Positions 1 through 64,000 of a DNA stretch of 64,000 bases are shown here, piece after piece (within the stretch, counting starts at the first letter, position 1; each line of letters begins with the position of its first letter). Origin of the DNA: Bugula neritina (Eukaryota > Animalia > Bryozoa); NCBI GenBank assembly GCA_964035545.1, contig OZ037765.1, positions 27,899,504 to 27,963,503 on the forward strand. Direction: 5' to 3'. The notes below the pieces were generated by a model. The model saw only the letters and a program-made list of their open reading frames with translations. It ran no database searches and had not been told where the DNA came from. A program made the translations under genes and the position numbers.

Positions 1-1642
1 AGCTGGGCCAAAGTCATGGAAAGTCTGGTCATGTCAATGGCTAGGCATGTCAAGCCATGATATCCTATAATTCAGACAAAAGCGTTTTAAGGCAAATAAA
101 GAATTGAAATAACTCTAGCTATTTAACGGATGCAAATAATGAAAATGTGTTAGTAGTTTGACACATTAGTCAGATTAAATAAAAATATCCAATTATATTT
201 TTAGGAATAGCAGTTTTGAAATTGTTAATAATGGCGTATTGGTAGTTTTTACTGTCACTTTGATGATGCTAACCCTGCCAAACTGATGTTTAGATTGTTA
301 CTGTGATTTTAATATTGGAAATTGCTCTATTCAATAAACTGAACTTTAGACTTACAGTCTGTCTACATTCCTGGGTATCAATAAGAAATGCTGGTGTTTT
401 GGACAATATTTTCATTTAACTGATAACATTTAAATATGATACATTTTGTATATTCAGCAATTTGTGACAATTTTTTTCTTCTGCATATATTATATACTCA
501 CTAGCAAAAAGTTATTCACAAGCTGCGTGGAAACGTAGTTTAACAAGTGCCTTAAAAAACTGTTGTTTTAAAAAAAATTGCAACTATAAAGAAGAGCAAA
601 TGTAGTGACTGAGAAAGGCCATTGCGTGGAATGGGCTGCGCTCAACTGTGAGTTGATCTGATTTGACAATTTAACTTTGACCAATCAAAACTAACTGTAA
701 CAATATTTGTTTTTAGCATAAATATTGTCAGGATTTCTGTTAGATGTCGGTCTAGTATTGCGTTGAATAAAGTTTACTCTTCTAAATTACTATTACTGGT
801 TATTTATGAACCACTTCTTGTTGATTTATTGCTGAATAAGAGTTGAAGATTCCCAATAGTAATGAATAAGTTTTGTTCAAAATCTAGTAATGACTACCTC
901 CTTCAGAGGGAGTTTCTACCTCTATCTTCGATGACATTGACTGGGATACTAATCAGCTATTCCTAGCCATGTCACTGTCACATCTAGAGCTTTGCTGCTA
1001 ATTGAACACTGAATAGTGAGGAGCATATAAAACAGTGTTGTATCAGTAAAATTCCACAGATTGGAATAAATTTCTGCAAAGTAATTCAGTTAATCTGACA
1101 CTAGTGGTAATTGACAAATACTGAAGTTTTCATTCGTGTGTCTTTAGTCACAGCTTTACAGGAGCAGATTTAGGCTTGTATCTCAAAATTTGTTCTTCAT
1201 CCCATTGAATAGCCTACTCAACTTTTTTGAGCAATGCATGGTCAAAATATACTTTCATATGAATGATTTCATATAAGCAAATTATATACATAGCTTACAC
1301 TGAAATAAGATCAAGTAAGAACTTGATCATGTAAGTAATCTATGATATTTAAGCATAATTTAAGTTTAAATTGAATTGCATGTAATTGTTAGTTTTTATA
1401 GTCAAGTGTATAAAGTAGTAGAAGGGCTGATTTTCATATATATTGTATTTGCCTACATTCAATTTTCAGAAAAAAATAGTCAAAATTTTTGTTAGCTAAA
1501 ATATTGTAAGCTTACTCTATGTTTCATGAATTCCAAAATTATGGTTTTATATTTGACAAAGCTAAACAATTTTTATATACAGTTTATTATGAAACTGTTA
1601 TGCTAATAAGGATAGCATTTGATAATTGTAATTGTTAGGTCA

Positions 1643-4600
1643 ATGGAGTCAGTACAAGTTGAAGATAAAACACTTGGTGCATATCCAAATGCTTCACATG
1701 CCTTTGCCACACATCAAACTTGTGAAAACCAAGAAGTTCTCCAGAAAAGTATTCAAAGCAGAAAAAGAGAAAATTGTTTTTCTGATCAATACGTTTTGGG
1801 TAACACTGAAGGATCTCACTTCACCTCACTTGACCATTGTTACTCCAAAATTTGGAACAGCCAGTCGGAGTACAGCTGTGCTCAAACCGCCAAGATTATT
1901 TCATGGCTTGATATTCATAAGCAAAAGTCTCCAATTAAACAATGGTAATGCACAATTCTATAGCGTTTTGTTTCATTTGAATATTTTTTTTGCAGTTAGT
2001 CTTTGTAATGTAAGATTTTGTTTAATTAATATTTTCAGTTTTTCAGGCCATATTTAAGCAATTTTTAAAATACAATTTCTAATTTTGTATATGCAATAGT
2101 TGTGGAGAAGAAGAAATGATTGATGTTGAGACACATATTCCAGTTAATGAACCCCAGTATGATTCCAGCAAAGCCTTGAATTTAATGACTGAATGTGAAC
2201 GAATGGTGAAAAAAGCAAGACCTCACACCAACTTTTCAACAGATGAGCCGATAAACAGGTATAAAGTTGCTTGCAACTTCTATCAAGTGGAGGAATTTCC
2301 TGTTATGGTCAGAAATCTAAGAAAGCATTTACAGCTGAGAGTACATTTCACTGTCATAATATCGGTTAAACAATGGCTCAGCCTGGACCAATGAAATTGC
2401 ATGGTGCTATTTTTAAGCAATCGAGTTTTTTTTTGTTTTTATGGATTTTAAAGAAAGACAAACGATAAAAGTTGAAATGGCAGTAGTTGTTTCAATGGCA
2501 ACAATTATATTACATTTCTTATAAATGGTAATGTACAATTACTCAATAACTTAAATGGTCTTTTAGAAATTTGTTCAAGTTGCCCACATCATATTTTTTA
2601 ATTTTTATTTTATGCTACTCTTTAAAAAATGTTTTTTTTATCACTTGTTCACTTGGTTATAAGATTATACTGGTAAGGGCTTGGTAAATAATTTTCTTGT
2701 TAAAAAGGAGATTTAAATTTAACAATTTTCTTAGCCTATATGATTCTAAGTTATGCTCCAATGTTGTTTAATTGATTTACTTTCAAGTCTGTCTGCTGTC
2801 AAGTAATGCTGTATCTGATTTCAAAACTCTGCTTTATTTGGATTTTTGGGTTTGAAGTTGAATCTCTATAGTGCCGTATCTGAATTGTACAGCTTGAAAC
2901 ATATTTATTGATCTTGGTATGTGATATAGCATTAACATCCTTATTACTTTTTATGATGTAAATACATGAACAAAAGATCTGGTTAACTTGGCAGCAAAAT
3001 AAAAATTCAATAAAATCTGCTGCTTAATGCATTTCTAAACTTAATAGTTTTAGCATTATTTAATTTTGACAGAGCTGGGTGGACTGTGGCACAAAACAAG
3101 CTATTCAACCGGGTGTATAAGACTTTAGTTGGTGCTCGACTGTCAAAGCTTGCAACAGCTGGTATGCCAAACGAGCCAACCCAGAGGAGAGTCTACGCTG
3201 ATAAATGTGCCAGGAGACTGCGCCAAGTGTTGTCTAATGCTTCCTGGGTAATAAATACAATGAACTTATAACACTATAGAATTCCCCAGTGCTAAAGTAT
3301 TTCACTTCTATTTTCTAATAGGTCAAATTTCTGTACAGGTGTTTCATTATATGAAAGTATAAATGCTGTAGCGATATTTTCACCACCAGTTTCACAGAGT
3401 AGATATGTAGAGAGGTGGTAAGCCGCTGAGTAGAAACATACTTAAAAGGGAATTCCGTATTTTCTCAAAAATTCTGATTATTGTCCACTTTCAAATATCT
3501 TATTATATCCAATGTTAAAGAAGAAATTGCCACTTACTTTTGCTGCAAAAGAAATGCTAACTTCAAATAGATCTGTTGGATTACAGACATTTATAGAAGT
3601 GATACTGTCACTTCAAATTATCTAAACAATAGATATATAGTAATGCAGAGAGTTCTGTGCTAAAAAGAAAATACCTTGTCAGCATTTACTACGCTGTTAG
3701 TGGATTACTGACCATATCATGCATTAGCTTTGTGCATGTTTTCTCTCTTTGTGCCTGCATACTGCTCAAAACTTGTTTAAATTATTGCCTCATGTGTTTA
3801 ATACTTTTATTGCAAAATTAGACCTGTATTTCCTAAATAAACTTTATAGACAACAGCTTGTCTTTAAAGTATTTCGTGAATTTGCATTGGTTTCAAGTGA
3901 ACAATATTTTCTTGTGTTTAGGATGAGACTCTGGTGACTTGGTTGCATACCGTATGTATGGGTAACTTACCCAGTGTTATGCTATCTGACTACCTGGAGG
4001 CATTGCAAACACTTAAAGCTAAGGTAACTTTAAACAATGAAAACAACCAGACTTGTTTTTGTGTTGGAAAAACTGGTATTAAAAGCATTTTAGTTTTTGT
4101 CAATTTTTTATGTCTCGTCTTTTAAAATTTTTACAGTTCGTTATTTTACAAGCGATGTAAAAGCATTTTTACAACCTACTCATATGTATTTGTTGTAAAG
4201 TTGCTTGTCAAAATTAACTTTTGAGTAATTTCATTAAAATTTACGACTGTTTAACCATTTAGTTAAATATTTGTTAAGATTCCAAGTCTCATTGATAAAA
4301 TGATAAAATCATCTGACTATTATGAGAAGACTACTGCAAGCTGCCTGGAAGCTGTAGATGCTTTGCTAAAAAGGCCTTGGGACCCACTTGTAGCTATTCC
4401 ATCTCGTGGAAAATTGGTTAGTCTACAGCTGGTTGTAATACTAATCGTGTTTTTAGTTACCCAGAGTTCATAGATGCTTATTTTATCAGCTTTTTTCTGT
4501 GGAAAATGTTTTTTTTAAATTCTATGTTGCCATCGCTAAATTATTTATTGCATGATGACATAGGGTGCAGCCGTGGTGTAGCGGTTAGAGTGCTGGCCTA

Positions 4601-7600
4601 GTAAACACGAGATCAGTGGGTGGAGTCCAACCACTGTTGGTGATGTTAGGGAGAGCATCCAGATATAATTGTTCCTGTACCTTATTAGAAGTCCTTAGCC
4701 TCTTTAAAAATGGGTTCTCACATGGGTAGTGACTATAAACTTATGTAAGTGTTTATTATCTCCATGATGTGCTGTAGGAGAAGCTCCCTAAAAATCCTCT
4801 CCTCCTTATAGTCCCCCACGTCTCCTTGCACCAACACGGTATGTTGCCTATAAAAAATCGTAGAGCAAAGCTTTGGAATACGCAGTTGGCAAATTTGGCA
4901 AAAGTGGTGATGGTTCCAGCACCTACTATACCCAAGTCTAGAGATAAGTGGGAGTGTTTCGATGCTATGGTAGGAGCTGTAAGAAATACTATAGCAGAAG
5001 TAAGTGCTTGAGCTCCATCAATTTTTTGTAATGATTTATAAGCAATGTTTGATGTAGTGTATTAAAGAGCAACTACTTATGTAAAGGTAGGATTGTGTAA
5101 GAACAAAGTTTATGTTGTGTTTTATGTTAGAGAAATAAATGTTTATTATAGCAGACTTAAAGGAAAGCAATGTGTAAAAAAGGTTATCTCATGAGTTATA
5201 AGTTGCAAGTACAAGTGTGAGATACAAGTCTGGATAAGTGAAAAACGGCTGGGTTTTTATAGTAATAAAAAAGTTAGCTTTTGTGTATTAGCTATAATGA
5301 AAGTGGAAAAGCATGATATGATATGTGAAAAGCTATCATGTATTGGGGGGGAAGCTTTTTCAGCTTATGTAAAGTCCCAACAGTTTAAGACTTCTACTCT
5401 ACAGGACAAACTTCAGACTAAACAAAAATATATTTCCATAAACTCTGTTGAAGGGGCAACTCTGGCAATGTTCAAAAAAGCACTTTTTATAATCATATTC
5501 TAATGATGCAGCTTACGTGTGTGATATTCATATTATGCTTGACTAGAAAGCAATAAAGAGCTCTACCCTTAGGAAAAGTAGCCATTTTAGGAAGGCTTTC
5601 ATGACAGTACCAATGATCCTACTCTCACATGAACCATTTGAATTTGGGTGTTTCCAATTTATGATGCCTTTTTAAAAGCATGCTGATGCGCATGTGTGCA
5701 TGTTGTTAATGTATACCGTGTTATATATCTGAATTATAGAATAAAGAACTGTATCCAAACAAACCAATTATATTGATGGGTTGGAACTTTGGTGCTCTTC
5801 TCTCTATATATGTAAGTGATAGTAACGCTTTTTTGTTTAATATATAGCAGTTTCTACTTTTTCAATTCACATCTCTTATTATGACTTTATATGCCTAACA
5901 GTTGTTTTAGTAAAATTTTAGCATTTTTTATTTTAGCAAATCTCTATTAGATTTTCCTACAATAAACAATACATTGTTGGTTATTTTAGTAGTATGATAG
6001 ATTTTAGTATTCTATAATTTCTACCACATCATATCGCATTAATCTGATTTGAATTTTTTTAGTTCAAGTTAGAGGGAATCAGTAATTAATAGAATACTGA
6101 ATAAATAGTTACATTTGGTGGTTTTGGATCAGTGAATTGAATGCTAAAACACACAAATGTACTTCCTTGTATATTCAAAAACATTTTGTACGTCTCACTT
6201 CTCATATAGATTGGCTCCATGGAGAAAATCTCAGCAGTGGTAGCAATGGGGTATCCTATCATGGGTGTGAATGGGCTGAGAGGGGTAAGTTGAAGCTTTC
6301 ACTTGGTATAGCTATCAACTCTAACAGTTTTGAAATTTTTTTAATATCAATTGATTTTTTTACTATTACTCCAAATGTTTTATCACTTATTTCAGGATGC
6401 TGATGACGTTATTATGGATTCCATAACCCCCACATTGTTTGTTATTGGAGAACATGCCCAGACTTGTCCCATTGCTGACTTGGAGAATATGAGAGAAAAG
6501 ATGAGAGCCAAAAATCATTTAGTGGTTGTGGCTGGTGCTAATGACCACTTGAATGTTAATTTCAAGACTAAGAAGGAGCACAGCCTCACGCAGAGTGTTG
6601 TTGATAGATGTATCCTGGTGAGATGCTTTCTATTGTACCAGTTACCTTTTGTCTCTTTGCAAACTCCAAACCTCTACTTCCTGCTTCTACATGTTACACT
6701 GGCTAAGGTTATGCAATGCAAAGATTTGTGATACTAAAATAAATACTTGCCAATTTTATTGCCAGCTTTTAAATTAATTCAATAAATTTATGGAAGCATG
6801 CTAATTGCATTTTTCTTTTATAACATACCTTATGCTATGTGAACTTATAATCTGCATAATATTATTCATTCATTCATCATCATTAGCTGTCCTTCGTGTC
6901 CGAAGATGACTTCCGGTGAATCATGGTCCTCCATTTACATCTGTCTTTGCTGAGAGATTGCCAGCTACCAATAGGGATCCTCAGGTCTTTTAGATTGCGT
7001 TTAACGGTATCTTTGAATCTCAGTCGCGGCCTGCCAACACCACGGGTGCCTTCTTTCAGTTGTGAATAGAGAATTTGTTTAGGTAATCTAGAGTTATCCA
7101 TTCGATGCACATGACCAGCCCATCTCAGGTTTTTTTGAATGAGTAGTTCATACATGCTGGGTAGATTTGCCTGTGCTAGAGTCTCCTCATTCGAGATGAA
7201 ATCCCACCACTTCACGTTCAAGATCTGGCGTAGATGTCTCATCATATAGGTGTTGAATTTGTGAGCGGCTATCCTGTATACAGGCCAGGCCTCCGCTCCA
7301 TAGAGCAGAGAGGACAGGACAATGGCTCTGTACACTGTACACTTGGTCTTGAATGACAGATCCTTATTGTACCACACTTTGGTCTTTAGTCTGCCGAATG
7401 AGATTGAAGCATTGGACATCCTTGTATGAATCTCTTCATCCATCTTGTTGTTGCACATCACTGTAGACCCAAGATATTTAAACTTATTGACGTTGGCAAG
7501 GTCTTCATTATCTATGCAGATACTGTCACCACTGTCATGGGCTCCAGGTGCCGGTTGGTAGAGCGTTTCCGTTTTCTTGATATTGATCTTCAGACCAAAA

Positions 7601-10600
7601 GCTTTGGAAGCTCTGGCGAATCTGTCGACTAATTCCTGTGCATCGCCAATTGCTGTGTGCAACGAAGGCAGTGTCGTCAGCAAACATGAGTTCTCTAACC
7701 AATACTTTCTGTGTTCTTGTTGTTGACTTGTATTGGTTCACATTGAACAGATCAGCTCCAGGTCTACTTTGAATCCAGACGCCTTTATCACAGTTCTCAA
7801 ATGCGTGCTGTAGAACAGCCGATAAGAAAATAGAGAATAGCGTTGGAGCCAACACACATCCTTGTTTCACACCATTGTTGACCTGGAACGACTCAGATAA
7901 CTCCTCCTTCAGCTTGACTGAGGCCTTCATGCCAGTATGGAGAGCGCTGATAAGATTGGTGAAGTGACTGGGAAAACCGAGTTTCTGTAAGATCTTCCAC
8001 AGGGTCGCCCGATCAACAGTATCGAACGCTTTGGTGAAGTCAATGAAGACCATGTACAGGGGCATATTTTGCTCGATGCATTTTTCCTGTATCTGCTTCA
8101 GTGCAAATATCATGTCTGCTGTTCCCCTTCCACTACGGAATCCACACTGAGTTTCGGGTAGGAAGTTTTCTGCATATGATGTCAGTCTATTTAGAAGGAC
8201 ACGAGCAAAAATTTTACCGGGAATTGAGAGCAGGGAGATACCTCTGTAGTTACCGCACAGCTTCCGATCACCCTTTTTGAAGATGGTTATAAGTTGGGCA
8301 TCTTTCCAATCTTGAGGGACTACAGCAGTTTTCCATGTCTCCTTTATTATCTCATGGAGAGTACTTATTAGTTTGGGCCCTCCCCTTTTGATAACCTCAG
8401 GGTGAATACCATCAGAGCCAGGTGATTTCCCTTCACTTAGCATCGAAGTTGCCTTGATCTCTTCAATATCTGGGCAATCGTCCATCCAGTCCTGAATGGG
8501 AGCTTGTCTCAGGTTCTCAATGATGTTGTCATCAATATCTGGAGTCTCGTTTAGTAGCTTGCTGAAATGCTCTGTCCATCTCGCTAGAAGATCTTGTTTT
8601 TCTGTCAGGAGTGTTGAGCTGTCACTGGCCAGGAGCTGGTCAGGATGACTCACTCTTGGACCCCAAACAGTTTTCGTGCTTTGGTAAAAGCCTTTCATGT
8701 CGTTAGTGTCAGCAAACCGTTGCAGTTCAGCAGCTTTTGCCAACCACCAGTCGTTCTTGAGCTCCCTGCATCTTCCTGTGAGTTTTCTGCCAGCCATTCT
8801 AAGCTTTGACTTGTTCGAGCGAGTATTCCTGGTTAACATGTCTGCTCTGGCGTTGTTTCTCTTCTGGATGAGTTCTTGAAGCTCATCATTATTCTCGTCA
8901 AACCAGTCCTCATGCTTCCTGCTGACAGTGCCGAGGTGCACTTTTGACTCTGCATAAACTATCTCTTTGAATGCTCTCCACTTATTCTCTACGCCCTCTG
9001 GAGCAGAGTTCAGTTTCCCAGCAAGGGACTTTTCCAGTTCTTGTCTTACTTCCTCATTCTTAAGTCGAGAAACGTCCAGCTTCTGGCAAGGTGTTCTCCC
9101 TTTCTTCATTTTTCTCCTCACTCTGAGCTTAGCTTTTGACCTGATCATGATGTGGTCAGTACTGCAATTCGCCCCTCTCATCGCCCTTGTGTCCAGAATG
9201 TCTGGTAGATCACATTGTCGTGTGATAACAAAGTCGATGAGATGCCAGTTCTTGCTTCTCGGGTGCATCCAAGAAAACTTGTGAGCTGGTTTATGCTTGA
9301 AGAAGGTGTTGGTAATGCACAGTTGATGTTCACTACAGACTGAGATCAGAAGTTCACCATTGGAGTTCAGGTTTCCGCAGCCATACTTGCCTATCACACC
9401 GGGCCAGGTTGAGTGATCTTGTCCAACCCTAGCATTGAAGTCCCCCATGAGTAAGATCTTATCAGCTGCTGGGACTGATCTTAGAGCCTGATTCAGTTGG
9501 TCATAGAATCTGTTGATGTTTTCTTGGCTGTTTGTCATCGTGGGAGCATAGACAGCTATCACAGTGCACCATCGCTCATCAGACAGAGGAACCCTGAGTG
9601 ACATCAGTCTGTCGCTTATAGCCTTTGGCTCTTCGATTAGTCTCGAAACAAGTTCGTTCCTGATAGCAAGAGCCACGCCTGACTCACTGCGCTCAGATGC
9701 AGTTTTGCCACTCCAATAAATGGTGTAGCCTGACTCTTCACGAATGTTACCGGTATCTTTGAATCTGATTTCACTCAGTGCTGCAATGTCGATGCCATAC
9801 TTCTGTAGTTCAGATGAAATGATTGCACTTCTTCTCTCAGGTCTTTCTTTCTGTGTTCTCACGGTCTAGCATTGTTCGTATGTTCCATGATGCAAGGTTG
9901 AGTTTAGAAATTTGGACCTTTTTATCCTGGGCGACGTCCTGCCAGTATGATTTCGTGTTCATTTTTCTTTTCATGATTCAATCGGATTATACTGACAAGA
10001 AGTTTAAGGATACTTAGGGTTTTGTCAGTTGCTTAAGCACCCCTCTCCACTAAAGAAGTACGCTGTGCTGGCAAGGAGTGTCCAGGACGAGCACAGCAGT
10101 TCAGTAGTCGCAGTGACTGGCCGAGTAATTCGCCCTCTCAGAGTGTCACGTTTCTGGATGGATTGTTGTCTGGGTGATCAACCCATAGATCCTCATACTA
10201 TTAGCCTGGGTGTATCTACACCCAGTTACCAGTGGTGACCGCTTGGAGGTTAGTATGAAGTCTTGACTGATGGGAACTTCTCTACAGTACATCATTGCCA
10301 TCAGTCCTTGGATGCTGGGGTCCGTAGTGTAAACTGGTACAGCTCTTGGTTCCATCATCCACCACCACTTCATTCATTCATTCATAGAGCACTAATAATT
10401 GAAGTAACACTTCATAATTGCCCCTTATCTTTTGACTGTTATCATTAGCACTATGTGGGTGATGTTTTCAGTTTCTTGTTTCTATTACTTGGCTTCATTT
10501 ATATAGGATGAAATTCGATCATATTTAGAGAAGATCTTAACCACTCCAAACAATATTTTAATGCCCAAACTTTCGCTCACAGCTTCCATGGAAAAGATTA

Positions 10601-13355
10601 AGAAGAAGAAAGTGAAGATACAAACTTTGAATGGCAGCAAAATTATGATTTCTGGAAAGGTTTGCCTATCGAATAATTTCTTGTCAGGAGAATTTAATAC
10701 CTGGAATATGAAATATAACAAAACTGTATAACATGTTGAATTTATGCAGTATTTTTAGTGATTGACAAATATTTTCTGTTTTTCCATAAATAGTAAATTT
10801 TGTTTGATATAGTATCTGTTGCTGTTTAGTAGCCTCATAATCATGATTCATATTTTAGAAGTTACACATTTTGTAGAGTGATGGGGGCCTGACATCTTTG
10901 CCAAAAAAGAAAAAAAGTCCGTTGAAAGGTATATAAGCTCACCAAATGTTTTCAGTAGCTATTGAATTACTGCATATAAGCTGTTGAATGATAATAACAA
11001 TAACAATAATTAGTTAAATTTACCTTTTCAAAATCATATTTTTGACAGCTGCAAAGGCAAAGAAACAAGCTAAACTCATGCAGGCAGCATTCTCACCAGC
11101 TATAATTTCTGAAAGAGAGCAGCTAGCTGCCATTGCTGCCATTACTCCTTGCACAACTACAAATGATCCCTTAAACATGTCCAACAGCTCACAAGGCTCA
11201 CTCACTGCATTGCAACCTCAAAAGTAAGACTTACCATTCAGGTTAGGGCACTGAGTATCAAATACTGAAATGGTATATTTTCACAAGTGGCGTGGACTAA
11301 ATTTAATTAGCTGATTTTAATTATAGGCAATTATTGAGGTACTTATTACATTAAACAGTGTAGAATGCCAGCTTGGGTTTGGAGCAAGAGCCATAATATT
11401 GTGCTATCAGTTTCATAAAACACCTCTATCTCGCTTCATGAAGCAATAATCTTGTATTAAATTTATACATCTATATATTCTCAAATGTCATTTCACTATT
11501 AAATCTAATTCATTTTTGGTACAGCTTTTTATCAGTTTGAAAGAATTGTGTAATGTTGTTGATTGCACTTTTTAATTATATAAAGTGAATTCCATTGGGT
11601 GAATCTATAAAATTCGTAATGCACAAGTAAATGTTGCATGACACTTTGTGCAAGTTTCCAAATGTATTTAATGTTTAAAAATAAACCAATTACAATCTTT
11701 TACAGTATCTCTATCCCCCAATTCACGTCGTCATCAGATGCAGGACCAAACATAGCCAACAGCTCAATACGTTCATCCAATAAGCAAGAGCCAACTGACG
11801 TAAAGTCTCAGAGCAGCAAGCCGCAGGCCGCCCAAGCAGCCACTAAGAAAGATTTGCTACCGAAGCCTGCTACGCCTGCATATGTGCAGTTATGTGGCAC
11901 CCAGACAGGTAGAGTCCCACTCGTACCGTGTACCAAAATTTACACTTGCTTACTCTATGTTAATGGGTTATTAGAGAAGTTTATTTTTAGTTCAGTGTTC
12001 ATGAGGTCAAAGATGTCTATTTGCCTTATTCTATGTCGTGCAAATCTAGGATTTTTTTTAGAATAGTAGGCTAAATCATTTCAGTTGGTTTTGAAGAGGT
12101 TTTATCATAACATTTAATTAATCAGTAAATGTGTAGATTTAAATATTCGATATTGTTTATTTAAAGGATGGAAAATAAGTTTGCATGATTACTTTTTAAT
12201 CGAATTTTAAAATGTTTGCCATACATTTTTTCAGGCCAAAGCTTTGCAATAAGTATAGAAAAAGCAAAAGAGTTAATGAATATGGGCTTACTTAGAAGTG
12301 TTGAGCGATCTGGACAAGTTGATAGAGAAAGTAACTTTGATACTACAAAACAGCTTCTTGCTCTTCCACCCGGTACCACTATTGGCTTTGCTACTCCTGC
12401 CATTGGTGCTTCAGCGAATAAAGGACCTGCAGTGAAACATCCCAACGAACACGGAACCCAAAGCATCCGGAATCTGCTAACCACACCTGATGGCAAACTC
12501 ATTTACTCAGAACGAGGTGGTAAATTAGCATCTGTTCCCATGTCATCTGACAGTAGTTGGGTTTCATCCGCTGAGAAAGTACCACAAATTGTGAATTCAC
12601 CATCCTTCACTCTATCTCCGGGACAGTCACTAATTAGAAAGAAGCCTGGAATTACCCCTACTGCTGGAGATGTTGTAGCGGCACGTCAAATTATAGCTAA
12701 TACTCACGAAACTACCAAAAACAAGTTAATTTCAGCAGTTGTAAACACTATTGTAAGCACACCAGTGTCCATCTCTAACCCGACATTTGCTAATCTCAAA
12801 GCCGTGAGTCCAATCAAATCATTGGATGCTGAGAAAACTCCGAGAACTACTGGGCAGCTAGACATTTCACATACTACATGCAGGAATGTTCAAACAGCAT
12901 GGGCACCAGCATCTAGTAATATTTCCTCCAGTTCGAAAGAGACAAACAATCTAGCACAACAAGCATCTGAATCTGTGGCTAAGTCCGTGTTGGAAGTTTT
13001 AACTCCTTTCTCTACTGGCAGAACTCAACAAGATATTGCTGAGGTTAATGAAAGTTCAGTCAATCAATTAGCAGTTTCCAGCAAAAAAATGAATGTAAAT
13101 AACATTGATGTAGTAGAGTCTGTGAAGGGAAAAGTTGCTAGTCCAGATGCATCATCAACTTTGTCTGCACAATCTATTCAAGATTTGAATGACAGCGAGC
13201 TTCTGTCAATCTCTGAAGATCAACCTATCCTTCTGCATGCTACGTCTATGTTCAATCCAGAAACTGAAATGGCGGCTAATAAGTTGTTGTCAACTTCACA
13301 AATTAGCAAACCTTCTGATTCTTTCAGTAGTTCTAAAACCCCTGAAGCTGACTAA
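1643..13355 (+). CDS. KANSL3: KAT8 regulatory NSL complex subunit 3, about 1056 aa, 14 coding exons
   Basis: Phase-consistent GT-AG exons: 1643-1944, 2100-2258, 3073-3247, 3922-4023, 4279-4416, 4778-4999, 5740-5811, 6210-6284, 6396-6617, 10507-10659, 10877-10928, 11049-11223, 11706-11908, 12235-13355 (3171 nt). Peptides LDHCYSKIW, GWTVAQNKLFNRV, DKCARRLRQVL, YLEALQTLKAKIPSLIDKM, LLKRPWDP, KPIILMGWNFGA and LTQSVVDRCILDEI match recalled KANSL3 motifs (alpha/beta-hydrolase-like fold). Confidence 0.93.
4568..4745 (+). mobile_element. tRNA-derived SINE in KANSL3 intron 5 (3' end approximate)
   Basis: The head GCCGTGGTGTAGCGGTTAGAGTGCTGGCCTAGTAAACACGAG..GGTGGAGTCC carries an A box, an anticodon-like loop CTAGTAA and a degenerate B box. 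A non-tRNA body (GTTAGGGAGAGCATCCAG...) follows. The acceptor and anticodon stems do not close. Confidence 0.65.
6883..9974 (-). pseudogene. RTE endonuclease/reverse transcriptase ORF (about 1028 aa if repaired) with two frameshifts
   Basis: ATG at 9974 gives MKRKMNTK..LASWNIRTMLDRENTER. APE motifs: DIAALSE, VYAPT, GDFNARVG, HLIDFV, STDH. RT motifs: GKSPGSDG, NYRGISLL, QCGFR, FIDFTKAFD, GVKQGCVLAPTLF, FADD, FKYLGS. C-terminal LRWAGHV..R and GRPRLRFKD. The frame breaks at a 4-bp AAAG duplication (~9843-9850) and a 1-bp insertion (~7650). No in-frame stops remain once repaired. Confidence 0.92.
10191..10366 (-). ncRNA. HDV-like self-cleaving ribozyme at the RTE 5' end
   Basis: Minus strand: P1 GGUGGUG (10366-10360) / CACCACU (10237-10231); P2 CUUCAUACUA (10260-10251) / UAGUAUGAGG (10200-10191); P3 ACC/GGU with L3 UCCAAGC; P1.1 CC/GG (10230-10229); P4 CUGGGUGU-AGAU-ACACCCAG (10225-10206); J4/2 GCUAA with the catalytic-position C at 10204. 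Confidence 0.88.
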
Positions 13356-16300
13356 GTAATGGTTGAAATTGTCATTATAGAAGCTGTTTTCTGTACTCAT
13401 CTAATGAGTATTTCCTATACAAATATATCAGAAGTAGTATAATTATAATTTATAAAATTTATAGTTTATACAATTAGAGTAAATTATAGTTTGCTCAGCT
13501 TTTTATTTTACAATTTTGTTGAAATAATTTTTTTAAAACTCCCTCTCAAATCAATAATTTCAATATATAACATTGTAAATACTATTTAAACGAGTAAATA
13601 TTTCATTACATTAAAAAATAAGTTGGGAAAATGCAGCTGACAACCATTCATCTAGCACATTACAATAGAGGCTTAGCAAAAAGTACTCTTCTTTCCCGTT
13701 TGATGCACTGAGTAACTGCCAAGTCTTTAAGACATTTGAGATGCTCACTGTTTGAATTTTTTCCATTAGTCTTGCATTCTTTTTTTTAAATTTCTGAAGA
13801 CTTGTCAAGCCATAATTGGCTAATGTGATGGACATCTCCATGGCAAAATTGATTATTTCATGTTACATTATGCAAATTGTTTAAATTGTTTGCTGCATAG
13901 TGAGCACATTTATTCCTGTCATTTAGTGTTTGTCTAGAATCTAGATCTTGTTTACAAGTATATTGTTCAAGCCAAAATGAAAATGTTCATATAATAAGTA
14001 TGAGCTTGTATATATACAAGAACCCTAAAACCATGGGTTGGCTCACATTTTACTTCAGGCAACTAATATAGACTGCAGTCTAAACTTTATATCGGCATGA
14101 GTTATTATAAACAAAAATGTCTAATATGATTAAAACAGCTATTATCTTAAACATAGATGTGCCATGGCTATCACATTTTTAAAATGTATACAAGAAAGGT
14201 TTCAGATTTAATTTTTCACCCTGTGATTGGTTTGCCTTAAAAGTAGGCAATATTTACCTACTGTAGCTCCCCAACTCCTAGTAATACAAATGATACATTT
14301 CTAGAATGAAGACTATAAAAATATCGTGCCATTAGCCATCAGCACTTATGCACCTATTATGCTATTCTTTCTTAAGCCTCTTGGTTGTTCTGCATGAGTT
14401 CTTTGCATATATGAGAATGCAAATTTTCAGCGAGCAAATAACATGGTCTTATTGGTATTTTTTCAATTGACTTGATTAGTTTGTGGTGCACATAATGGTG
14501 TGGGGGTTGGTCTGTACACAAAATGAACAGACATTCTTTCTTCTATGTCATGTTTCAAGCAGGAGATATCTTTTCCTTAACCCTTTGGTTTTGAGTGCGT
14601 TACTGTGATTATTATTCAACTCTCTTGTAATTCCTCTAATCTCATGTAATATTTATTTAGTGTGCAACTGTGGGGGGCTACCATTGTCATAAAATTGTTT
14701 CTGAGGTCAACTGTACAGAGATGGGGTAATTTGGGCTTGCTTTAGTTGTTTAACTATTTGTCCCAGCTAACATACGTATATCCGCAGGTTACATTTACAG
14801 ACCTAGAACCTCTAGCTATAAATAGATTTGTATATTTGTAGTAGTAAACATTCAGCTGATGTATTTTTTACTGGGCACTCTTCTACAATAAAGGTCTATA
14901 TAAGAACTGAAGCAAACTGCACAAAATTATTCATATTGTGTTTCCAACAAGTGAGATTAGGTCTCAGCAGTACCAGAGAAGCAAGAACCCCAACACTTGT
15001 ATAATATTTACTATGATATATAGCAAACAACTTTCTGCCTGGATTCGAAATTTTTATGACGTTAGTTACATAGAATATAACATTTTTTGATGAGTTTGTC
15101 AGCAAGTAAAGCTTAAGCTCAACGACAAAAAATAGAACTCTGCCTTAAATTAAAATGTTATATTTCTAAACTTCCCAATAAAAAGCCAGAACATCAAGGT
15201 GTGCTCAAACTAGCTGCTTAAATTTAGTAGAAAAATAAATTATAGAATTTGATTTAGCCATGCGGCCAAAATTGTTTCACAGCAAGAATATATTGCTCAT
15301 CCGTACTAGGAAATTGCATATTTTGTTCAGTTATTAGGTTTAGTCTTCTTGAAAGGTAAGTATTAGCATTTGTTGGGAGAGCCTGGGAGAGCGTTGGTCC
15401 TTCTTTTTTAATTACAGTAAATGATTTGTTAAACAGATCTTTTCATAGACTGCAAAAAGAGCTTATTAACCACAGTCTGTTAAAATTCATCATCATAAAT
15501 CTACATAAACAGCTAATGGTTGCTGCCATGAACACAACATAATTATTAATAAACTACTCTACAAATTCTTCATTTTTAGAGCTGTGAATTTTATTAGGGG
15601 AGACAACTCTGTTAATTAGTGCATAGTTAGAAAGTTGCGTGATACTCGTTTCCAGTTGAGAAATGACCTTAAGCATTTCCTGAGCTGCGCCAAACAGCTG
15701 CGCCAAGTTGGATGATTCGCAATAGGAATTATAACTGAAATCACTTATTTACTTGTCTCTGAATAGTAGGTAAGAATTGATTTTTATATTCTGATGAAAT
15801 AACATTTATTACGAAAAACTGCCATTTTGATTAAAATTTAATATGCCGCTTAAAATAAAGTGTCTATTTGCCCTATTCTTTTCTAGTCCCTAGTTCTTTC
15901 GTTGGAGTTCGCCTTTGGCTTTGTCATTGTGCTTTGAGTTCGACTTCTGTCATATGAGTTCGCCTTCACAGTTCACTTTTACTTTTGGGCTTTAGTCTTC
16001 TAATTTTACCTTAAGCTCAAAAGGAAAGCTTTGCATTTTGTTGTGATAGCTCGAACTTGGTGTCAATTATTGCAGTATTGGTATAAACTTGAACTATAAG
16101 TATAAGACTAAGAGTAAGTATAATATTTTTGTTTTAATTTATATTAATAATGATTATAATATAAATTAAAATAATGAATAATAATTTAAATTATGAAACC
16201 AATTTAGCATGGTCACTCGATCATCTTGATAAATCATAAATTCATGATTATAATCATGGTGATATAAAGTTAAACGATGATTATTCATTGTTTACATTGT

Positions 16301-18345
16301 AAATATCATTGTTACTGGCTATGAGCCACTGACTCTGAGGTTATCAATATAGGTTTAACTAAAAGTGAAATTTTAAGCTGAGTCAAGACTGATCATTGGA
16401 ATAGCTAGCACTACAAGAATGGAGCTTAAAACTGAAAGTTTGAGCCTCTGTATAAGTATTTAAATTGAAATTTCAGTCAAACTTTACAACATCTACATGA
16501 TGATGGTGATTTTCATTATCATTATGTTTCTACTATTAGTATTAACAATTTTATCATTATGATTATCACAAATAATAAAAATAAAGCAATAAACTACTAA
16601 AAGTAAAAATAAATACTACTTGATAATGATTCACAAGTATCAGGAATACTATTTAATGACTATTAGTAATATCATTGATATTTGTAACTATAAGCATATT
16701 GTAACCAAGTGTGTTACAATGTTAGTGCTATCAAGTTTTTAAAATTGAATTTGATCTCAATCAAAGTACTTTAGTAGTAGTAACTAGTAATAGGCCTACT
16801 GATAGTGTATCAGTATGTTTCAATTCTAAAAAGCAAGTTGATGTATCTTAAATTTATTGCGTCTGAAATCATATATTATTTTCAATGTCATTTTCAATGA
16901 CTTTAAATATTGAATAAACTATGATATTATAATTGGCCTGTTAATATAGTAAAGGTAATAGCTACTTGTCAAAGATTTGTGAGTTTGGTTTCAGTTTCAG
17001 CTTCAGGGCAGTTAAAATTAGAATAGGGGTGAAATTCTACTCACTGTCAAGCTTCAACAATTTTTATACATTGCTTTGGAATTTTGCATTTGTGGTGAGT
17101 TTTGTTGAGAATAACATACTCACAAATCATAGCTTTATAAGTTGGAGTTTAAATACTACTAATATAAATTGACCTATGGAATTCGTGAGCTCTATCAATA
17201 TAAACAATACCGTAATATTGAAATCTTTTTGTGTGTCAACAGGGCTTTAGCAAATAATAAATACTAGCTTTGCTATGTTATTGATAAAAATTCTGTCATG
17301 TTTAGTTTGAAAAAACATTTAGGGAGATTTACGTAGTTGCATCCATGCATATAAAGTCTCTAAAATTGTAACCTAAAAATTGCAATGTTAATTTATACAC
17401 AATTACAAACACTCAACAGCGGTTGATCCTGTTAGGCTAGTTAAATATTTTTCCCTAAAATATCATCTGGTCTGGAATACATTGGTAACCAATATATCAT
17501 ATTTGAGTTAAGATCGCTGTTATAAAGCAGGAAGTATAAATGAACTTTATTGAGTCTTATAAATTGAATGCTTTCAGTTTTATAAGTTTAAAATGAGTTT
17601 TATGTTTTTCTGGAGATCATAGGCCTTCCTCTAGGCACTAAATAAATATCAAATATGACTGAAATGGAATTTTTTGTACATGTTGTTGACTCATATCCCA
17701 ACTGCATTCCATCTTGTTTGTGTCTTGGTTGAACTCATAGTTCTTTGTTCTTAAATTTTCCTTCTAATAATCTATACTTCTAGTATTTTGCAATTTCACC
17801 ATCAGCAGTTCCATTATTATTTGTTAAATCTCTCAATCATACTTGCGAAGCATATTTAATGAAACTCTATTATAATTGCCTTTATAACATGGGTACATAC
17901 TGCATATAAGGTTGCTGGACACATGTTGTTCACATTTATTTATGCTTGTCATATTTTAATGGCTTTGACCCAGAGAATTTCCAATGACCAATTAATATGG
18001 TTTAATATCATTTTTTCACCTACTCTTCAATGAAGATAAACTTATTTTATACACCTTCTTGTTTCCCCTTATAATGTTTATCTGGGTTCAAATGTAAATT
18101 TTAATTATGATGCTTAGGGTTTTTATATTATTCATTCACTCTTATGTTACAATAACATTGTAGAATATATTAAAATAATGGTTCATATATTTATTTCTAT
18201 TCAGCTGCAAATGAATTATAGAAACGACAAGCTTTAGAAGGTGTCTTGCATTGATTTCATCAGCCAATATATATCAAGTTAATGTAAAATATTGTCATGT
18301 GTAATGTGTTATATTTTTTAGAAAGTAACAGCACTATTTGCTAAC

Positions 18346-21300
18346 ATGCCTTTTGACGAAAATCTTGAGGTAAGCTATAGTGATTTATTGTCCCAGTTTA
18401 TCTAGTAACAAATTGGCTTATTCTGTACATAAATATGTGTATAATATTTTAGTGTCCACTATGTATGGAGCCACTGGATATAGATGATATGAATTTCTAT
18501 CCCTGCACATGTGGTTATCAGATATGCAGATTCTGTTGGCATAGAATACGGACAGATGAGAATTCTCTCTGTCCCGCCTGTCGTAAGGTATGCTGTCTCC
18601 GTGTAGAGATCTTATTTGGAGAGAAAAGTAGTTGGAACATCAATTTGTTCATTTTTGAAGATTTGATATGATTATTTAATGGCTGAAATGTAACCCTCTA
18701 ACAATTGCTATGAATGCGTTGAGTTGCAAACATTGCGCTATGCCATTGGTGTTTGTGCTCAGTTTTCATGTTGTTAAGCTGTAAACGTTTTCACTATTTT
18801 TATAAATAAACTCTATTTATAGCAATACCAAGAGGACCCGGCAGAGTTCAAACCGCTAACGGAAGATGAGTAAGTTCTTACAGCTGTTATCAACTGTAAA
18901 TTTGAACAACCAGGCAATTGAGTTTAGTTTTTAACACAATTGTATGAATTTCTTAAAACTTAGGTTAACGAAGATTAAAAAGGAAAGAAGACAAAAGGAT
19001 GTTGCTAGAAAGCAAAAAGCTGCTGAGAATAGAAGACATTTGGCTAACATCAGGTGAGAAATGATTTGTGAATTCATTTAGTAGTCAGGTAATACATATG
19101 GGGGACTTGGTTGCTGGGTTTGGTGAAATTTTACACTGGTGGGCATCTGCGAGTTGTAAAACAAGACCAAACACCAAGAAAATTGCCTTTCTTAATAGTT
19201 GAGTAGTAGATTGGCTTTGTTTTCTAGTTTTTTCCCACCATTTCTAGAGAGTTCTTACAAGCTGTTAGTTTTCCATTCACTTACTATATGAACTTGTATG
19301 TTGTGATTTGCTGGCTATTATGTCAATTTAAATGGAGATCTATTTCAGTGTTCTGTTGGTAAGTGATTAGCCAAGTAGCTTTAAAAAGTTTACTTGAAGA
19401 AAAGCACCAAATGGCATTATGCTTCATGAACTTTAAATCACCTTTAAATCTAGCTTTCTATTCAAATCTCCAAGTGTCTCTACAGAAAGCAGCATAAAGA
19501 TAAATAAAGTTGTTTGTACTGTTATGTAATTCTGTTATGTAACTATAATAATATTCTAGTAACATCTAATATGTTGAAGTTTACAGATACTAGCTGTAAA
19601 TAGGGAGTTGTCTTCCATACATGTGTCTTGTGATCAAATACACAATCATTTGCATGATTGTTGCAAAGTTGACTCATGGGTGGTTATTGATAGTGAAGTT
19701 TGCTTCTGATTTGAATTCCATAGAATTACCCTTTGAAATGTTGAACAAGTCAACACTCAGTGCCATTTAAACATTAGTTCCAGGAAGTTTATAATTGTAA
19801 GCTTCTGCAAACAATATTCCTTTGCTACAGCATTGATACTTGACAATGTTGGAGCCTGTGATTATGGGGTGGCAATTTTATATACCAGGCTATGCTTTCT
19901 ATTAGATTGATTCAAAAGTACATTCTGTCTAGTTACTAGTACAAATCTACTGTTTTCTCACACTTTTTAGTCCTTGGAAAGCTTGAAACTTGCTAATTTT
20001 TATTGGCATAGTGTTTTGTAAACTGTAAAAATATGTTTTATGTTGTAAAAAGACAAACATTTAAAAAAAAAGCCTATTATTTATCCCAGCAGAATGGAAG
20101 CCTTTACAGTTTACAGGGCACGCTTTTACTCCTTTTTTACCAGATTCATTTTTCTGATGTGTGTATATTTGTTGGTATATTTTACATGTCACAACATTTT
20201 TAAAGGTATTGGAGTGGTAGGTGGGAAAAGTTCCTTTATAGAAATCTTCATTGCTTTAAGGATTAAAAACCTACTGATTAATGTGTAATCCTGTGGTTGA
20301 AAACCTGGAGTACTTCAAGCTGTCTGCAGAACTTGACAAAAATTTTCAAGAATACAATGTGCCGTTACCATGTTTGGTCATGTTTTCTGGTCCCAATAGG
20401 TTATTATTTTGAAAAAGTTCTTCTAAGTTTCGCAATTTTTTTTTAATTTTGTCAACTTGAGATGTTTTATAAAGCTATTGTGATATGCATGCCATGTATT
20501 CTGGTTTATGGTTGTAAATCATTGTAGGTTACCCCCATTTACATATTGAACTGTGTATGTCATGACAGATCAAACTTCTAATATTCTGTTTGCAGGGTTG
20601 TGCAAAAAAATTTAGTGTTTGTTGTGGGACTATCAACGCGGCTAGCAGATACGGAAATGCTTAAACGGCAAGACTATTTTGGGAAATATGGAAAAATTTT
20701 AAAAGTTGTGATAAACTCTAGTACATCATACGCAGGAGCACAGGTGAGAGCATATATATCATCAAAGCTTCCTATTGTATTATAATATATATATAATGTT
20801 TTAGCTCTGGTGGCTCACTTCCTAAGCTGAGTGAGAGCTATCACTCCCACCATTGAGCATTATTCCTATGTGTCCACCTTTAGGTGCTGCAATTATTGTT
20901 GCAATATACAACTGTATACAGCAGTGTATGCAGTAGTTTACACTGTAGTGTATACAGCAGTGTATGCAGTAGTTTACACTGTAGTTTACACTGTAGTGTA
21001 TACTGTAGTGTATACTGTAGTGTATGCAGTAGTTTACACTGTAGTGTATGCAGTAGTGTATACTGTAGTGTATGCAGCAGTTTACACTGTAGTGTATGCA
21101 GTAGTTTACACTGTAGTGTATGCAGTAGTGTATGCAGTAGTTTACACTGTAGTGTATGCAGTAGTGTATGCTGTAGTTTACACTGTAGTGTATACTGTAG
21201 TTTACACAGTAGTGCTAAAATAGAGACTGAGTTGGCATGCTGAAAATGTTTACTGCTATATTTTTTTCTTACTTAAATTTGATGAGCTGTGAAGCTGATT

Positions 21301-24300
21301 TTCAATTATTTTCCGCTAATACACTTTTAGCCACTCAATGCATTGAGAGTTGTCTTTTCATAAACTCAACACACTCTATGAATGTCATCTTCATTATACC
21401 ATGTGTTATTTTATTTGCATATTTGCCTGTGTAAGTGTATATATGCAATCAACAGTATTGTGAGTCAAGTTTGGTAATACTTGTATGTGTTTATACAAAT
21501 TGGTGTTGCTGTAGTTGTTGTGTTCATAGTAATGATATTGTGTGTTTCAGGGTCCAAGTGCAAGTGCATATATTACATACACTAAACCTGAAGATTGCTT
21601 GAGAGCTATTAGTGCTGTGAACAATCTTCATGTTGATGGCAGAACGTTAAAAGCATCTCTGGGTACCACAAAATATTGCAGTCATTTTCTGAAGGGGACT
21701 CAATGCACTAAAGGGGTAATCCTTACTGAAAGTATTTATTCTGCAATAAAAACTGTGTATTGCCACTCTTTTCAGTTCATTATTAATCCATGTGTGCTAT
21801 CATAGGACTGCATGTACCTGCATGAGTTGGGAGATGAGGAAGCAAGTTTCACGAAGGAGGAGATGCAGGCTGGTAGACATCAAGATTATGAGCAGAAACT
21901 AGTAGATACGTACCTCACCCCATTGGCTAACAATACAGCGCACACAAGTCACAACTCTCGTACTAATGTTGGTGATGGCGTAGCAGTAAACAATAATAAT
22001 GTTAAAAATACTGCTACTAGTCATCAAAGGTACGTACTTTATATATCCGTTGAGATAATCACTTATGTTGCCCACTCCTATTAGTACTTATCTTATAAAA
22101 AATTCGATTGCAATAAAAGCCAAGTATGTAATAAAAAACATACACAGCTTACCCAAATTATGTCATTTTATTGCAAATATGTGGAGACAATTCTTAGCAG
22201 AATTATGGAGTATTTTAGCACATGTTGAGTTGTGAAGACCATGTTAGAGTAGTGCTTATTGATCCTAATCTTTGGGGTTGCAGGAAAAAGACAGACTCTG
22301 GTTCTAGCAATGGGTCAAGCAAGCCTAAAGAGCCGTGGCCTTTACTAAATAGTAACAGGAACTCCAACCAACTCGGCACAGTGAACACAGCAAAGGAGGA
22401 CAGTGAGCCAGTTACGGGGTATGGTGACGCCATGACGGAGGCCAAGCAGAGCCGTAATGGTGTCTCTCACAGTCCTAGTAATAGCTCGGTTTCTAAGATG
22501 AAGTAAGTTGAAAGTGGAGATGTGGGGAAGTCTCTCATGTAAATGTATTCCATTTGTAGCTCTTGAAGCAAACAGACACGTTCGGAATATATCATTATAT
22601 CAGATAAAGCTGTAGTGTAAACTTTCTTTTTCAACTTATGATTTTAATTCATCATGAAAAGCCTATTTTGAAAATTGTTCAAAAAAGTTCTATATATAGA
22701 AACTAACACAACTCTTCCTTGGATGCAGTCTGTATCAGTCAAGTTTGTTGCAGGGTGGTAAAAATTACTTTCCCCATGAAAATGTCAACGTTTTCTTATA
22801 CTATCCAATTGTATTTGATGCCTTTTAACTATATAACATGCACATGTGTTTCTACCAATTTTTTTTTCTGTTCAAAAATTAGTGGCCGGTCCCGAAGCTC
22901 TCCATCTTCTAGCTGTTCAACTACCTCTAATCCTAGAACTCCCACACCAGAAGCAGCACCCAACTTGTCTCCCCTGCCTCTAGTTGCGTTATCTGAAGAG
23001 AGACCGCAGGCTACTACCAATCATATAGAAACAGTACCAACCAGCAAATCCCTGCTCGTCGCTAGAAAACTGCCTTTCTCGGATTCACCTGATTTGCAAA
23101 CACCTTTGGAAAACACAGTTCATCAACAGACTTCAACAAAGGGAATAAATAGTCATCATGAAAGTGAAAATGACGGTTTAATTAGTGCTCCATCACAGTC
23201 TGGTGCACCACAAATTCATGGCTTTGCATCAGGTATATTTGATTATTATTGGTATAAGTTTTCATATAATTTTGTGTTCTTTTTATTTATCAATGCAATA
23301 AATTCATTATGCTACAAAATTGTCATTGAGTTTCTATTGATTTAGGAGCATATCCCGGGACATATAGAGACTCTGCCGTAAATCCACTACCTAGTACTTC
23401 AGACTGGCATACGTCCTTAGACCAAGCAGCTGCTGTAGCCTCTGATGATGATCTTGGATTTGATCCATTTTTTGAATCAAATAAAGGCTTAGCAGATATG
23501 CTAGCAGAGAACGAGAGCGGTCAGAGAATGTCTCCATCAGTCGGTTATTACTCGACTGGGCTACCAATGCATGTTCCCATTCACAGACCACCACCAGGGG
23601 TAGCTGCTCTGCCGCTTCCTCCGCAAGCGCACATGTCTGTTGGTGCTCCTTCTGGCACAGAACTCTTCGGTATAATGTCTTCTGTTGTAACTTCATCGTC
23701 TCCTATTGTTTCGTGTAATACTTCAAATTTGCTTCCGCCTCCACCAGGTCTATCTACTTTTCCTCAGTATTCTCACGACACTGGCTTGCCACAAGCCCAT
23801 GCGCAGCTTTCTAATACTGCTACAGGTATAGTGTCATCACTGCAACGCTCATCTTTAAGTTGATTTCACTTTTGCTATATACAGATGAGGTGTAAGTCTT
23901 GAACTGAAAGTTTTTAACCTAGATTAACTTAATTTATATAAAGGGAAAATATAATTTTGCACAATTCTTGACCAAGAAGTTTGTTGATATGTACTATGAC
24001 CCAAATAGGGAAGGCAGAGTATTGAAACGTTAATTTTGCTTGATAAAACTTTTTCAAATTGTGTTATGCCTATCTGCTATGATCCACTAATCTTTGTTGT
24101 GTATGCTTCTCACTCAAGGGCACTTTTCAAATGCTATGTTAGTGTTGTAGTTTGCACTTGCTTGAATGAAAATTTTCATATCAATTGCCTCTTAGGATAT
24201 TTTAGTATATATGCGTATACAAATGTTGTTGTATTAATAACTATTATTTCAAAATGAAGGATCTGCACTTTTTAGATATCCCTCAATATAGGGGAAGCAG

Positions 24301-25635
24301 GATGCTAGGGTTGATGAATTTAGGGTCATCTAACAATGCAAATCAGCCTCCTGTTCACATGATGGCACAACAATCTGCTATGAACACTCTGCCCAGAAGT
24401 CCATATAACGAAAATAGAATGGGTTCAATCCAGCCGCCTACACAGAACCACGGCTCATTTTCAGGTGAATTTTTATTTTTAATTTGATGTACGAAATAAA
24501 TTTTATCAACCTGCTTTCAAAGACCTGAACCCCTGCAGTTGTGTTGTAGACAATGTGAATGTATTGTTACAGGCCTGTCCGATTATAATAATACTGCAAG
24601 CTTCGGTACTCAAGAGATGAAAGACAGTTTAAAAGCCCTACTTCCCAATGCATCTATTAACTTTGCGGTAGGATTAACACCTCCTCCTATACAGCAAAGT
24701 CGGCTAAGAAACAACTACATGCCATCGTCACTCCCCATGGCCAACAACACATGTAAGAAAAAATTTTGTGAATAACTTTTGAAAAATGTATGTTTTGTTA
24801 ATAGTTTGTGTGAAAAGTCATCTACAAACTACAAACTCCACTGATTTTTTGGTTTAGCAATGTGGAATGGTGGTGGAGCTCAAGGGCAGATAATCCCTCC
24901 AGGAAATGTTAACAGTATTTCTGTGACAGATGATCAGTTTACGGATCCAGCAATAGTATCGGGCTGTCTGAGCTCTGAAACTAATAGCAATCTAGCCAGA
25001 TCACAACCACACTGGCTGAAGTCTATACAACAGCTTACTGAAATGGACCCTTCGCCAGTGAAATCTCCTTCAACACAGCCAATACATTCGATGTCTCACA
25101 TGCCATCAATATACAGACAGCCAGCTACACACAGTCGTATGCCTTTTGCACAAAATTTGTCACAACCAGGTATATGATAATTTCCTAGTTAATTACTATA
25201 AAATTTATTGCAATAAATTTTATCGCAAATTTCATTTTGTTATCAATGTATTTTTATCTTAGCACTTATAGTTCATGTAAATATACATCTAAAATCAATC
25301 AGTTATTTAGGATAGCACCCAACAAAGGATTTTTAAGAGAAAAAATTAATTTTTTACCGGTCACATTCTGCATCAGCACTTAATTGATTCCTCTTGCGGT
25401 TAAAAAATAGCATTACACCCTATGAATTTAAGATATACCCTGAGCAGGTCCTAGAGACATTTGTTTTGAATTACCAGCATACTTATAATAAAACCAGTTC
25501 GTCAACCATGATGTCTCTTTTATAGGTAATGGCAGCGGCTGGCCCACATTACAAGCCCATAACCCACCTCCAGGTTTCCCTTCAGCATTCAGATCAACCA
25601 CACAGAATCCACACATTGCAACACTAGAAAGTTAG
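18346..25635 (+). CDS. CNOT4: CCR4-NOT subunit 4 (NOT4 RING E3 ligase), about 890 aa, 14 coding exons
   Basis: Exons 18346-18369, 18453-18587, 18823-18869, 18964-19053, 20596-20743, 21551-21715, 21806-22029, 22284-22502, 22883-23232, 23346-23825, 24276-24464, 24573-24752, 24858-25169, 25526-25635 (2673 nt). C4C4 RING CPLCMEPLDIDDMNFYPCTCGYQICRFCWHRI, RRM RVVQKNLVFVVGL..YFGKYGKI, C3H finger GTTKYCSHFLKGTQCTKGDCMYLH, CAF40-binding motif DDDLGFDPF..KGLADML, plus LKALLPN, WLKSIQQLTE and PPPGF. Confidence 0.96.
20911..21214. repeat. 12-bp minisatellite (ACTGTAGTGTAT / GCAGTAGTTTAC variants), about 25 units, in CNOT4 intron 5
   Basis: Directly visible tandem array. It produces the spurious ORFs 20831-21223 and 20884-21243. 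Confidence 0.95.
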
Positions 25636-26134
25636 ACCCAAACATTGTTGATCGACCTGTGCTAATAGACAGCAGAAAGCTGCTTTATTTTACCTACTAA
25701 AAGCTAACATAAAAAACATTGAATAAAAGATATATCTATTATTATTTAAAACATTGTCATTATTTTAATTATTACTGTGCACTGTCAAGTATGTTAGCTT
25801 CGAGAATACTTTCTGTTGCAAATTAAAAGATATTGAAATGGTGGTTTCGATTTATTACATGGGAATATGTTGTGCTCTAATAATAATGACCATGTTGAAA
25901 TTCCATGTTCACAAAGTTATGGAACCAAATACATGTGTATTGTGAGATAAAATAATGTTCACAAAATATACTTACACACAAGCATGCACATATATATATG
26001 TAGATATAGAATTTAGTATGTCATGCTATACTGTACCCATAATGTACATTTACAGAAGGGTTTGCAGAAAAAATAGCAGATATGTACATTGAAATAACTA
26101 GAGATATGTCAAGAAAGTATATGTGTGAGACTCT

Positions 26135-29100
26135 TCACATAACCCAATTCAGTTGGTAAAACAACACCTTTTTTTCATTATGGCGTGAAACCATGAGAGT
26201 TTTCTTTTCTAAACACAAATCAAAGACATTAGAAACTGGCCGCTCTATAGGATCTGATATCTCTGCAAGGAGTTCTCCTGCAAACAAAACTGAAGAGAAT
26301 AAATAGTCATTACAGAATAATCTCTTCAATAAAGGTTCTACCATTAATGAACACAATTTACTATATATTATGCATATGGATTCACATATAATATCAAGTC
26401 ACAAATACTAATGATATAGATGAATATTATTATATAGCTTACCATTGCCTGAATCGAGTATCCATATTCTAGTTCTAGTGCTTCTGTTAGTAGCAAATAC
26501 GTGGCTGTTATTGCAAGTGATACCTTGTGGGTTTTTAACACACTTGGTTGTCCAGACGACTTTCCCGGTTGAAATGGATAATTTGAAGATCTGAGATGAT
26601 TGGTAATCAGATACTACAACAAAGTCCGAGCCTGCAGCACACAACGTTACGCAGTCCTCGCTCAGCAGATCGCATGGAATATTCTTGACCACATCACCTT
26701 TCAGTGTGTATACTACTAGGTGCTTTGTTGCTCGATCAGGTATGACTATCACGTTGTCAACGAATGTTAGTTTGTTGAATTTATTCGAACCATCGAGATG
26801 ATCCCAAGACACGACTGATCGACCAGTAAGAAGATAAACTCTGACAACAAAATTCTTAAGATTTTGTTCAAGCAAGTAAATCTTCCTGTTGAAAACTGTT
26901 GCATCATTGACTCTGTTGTGTGTAGTTTGAGCGACTTTACATTGCCAACTATCAAGGTTTATCCTTTCCACAGAATTATTCTCTAGACTGACATATGCAC
27001 TGCTGTGATAGTAAGAAATTGAGTTGCACTTCGAAGAAACTGGAATTTCGTTCAGTAGAGTCAAACATCTAGTGCGATGGTCAGCAGGACAAGGGGTAAT
27101 TTGCATGTCAGAAAAATCATTACTATGGGACTCCATTTTCAAATCTATGTCTCTGGGTGTTTCTGAAAACAAAAGTGGAGGGTTGTAAATATACATAGTT
27201 CCAAAAGCCCCGTTTACTAATTAATCTCGCTTGTTTTCAAGCAATGTGTCTATTTTTAAAAAAAAATTATTTATCTCAACTTTAAAAAAAGTTTTCAAAT
27301 TGAAGGGAAATTTCAAATTACAATACCAGTTTGCTTTATCTTACCTTTTTTCACTAAAACTACCACATTGTATGATGGTAGAGCAGGTGGGTCACCTTTA
27401 AGCAAGTCATTCATATCTTTGAATGCCTGAGAATATCCGTGAACAATGTCAACCTAGAAATTATTGCAATATAAAATTAGAAAAATAACTACATTAAAAA
27501 GTATAGTAATGCAGTGTTATAGCAGTACAATATCCAACTTAAGGGCAGTATAGAAATGTAAATTATGTAAAATCACTAATGCGGAGTTATCATCCAATCA
27601 CTCCTAAACCAGGATTCCTCTATGAAGTAGAAATAATGCTTTTATGGTGCAAGTTCAAAATTACAGGCTGAATTGTTTCTATTTAATTAATTTTCAAGCT
27701 TTTAAACAGTTAATAAGTTTTGTACACTAAGCCAGGCTAGTTTTACATATTTAGGCTAATGTTGCACGCCACAACTTCTTAACTAAGTGTTGTTTATTTC
27801 CTTTTATTTCACTTTTTAGCTTTTTGTAGCATAACATAATAAAATTGTCAAGTGTATTCTTTTTTCTGCAATTAAAGAAAAAAGCTTGATATAACAAGTT
27901 GAAAAATGCAACACAAGTTACTATAGCAAAAACATAAAATTAAATACTATAGAGACCTAATAGCTAATTTCTGTTAAATAGAAGTAACACACCTTGTGAC
28001 TATTTTGAAAGTCGAATTCAACTTTATGTTTGCAATCACTTAGTATCCTCAACTTTCTATCAACATCGTTTTTCATGAAATGTTCCATTTCTTTTTGAAT
28101 TTTATTTCTCAACTTCAAGAAATCCTCTTCTAAACTATTGTATTTTTTTAGAATGGAACTAATCTAAAAAAATTCAAATATTTATAAATATCAACAATTT
28201 GTCTGCTTTATATAATCAGTTTATAGTCACATTAGTATATGGTGTTTACAAATATAAAAAGCAATAAAAAACAGGTTTTCATCAAGAAGCTCAAAATCTA
28301 CTGATTTCAATCACTGTAGTTTTCTGTACACTATAGAAATATATTCTACAATATTATAACCTTTAAAACTAGAAGCAGTTTAATTTTTTTTGCAAAAAAA
28401 AAACATGTAAGCTTTTAGTCTAATAAATGCAGCATCGTGCAAAACAGTTAGAAAAATGAACAGTCCAACACCTGAAAAACAATGTACTCAAATAACTGGT
28501 TTCTCCTTGTATTTATGACATAATATAAAAACAAATTTTCTGCCAATTTCAAAAAGGCTATGTTCAATATGTGAATAATCTGTCACCATCATTAACTATG
28601 ATGCCATAGACTTTGGTTTGTGTGAACTGAACATTTTCTGTAATGAGAGGAATGGCAAGACTTAGTTTTTTAGATACATTTTCATTCTGAAAATATGGCT
28701 GTTTAAAAACAAGCCATTAATTTATGAAAAAGTTATCAAATGGAAAGCATATGCCAAATGTAGCTAAAAATTGTAGTAATTTCTCCTGTACCATGGAACA
28801 ACTAAATGCCAGACAAACCCACAAGTACCATCAACACTACCTGGTCATCACGTGTCTTATGTAATAATTCAACCATCATCTTAGTCTCGATGTTGAAATC
28901 AGAAATAGTTCTAGCTGTTTCTTTAAAAACAGTTGATAACACGTCCTCTTTGTTAACTATTAACGTCTTTAGTTCACTAATTTCTTGGTATAATTCGGGA
29001 ACCAAATCCTCCAAAGTTCTGAGTCTATGAGGTGCACCTACACGCAACAAAAAGTGAAACTAGGCCAAATTACACAAAACATAAAAAATTGGACTTGAAA

Positions 29101-31279
29101 GGAAAAGTAAAAACTTGGCAAAACTTGTTTTTACAGCATCGTTTAGCACCAATTAGATTATTATTGACTCATGACGTACAGTTTATGTTACATAAAGTTC
29201 ATGTACAATAATTTCACACACTTATATATACTCCAGGCTGAATTTAACACTAATTAAGTGAAGCTGACACAATAAATGTCAATATGCATATCTGCAGTCA
29301 TCTGCTAAAATAGCAGTGCTTCAGTTACAACTAACAATGTGAATTTTCTATAATATACAATATTGGTATTATAAAATGATGCTACTGACTAGTAGTAGTA
29401 GTGAAATTTGGGACAGCAAAATACATGACTCACTTGTGTACCGACTTAATAGAAGTATAGCACACATCTCACCCGTAGTTTTACAAAGTAGTTACATAAT
29501 GTTACAAACATGCTAAACTTAAAAAATTACACATTATATATGCATTTAGTGTGATACTTATTACTTGTGTTAGCCTGACCTGTCTATAGCCTAGACAGCA
29601 CACAATTCGACTGAAAAATCAAATTGACGATATCTTACCATCGGTACATAAACCAAGGTTTGACACACACTTGTTGCAGATTACAACATGACACACGCCA
29701 CACCCCATACTATACTCCAGATCCGAGTGCTCACTGCATGGTCTTGGTTCAAGTTTCCTTGCCTGCTGTTTGTACTCTTCTATGTCTATCTTCACATGAT
29801 CCCAGAAACAATCATCATGAGACTGGAATTTATATTAAAGTAGTGAGAGACTTCACCAATTTTAAATAAAACTAATAAACAAAGCCTGGTTGGCATTGAA
29901 AACCTTCATACGACTTGCTTTGGTGATTAAAAAGTAGGTAATAAACCACTGCTTATTAGATGATTGCCCAGAAGTTGTGATATAGAAACAGTAAATTGTT
30001 TGATAGAATAAATTCAAGTATCAAGTTTACAAATAGTGTATATCGAAGCATGACTAACATAAGTTAATAATAATTTCAACTTAACTATCATTGAGTTAAA
30101 ATTGAAACTAACAAGCAATAATCTTGACTGCCTTCATTTCACTGACTTTCTATACTTTCACCTTACCTGTAGGTGCTTCAAGCAGAACTTAGTGGAACAA
30201 GAAGTGCAGTAAGTAGTAGCTAGCTGATCATGTATATCCTTTCTCACACAAACATCACAAGCTGTGTCTGTTTGGTCGTGCAAGGACGGGCATTCTACTA
30301 TTATCCTGCAGTGTACAAAGCTAAGTGATATAATAGCATTTTATACCGCACACAACAATAATGAATACTCGAGAAATATTTACTCTTTGTTATACAATAT
30401 AATTATTGTATATGGCTGAGAGTATAGAATCTGCATTAGAATATTGTGTTGTGATGACAACTTTGACTTGGTGAAATCAATTTTAATAATTTATTTGTAT
30501 GTGGCATATAAATCCACTTACATTTCTTCTTCTTCGGCACTAGTTGCTTCAACTTTACAAAGTTTCACACAACTGGCTGCTAAAAAGTCAGAATAAACAC
30601 AAATACAACCAGGGAAAATATCAGCAAGCCAATAGAGGTTTGAGCCTTTGAACCACCAAGACTCCTAGTAGTATAGAGAAAGGCGTGCTTGAGAATGTAG
30701 GCTAAATAGTGAGTTTGCTATGAACTCTCTCCATATCCACTATGAGCATATATGTATGCGTAAAATTTCATTTTATATTAAAATAGTGCAAACTATGTAA
30801 GTAGCTTCATAATTTGACGGATAAAATTTTTTTTATAAAGTTTTGTTCAATTTACCTAGTAAAGGACACTTTTTAACTTTAATTTCAACTTCTATGGCCA
30901 AAATAAACTTTATATATACATTTATATAGTCAACCAAATATTTAAAGATTTAAAGAGATAAACATATGACTAAGTAAAACTGTGTATGCCACAAGTTAAT
31001 ATTTATCTAGCTATTTATTTGAAATTATCACTATTGTCTATACAAACATATAAAATTTATATCTTTTAAAATTAATAAATATGAAAATTTATTTTTTTAC
31101 ACAAATAGGTTGTGTTCTATTAGCAACAGTCGTTAGAATCAATAACTTCCACTAATAACGCTAAACTTGGAGAACTATTAAGAGTAAATATATAAACAGA
31201 AAATTAACATAAATTAAAAAGCACTATAGCAAGACACACTACCTCTGGAGAGTGTTTGTGCTGTACGTTTAGGTCCCAT
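26135..31279 (-). CDS. RING-less TRIM-like protein: B-box1, B-box2, coiled coil, NHL-like beta-propeller; about 585 aa, 9 coding exons
   Basis: Exons in transcription order: 31279-31243, 30579-30522, 30305-30167, 29822-29639, 29037-28841, 28163-27993, 27453-27345, 27162-26443, 26277-26135 (1758 nt, phases consistent). B-box1 CDVCVRK..YCTSCSTKFCLKHLQSHDDCFWDH; B-box2 CSEH..GCGVCHVVICNKC..PHRLRTL; heptad-like helical middle; C-terminal blades (IVIPDRATKHLVVY, VVVSDYQSSQIFKL, NPQGITC). The first two exons are less certain. Confidence 0.82.
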
Positions 31280-32144
31280 CGTACAACTTTGTACTGTATA
31301 GCCTCAACAAATTGAATGATACCAATAGTCGTTCGCCCTGTGAATAAGTAAAACACAGAAACTGAAATAGAAATTGTTCTTAGCAATGTCAGTGTACGAT
31401 CACAATTGTTAAAAATCTGGTGGCATAATAAAAAATTCACAATCACACAATAATTATTATTTAACATAGTAAGTCGATTAGTATTTTTAGCAACATTTTG
31501 TTCGTGTCCAGCTTTAGAATCATTAGCATTCCTATTAGCATTACAGTGATGGTCATCTAAAATATATAATACTAATAATATAAAGAGCGAATAAGACTGA
31601 GGTACACTTGCCTTGGGCTCTCACCGTCCCTCAAACTCATTATTAGTTTAAATATAATTTTTTTATTAATTACTCAATTATTATCAACAAGTTTAACTAA
31701 TTAGGTGATTAAGACTACATAGTCAATGTTATTTGATTGTCAGTATCACCCTAGCATGCACATGAGTGATATTCACTCATTGACAATCACAATCACTAAT
31801 GAGATCGCGGGTTGATTTCACTTAGACTTTGCCAACCATTCAATTCAATCAATTCATGACTATGATAACAATTTCATACATCAGTATACCTTCCCTTAGT
31901 TAAACTTAATCTCAATTTTAATAATAATAATAATAAAATTATTAGTATTACTAATAACAATTATAATAACTATTATTATAATAAAGAAATAATAGTATTT
32001 AAATTTAAACATAATCATTATCATTGTGATAATTATAATCATCATAATGAAAATTAATATGAATATGATAATGAGTTGATAATGAGTTAATTTAATAATT
32101 ATCATTATGATAATATTAATAATCATTAAATTCAATCCTTATCA

Positions 32145-32690
32145 TCACAGCATGCTCGTTCGCTCGCATATAAAATCTTCGGTTTACCACATTGGGAATA
32201 TACTTGTGCTGTCTGGGGCCCAGTTTGTAAAAGCAACATTGCCAGCTTGGAAAAAGCTCAGTTAGATGCTGTTCGCTTCATATGCGGCATATAATAACGG
32301 ACAGATTTTAATTTGGCTATGGAACAGCTTGGAATACCACCACTAGCATCCAGGCGTTGAAACAAACGCATCTCTTTGCTTTTTCAGATTTTAGCTGAAG
32401 AGAAATACCACCCAGCACTCACTGAATCGTATGAACAACTAGTTAAACAAACATTGTTAACAGTTGAAATTAGGTCTCAGGCTCTAGGAATGCCGCGCTC
32501 AATCAGTGGCAACCAAAATAAATATTACATTAGTTTTCTACCATGGACAATTACAAATTTGAACATTGGATCAACTACAGCAACCACAGCGTGGTCCCAT
32601 ATTGTACTCCTGCCACAGACTGAGACAGGCTAAGCAGGCCTGTTTTGCATCCACTGTACATTATTTCTAAAAATAAATGTATTTTTAATG
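32145..32690 (+). mobile_element. 5'-truncated, decayed CR1/Jockey-group LINE fragment (RT C-terminus plus probable 3' UTR)
   Basis: Translates as ARSLAYKIFGLPHWEYTCAVWGPVCKSNIASLEKAQLDAVRFICGI**..LGIPPLASRR*NKRISLLFQIL. This resembles the LAYKxLVRPxLEYxxxVWxP..LExVQ..L..RR region of CR1-type ORF2, with internal stops. Confidence 0.75.
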
Positions 32691-32700
32691 ACCACAGATA

Positions 32701-33166
32701 CATGGTTTCATCCCAGTTAGACGCTTCCCAGTTAGACGCTAATTTTTATTTTGGTACCATTATATATAGTAAAATTCCTATATAACTGTTGGATTGATTG
32801 CTAAATAGCTAATATGCTAATAGCTATAATATAGCTAATATAAATTACCTGGAATAATATTCCAATTTTCACGGATTAGTGTGGGACAAAAAACTAGTAA
32901 TACATTAATAATATACATTATCTTTAATGAATATTTATTAACAAATATTCTTCCAAGCAATAAGAAGTATAGAAAATGCAAAATTAATAAGTTTATGCCG
33001 ATCAAAGGAATTTATTTATGTGCTAAATAACAAGCAATTGATCCAAGTTTATTTAAATATACAAATATTTCAATAATATTCAAATAAATTGCATATAAAA
33101 TATATATTGTACCAAAATCATAAATAGCATCTAACTGGGAAGCATCTATCTGGGATGACACTCAGG
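32701..33166. mobile_element. MITE (about 466 bp) with ~60-bp imperfect TIRs and TA flanks, Tc1/mariner-like
   Basis: The left end ..TCATCCCAGTTAGACGCTTCCCAGTTAGACGCTA..TTTTGGTAC mirrors the right end GTACCAAAA..TAGCATCTAACTGGGAAGCATCTATCTGGGATGA. TA lies at 32699-32700 and 33167-33168. A second copy lies at ~59836-60236. Confidence 0.8.
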
Positions 33167-36008
33167 TACATACATGCAACCCATGGTTAAAAATGTGGCA
33201 CACTCCTTCTACTCAACAGGGTGGTTTACTGTAAAGAAAAACTCGAAAAGTATCGACAGGTAACTCATTATCATAAACTCAAATCATAATCATTATCATT
33301 ACTCTAAGTTCATGATTATTGATTATGATTATCATCATGATCAGCATAATCATAATGATTATGATAATTAATATCATTGACATTTTGATTATCAATTTCA
33401 ATATGAACATCATCATAATATAAATAATGATTATCATATTGATATTCTCATTCTGTATTAATATTAATATTTTAATTCATATTGATATTCATAATGATAA
33501 TCATATTGAATTTTAATTTAATATTTTAATTAACCATCATTTTCATTTTGACCGTCACTACGACATTCAAATTGACATTGTCATTGCGATTATCATTTTC
33601 ATGTAAGATCTATAATCATAATGATAACCATAGGCATAATAATTAGCCTAGTTTTAATATTAGGGTGATAAAAACACACAAAATCAAATTCAAAGTGCAA
33701 TCGAAATCTCTGCAGACTCCATCGCAATAACTTTTTGAGAATCGCCAGAAGCAGCACAAAGTGATGGAGTCTTTGAGTGCAGTGTTCATTTAGATTTTAG
33801 AGTTTAGACTTTAGACACTGTTGTCAGAACTTCAAGCCCAACGGCGAACTCGATAATATTTCGAACCAATGCGCTTAATGAAGACTAGAGTTGTGCTGCT
33901 TCAAGCCGTTTCCTACTTTCAATAATTCGTGCAACCTTGACACCAAGTTATAGTCAAGGACAAACTTTTTTAGAACGGTAACTGTTCAATAACTTACTTA
34001 GTAAATTTGGCTTCCTATTTGTTATTTTAGTTGTCTTTGCTAATTTAATAACAAAACTCAAAAGCTAAAGATGCAAAGAATTTATATCTGACGTTGCTAT
34101 GACCATTAAGTAAGTGATAACTAATCGATATGTTACACCTCTAGCTTACTAGTGTGAGTCTAAGTCTGAGTGTAATCTCAATCTGTAAGTGTAATGCTTC
34201 AAATTCGAAAACTCAGTCTCACAGTCACTACGTTTACTCTAACTCACTTTCAGTACTCACTACTGCTACAGCTACGCCTACTGCTAGTGCTACAGCTTCT
34301 ACTAACAGTAACTCTAAAGTCGAAGTACTAGTAGTTACTACTAGTACTAGGTCTTGTAGTTGTACTAATACTAGTACTTAGTAGTACTAGTACTTACACT
34401 AACAGTAACACTGTAAGTCTTACAGTAACAGTTACTCCTCATCTCACTCATACTCATGGTAATGCTCATAAAGTTTTCAATATCATACCCATTGAGTCAT
34501 AAGTCATAGACCATAGCGATGGTCATTATTTATTCATTATTATACGAGGTATGTTTAGTAACCGAAAAAAACAGAAATTGACACACAAAAAAACACTGTG
34601 TTGTAGTCTTAGATTCACGATAGTGTTTCAGTTTTAGACTTACAATGCTCGTTAGTTACTGTTGATGTTACTAGTATTAGTATGGGTATTTACCCTAACA
34701 AAATTCTTTTGCTGCTACTAGTATTACTAAATACTAATCAAGTTTAACAGAACTATTGTTTGTGTAAAACTATTACTGTACTATAGCTTCAATCTAGGCA
34801 TCGACCAATCATACATTTTATGTTCTACTTCTATAGCTGTTGATGTTGGGCATCTTAATATTAGCATTTAGTGAATTTGATCAGTTATTAAGTCAAGTAA
34901 GTTATGCGTCTTATAAATACTTTCTGATATTTGCTAGAATATTATTTCTTACCCATCTGCTAGGTTGCACCTTTGTATTGACTCTGGTCATTTACTATTT
35001 ATTGAATATTAAATGCAGCTCAAAATTAAGAAAATATTGGACTTTATATCACAGTCACCTCTTTTATTTAGTTTAATGCTTTTTGAGTGAAAGTTAATAG
35101 TCACTATTATCAATTCTATCATTGAGCACCAATTATTAGCCACTAGGTGAAAAATTTAAAGCCAACCTAATATTAACGTACTGAAGTTTTAGAAATTAAA
35201 TTATCTGAACATTAAACATATAATAATTATTTTTCTGTTTTTTTTTATTTTTACCTGAATATTTAGCTATAGTTTGTATAAAAGTGTGTAGAGTATCAGT
35301 ATTTTTAGCTGTATATAAAATGACCCAAATTTTGGTTGGGAACACTCTACAGGACAAAGTTTTAGTTTGATTATAATACTTATTAATAGTCAAACTTAAA
35401 ACATGCTCACGTTTTATAATTCTAATATCTACGTTTAAACATAGTAACTGTTTTTGTGATTCAAGAGTCTCCTTACAAATGGAAATGTGTTGGACAATAC
35501 TAAGCATTTTTTTCAGTTTTACATTAAATGCCCGAGGTGCTTAGAGGTGCAACTGCATTACTAGGTCATGTGTATAAGAGTTACTTGAAAGGATAAATTT
35601 CATTTGAAAACTACTCTACTCTACTCAGTTTGATAGATAATTGGTGGACTAGCTAAGAAAGAGCCCTTGTCATCACTAGTATCACACTAACCACTTTATG
35701 ACCTCTTTAGCTTCTATATCTCTCACTCAGCACATTGTGGAAATGTCCGTCATTAAGTCATTATTCTGTGATGATAGTGAATATTATGCATTTGAGAAAT
35801 GTGATGCATACATATTACTACAGCATTTAGCTTTTTCACTAGTACATGCTAGTATATCTTTTATTTAAGCTGTTCATTTTCATATCACATCAAGAGTGCC
35901 ATTATTTTGCGTTGGCTATAATTATTTAAATTTTTTTTTCAGCTAAATTGTCAAAAGTTGGTTAAAGATATAGGCTATTAGTTCTGCTGGATTTCTGAGT
36001 GTGAAAAT

Positions 36009-41548
<5,540 letters not shown>

Positions 41549-42309
41549 CTACTCATCTGTCAAGTGTTATGCTGCTTTCCTCTAACAAATTTTAATTGTA
41601 TTTTTATTTGTTTTCTACTGTATGATATCTTTCTTTTTGAAGAAAAAACAATTCTCTCATTTTTATATTAAGTCTATATAAAAAAATATACCAAGATTTT
41701 CTTAATTTGCTTGGGAGGTTTTCAAATTTATTAGGTCAACTCACTACCATTATTTGTCTCAATTTGTTGTATATTTTTGCAGTGTACTATCAAGTTCTCT
41801 TGTGTTTTTATTTCAACTCTCAGACATCTGCATTGTCTTTTTCTTTAGCCATTGATTTACTTTTATCACTTTCAGTTTTCTACATGGTGCTTTCATTTAA
41901 TTTCATTAGTAGTGTAGAGAACATTCTATAATGTGCATAAAATCTGATGAACTCGATTGAGATTTAGAAGTTTCCTGTAAAATGAACAGGCCGTCAAGTT
42001 TTCACACACTTTTGATGCATGCTCACTGCTATGGCTTTATATAACTTTACGTTTCAGAACTGTATGGAGAATCTCCTAATTTACGGTAGTATGTATGCTA
42101 CTACGCTACGCTTAACCTTTAAGTATGTTAAAATTGGCAGTGCTATTTTTATATAAATATGTGTTAGTAATATAGCAAAAGTAGGAAGAATAGAAAAGCT
42201 ACATAACAAAAAGTTTTTGGTTATAAAAGATTATATGTTTTGTCATGACTTGCTGTTTTTTTTTTCAATTTCTCAATATTCAACATTCAAATGCAGACTC
42301 TGTTAAACT

Positions 42310-43528
42310 CTAAAGCTCATCATGTTCAAATTTTTCATCAGTGTTTTCATATTTCAAAACCGCACTGTTTTCTGCTTTTGGAGTAAAGGTTTGATCAAAA
42401 TAAATAGGTTCATCTTCTACGTCATGTCCAACTTCGTCTTCGCTAATCCCATAACGTAGTTGACTAACATCAATATCAGGCAAATCTCCTCCGGCTCCAG
42501 TGTACAACATGGCATTTAGTGAGTGTAGAAGCTGAGAATGGCTATCATATTTCTCGTTCTCCAATTCACTTTCATCATCATAACCTACTTCTTCTGAATC
42601 TACATATTCATACCCTCTAGGTTTAAACTGATCACCACCTGTATAATTTGATATAGTTTTTTATAATGTTGATAGCTTACGTACTGACAAAAACAACTAA
42701 GCAGGGCTATTGAACTAGACAGCTGACATATATATTTTCTTTACAACCAACTTACTAGAAAAGCTAGCAGCTTACTTTTAAAAAGCAGTATATGCATACA
42801 TTAATATGATAGCCTATAGGAATGCAAAACATTTACTGACTGGTGAAATGCATGCTGGGATGCTTGGTGGGCTCATAATGTAAGTTTATTAGATTTATAA
42901 CATAAGTTCTGGGACAGAACTTGCTAAGGGCATTAAAATAATGATAATTATTTGTTATTTCCTACAATAGTAAGTTGGCTAGTGCAATGTTACTTTGAAC
43001 ACTAAGAGACAATGCATGCAGTATCTACACTCTATAACAGCCTGCATGTCCCTGGTTTGTAGCTACTTTCCCGAGCAATCTGGCAGTTTTGATGTGAGGA
43101 ACACATAAATAGGTATGTGCAATCTGGCTTGTATTTTATAATAACTCCTTTGAGCTACTTGGTTTGAAATACTTTCTAATTATTAACATGTTTACCGCAA
43201 TAAGTGTTTGTGCTGCATTATTTCATTATCTGTAATAGTTAAAAAACCTACTTTATAGACTATTTTATTTTAAACACCACCTTCGAAGCCTTCAACATTA
43301 TAAATTTCATTACCAATTGCATTTTACTGTGCTACTAGCAACTATAAAGGCTATTTTATCAGACAGCTAACTATGTACCAATCTTTCCAGTGTATAATAT
43401 GCACCGTATCTTGTAAGTTAAATGTGGCAGCAAAGTCTAAATATAAATTTACCTTTTCCAGTTGCTAATCTAACAGTCAAAATTAGCAAAATTCCAAAGG
43501 AACACACATAATACGCTATGACTGACAT
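42310..43528 (-). CDS. Small acidic secretory-pathway protein with signal peptide and C-terminal HDEL, 134 aa, 2 coding exons
   Basis: Exon 43528-43453 (MSVIAYYVCSFGILLILTVRLATGK, donor G|GTAAAT) joins in phase 1 to exon 42638-42310 (acceptor ATACAG; GGDQFKPRGYEYVDSEE...DEKFEHDEL*). Total 405 nt. Confidence 0.72.
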
Positions 43529-44259
43529 TACGCTACAAGTTTGCAGGTAAAGTAAGTTTAGGGAGTTTAGCCGCTGCAGGTAGTTGACTAAATACAGCAA
43601 ATTTTACGCATCATTTGAAAACGTAATTATCCTATCAAATAGCATAAAGATGTGGGCACTAAAGATTGTAATAACTGATACGCAGGCCTCTAATATACTT
43701 CTATGAGCCATTAAATATCTCTCCCAACTAGATTGTTTTTGTAAAGTTTTAGGCTTCAACATGTAGTCTTTAAGTGTATAGTTATTTAATGTCCAATAAG
43801 GACCATATCTTTAAATAATAACTCTACTACTTATACAATAATTTTATATCATTAAGACCGGTATCAATCTACTACAGTGCTAAACCCTTTTGTTTTTTTT
43901 AGTATAGTTTATGCAAATTGTATTAAACACAGATTAAGTTAAATCTAGCTACACTACAAGTCTAGACTCTAGAGCTAATAGCATTACTTAAACCATTTAT
44001 ATATCACAAGTTATTTATCAAGCAATAAAAGCAACATAATAACCAAATAAAACCTAACTTATAAAGTCATTAATAAAATAAGTAAATAACTACAAAAATA
44101 TACATACAAACAGATTGTGGGCGTCAGCCAAGCATGCTGAATAAAGTACATTAAATGTTAATCATTAGTGGCTTTACTAATTCTATTATGTACAACTGTT
44201 AAATAAACATGTATAATTTTTACAAAAATAATAATCTAGTTGAGATTGTGTGAATACGA

Positions 44260-47033
44260 TCATTTTCTTGATAGTAAATTTGTCCAAAACGTGCTAGCTG
44301 CCAAACTGTTGAGGGCTAGAGAAGTTTGGGATGGGTCTGATAGAGGGGGGAAAACTCCATAAGACTGGTTAAATAGTCCAAATGACGAGCTCGCTGATAC
44401 AATCGGAGATGATTTGGCCTTGAATTTTTCTATTTCTGCCTCTTGTAGCCTCTTTTCTTTTGCTCTTCTATTTTGAAACCAAATCTTTACCTTTAAAAAA
44501 CAGAGTTATATCAACTTATTATGCACGTTTATGAAGGCTTAGATTATGTCAGCTTTAATACTACTACGTAACAAGCGGAGCAAGTTATTAAATATGCCGT
44601 TGGCTTATGATCATGCAGAGCTAATTTATGGCTTTGCTAACATTGAAAGCCATGATGAAATTTTTATAAGTTTTGATAGCACAGTGGCGCCATTGCATCA
44701 ATAGCTTTCACATCAAGTTTTAATATATTTCTTTGATCCCATTAATAATAGTAAAATCTAACTGCTATGATTAATTTACCACTTTTATTTATAGCCATCA
44801 TTAATCATTGTAATATTGCAAATTGGGAATAAAGCAATTCATTGTTATTAAACTCGAGTCATTGAGCTGATACACGGCCAATTAGAGACATTAAAACATA
44901 CATAACGCAACACCACACAAAACATTTTATGAATAGCAGAGGCAGACAGTTTGTATTGTTATTAGTTTCAAAAAAAAGAATTAGCCGCCAATATTTCCTA
45001 ATAAGAGCTAATTGCTTTAGTTTTTTTATATTTGTGCACCAATATTATTAATATTCTTCTCACCTTTACAGTATTTCTCAAAGCACCATCATTTTAAACA
45101 TCTTTTGATTATCACAATTAAAAAGCTTTAAATCTTTAATGTATAAAAATTTCACGCTACATGAAATTATATTAGTTCAATGCAGTATACGTACATTTGA
45201 ATTATTATTTTGAATCAGCTTGTATAATCTTAATCAGATTTTGGAATAGTTTTGCATTCCTTGTATGCACTACTGATTAATTTCCTTTTTTGTGTAAATA
45301 CTCTAGGTTGTATAATTGGTCTAGTTCTCACCATTATATGTAGACTAGAAAGATAATTGGCTCATGATTATTATCATAATGCCTTTGAAGAGCAAAGATT
45401 AATCTCCAAGTTATTGAAATTCCAAATTAGTTAAATTGATAATTGATAGTTTTTTAATTAGTTACCATGGCTGAGTCAAATATACATGATTGAAATGCCT
45501 TTTATTGTAATCAATTTGACTTAGCTGACTTAAAACTGCATTTACTGTACTCTAATATAAAAAAAACCAATTACAGCTATAGTTGGCTGTCACAATTAGC
45601 TTGATTGTAATTTTTATAGATGCCTACCTGAGTTTCTGTTAAGTTGAGTGTTTTAGAGAACTCTGCCCGCTCAGTGATAGATAAGTACTGTTTACTAGTA
45701 AATTTCTTTTCTAACTGTACTAATTGCTGAGTGGTAAATGGGGTCCTTGGTTTCCTATTTGATTTGTGCTTTCTCAGTGTACATTTTCCAGGCTGAATTG
45801 ATTGTTGACTGTCACAAGATGTTCCTAGAACAAAAATTAAAATAGTGTATACTATATTATAAGCTTCAAAGCATTTGCAAATAGATTAACAGGGACACAC
45901 TAATATAAAAAGGTTTGACACTAATTTTATATTGATTCCCTAAATGACCTATTATGTTGACTAATGAAATATTGCATTGTTTCATCTTAATCCTATCCAA
46001 TGACATATAGTTAGACGTCTTTTGGATACCAGAATGTATTGCAAATTAATTGCATATACAATCTAGTAATCTTTTTGTAATCCTAGAAAAGGAATACAAT
46101 TGAAGCCATCAGCAAGAAAAATAAGCTACAGTATGTTGTGCATTGACCTACTGTTTAAAAATGCTATTACTAATTATAAAACAGTTTACCAAGTTTGCTA
46201 GTTCTCTTATAGCATTGATTTCTATCAACAAGTGATCAAAAATTAATCCCTATGTGTTTTGCATAGTTATCAACTAATCACTGTTTTGATAGCATTTGTG
46301 AATATCTGTAAAAATAATTTTTATTTTAACAGATAAAACTAGTTTTATTTATTACTGGGAAGCAACTACTATTGTAGACTTTACTGGCAGTATGATAAAA
46401 CAGCAATAAGGAATGTTATAATAAAGCTACTGATTAAATCTAACATTACAAGCAATGGTAGTTGTTTGCCTACACTAATCAGTCTTGCACCTATACTTAC
46501 AGTCTTACACCTACACTAATCAGTCTTACACCTACACTAATCAGTCTTACACCTACACTAATCAGTCTTACACCTACACTAAACAGTCTTACACCTACAG
46601 TCGAACACATACATTGATCCATCCATATTATTCACTTACTTGATTGTTGCTGTGCAGTTGAAGAGATTAGTGATGAGACTGGAGGACTAGTCATTAAATT
46701 GGCAGACATGAGCCAAGGGTAGAGAAATGCGCTGTGTGGAAGCTGTGCGGCTGTGTGTCTCACAAAGTTAGCACGTTGTTGTGCTGCTGCTGCCATTGAT
46801 AATGATACTGCGTCTGTTGCTGAGCTTTGGTCGACAGAAATATCACTTCCAGGAGAAGATCTTCCGGAAGTATCACTTGTTTGATCTAGCAGCTCATCTT
46901 TTTGTTCCGTGATAGTGGAGGTTTTTCTTTCTAGATTTTCTATTTTGGTTTTTGAAAGCAAAGAGTCGACACTAAAGTTGAGCTTCTTAGTTGGTGAAGC
47001 AGAAGGTGATACCTGCAGTGGTTGAGATTCCAT
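44260..47033 (-). CDS. Msx: Msx/msh homeobox transcription factor, about 273 aa, 3 coding exons
   Basis: Exons 47033-46640, 45824-45628, 44490-44260 (822 nt). eh1 motif FSVDSLL, YPWL motif, and [52 protein letters not shown]|[22 protein letters not shown]. Confidence 0.96.
46469..46599. repeat. 21-bp minisatellite CCTACACTAATCAGTCTTACA, about 6 units, in Msx intron 1
   Basis: Directly visible tandem array about 40 bp from the exon 1 donor. Confidence 0.92.
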
Positions 47034-49667
47034 TGTGGAGCTCACAGTAAAATATGAGAAGTCTCAAGTCTTCAATTTTGATGCTCACCATACGAAATCA
47101 GGATTATGTGTGAGAGGCAAGTCTCTTTGACATAAGCAGATATAATGATAAAAGCAATCTATCAAGTGAACACCAATTATTAAATCAATCAACAAGACAT
47201 TATGTTCACAAGATACAATTATTATAAACTGACAATTAATGAATGTTTGAAAGCAAACTTGTTTCCATGGCAATAGTATGTTAAGCAGATTTTTATCCAA
47301 TAGCAATTCAAGTCTTCTATGAGCTTTAGATTCAATCACAAGTGAACTGTATCTATTACACATGTAAAAAAATACACATTCCTTCGTCAATTGGCTAAAT
47401 TTTTATTATTTAAATTCTATGCTATTGTACACATCTACACATAAAAAAGACCCTATAAACTGTTGCAGTATTATTTCTATTCACCACATTTAAAAAATAA
47501 AAGATAGTTGAATCAACATAAATGCAATAGTATGTAGCTATTAGAGCAAACTAATAAAATATAGTCAGTGCGGAGGAAATATACTTGAAATATGTGGCAA
47601 AGTATACCAAGAATTTAAGTAAATTTCAACCTTGGTTTTGATTACACTATATGATACATAAAAAAGTTTCAACCAAATATTAGGACATTGCAACTTTACT
47701 CAAAACACTCTGATTTCTTACCAAAGGTCCCATATTCTGCTGCTGATACCCTATATAATGATATTGGTAGGTAAGGCAAGAGTACAAAAAGACTGACAGT
47801 CAAGCTGTTTTTAAGTTTATTTCACTAGCTGATTGATTGTCACCAAAATACTAATGGGTGGATTATGCAATACACTAGCTCCAAGTATGGTGAGAGGTTT
47901 CCTGTAGATTCCTGTGGCTGATGTAGGCTGAATGCATAGTTACTTATGATAAACTGAAAGATATTTTGTAGACTGGAAATTCATTTGATGGGAATATTTT
48001 TTTCAATCATGACTTCAGCAAAATTTAATGAAACTGTAGGCCTGTTTTTATTGAAACATAAAACAGCTTTGTAAATTATCAATATAAACTATCAATATAA
48101 ACTATATAGCTAGTACCTAAAATTTGCACACAGGTTTGTGCTAGTTGACTGACAACAATGGTTTAGACCAGTAAGAAAAAGGAGAAGTGCAATATAATTT
48201 TACATCTTCTAGACTTTTCCCCAAGAGCTACTACTTCAATCTATTAGTTGTGTTTGCAATATAAAAAAAACTATTCAAAAGTTTTGTTAAATGTGTGTAA
48301 TTTTAACCAAAAAAATACATAAGACAGTAACACTGAAGAAACAGAAATGCAAATAAGTTTGTGGATACAGACTGATTGCAGGAGTAATGGAGATATACAG
48401 AATAGGATACTACTCAGTACTCACATTACTATATAGATTTGTCAGGTTCACCTTATCTGTCATACACATCAAGTATCAACACAATAATAATTAAAAAGCA
48501 ATAAATAGCTTTTTAGTACACATTTATGAAAAATCCTTTTTATAAAATGCTTTTGATTAGATTATGCATCAATGAAACAAAAATATTTGAACATGAACTT
48601 GACAAAAAATTATGCAGCCATATGTTCAAAAAATATCTCTAGGCTGTAAAAGCATGGGGGGGGGGTAGAGGTATGTGCAGGTTTGGTGAATTCGAAAGAT
48701 ATTTAATACTCATACTTGTGGTTGTCAAAATTGACATTTTTAACCTACACTTCAAACCCAAAGATATAGATCTAATATAAGAAATAAAGCACTGGCATAT
48801 CTTGTGCACATATTATTGTATACGATAGACTTAAATGGATTGATGCTGGCAGGCTATAATGGGCTACACAATTTATATGATATAGTAGAACTTTCAATAA
48901 TTTATATTTCATAATAATATAGAGTAATATATGTGCTAAAATATAGTAATGCATATGCAGTATTCAGTAATACACATCTAAGGCCAATTAGTATAATATA
49001 TACTATATAAATTAGAAAAACATTTCAATATTGTATAAGTTAGACCAATACTAAACCAAGGCAGAAAACTAACCACCGCTACAAGCTAGTATTAGCAAGA
49101 ACAGCTTTTAAGAAACTTATACTTTGACGCACTAAGGCATTATTTAAGGTTACATAAATTGAAATACGTATCAATTATTAGTAGGCTACCCTGTCCCAAA
49201 TACAAACGAGTTTTAGAATGTTGGAAGTGGAATCAAGAGTAATCAAATGCACTATCACCCTAGCTCTTTTATCCCTTCACTTATACTTCTTCTGTAAACT
49301 GCAATAAAACTATTTAATTATCTGATAGTAGGATAAAACTATTAGAAATAAAGCTTGTAAAATTAATAGTTTAGTTAATAACAGCTTTATGCCATTTGTA
49401 GTTACTTTATTATACCATTTGTTGTTACTTTATTATATCATTTGTAGTTACTTTAATAACATACTGAGTGTCATTTGGTTACAATCCAGTGTTCATAACA
49501 ACCTCTGTAAATATATTTTACTAGGCTTTTAGTTGATTGCATTATATCTCTTCCTTAATTTTCTAAAATCTTAGCATGCATTGTACAATATGCAACTCTA
49601 ATATCCTGGTGTTATCAAAACATAACGAAATGGAGTAGCTCTGAATAAAACTTTCTTAGATAAGCTA

Positions 49668-49992
49668 TACAATCTACCAATACTATACTGTATAATCTAC
49701 CAATAATATACTGTATAATCTACCAATAATATACTGTATAATCTACCAATAATATACTGTATAATCTACCATTAATATACTGTATAATCTACTAACAATA
49801 TACAGTATAATCTACCAACACTATACTCTATTATATTGTATAATCTACCAATATTATACTCTCTACTGTATAATATACCAATAATATACTACATACTGTA
49901 TAATCTACCAATACTATACTCTATAGTCTATAGAGTCTATACTGTATAATTTACCAATAATATAATACATACAGTATAATACTACCAACATA
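49668..49992. repeat. 23-bp minisatellite TATAATCTACCAATAATATACTG with degenerate later units
   Basis: Directly visible tandem array upstream of Msx. Confidence 0.9.
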
Positions 49993-52900
49993 ATAGGATA
50001 TATTATGTACTTCATAAGTGAAACTTTACTATAAATCAACCCCAATCTCATATTATTTTAGGCAAACTGAAATGAATAATTTTGCTTTTTATTGTGTTAA
50101 TTATAGTTACTTCACTTCAGTTTTAGTTGATAGGTAGGTAAAAAATGAGGTGCTAGAAATCTAGGCAAGCCAATTTAAATCATTAATCTGTTGCCTCCTG
50201 TTACATAACTTGAGCTGTCGAATGTCAATTATAACTTGCATTATTTCATCTAATTTATCTTTAAAAACAATAAAATTACTTCTGTCATATCATAGCCCAA
50301 AAAGATGACAAGGTGTAGGGACGTGTAACACTTATACTTTGAGTAGCAGATGGAGTATTACTAATATAGAATCAAAATGGCACTTGATTTAAGCTATCAT
50401 TGACGTTTCAGTGGTGTAATTTAACCAATTTGACCACCAACTATTCTGAGGTATAAAAACATGTCAACTAATCTTGCCAATCTGTAAAAACAATCAAAGG
50501 TATTATTAAAATTTCAAGAAAAGATTTTCCCAATACATAAATAAACTCAATATAAAAAGATACAATGCAAATGTTTTCTCGACAAATATTGGAACTTTTA
50601 TAATTGGAGTAAAAATGTATATTATGTTGATGAGTTTATCTTGCAGTTTAGTCATCATTTGTAAATTGTGTATCCGGTATTAGTTATTCCAAAATTATTT
50701 GACATATTTTATAATATAACATCTGATTATGGTAATTAATATATTTATACAATTACCATGGTAATTGTGTGAATTTTATAATTCACAGACTGTTACATTA
50801 TTCCACATGGTGCCATCCTAAGCTACTATCTTTGGTAATAACAACCAGGATTACCCATGTTTAACATTGTAAGCATGCTGATGGCATGGCTAATGTTTCT
50901 AAACTTAAGCGGTAGTTGTAAGAAAACTTTACATAATGCAATGCAGGCGTACTTGACTGCTTGCTTTAGTATCGTTGCATTGCATTTAGAAATCTACAAA
51001 ACAGAAATAAATACAACAGGGTACGAGAAACTGCCATACATTTAAAAAGTTCGTTTTCTTGACTACTTTAGATAAAGAAGTGATTTATAATCCATAAAGT
51101 TTATTAACACTAAAATTGGTCACTAGAGTTATAGATTAAAAGTTGCCGTTGGTAATAACTTATCCATCTCACACGGATACCATCAAATAATTCCACCAAG
51201 CTCCAATAGTCAAGAGAAATTTTAAGTGGCACCTAATTATATTTCAACAATAAATTATCAAAAAGATTTTTATTAATAGCACTTAATCTTGGCAATCAGT
51301 GCTATTAAATTTTAATTTTTGATATGTTCCTTAATAGTATATAATAATTCAAATGCTTTATTGCATCGGAATCCTGAAGACTGCAGTGGAAACATACATG
51401 AAAGGGTGTCTGTAGATCTACGAGTAATTTATTACTATACTCAGTCGCCTTCAAAATTTAGTAGCAGTCAGTCAGTCATGCAACTTGAAGATGATTTTAA
51501 TTTTTATGATTTTGGAAAAAAACATCTAACTTCTCGAGTGCATAACATTATTATATTACAACATGGAAATTTATGCTTTTATTTAAAAAAAAGTATTGGC
51601 AATTGCACATTTGTCTAGACTAAAAATTAAAGTATTGCTTAAAATGTTTTAGATTCAAATGTCTACATGATATAAAACATATGGCCTGAAAAAATACCTT
51701 TTTGAACTAAAACCCTTTCCAATTGTGTTGCAGCAACTTTGGTTATTCTGCAATAAGAAATATTTAGATGACCTAAAATTGTTGTTATGTAAAAAGATTA
51801 TAATTGTTATAGAGAAGGAATATAGTTTTCATAAGTCTTTAAAAGAAGTTATTTCATTTTTGGCTGTGTGGTAGATTGAAGTTTTTCATATATCGTGCTG
51901 AAATCATCGAGAGCTGAGCCTAGCATAGAGAGTCATTCTAATAAGAACTTAATAATTGTTTTTCTAAGTTATGTAGCTTACAGACTGCTTCAATGCCTTA
52001 AGATTGCTACCAGCTCATTGGCAAAAGAAAGGCAATAAATTGTGGTGAAGAAAAATCCAGGACAGTTTAAACCAAAACTATTCAGATAAAATTTGCTGGG
52101 TGAAATGCGGGAGGTTTTTTAACAAAATCTAACAATGCGTCGCTATAATATGGTAATTGAAGCTATTGTAGCTTGCTAGTGCTATATATCACAGGCTGTG
52201 TTTACATTTACCAGAGAAGTAAGAAAATGAATTCTTAGCATTTTAGAGTTAAACAAAAAGTCAATTTACAAAAATCTAATTGGCCATTATATTTGGAACA
52301 ACTATTATCTCACGATTGAAACAAAAAATGCATTAAATTAATCTGTTACTCGTTAAAATTTGAAAAGTCTGGGAAAGAACGCCGATAGTCAAAATGTAAA
52401 AAGTTTAAATAGCGGAGCCTAACGCAATTATTATTCAAGAATTTAAAACTCAGTGTCTATTTATACAATCCAGGACAGCAAACACCTCGACATCACTGGT
52501 CAACCAGAGATCTGTTTACAGGACAAGTGTAGGTTGAGAGGAAGTGTCCATCATATAGCCAGCCCGCAACAATTACATAATAAGTATGCTAGTCAGGTAG
52601 AAAACATTATGATAATTGCATCTTTATTTAATGCATAGCTGATGATATTACCATAATACCGTGGAGACTAAACCAGTGGCAGTTCTTCTTTTACATACAA
52701 GTTTAATAAGTGGACTGGTTGATGCTTATGAGGAAATACTTAATGATATTTGAGAAAAATGTCAAAGGTAAAAAATTGTGAAAGTATAAATGCAACTTTA
52801 GTCTATGGGCAATTAATCTAGTAAAATTAACCCTTAGTGCAATTTAGCTCAACAACTTAACACACTTATTTAAGAAATGAGTAAATATATTGTTTTCTTG

Positions 52901-53439
52901 ATAAATAACAATGATTTATAATTAAAAATTATTACGAATTAGTTTTATATAGCTTTAGTAGATTTCAAAGTCTTTAATGCTTCAAATAAAACTCATATGC
53001 TGGTTGATGAAGTCTTCAAAAAAATTCTCTTTTCAGAATATGAGTGTCAAGGCATTCAGTTTGTTTTATTACAGCATCTCCAGTAAAATATTCTCTAATA
53101 TTTTTGCTGCTTAAAAAATTGTGTTTAGAAAACCACTTGGTTTCCCAAGCACCATTTCCTAAACGCTGTATGATCTCATGGCTGCAATTAGGAACACCAA
53201 TTTTAGACTCTTCAGCTTTTATCTACAAAGAGAAAAGTTATTAAGCCAATTGATTATTATTAAATTATTTTAAAGCTCTAAAAACAAACAAAATATACGG
53301 AGCTTATTAACAGCATGCTTAATTTATCTGTTACAAATTACAGACTAAAAGTAAGAATGTAAGCATCTACCTGTAACTTGTAATAAGTTTTCTTATGTCA
53401 TCAACTTTGTCGTGGGTTAAGCTTATACGTCAGGTTGTA

Positions 53440-53660
53440 TTAGTACCTAAATGTGCTATACCTTCTATAGGAGGTATAGCACGCTATACTGTGAAGCGGA
53501 AAACAAAGATATAAATGGGTAGTGTCAACATTTTGCTACTAATTACAATCCTGGCACCAACCATACTGAAAAGTTCACACTGACACCTTCAGATCAATAA
53601 AAATTTGGGTCTACAAAGAAAACCTTCACTGAAAATTGGATTGCTATAAAAGCTATAAAA
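53440..53660. mobile_element. Possible non-autonomous Helitron/Helentron remnant (extent uncertain)
   Basis: 30-bp near-perfect palindrome GTGCTATACCTTCTATAGGAGGTATAGCAC at 53453-53482. On the minus strand it is followed 9 nt later by CTAA|T (CTRR|T). Confidence 0.3.
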
Positions 53661-55399
53661 TTTCTTCACATTTACCAAAGAGATATGATTATAAAAAGAT
53701 TCAATTGCCTAATGGTGTATGTAGCTACTTCAACATCAAAAATCAACAAATATTCTCTATTCTACGCTCCAAGATCAAAGCACTAATTTAGTCAAAGTCT
53801 AATCAGTTATATTATATTAAAATACCTATAATTTCTAACCTTTCAAATTTATCTTTAAAAGATCTTATCTGTATAGCATACTATCACAATTTGATATTCC
53901 AATTATGAATATTAATATTAAGTCAGCGTTTAGGTTAGCGTCAGTTTGCTTAATTGTTAAGGCTTAGCAACTTGAGAGTAGCTTAACTTTCATTTAAATT
54001 GCCACTAAAGCATCAGATATATGCTATCATTGTTTTTATACTGCAACTAATTACCTTGTGACCATGGAAATTAGGAGCTATATCTGCTCATATCTGATTA
54101 AATGACTCCATTTTTCAGTAATTGCTTTTATCTGTATAGCATTATACAGTCAAGTTCCAAAGTAGATGTACCACATGCTTTATAGGTGTCATTAACACCT
54201 GAGAGAATTGTTAGGTCAATGCTTGTTGAAGGTCATGACTAAGTTTAGATGTGAAAAAAATAACTGTTTTATCTAAATAAAGTGAGGAGTTTTTCCATCC
54301 TCACTTTAAAACCTTTCTGTTTAGTAACCAAAGCCCTAGGGCTTTCGAAACACATCAATTATCTGTTGAACTACATCCTATAAATGGCTAATAAAACAGA
54401 AAGAAAAAGCCTCATTCGTTTGTTGTTGAAGTTAGAAACCATTCTGTTTGTGCGCACTGCAGTTTAGATTTGAAAGCTTAAACTTTACCCGAGGAGAGCT
54501 AGTATAGTAATGCACCAAGTAGAAATGGCATGCGAGCATGCTACCACGCTAATTTATTAGGAATTAGTATAATCAGTTACTGCATTAAAAAGAATTAAAA
54601 AGCAAATTATTGTGGCTCACAGAGGAGACTGCTACCTATATTATCGATCTATATTTAAAAAGTTTTTGTTGGAAAGTATTTCATTTCAGTCATTATATTT
54701 GGCTGATATAAATATTACAAATTAGACTATTGGCTACAAGCTATCATTTTTTAAAATAATTATGTACATAATTATTTAAAAAAAATCAATATGCAGTAGA
54801 ATTATGTCCAGTTAATCTATGATCACACTGTTAGTCTGCCATATTATTTGTACTGTCTCCAGGACAACCATGTTTCTTGTTATAAGTTGAAACTTTTTAT
54901 AGCTGCCATGATAAACAGAAACATTCAGCTTAATTTACTTTGTTATGTTACTGTTTACAGTACCAACAAAGGTCTCATGATAAACAATAAGCATTCTTTT
55001 TAACAAAATCTCTCTATCTACAACACTGAACACATAAGCTGGTAATAATTTGTGTTTATTGCTAGAATGATAGGCCATTGACAAACATAATAATTGGGTA
55101 ATAATTACCAATACATACCATACTAAACAAAATCTTACAGGCTTACTGGTAGCTGTTTACAACATAAAATTAAATTATAAGTTTAGAGAGTAAAACCACT
55201 CAGTTTAGAGTCAAGGTAGACTCTTCCCATACTTGTTGGAATGTGAGAATTTATTCATTAACTTTTAATAAAAGATACAGGCAGTTGTTTAAGACAGTTT
55301 GCAGCACTTGGGACGAGCAATCCCCCTTCCTTATTCATATAATTAGGCAGAAATACTTTTTATAGCTGAATTTATTATTATATAGATTGTGTACTCTGG

Positions 55400-58300
55400 T
55401 TAGCTTGACCAGCCCATCTGCTGCAAGTAGGGCTGTAGACTATGTAATGATACTGGGGGCATGTAACTACCCATCTTTCTCCTTGTCCACCAGGCCTTTC
55501 TATATTTCTTGCTATTAAATTTGGAATATTCATATTTATAGTGTTCAAGCCTGATATATCTGCAAAACAATTAGACATTACAACTATACATAAATTACAA
55601 GGTGCAAAGCAATCTTTATTGAGATTTCTTCAATAGTTTAAATAATCAACCACTAAATCAAAACATTAGATAATGGCATTAATTGACTATATTAGTTAAA
55701 TACACATACCTACTATAATGATAAGCAATAATAATAGGCAATTAGAATTGATGATGAAATTAATTAACAAAGCCGTATTGATGCTTAAATTAAAGCTGGC
55801 TATGAAGTTATATTATATTCCAAATCCACAGACTATTTGGCTGCTAATGAGTTCCATAAATTAACAGATCATTATGTTATACTCTGTGATATAGCAGAGT
55901 GGAAAGTTAGCAGAGTGGAGAGTTAGCAGAGCGGAGAGTTAGCAGAGCGGAGAGTTAGCAGAGCGGAGAGTTAGCAGAGCGGAGAGTTAGCAGAGCGGAG
56001 AGTTAGCAGAGCGGAGAGTTAGCAGAGCGGAGAGTTAGCAGAGCGGAGAGTTAGCAGAGCGGAGAGTTAGCAGAGCGGAGAGTTAGCAGAGCGGAGAGTT
56101 AGCAGAGCGGAGAGATAGCAGAGCGGAGAGATAGCAGAGCGGAGAGATAGCAGAGCGGAGAGATAGCAGAGTGGAGAGATAGCAGAGAGGAGAGATAGCA
56201 GAGTACAGAGATAGCAGAGTGCAGAAATAACAGAGTACTCAAAAGTCTTGGAATACAATAAAGATGAATGAAATGCAACCCCAGAGCAATAGTTCTTTAG
56301 AGAGGCTATATATTACATAGGCACTGGCAATCAAACAGTGACAGTTGATGAAATTTATTATATAACTTCATAGCCTAAATGTAGAAATATTGTCTTCGGA
56401 TATAAAAGATAATAAATGAGAAAGGTATAAGTCCATTCAGAGTAAATTAAATCTTCAAAAAAAAGATTAAACACCCACAGATAATTACAGGAACTTCAAC
56501 AAAAACTGCTTCCACTGTTTTAAGAATAAAAAGAAGTAAAAACTAACTTACAAAACCCATAAGTTTTATTCTAAGCCATTTTTATTATATTTACAATTTA
56601 TTTAACCCCCTTGATTTGGCTGTGGTGAGACTCAAATTCCCCTAGCTTCTGATTGTTTAAACTAAATCACACGGCACCACACTCAATATAAAATAATTAT
56701 TATGGTAAGAGAGATGTGGTCCCTGTTGCAAGTCCCTAAACAAAAAAGTGAGCAAAGATGGCTGCCTTATCCACGATTTGAAACTTTGTTGTAAAACAGA
56801 TATTATAGTAATGGTATCGAAACCAGAAGCTGTAGCAGCCAGTGACAGTTGAAACAGACAGGATTATATGGAGGTAACGGCTAGTTTTTGTAAATCAACT
56901 AATTTATAAATTGGACATGAAATGTTACAACACCTCTATTGAAAGTTAACATGAAATTTGTTCTAAAAGGCCAATTGCATAAAATGTTCATTCAGAGCTA
57001 GCTACTTACTATTAAAGTATACATAATTTTGGTCTTAAAATATTGATATGCAGCTCAGAGGAAATGTTAGGAGATCATCAACATAATAGGTGAATAATAA
57101 ATATCCCAAACCTATTGCATATTATGTTACTTACTTTGGAGGGGTTTTGCCAGCGAATGGGTTGACATCAATCAGTTCAACTGCGAGCTGGTCATTAGCC
57201 AGTAGCTTGGCGACAAAATGTATGAGCCAAGGATTGTGTTGGTAATTCTGTCAACATTAAACATATATGCTTGTTAGTCAACAAAAAATTATGTATATTA
57301 ATTTACATAATCAAATCATTGCACACGATACCTACAAATTACCTTATACAAGGATGTATATGAAATAATATCTGAAAGGGGGAAGGAAACATAAATGTGC
57401 TATGTATAATTAAACCTGATTTTCAAATAATGCTAATCTGAAAAATAGGCAATAATAGAAAATAACTACCAATGTAGTTGTTTTTGAGTGTGTGTTTGTG
57501 AGTGTGTGTTTGTGAGTGTGTGTTTGTGAGTGTGTGTGTTTGTGAGTGTGTGTGAGTGTGTTTGTGAGTGTGTTTGTGAGTGTGTGTTTTTGAGGGTGTG
57601 TTTGAGAGTGGGTGTTTTTGAGTGTGTGTTTTTGAATGTGTGCTTTTGAGTGTGTGTTTTTGAGTGTGTGTACATGTAATTTAATTACGTTTAGACTATC
57701 CCATTTGGTATTAGAAAGGGCAAGGCACAATTAACAAGATAATAAAGCTTATACCATTTCTCTAATCTAAAGCACAGTAGTTGAATTGTTGATTTAAAAT
57801 GGCTCAGGCTCCTCTTACATAACAATATTCATTGCCAATAATTTGTCATGAAAAGAGCAGAGAAGAAATGAAATACATTTGCTACTTTGAAATTTATTGG
57901 TTTATTACCATTCATCACATTTTGCCAAAAGTGTCAGTCAGAAATTGTAAGCCCAAAAGTCACAATGACAAGGCCTGTCAACATATAATTATAATGTTAT
58001 TATCTCCTGCAAACCAAATTCCCAGATCATCACGTACACTGTGTACTGTTATGCTCTATTATTTGGACTAGAGTGTAGAATACCATAGACAGGAGGTGAG
58101 ACAAATCCGATGGTATTATGTTGATTATCCGTTACTAAGTTAAAGATGCTTAAATTTTCTTACAGTAAGAAAGTTCTAGTCTCTACCAACTGTACCTTAA
58201 AATGTTACACTTTTTATATCTTTTTGCAGAAGAGATAAAATCATTCATTTCAGTGCATAAATTAAGGAAAAAAATGGGAGTAAATAACTTGTTAGGTAGT

Positions 58301-61300
58301 GCTTTGCCAATTCGTTAAATACTTTTGGTAAAAAATATATAATCTGCCACAGAAAATGGACAAACTCTGTGTTCAGAACAAAAACACAGTCCCATGTTTT
58401 CAACAGCTAGCAACTTTTCCAATGATATAGCAGTTGAAAATTATCAAATATAGTCATATAATCACAATTCAGAAGAGAAAGGTTTTAAACTAGTACAACA
58501 TATACATTAGCAAAAAGCCACCAGGCTAAGAGTGGAGGCCTGCAGGTCTTTCACCTGAAAAAAACCAAAGTTTGTTCACAGAGGGTCAAGTGCTCAAAGT
58601 CAAGGCTAAGTGCTCTATAATGATCTTCCTAAAGTTACGTTGCGAACTTCTGATTTTACATTTCAGGCAAAGTGCATCACTTGGGAGAATAAACAAGAAC
58701 TACAGCCAGTGTAGTGTGAACTACTGCATTAGTCTAAACATCCTGGGCATAAAGCATGCAGGAGTTACAGCGTGCAGTCTCTGGTTACAGGGCTAAATGC
58801 TAAACTTCCTTTCCATCAGTAGGACAACGTATAATATAAAACAAAATTTAAAAATGCTACTTTTTAATTAAAATATTATAAATAGTTAACGGAAATTTTA
58901 AATGAAAAGCCCACATCCTATAATTAAAGGATAGTAGTATGATATTTAAATGATGAGCATGCAATTTTAAATTTATAACAATTACAGGCAACCTAGATCA
59001 ATAAAGTTATAGTCAAGTGCTTAAATTAATTACCAAAAAAGCACATTAGGCTTAAAATGATCCAAACATTTAATTATTGTAATTTCACTATAAAATTTAC
59101 TTACACTGGATATAATGGAAATAGGTGTACATGATGACTGTAAAAAGAAGATTTCTATTACAGATTAGACAAACTACTTAGTTACGCAGTGGTGCACAAC
59201 TTTTCATCTTTGAACCATAAAATTTCTTTTTGAGAGTAATTTCACGAAATAACTCCGCTGGCAACAGGTAGAGAGTAAATGAAGATTGAACATCAAATCT
59301 CTAGAAATGGTGAGTCACCATTATGCCAAATTCTAAAGAAAACAATAGCACTTAAGACCTGGCAGGCAGATAATCAGCCTGCTTATGTAATATTCTAGAC
59401 TCCAGACTCTAGACTCAACAACCTCTGGCAGACAAAAAGCACTTTTGATTACAAAATGTTTCAAGCCTTTGCATAAGTACTGTAATAAAACATTGAAATG
59501 AAATTCTAACGAAAAAATTAGCCAAATTTCTTTTTATTTACTCTACCGCTATTTTTTGACTCACCTAGTATTTAACGCTAGCAAAACACTGATTGATCAT
59601 GAAAAATAGTATTATTAACCGCAGCCTACTTTTATTTTGTTCAAAATTTGTCAGGTACTCAAATTTGAATTCCTTAAATCAGTAATTATTTTGTGGCCTT
59701 TATACTATCAACAATCACAGTATAGATGGAGTTCAAATAATAGTCATATCTATATAGGAATAGCCACTAGTCCTTTACAACAGTTGAGTCTTAAAATCTA
59801 TAAACAGAAAGTAAGCATTGGCAATTTAAAGGTTTCTTATTTTGGTACCATAATAATGTATATACCTATGTAACTGTTGTATTGATTGCTAAATAGCTAA
59901 TATGCTAATAGCTATAATAGCTAATATAAAGTATCTGGAATAATAGTCCACTTTTCACGGATTTGTGTGGGCAAAAAGCAGTAGTACATTAATAATAGAC
60001 ATTATTTTTAATGAATACTTATTAACGAAATATCTTTTCACACAACAAGAAGTATAGAATATGCAAAATTAATAAGTTAATGCAGATCGCAGAAATTTAT
60101 TTATGTGCTAGATAACAAACAATTGATCCAAGTTTATTTAAGTGTACATATATTTCAGTAATATTCAAATAAATTGCATGTGAAATATATATTGTACCAA
60201 AATAAATAAATATCGTCCAAGCTGGATGACACCGAATTAAATAGTTACATGTTAAACAAAATCAATTTGCTTTTCAAGAGCACATAGTGTTTTAGTGTAT
60301 AGTGATAAAAGCTTAAAAAAAAAACCAAATAAACTATAACCCAACTCTATTTATTATAGTGCAATACTACAGAATCAGGTTGAAAAATCCTTCTAATCAG
60401 GGAAGCAAATTGTGGGAGGAAACCCCAGGAAGAAACAATAGGATGTTCAAGGAGGAAACATTTTGAAAGCATTTCATAACTAAGTATATTTAGTGCAGTG
60501 CATGCTTACGTAGTAAATAACCCAACTGACAGACAAGTGATTGCGGAATAGATGGCAACATTTGGCACAAGATTGAGCAGTTGCTCTATATGCAGACTAA
60601 ACAGGACATTAATGACTGTCAAGTTGAATTACACTCAGACACGAGACATGTGTTATATCGTAATTATTACAATAACCATTTGGCAACATTTTATCAAGTA
60701 AAACATCAACGACATACATGTATTTAAATTAATAAACATAATTTCTCAATTTTGAAGAGGTCGTTATGAAATTCACTAAATGGCTATACAGCTAATTCAA
60801 CAAAAGCAACTTTATACCTTTTACACCTAATAAGTTCTTCAGTGGGGATCAAAATTTGAGCAGCGAATATTATTTATGTTATAGAAATATGAATATTGAT
60901 GTAAATACTCTAAAAAATTCATCAACTTAAGTCTTTTGGGTCAATTTAACTTGAGTCCAAATATATTGTAGATAATTTCATATTCATGCTTCATTTGCCC
61001 TAATACAACTTTGCGGTCATTATGAAGGGGGCTTTAATCCTTTGTACTGGAGTACAGTATCTCCATTATAATTAATAGTAAGTCTTGGTTAAATATAATT
61101 TACTTTTTCTACCCAGATAATTTTAACAACTATCCGTCCATGTTTAACCACTGAAATCATTGTTTATTTTGTTCTTCTCGCTAAAAAAGTCTCAAACTTT
61201 TAAAATATTATGTAGCTCACCCTTTCCTCCTCACTGCAATTAGTATAATAACTTACAGAGCTGTATCTAAACGTTATGTTATACATTATTAGAAGATTTC

Positions 61301-62031
61301 ATTTGAATATAATTTATATACACTTAGTAGGATTTAGGAATGATACAATCTCTGGGTAGTTTAGCACTTGATCTACTTTAGAAAGTATACTCTACCCTCT
61401 CTTACTATTAACCAGGTTAGACGGCAAAATCTAAAACTGCTTTACCTAAAGTTTCTTGTCAATCTGAACAATCTGGCAACACCTTCTTGAAATTTAGAGT
61501 TATTCTGAGTAAACAGTGCCAAAAAGTGGTTGCATCAACTTTAACCAACACCTCTTCTGATAAAAGTTACCATTTTTTTGACAGCATTTTTTTTGCAGCA
61601 AATCAACTTAAGCAAAAAGCTGTAGCAAGAATAATTATGCTAATATTATAGTTTAAAAGATGTAGGATACTAGAAAACAAAGTTGCTGCCTACAGTCAAG
61701 GCTCTGGCTGCCAAGAAGCTAAACCTCAGGTCACCACACTAACCAGTTTACTACACTGCTGAACGAGGTTGAAATTGGGCAAAGCTGTACAAGAGATGAA
61801 CAGCTCTTTCTCTACATAAAATTATAAAAGAAAAACTGCTAAAAACTCACCTGAAATGCAGCAAACCACATAAGCCAGTCTAATCTATAGTGGTAGGGGG
61901 AGATAAGACAAGGTCTTCTTGTTACATTTCCGGGCTTGCATTTGAACTCGTACTCGTACCACTTGGCATTGGGGTCATCAGGATTATTATACGTCCCTTG
62001 AACTATAACCTCAGTCCTTTCTCTCGTGATA
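55400..62031 (-). CDS. LMF1: Lipase maturation factor 1, last three coding exons (5' part not found in the window)
   Basis: Exons 62031-61851 (ITRERTEVIVQGT..WYEYEFKCKPGNVTRRPCLISPYHYRLDWLMWFAAFQ), 57247-57135 (NYQHNPWLIHFVAKLLAND..NPFAGKTPP) and 55559-55400 (YIRLEHYKYEYS..WWTRRKMGSYMPP..GWSS*). Phases are consistent. None of these peptides is in the supplied ORF track. Confidence 0.94.
55890..56235. repeat. 16-bp minisatellite GTTAGCAGAGCGGAGA, about 21 units, in the last LMF1 intron
   Basis: Directly visible; perfect central units and degenerate edges. Confidence 0.96.
57484..57670. repeat. Degenerate TG-rich ~14-bp tandem repeat (TTGTGAGTGTGTGT)
   Basis: Directly visible; explains the HT-rich ORFs at 57410-57730. 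Confidence 0.9.
59836..60236. mobile_element. Second, left-truncated copy of the 32.7-kb MITE family in an LMF1 intron
   Basis: Colinear similarity to 32745-33166, including ATTGATTGCTAAATAGCTAATATGCTAATAGCTATAAT, CAATTGATCCAAGTTTATTTAA and TAATATTCAAATAAATTGCAT. It ends in GGATGACAC. Confidence 0.85.
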
Positions 62032-64000
62032 CTATATTCAATACAGAAATAAATAATCCAAGTAATACATACTAGAGAAGGTAGTCGGTAAACACAACGC
62101 TGTACTGTACTTTTTTGCCACCAGGATACAAATTAGCTGAATATTTAACACAAGCACTGTGATTAACTTCCACCATGTCTTTAAAAAAAGACCTGCTTTA
62201 CTTGAAACTTTCTCTAAATATTAATGTAGGTTTGCCATCTTTATAAAAAATGGTGAATATATTTCATATCAATTACATACCACATATAATTGATATACAA
62301 TAGGCAGGCAGGCAGGCAGGCAGGTAGTGCATCCTAAATATTGTGCCACCTTATGAATAACTATGGAACATATAAATCAATTTTATTAAAACTTACACAT
62401 TTAGACAAGAATAGAAAAGGTAATGTGAGGAGGTACTTGGGAAAGCAGCGAGAACAAAGACTTGAGTTGAGTAAGATCTGACTGAAGTCATTGGCAAAAG
62501 AAGGGAAATCAATTTCATTAGTAATAGATGTGATGTACTCTAGATTTGAGGCAGTTAATCTTGAGTCTACTATAGAAATCATTTTCGTTGTTGAGTGCAG
62601 GTTAATTAATGACATCGATATCAACCTTTATTGGTTAAATGCTGTTTGATTTTTTAAGCATTTGAAGCAATTAAGTGATGATTTCCTGATATGGCTAGTG
62701 ATACGTCAAGTAATTATATGTGTAAGTAGGGTGATTGATGGAGCGACAAATATAGCTATTAGTATTACAGTTTGAAGATATTGTAGCAAAGTATCTATAG
62801 ATGTATAGTAGGGTCAGGGGCTCAGCTAATCCAGTAACATTAAGTCCAAAAGACATAAAAAGTCCATTGTAAAATATCCCACGGAATGAAACATCAAAAG
62901 TCAAAGGCAACGCCCAATTTAGATGTTACCTAATAAATCCTAATATTTAATATGCTTCAAAATTTGATTAGATAAGTATTTCAATTATTAAATCCAGTTA
63001 AACTAGAAAGTCTGATATACTGCTCTGGCACTATAACTCAAGAATAATATTTATATCTTTCTCTTTGATAGAAAAGGAAATAGGAAAAAGTAATTCTGTT
63101 GCTAATTGGAAGGAAGCAGCTACATGCAGTTAGTGCACTTGGCTAGTTTTATTATTATTTCTTGGAAGATAATAGAAAAATATAGAAAAATAGCCAATAA
63201 ATAAAAAGACAATGAAATGATAAAAGAAAACTAGAGATAAATCACAACAATGACTGAGTTTAAGAGGCTGTAGAGTAGTTTATAACATTCAAAAAAGTTG
63301 ATAATCTTAGCGTTTACTTAAAAAGGTAAATTATCTACTTAGAATGCTTCATTAACTCAACCAGCTCTACAAGAACAGTAGCTATTCCTGTGTAGTATTA
63401 CTGTGATATGCGTGATAATGGTGTAGTATTTGAATGTTGCATGTATTGGCCTTATGAAAGGAGAGTGAAATAAAAGATATATTTTGCTCGGCTTACAGAC
63501 TATATTTCATATGTTTATAAAGCTGAAGCATAAAACATTCATATTTCATTAACAAAAAACTTAAAAACCCACAGTAAGATCAATTAAAATTAACTAAAAA
63601 ATTAAAAGGATATATTTGCTATGCTGCCTGAAATAAATAATATAAAAACTGCCTATTTCTGGGCGAAGGCTTAATTAGATTCCAGCACGGGTAGAATATA
63701 TTTACAGCTTATGTTAGTTAAACAATTCTTCAAATAGTAGCCTACACCACAAATATTCACAGAATTTTACCACCACCCCTTAGTAGTTGCCTGCTTCATC
63801 AAAATTAAAGATATTGTATCAATCACTATGTTTGCAAATGTATTAGTTTTATCTAGGATCTTAAAACTAGCATTAGAAGCTTGATTGCTAATAAAGCTCT
63901 TGTGAAATCTGGTAGATATATAAAAATAAAAAAATTTCCCCTTATGATAAATTCATAAAAGTTGATCATTTAAACATATAAAATAAAAAATAATTCTAAT

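What the first reader, a model, noticed from the sequence alone, without database searches (positions are those of the whole stretch)
10191..10366. Complete HDV-like ribozyme defining the 5' end of the RTE retrotransposon
Seen: all elements of the nested double pseudoknot occur in the right order on the element's sense strand. These are a 7-bp P1 with a G1.U wobble, a 10-bp P2 with one G.U, P3 ACC/GGU, L3 UCCAAGC (U20, C21, C22 and G25 equivalents), P1.1 CC/GG, a perfect 8-bp P4, and J4/2 GCUAA with the C75 equivalent at 10204. J1/2 is expanded to ~100 nt and has its own 9-bp stem (GACUGAUGG/CCAUCAGUC). The predicted cut (10367/10366) lies 2 nt inside the TSD, matching a boundary defined independently. 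Known: HDV-like ribozymes process the 5' ends of R2 and some RTE elements. Inference: this family excises itself from read-through transcripts instead of using its own promoter. The GUG repeat allows a second P1 register (AGUGGUG) that uses a flanking base.
Basis: partly seen in the sequence, partly recalled or inferred. Interest (0 to 1): 0.88.

Follow-up and report, generated by a model that had tools for sequence, protein, structure and literature searches.

The report
HDV-like ribozyme heading an RTE retrotransposon
The first ~179 bases of a 3.5-kb RTE-type jumping gene fold into a hepatitis-delta-type self-cutting RNA that most likely trims the element's transcript to its exact 5' end; it is well supported by comparison, but it is a new example of a mechanism already known for this class of elements.

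Summary
A generic HDV descriptor finds this site only, in two P1 registers, in the 64-kb window. It finds nothing in 200 shuffles.

Five diverged subfamilies in the same genome and five related elements from other assemblies keep the fold:
- P2 has at least six different sequences that all pair.
- P3 shows one A-U to G-C swap.
- P4 varies in length.
- L3 (UCCNNGN) and J4/2 (GCUAA, with the catalytic C at 10204) are almost invariant.

The best local Rfam hit is drz-agam-1, always below threshold (17-27 bits against a cut-off of 37).

The window's duplication ends at 10372. That register also leaves the two-hairpin J1/2 domain intact. In this copy base 1 is A (A-U instead of G.U) and the ORF is broken.

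No RNA or cleavage data could be obtained. HDV-like ribozymes at RTE 5' ends and structured J1/2 inserts are both published. The scan has already noted this family at two other copies (s1-442905, s1-456977). Verdict: real, a new member of a known kind.

The parts
6878..10369 (-). One copy of a ~3.5-kb RTE-type non-LTR retrotransposon. The 3' limit is ambiguous by ~3 nt because both the tail and the TSD begin with ATG.
   Evidence: 5' homology with ten siblings starts at 10369/10368. 3' homology ends at 6880-6874 with a variable (ATG)n tail.
10372..10385 (-). 5' copy of the 14-nt target-site duplication. GA at 10371-10370 lies between it and the element.
   Evidence: Identical to 6877-6864.
6864..6877 (-). 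3' copy of the target-site duplication.
10363..10369 (-). P1 5' strand in the favoured register (AGUGGUG here, GGUGGUG in 7 of 10 siblings). Predicted cut between 10370 and 10369.
   Evidence: Descriptor hit 10369..10191. Sibling boundaries and TSDs. The J1/2 fold is 4.7 kcal/mol better in this register.
10360..10366 (-). Alternative cut between 10367 and 10366.
   Evidence: Descriptor hit 10366..10191.
10261..10362 (-). J1/2 peripheral domain, 102 nt in the favoured register. Hairpin a closes with 10361-10356 / 10314-10309. Hairpin b closes with 10306-10298 / 10273-10265. The linker AAGA lies before P2.
   Evidence: MFE -28.8 kcal/mol, z = -1.97. The same two-hairpin layout appears with different sequences in other subfamilies.
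10251..10260 (-). P2 5' strand
10248..10250 (-). P3 5' strand (ACC)
10241..10247 (-). L3 (UCCAAGC). C10246 and C10245 form P1.1 with G10229 and G10230.
10238..10240 (-). P3 3' strand (GGU)
10231..10237 (-). P1 3' strand (CACCACU)
10206..10225 (-). P4 hairpin: 8 bp with an AGAU loop.
   Evidence: The four basal pairs are conserved; the distal part varies among relatives.
10201..10205 (-). J4/2 (GCUAA). C10204 is the candidate catalytic cytosine (C75 equivalent).
   Evidence: The C is present in all 14 relatives parsed.
10191..10200 (-). P2 3' strand, which is the 3' end of the ribozyme.
7535..9862 (-). Larger piece of the broken endonuclease plus reverse-transcriptase ORF.
   Evidence: Exo_endo_phos and RVT_1. 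Compared with the intact 1030-aa ORF of L093, this copy has a 4-nt insertion at 9852-9849, a 3-nt deletion at 8458 and a 1-nt insertion at 7649.
6883..7683 (-). C-terminal piece of the same ORF, in another frame.

Best explanation
Window 10369-10191 (minus strand) encodes a large HDV-like (drz-Agam-type) self-cleaving ribozyme. It forms the first ~179 nt of an RTE-type retrotransposon RNA.

Proposed mechanism: when the element is transcribed as part of a longer RNA, the 5'-terminal GGU repeat pairs with CACCACU about 130 nt downstream to form P1. P2, P3, P1.1 and P4 complete the nested double pseudoknot. The cytosine of J4/2 (10204) catalyses cleavage just 5' of the first P1 base. This releases an element RNA whose 5' end is the element's first base.

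A two-hairpin J1/2 domain holds P1 and P2 together and favours the register that cuts at 10370/10369.

What is shown: the fold, its covariation, its conservation, and its coincidence with the element's 5' boundary. What is inferred: catalysis, the exact cut and the read-through origin of the transcript.

This particular copy is coding-dead and has A instead of G at base 1.
For: 1. All HDV elements occur in the right order at the stated coordinates. They are unique in the window and absent from 200 shuffles.
2. Covariation. 7 of 10 P2 pairs change on both sides in alignment A1, with 92.8% of cells paired against 30-50% when the partners are slid. In alignment A3, 8 pairs change on both sides, including P3 A-U to G-C in L103, and 0 of 500 shuffles reach this. 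Six different P2 sequences all pair over 8-10 bp.
3. L3 (UCCNNGN) and J4/2 (GCUAA, rarely GCCAA or GCUGA) are conserved. J1/2 sequence and P4 length diverge.
4. The same fold heads related elements at 65-83% protein identity from other assemblies: L095, L096, L097, L101 and L103. The Logan contig L103 is one whole element, running from T + (GGT)3GG to the (ATG)n tail.
5. The top local Rfam hit is drz-agam-1 in three diverged members: 23.1, 27.0 and 17.4 bits.
6. The first P1 base coincides with the element's 5' boundary as defined by TSDs in five siblings.
7. The predicted J1/2 fold is 4.7 kcal/mol more stable when P1 uses bases 1-7 than when it uses bases 4-10.
8. HDV-like ribozymes at RTE 5' ends and structured J1/2 domains are published (PMC3774820; PMC6765202; PMC4908430).
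Against:
- No Rfam family reaches its gathering score. The hit disappears in the whole-window E-value scan and in a whole-genome scan with RF01787.
- P1 and the four basal P4 pairs never covary, so they are supported only by conservation.
- In the favoured register this copy has an A-U pair, not the usual G.U, at the cleavage site. Three relatives have G-C there.
- More distant RTE relatives at 47-53% identity (L098-L100) show no such motif.
Confidence: 0.85

Rival explanations
1. Same ribozyme, but the operative cut is the reader's, 10367/10366 (P1 = 10366-10360 with the G.U wobble), at least in this copy.
For: In this copy only this register gives the canonical G.U closing pair. The descriptor accepts both registers. 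One family-4 copy (L070) starts with only two GGT repeats, as expected after a cut in this register.
Against: RNA cut here would lose the first three bases. Yet all ten siblings keep [G/A]GT in front, and TSDs end just before it. Three GGT repeats are also kept in L095, L096, L097, L103 and L071. This register removes 2 bp of J1/2 hairpin a, costing a predicted 4.7 kcal/mol.
Confidence: 0.2
2. The region is a conserved structured 5' UTR, for example a binding site for the element's protein or a translation-initiation structure. It looks HDV-like but does not cleave. The 5' end would then come from a transcription start at the GGT repeat.
For: Covariation proves structure, not catalysis. The 5' UTR downstream of the ribozyme is also strongly conserved. 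HDV-like folds in R2 are reported to serve protein binding and translation as well (PMC6765202).
Against: The unpaired positions that matter only for catalysis are the most conserved letters: the C of J4/2, UCC..G of L3 and the P1.1 pairs. Old degenerate copies lose them (L013, L067). The first P1 base coincides with the element's first base.
Confidence: 0.1
3. The HDV-like arrangement is a chance match.
For: Rfam scores are below threshold.
Against: 0 descriptor hits in 200 shuffled windows. The fold shows compensatory changes and is conserved across subfamilies and assemblies.
Confidence: 0.01

Closest known systems
drz-Agam-1 (Rfam RF01787), the HDV-like ribozyme of Anopheles gambiae
   Same: Best Rfam match in three diverged members. 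The ACC-UCCNCGU-GGU P3/L3 core, the CUAA junction and the order of P2, P3 and P4 are the same.
   Different: Scores are 17-27 bits against a cut-off of 37. The model's 5' 12 positions (P1 and a short J1/2) do not align, because here P1 lies ~100 nt upstream across a structured insert. The P1 sequence is unrelated.
drz-Agam-2-1 and other large HDV-like ribozymes with a structured J1/2 (P1.2) domain
   Same: A long, stably folded J1/2 insert between P1 and P2. Such inserts are reported to speed cleavage by bringing P1 and P2 together (PMC4908430). The association of drz-Agam-2 with RTE elements is from my memory of Ruminski et al. 2011, which is not held in the library.
   Different: Here J1/2 appears to be two hairpins, not one P1.2 helix. 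There is no detectable sequence similarity, since no Rfam hit to drz-Agam-2-2 appeared. P1 is built from a GGU repeat.
R2 element 5' ribozyme (~184 nt)
   Same: A large HDV-like ribozyme occupying the first ~180 nt of a non-LTR retrotransposon. It processes the element RNA out of a co-transcript (PMC6765202; PMC3774820).
   Different: R2 is site-specific in 28S rDNA, has a different endonuclease type, and in many species cuts upstream in the 28S sequence. This element is dispersed, has an APE-type endonuclease, and its predicted cut is at its own first base.
L1Tc/ingi Pr77 HDV-like ribozyme of trypanosomatids
   Same: A 5'-terminal HDV-like ribozyme that releases a LINE RNA from longer transcripts (PMC6765202).
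   Different: A different retrotransposon clade and host, with a compact ribozyme and no large J1/2 domain.

Membership tests
HDV-like self-cleaving ribozymes (structure-defined family) | Nested double pseudoknot with P1, P2, P3, P1.1 and P4 in the canonical order | tested here: met
   Read directly. The descriptor scan finds it once in the window (in two P1 registers) and never in 200 shuffles.
HDV-like self-cleaving ribozymes (structure-defined family) | Catalytic cytosine in J4/2 (C75 equivalent), followed by purine-A before P2 | tested here: met
   GCUAA at 10205-10201. The C is present in all 14 relatives parsed. Its chemistry was not tested.
HDV-like self-cleaving ribozymes (structure-defined family) | 7-nt L3 with U-C-C...G, and a 2-bp P1.1 to the two bases after P1 | tested here: met
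   UCCAAGC with GG. The pattern is UCCNNGN in nearly all relatives, and P1.1 is paired in 92-93% of cells.
HDV-like self-cleaving ribozymes (structure-defined family) | G.U wobble closing P1 at the cleavage site | tested here: inconclusive
In the register that fits the element boundary it is A-U in this copy, G.U in 7 of 10 siblings and G-C in L095, L054 and L013.
HDV-like self-cleaving ribozymes (structure-defined family) | Helices supported by compensatory changes among homologues | tested here: met
   P2 has 7 of 10 pairs changed on both sides. P3 has one such pair. P4 varies in its distal part. P1 and the P4 base are invariant and so uninformative.
HDV-like self-cleaving ribozymes (structure-defined family) | Divalent-ion-dependent self-scission giving a 5'-OH product that starts at the first P1 base | not testable with these tools
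Rfam drz-agam-1 (RF01787) or any other curated HDV-like Rfam family | Score at or above the family's gathering threshold | tested here: not met
   No gathering-level hit. The best local scores are 23.1, 27.0 and 17.4 bits against 37. It works like these ribozymes but is not a member of that sequence family.
RTE clade of non-LTR retrotransposons | Single ~1000-aa ORF with an N-terminal APE-type endonuclease and a reverse transcriptase, and no separate gag-like ORF1 | tested here: met
   Exo_endo_phos plus RVT_1. An intact 1030-aa ORF is present in sibling L093. The 70-codon ORF over the ribozyme is not kept in relatives, by my reading of the sequences printed.
RTE clade of non-LTR retrotransposons | Compact ~3.2-3.5-kb element with a very short 3' UTR ending in a short tandem repeat and not poly(A), flanked by TSDs and frequently 5'-truncated | tested here: met
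   ~3.49 kb with an (ATG)n tail of variable length and 6-14-nt TSDs. There are at least 32 3' ends against 12 5' regions.
RTE clade of non-LTR retrotransposons | RT phylogeny placing it with named RTE references | not tested

The most novel reading that the evidence does not exclude
The ribozyme's substrate strand is itself a (GGU)n microsatellite, so P1 can form in several registers. The two-hairpin J1/2 domain would select the register that keeps three repeats. Slippage between registers, or during copying, would explain why family members start with 2, 3, 4 or more than 30 GGT repeats. It would also make the ribozyme a seed for 5'-terminal GGT microsatellites. That would be a link between ribozyme architecture, 5'-end heterogeneity and microsatellite birth that I did not find described.
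Probability: 0.3. Interest if true: 0.45.

Novelty: new member of a known kind. Interest (0 to 1): 0.3.

Why it matters
This is a well-supported, uncatalogued example of a large HDV-like ribozyme. It has natural covariation data and a structured J1/2 domain, and it lies in an invertebrate genome; other scan notes, which I did not check, suggest a bryozoan. It explains how this young RTE family gets a precise 5' end. It also shows that curated covariance models miss such ribozymes when J1/2 is long. It does not change the known picture of ribozyme-processed non-LTR retrotransposons.

Tried and rejected
- **Rfam, gathering thresholds, whole window:** nothing found.
- **Rfam, E-value scan, whole window:** the HDV-type hit is lost.
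- **RF01787 against the whole genome:** no match. Only 56 of 9113 candidates were scored, and the control rings in 12 bacterial or archaeal genomes, so this is uninformative.
- **Rfam E-value scan of seven external contigs together:** no ribozyme hit. Small local scans did find drz-agam-1.
- **The look-up of sequencing runs:** I therefore did no read laying and have no RNA 5'-end evidence.
- **Ruminski et al. 2011 and Webb et al. 2009:** neither is held in the library. What I say about drz-Agam-2 mapping to RTE elements is from memory.
- **Distant RTE relatives at 47-53% identity (L098-L100):** no HDV-like motif with the strict or the relaxed descriptor. Their contigs may be 5'-incomplete.
- **The 70-75-codon ORF overlapping the ribozyme (10146-10373):** no Pfam hit. 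It stops early in families 2 and 4 and in L095, by my reading. I rejected it as a gene.
- **A at base 1 as a lineage marker:** L001 and L008 are close relatives, but L002 groups with the G-type copy L003. The A is only weak evidence for inheritance of base 1.
- **Neighbouring ORFs, as a test of the read-through idea:** no Pfam hits, so the host-gene context is unresolved.
- **MAFFT alignments A2 and A3:** family 4's P2 and the one-base bulge in L013 and L096 are out of register. The counts therefore understate pairing; handles bulges.
- The first version of my descriptor had a loop-length bug, fixed.

Full report
**1. What is in the sequence**

On the minus strand the region reads, 5' to 3':
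- flank ending in GA (10371-10370);
- AGU-GGU-GGU-GG (10369-10359);
- about 100 nt of J1/2;
- P2 5' strand (10260-10251), P3 ACC (10250-10248), L3 UCCAAGC (10247-10241), P3' GGU (10240-10238);
- P1 3' strand CACCACU (10237-10231);
- GG (10230-10229), which pairs with the two C of L3 to form P1.1, followed by UAA;
- a perfect 8-bp P4 with an AGAU loop (10225-10206);
- J4/2 GCUAA (10205-10201, C at 10204);
- P2 3' strand (10200-10191).

I wrote a generic HDV descriptor with these requirements:
- 3-bp Watson-Crick P3;
- L3 of the form U-Y-C-N-N-G-N;
- 2-bp P1.1;
- P4 of at least 4 bp;
- J4/2 of the form C-N-R-A;
- P2 of at least 6 bp;
- 7-bp P1 within 140 nt upstream.

It hits the 64-kb window only here, in two P1 registers (10369..10191 and 10366..10191). 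It gives 0 hits in 200 dinucleotide shuffles on both strands. A much looser version gives 2 hits in 200. Chance is excluded.

**2. The host element**

The ORF at 7535-9862 (minus strand) carries Exo_endo_phos and RVT_1. The genome (216 Mb, 321 contigs) holds ten near-identical full-length siblings and two copies lacking the first 17-19 nt. It holds at least 32 3' ends, the usual 5'-truncation pattern.

Sibling L093 has one intact 1030-aa ORF that starts about 390 nt from the 5' end. Compared with L093, the window copy has a 4-nt insertion (9852-9849), a 3-nt deletion (8458) and a 1-nt insertion (7649). Its ORF is therefore in pieces.

The element ends in a variable (ATG)n tail directly after the ORF. 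In size, ORF layout and tail it is RTE-type. I could not run a named-reference phylogeny.

**3. Where the element begins**

All ten siblings read [G/A]GT-GGTGGTGG. Seven have G and three, including the window copy, have A.

The target-site duplications are:
- L003, 12 nt: ends just before GGT;
- L004, 10 nt: ends just before GGT;
- L007, 6 nt: ends just before GGT;
- L010, 9 nt: ends just before GGT;
- L008, 11 nt: ends just before AGT;
- L002, 10 nt: may include the AGT by microhomology.

In the window the alignable TSD is 10385-10372 = 6877-6864, with GA left over before base 10369. The element's first base is therefore 10369.

It has the canonical G.U pair in seven siblings and A-U in this copy.

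Three GGT repeats are also the 5' end in relatives from other assemblies: L095, L096, L097 and L103. The Logan contig L103 is one whole element, running from T + (GGT)3GG to the (ATG)n tail.

The persistence of three repeats argues against it as the main cut. One family-4 copy (L070) with two repeats shows it may happen.

**4. Comparative support for the fold**

The same genome holds diverged subfamilies: family 2 (L014, L015, L018, L052/53), family 3 (L054, L067), family 4 (L069-L073) and family 5 (L013, L016, L017, L089). Relatives at 65-83% protein identity were fetched through a protein search and contig look-ups.

All keep the same order of elements:
- P2 occurs in at least six sequence versions that all pair over 8-10 bp.
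- In alignment A1, 7 of 10 P2 pairs change on both sides. 92.8% of cells are paired, against 30-50% when the partners are slid.
- In the core alignment A3, 8 pairs change on both sides and 0 of 500 shuffles reach that. This includes P3 A-U to G-C in L103. 88% of cells are paired, against 22-50% when slid. MAFFT misplaces one gap, so that count is an underestimate.
- P4 keeps its basal CUGG/CCAG and varies from 4 to 8 bp.
- L3 (UCCNNGN), P1.1 and J4/2 are nearly invariant, as expected for a catalytic core. Old copies such as L013 and L067 have lost parts of it.
- P1 is always a GGU repeat against CACCAC[U/C]. The only changes are A to G, which keeps U.G (L096, L103, L073). P1 therefore rests on conservation and position, not on covariation.

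**5. The J1/2 domain**

J1/2 is about 90-105 nt long and its sequence diverges between subfamilies. In most of them it still folds into two hairpins:
- Hairpin a starts 1-2 nt after P1. Here it closes with 10361-10356 / 10314-10309.
- Hairpin b ends 4 nt before P2. Here it closes with 10306-10298 / 10273-10265.

The closing stems differ in sequence between subfamilies, which suggests selection for structure. I did not test this formally.

With P1 on bases 1-7 the domain's predicted energy is 4.7 kcal/mol better than with P1 on bases 4-10, because the latter register removes 2 bp of hairpin a.

Structured J1/2 domains that accelerate cleavage by bringing P1 and P2 together are published for drz-Agam-2-1 (PMC4908430).

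**6. Comparison with curated families**

No Rfam family reaches its threshold. In small local scans the top hit is drz-agam-1 in three diverged members: 23.1 bits in the window, 27.0 in L103 and 17.4 in L097, against a cut-off of 37. L103 also gives a weak HDV-F-prausnitzii hit.

The model aligns P2, P3, L3, P4 and J4/2. It cannot reach P1 across the long insert. The RNA therefore works like these ribozymes but is not a member of that sequence family.

**7. Mechanism and its status**

- Shown: a conserved, covarying HDV-type fold whose first P1 base is the element's first base.
- Inferred from established knowledge of HDV-like ribozymes: C10204-dependent cleavage 5' of base 1, giving a 5'-OH element RNA.
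- Inferred from the literature: RTE and baggins elements lack their own promoters and are released from co-transcripts (PMC6765202). Cleavage at the 5' junction is reported for RTE (PMC3774820).
- Untested here: RNA runs could not be retrieved, and the neighbouring ORFs gave no gene context.

**8. Novelty**

The mechanism, its link to RTE elements and the large J1/2 inserts are all known. The scan had already noted the same family at two other copies, with a 179-nt ribozyme whose cut is the element's first base (s1-442905 and s1-456977). That agrees with the register I derived independently. A literature search for HDV-like ribozymes in bryozoans found nothing relevant.

This is a new member of a known kind. 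The one less ordinary aspect is that P1's substrate strand is a GGU microsatellite. It allows several registers, and it is found expanded at some 5' ends: at least 32 repeats in L069 and a GGT-rich minisatellite in L067.

Noticed in passing
L006, about 45 nt upstream of the element start (G000:C3, near 21377912): Between the TSD and the element's 5' end lies an inverted copy of the element's first ~22 nt plus 5 extra bases. This looks like a snap-back or template switch at the end of reverse transcription.
   Followed up: partly
L073:1400-1500 (G000:C2, near 28036456): In this family-4 copy the first ~100 nt (P1 strand plus J1/2) are present in inverted orientation next to an otherwise normal ribozyme core. 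It resembles the 5' inversions seen in other LINEs.
   Followed up: no
L069 (G000:C9, near 590418) and L067 (G000:C3, near 21917678): The 5'-terminal GGT repeat is expanded to at least 32 units in L069. In L067 it has become a GGT-rich minisatellite. The ribozyme's P1 strand seems to seed microsatellites at element 5' ends.
   Followed up: partly
window 9976-10190 (minus strand) and the matching 5' UTRs of L095-L103: The ~200 nt between the ribozyme and the ORF start contain blocks that are conserved across all subfamilies, and partly even in relatives at 47-53% identity (L098, L099). They include a GGG-loop-CCC hairpin right after P2. This may be a second functional RNA element of the 5' UTR.
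   Followed up: no
window 10146-10373 (minus strand): A 70-75-codon ORF runs through the whole ribozyme in family 1. It stops early in families 2 and 4 and in L095, and it has no Pfam hit. It is probably fortuitous.
   Followed up: partly
L101:55-120: This public metagenome contig carries what looks like an Illumina index-adapter sequence near its start, so that end of the contig may be an assembly artefact.
   Followed up: no
L004/L042 (G000:C8, near 13126500-13130000): About 50 nt of the 5' flank are repeated after the 3' end of this copy, beyond the 10-nt TSD. This is an unusually long or compound target duplication.
   Followed up: no
window 20930-21200 (plus strand): A cluster of sub-threshold microRNA-precursor-like Rfam hits (MIR6217 at 35 bits, mir-BART21 three times) suggests tandem hairpins or a repeat.
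   Followed up: no
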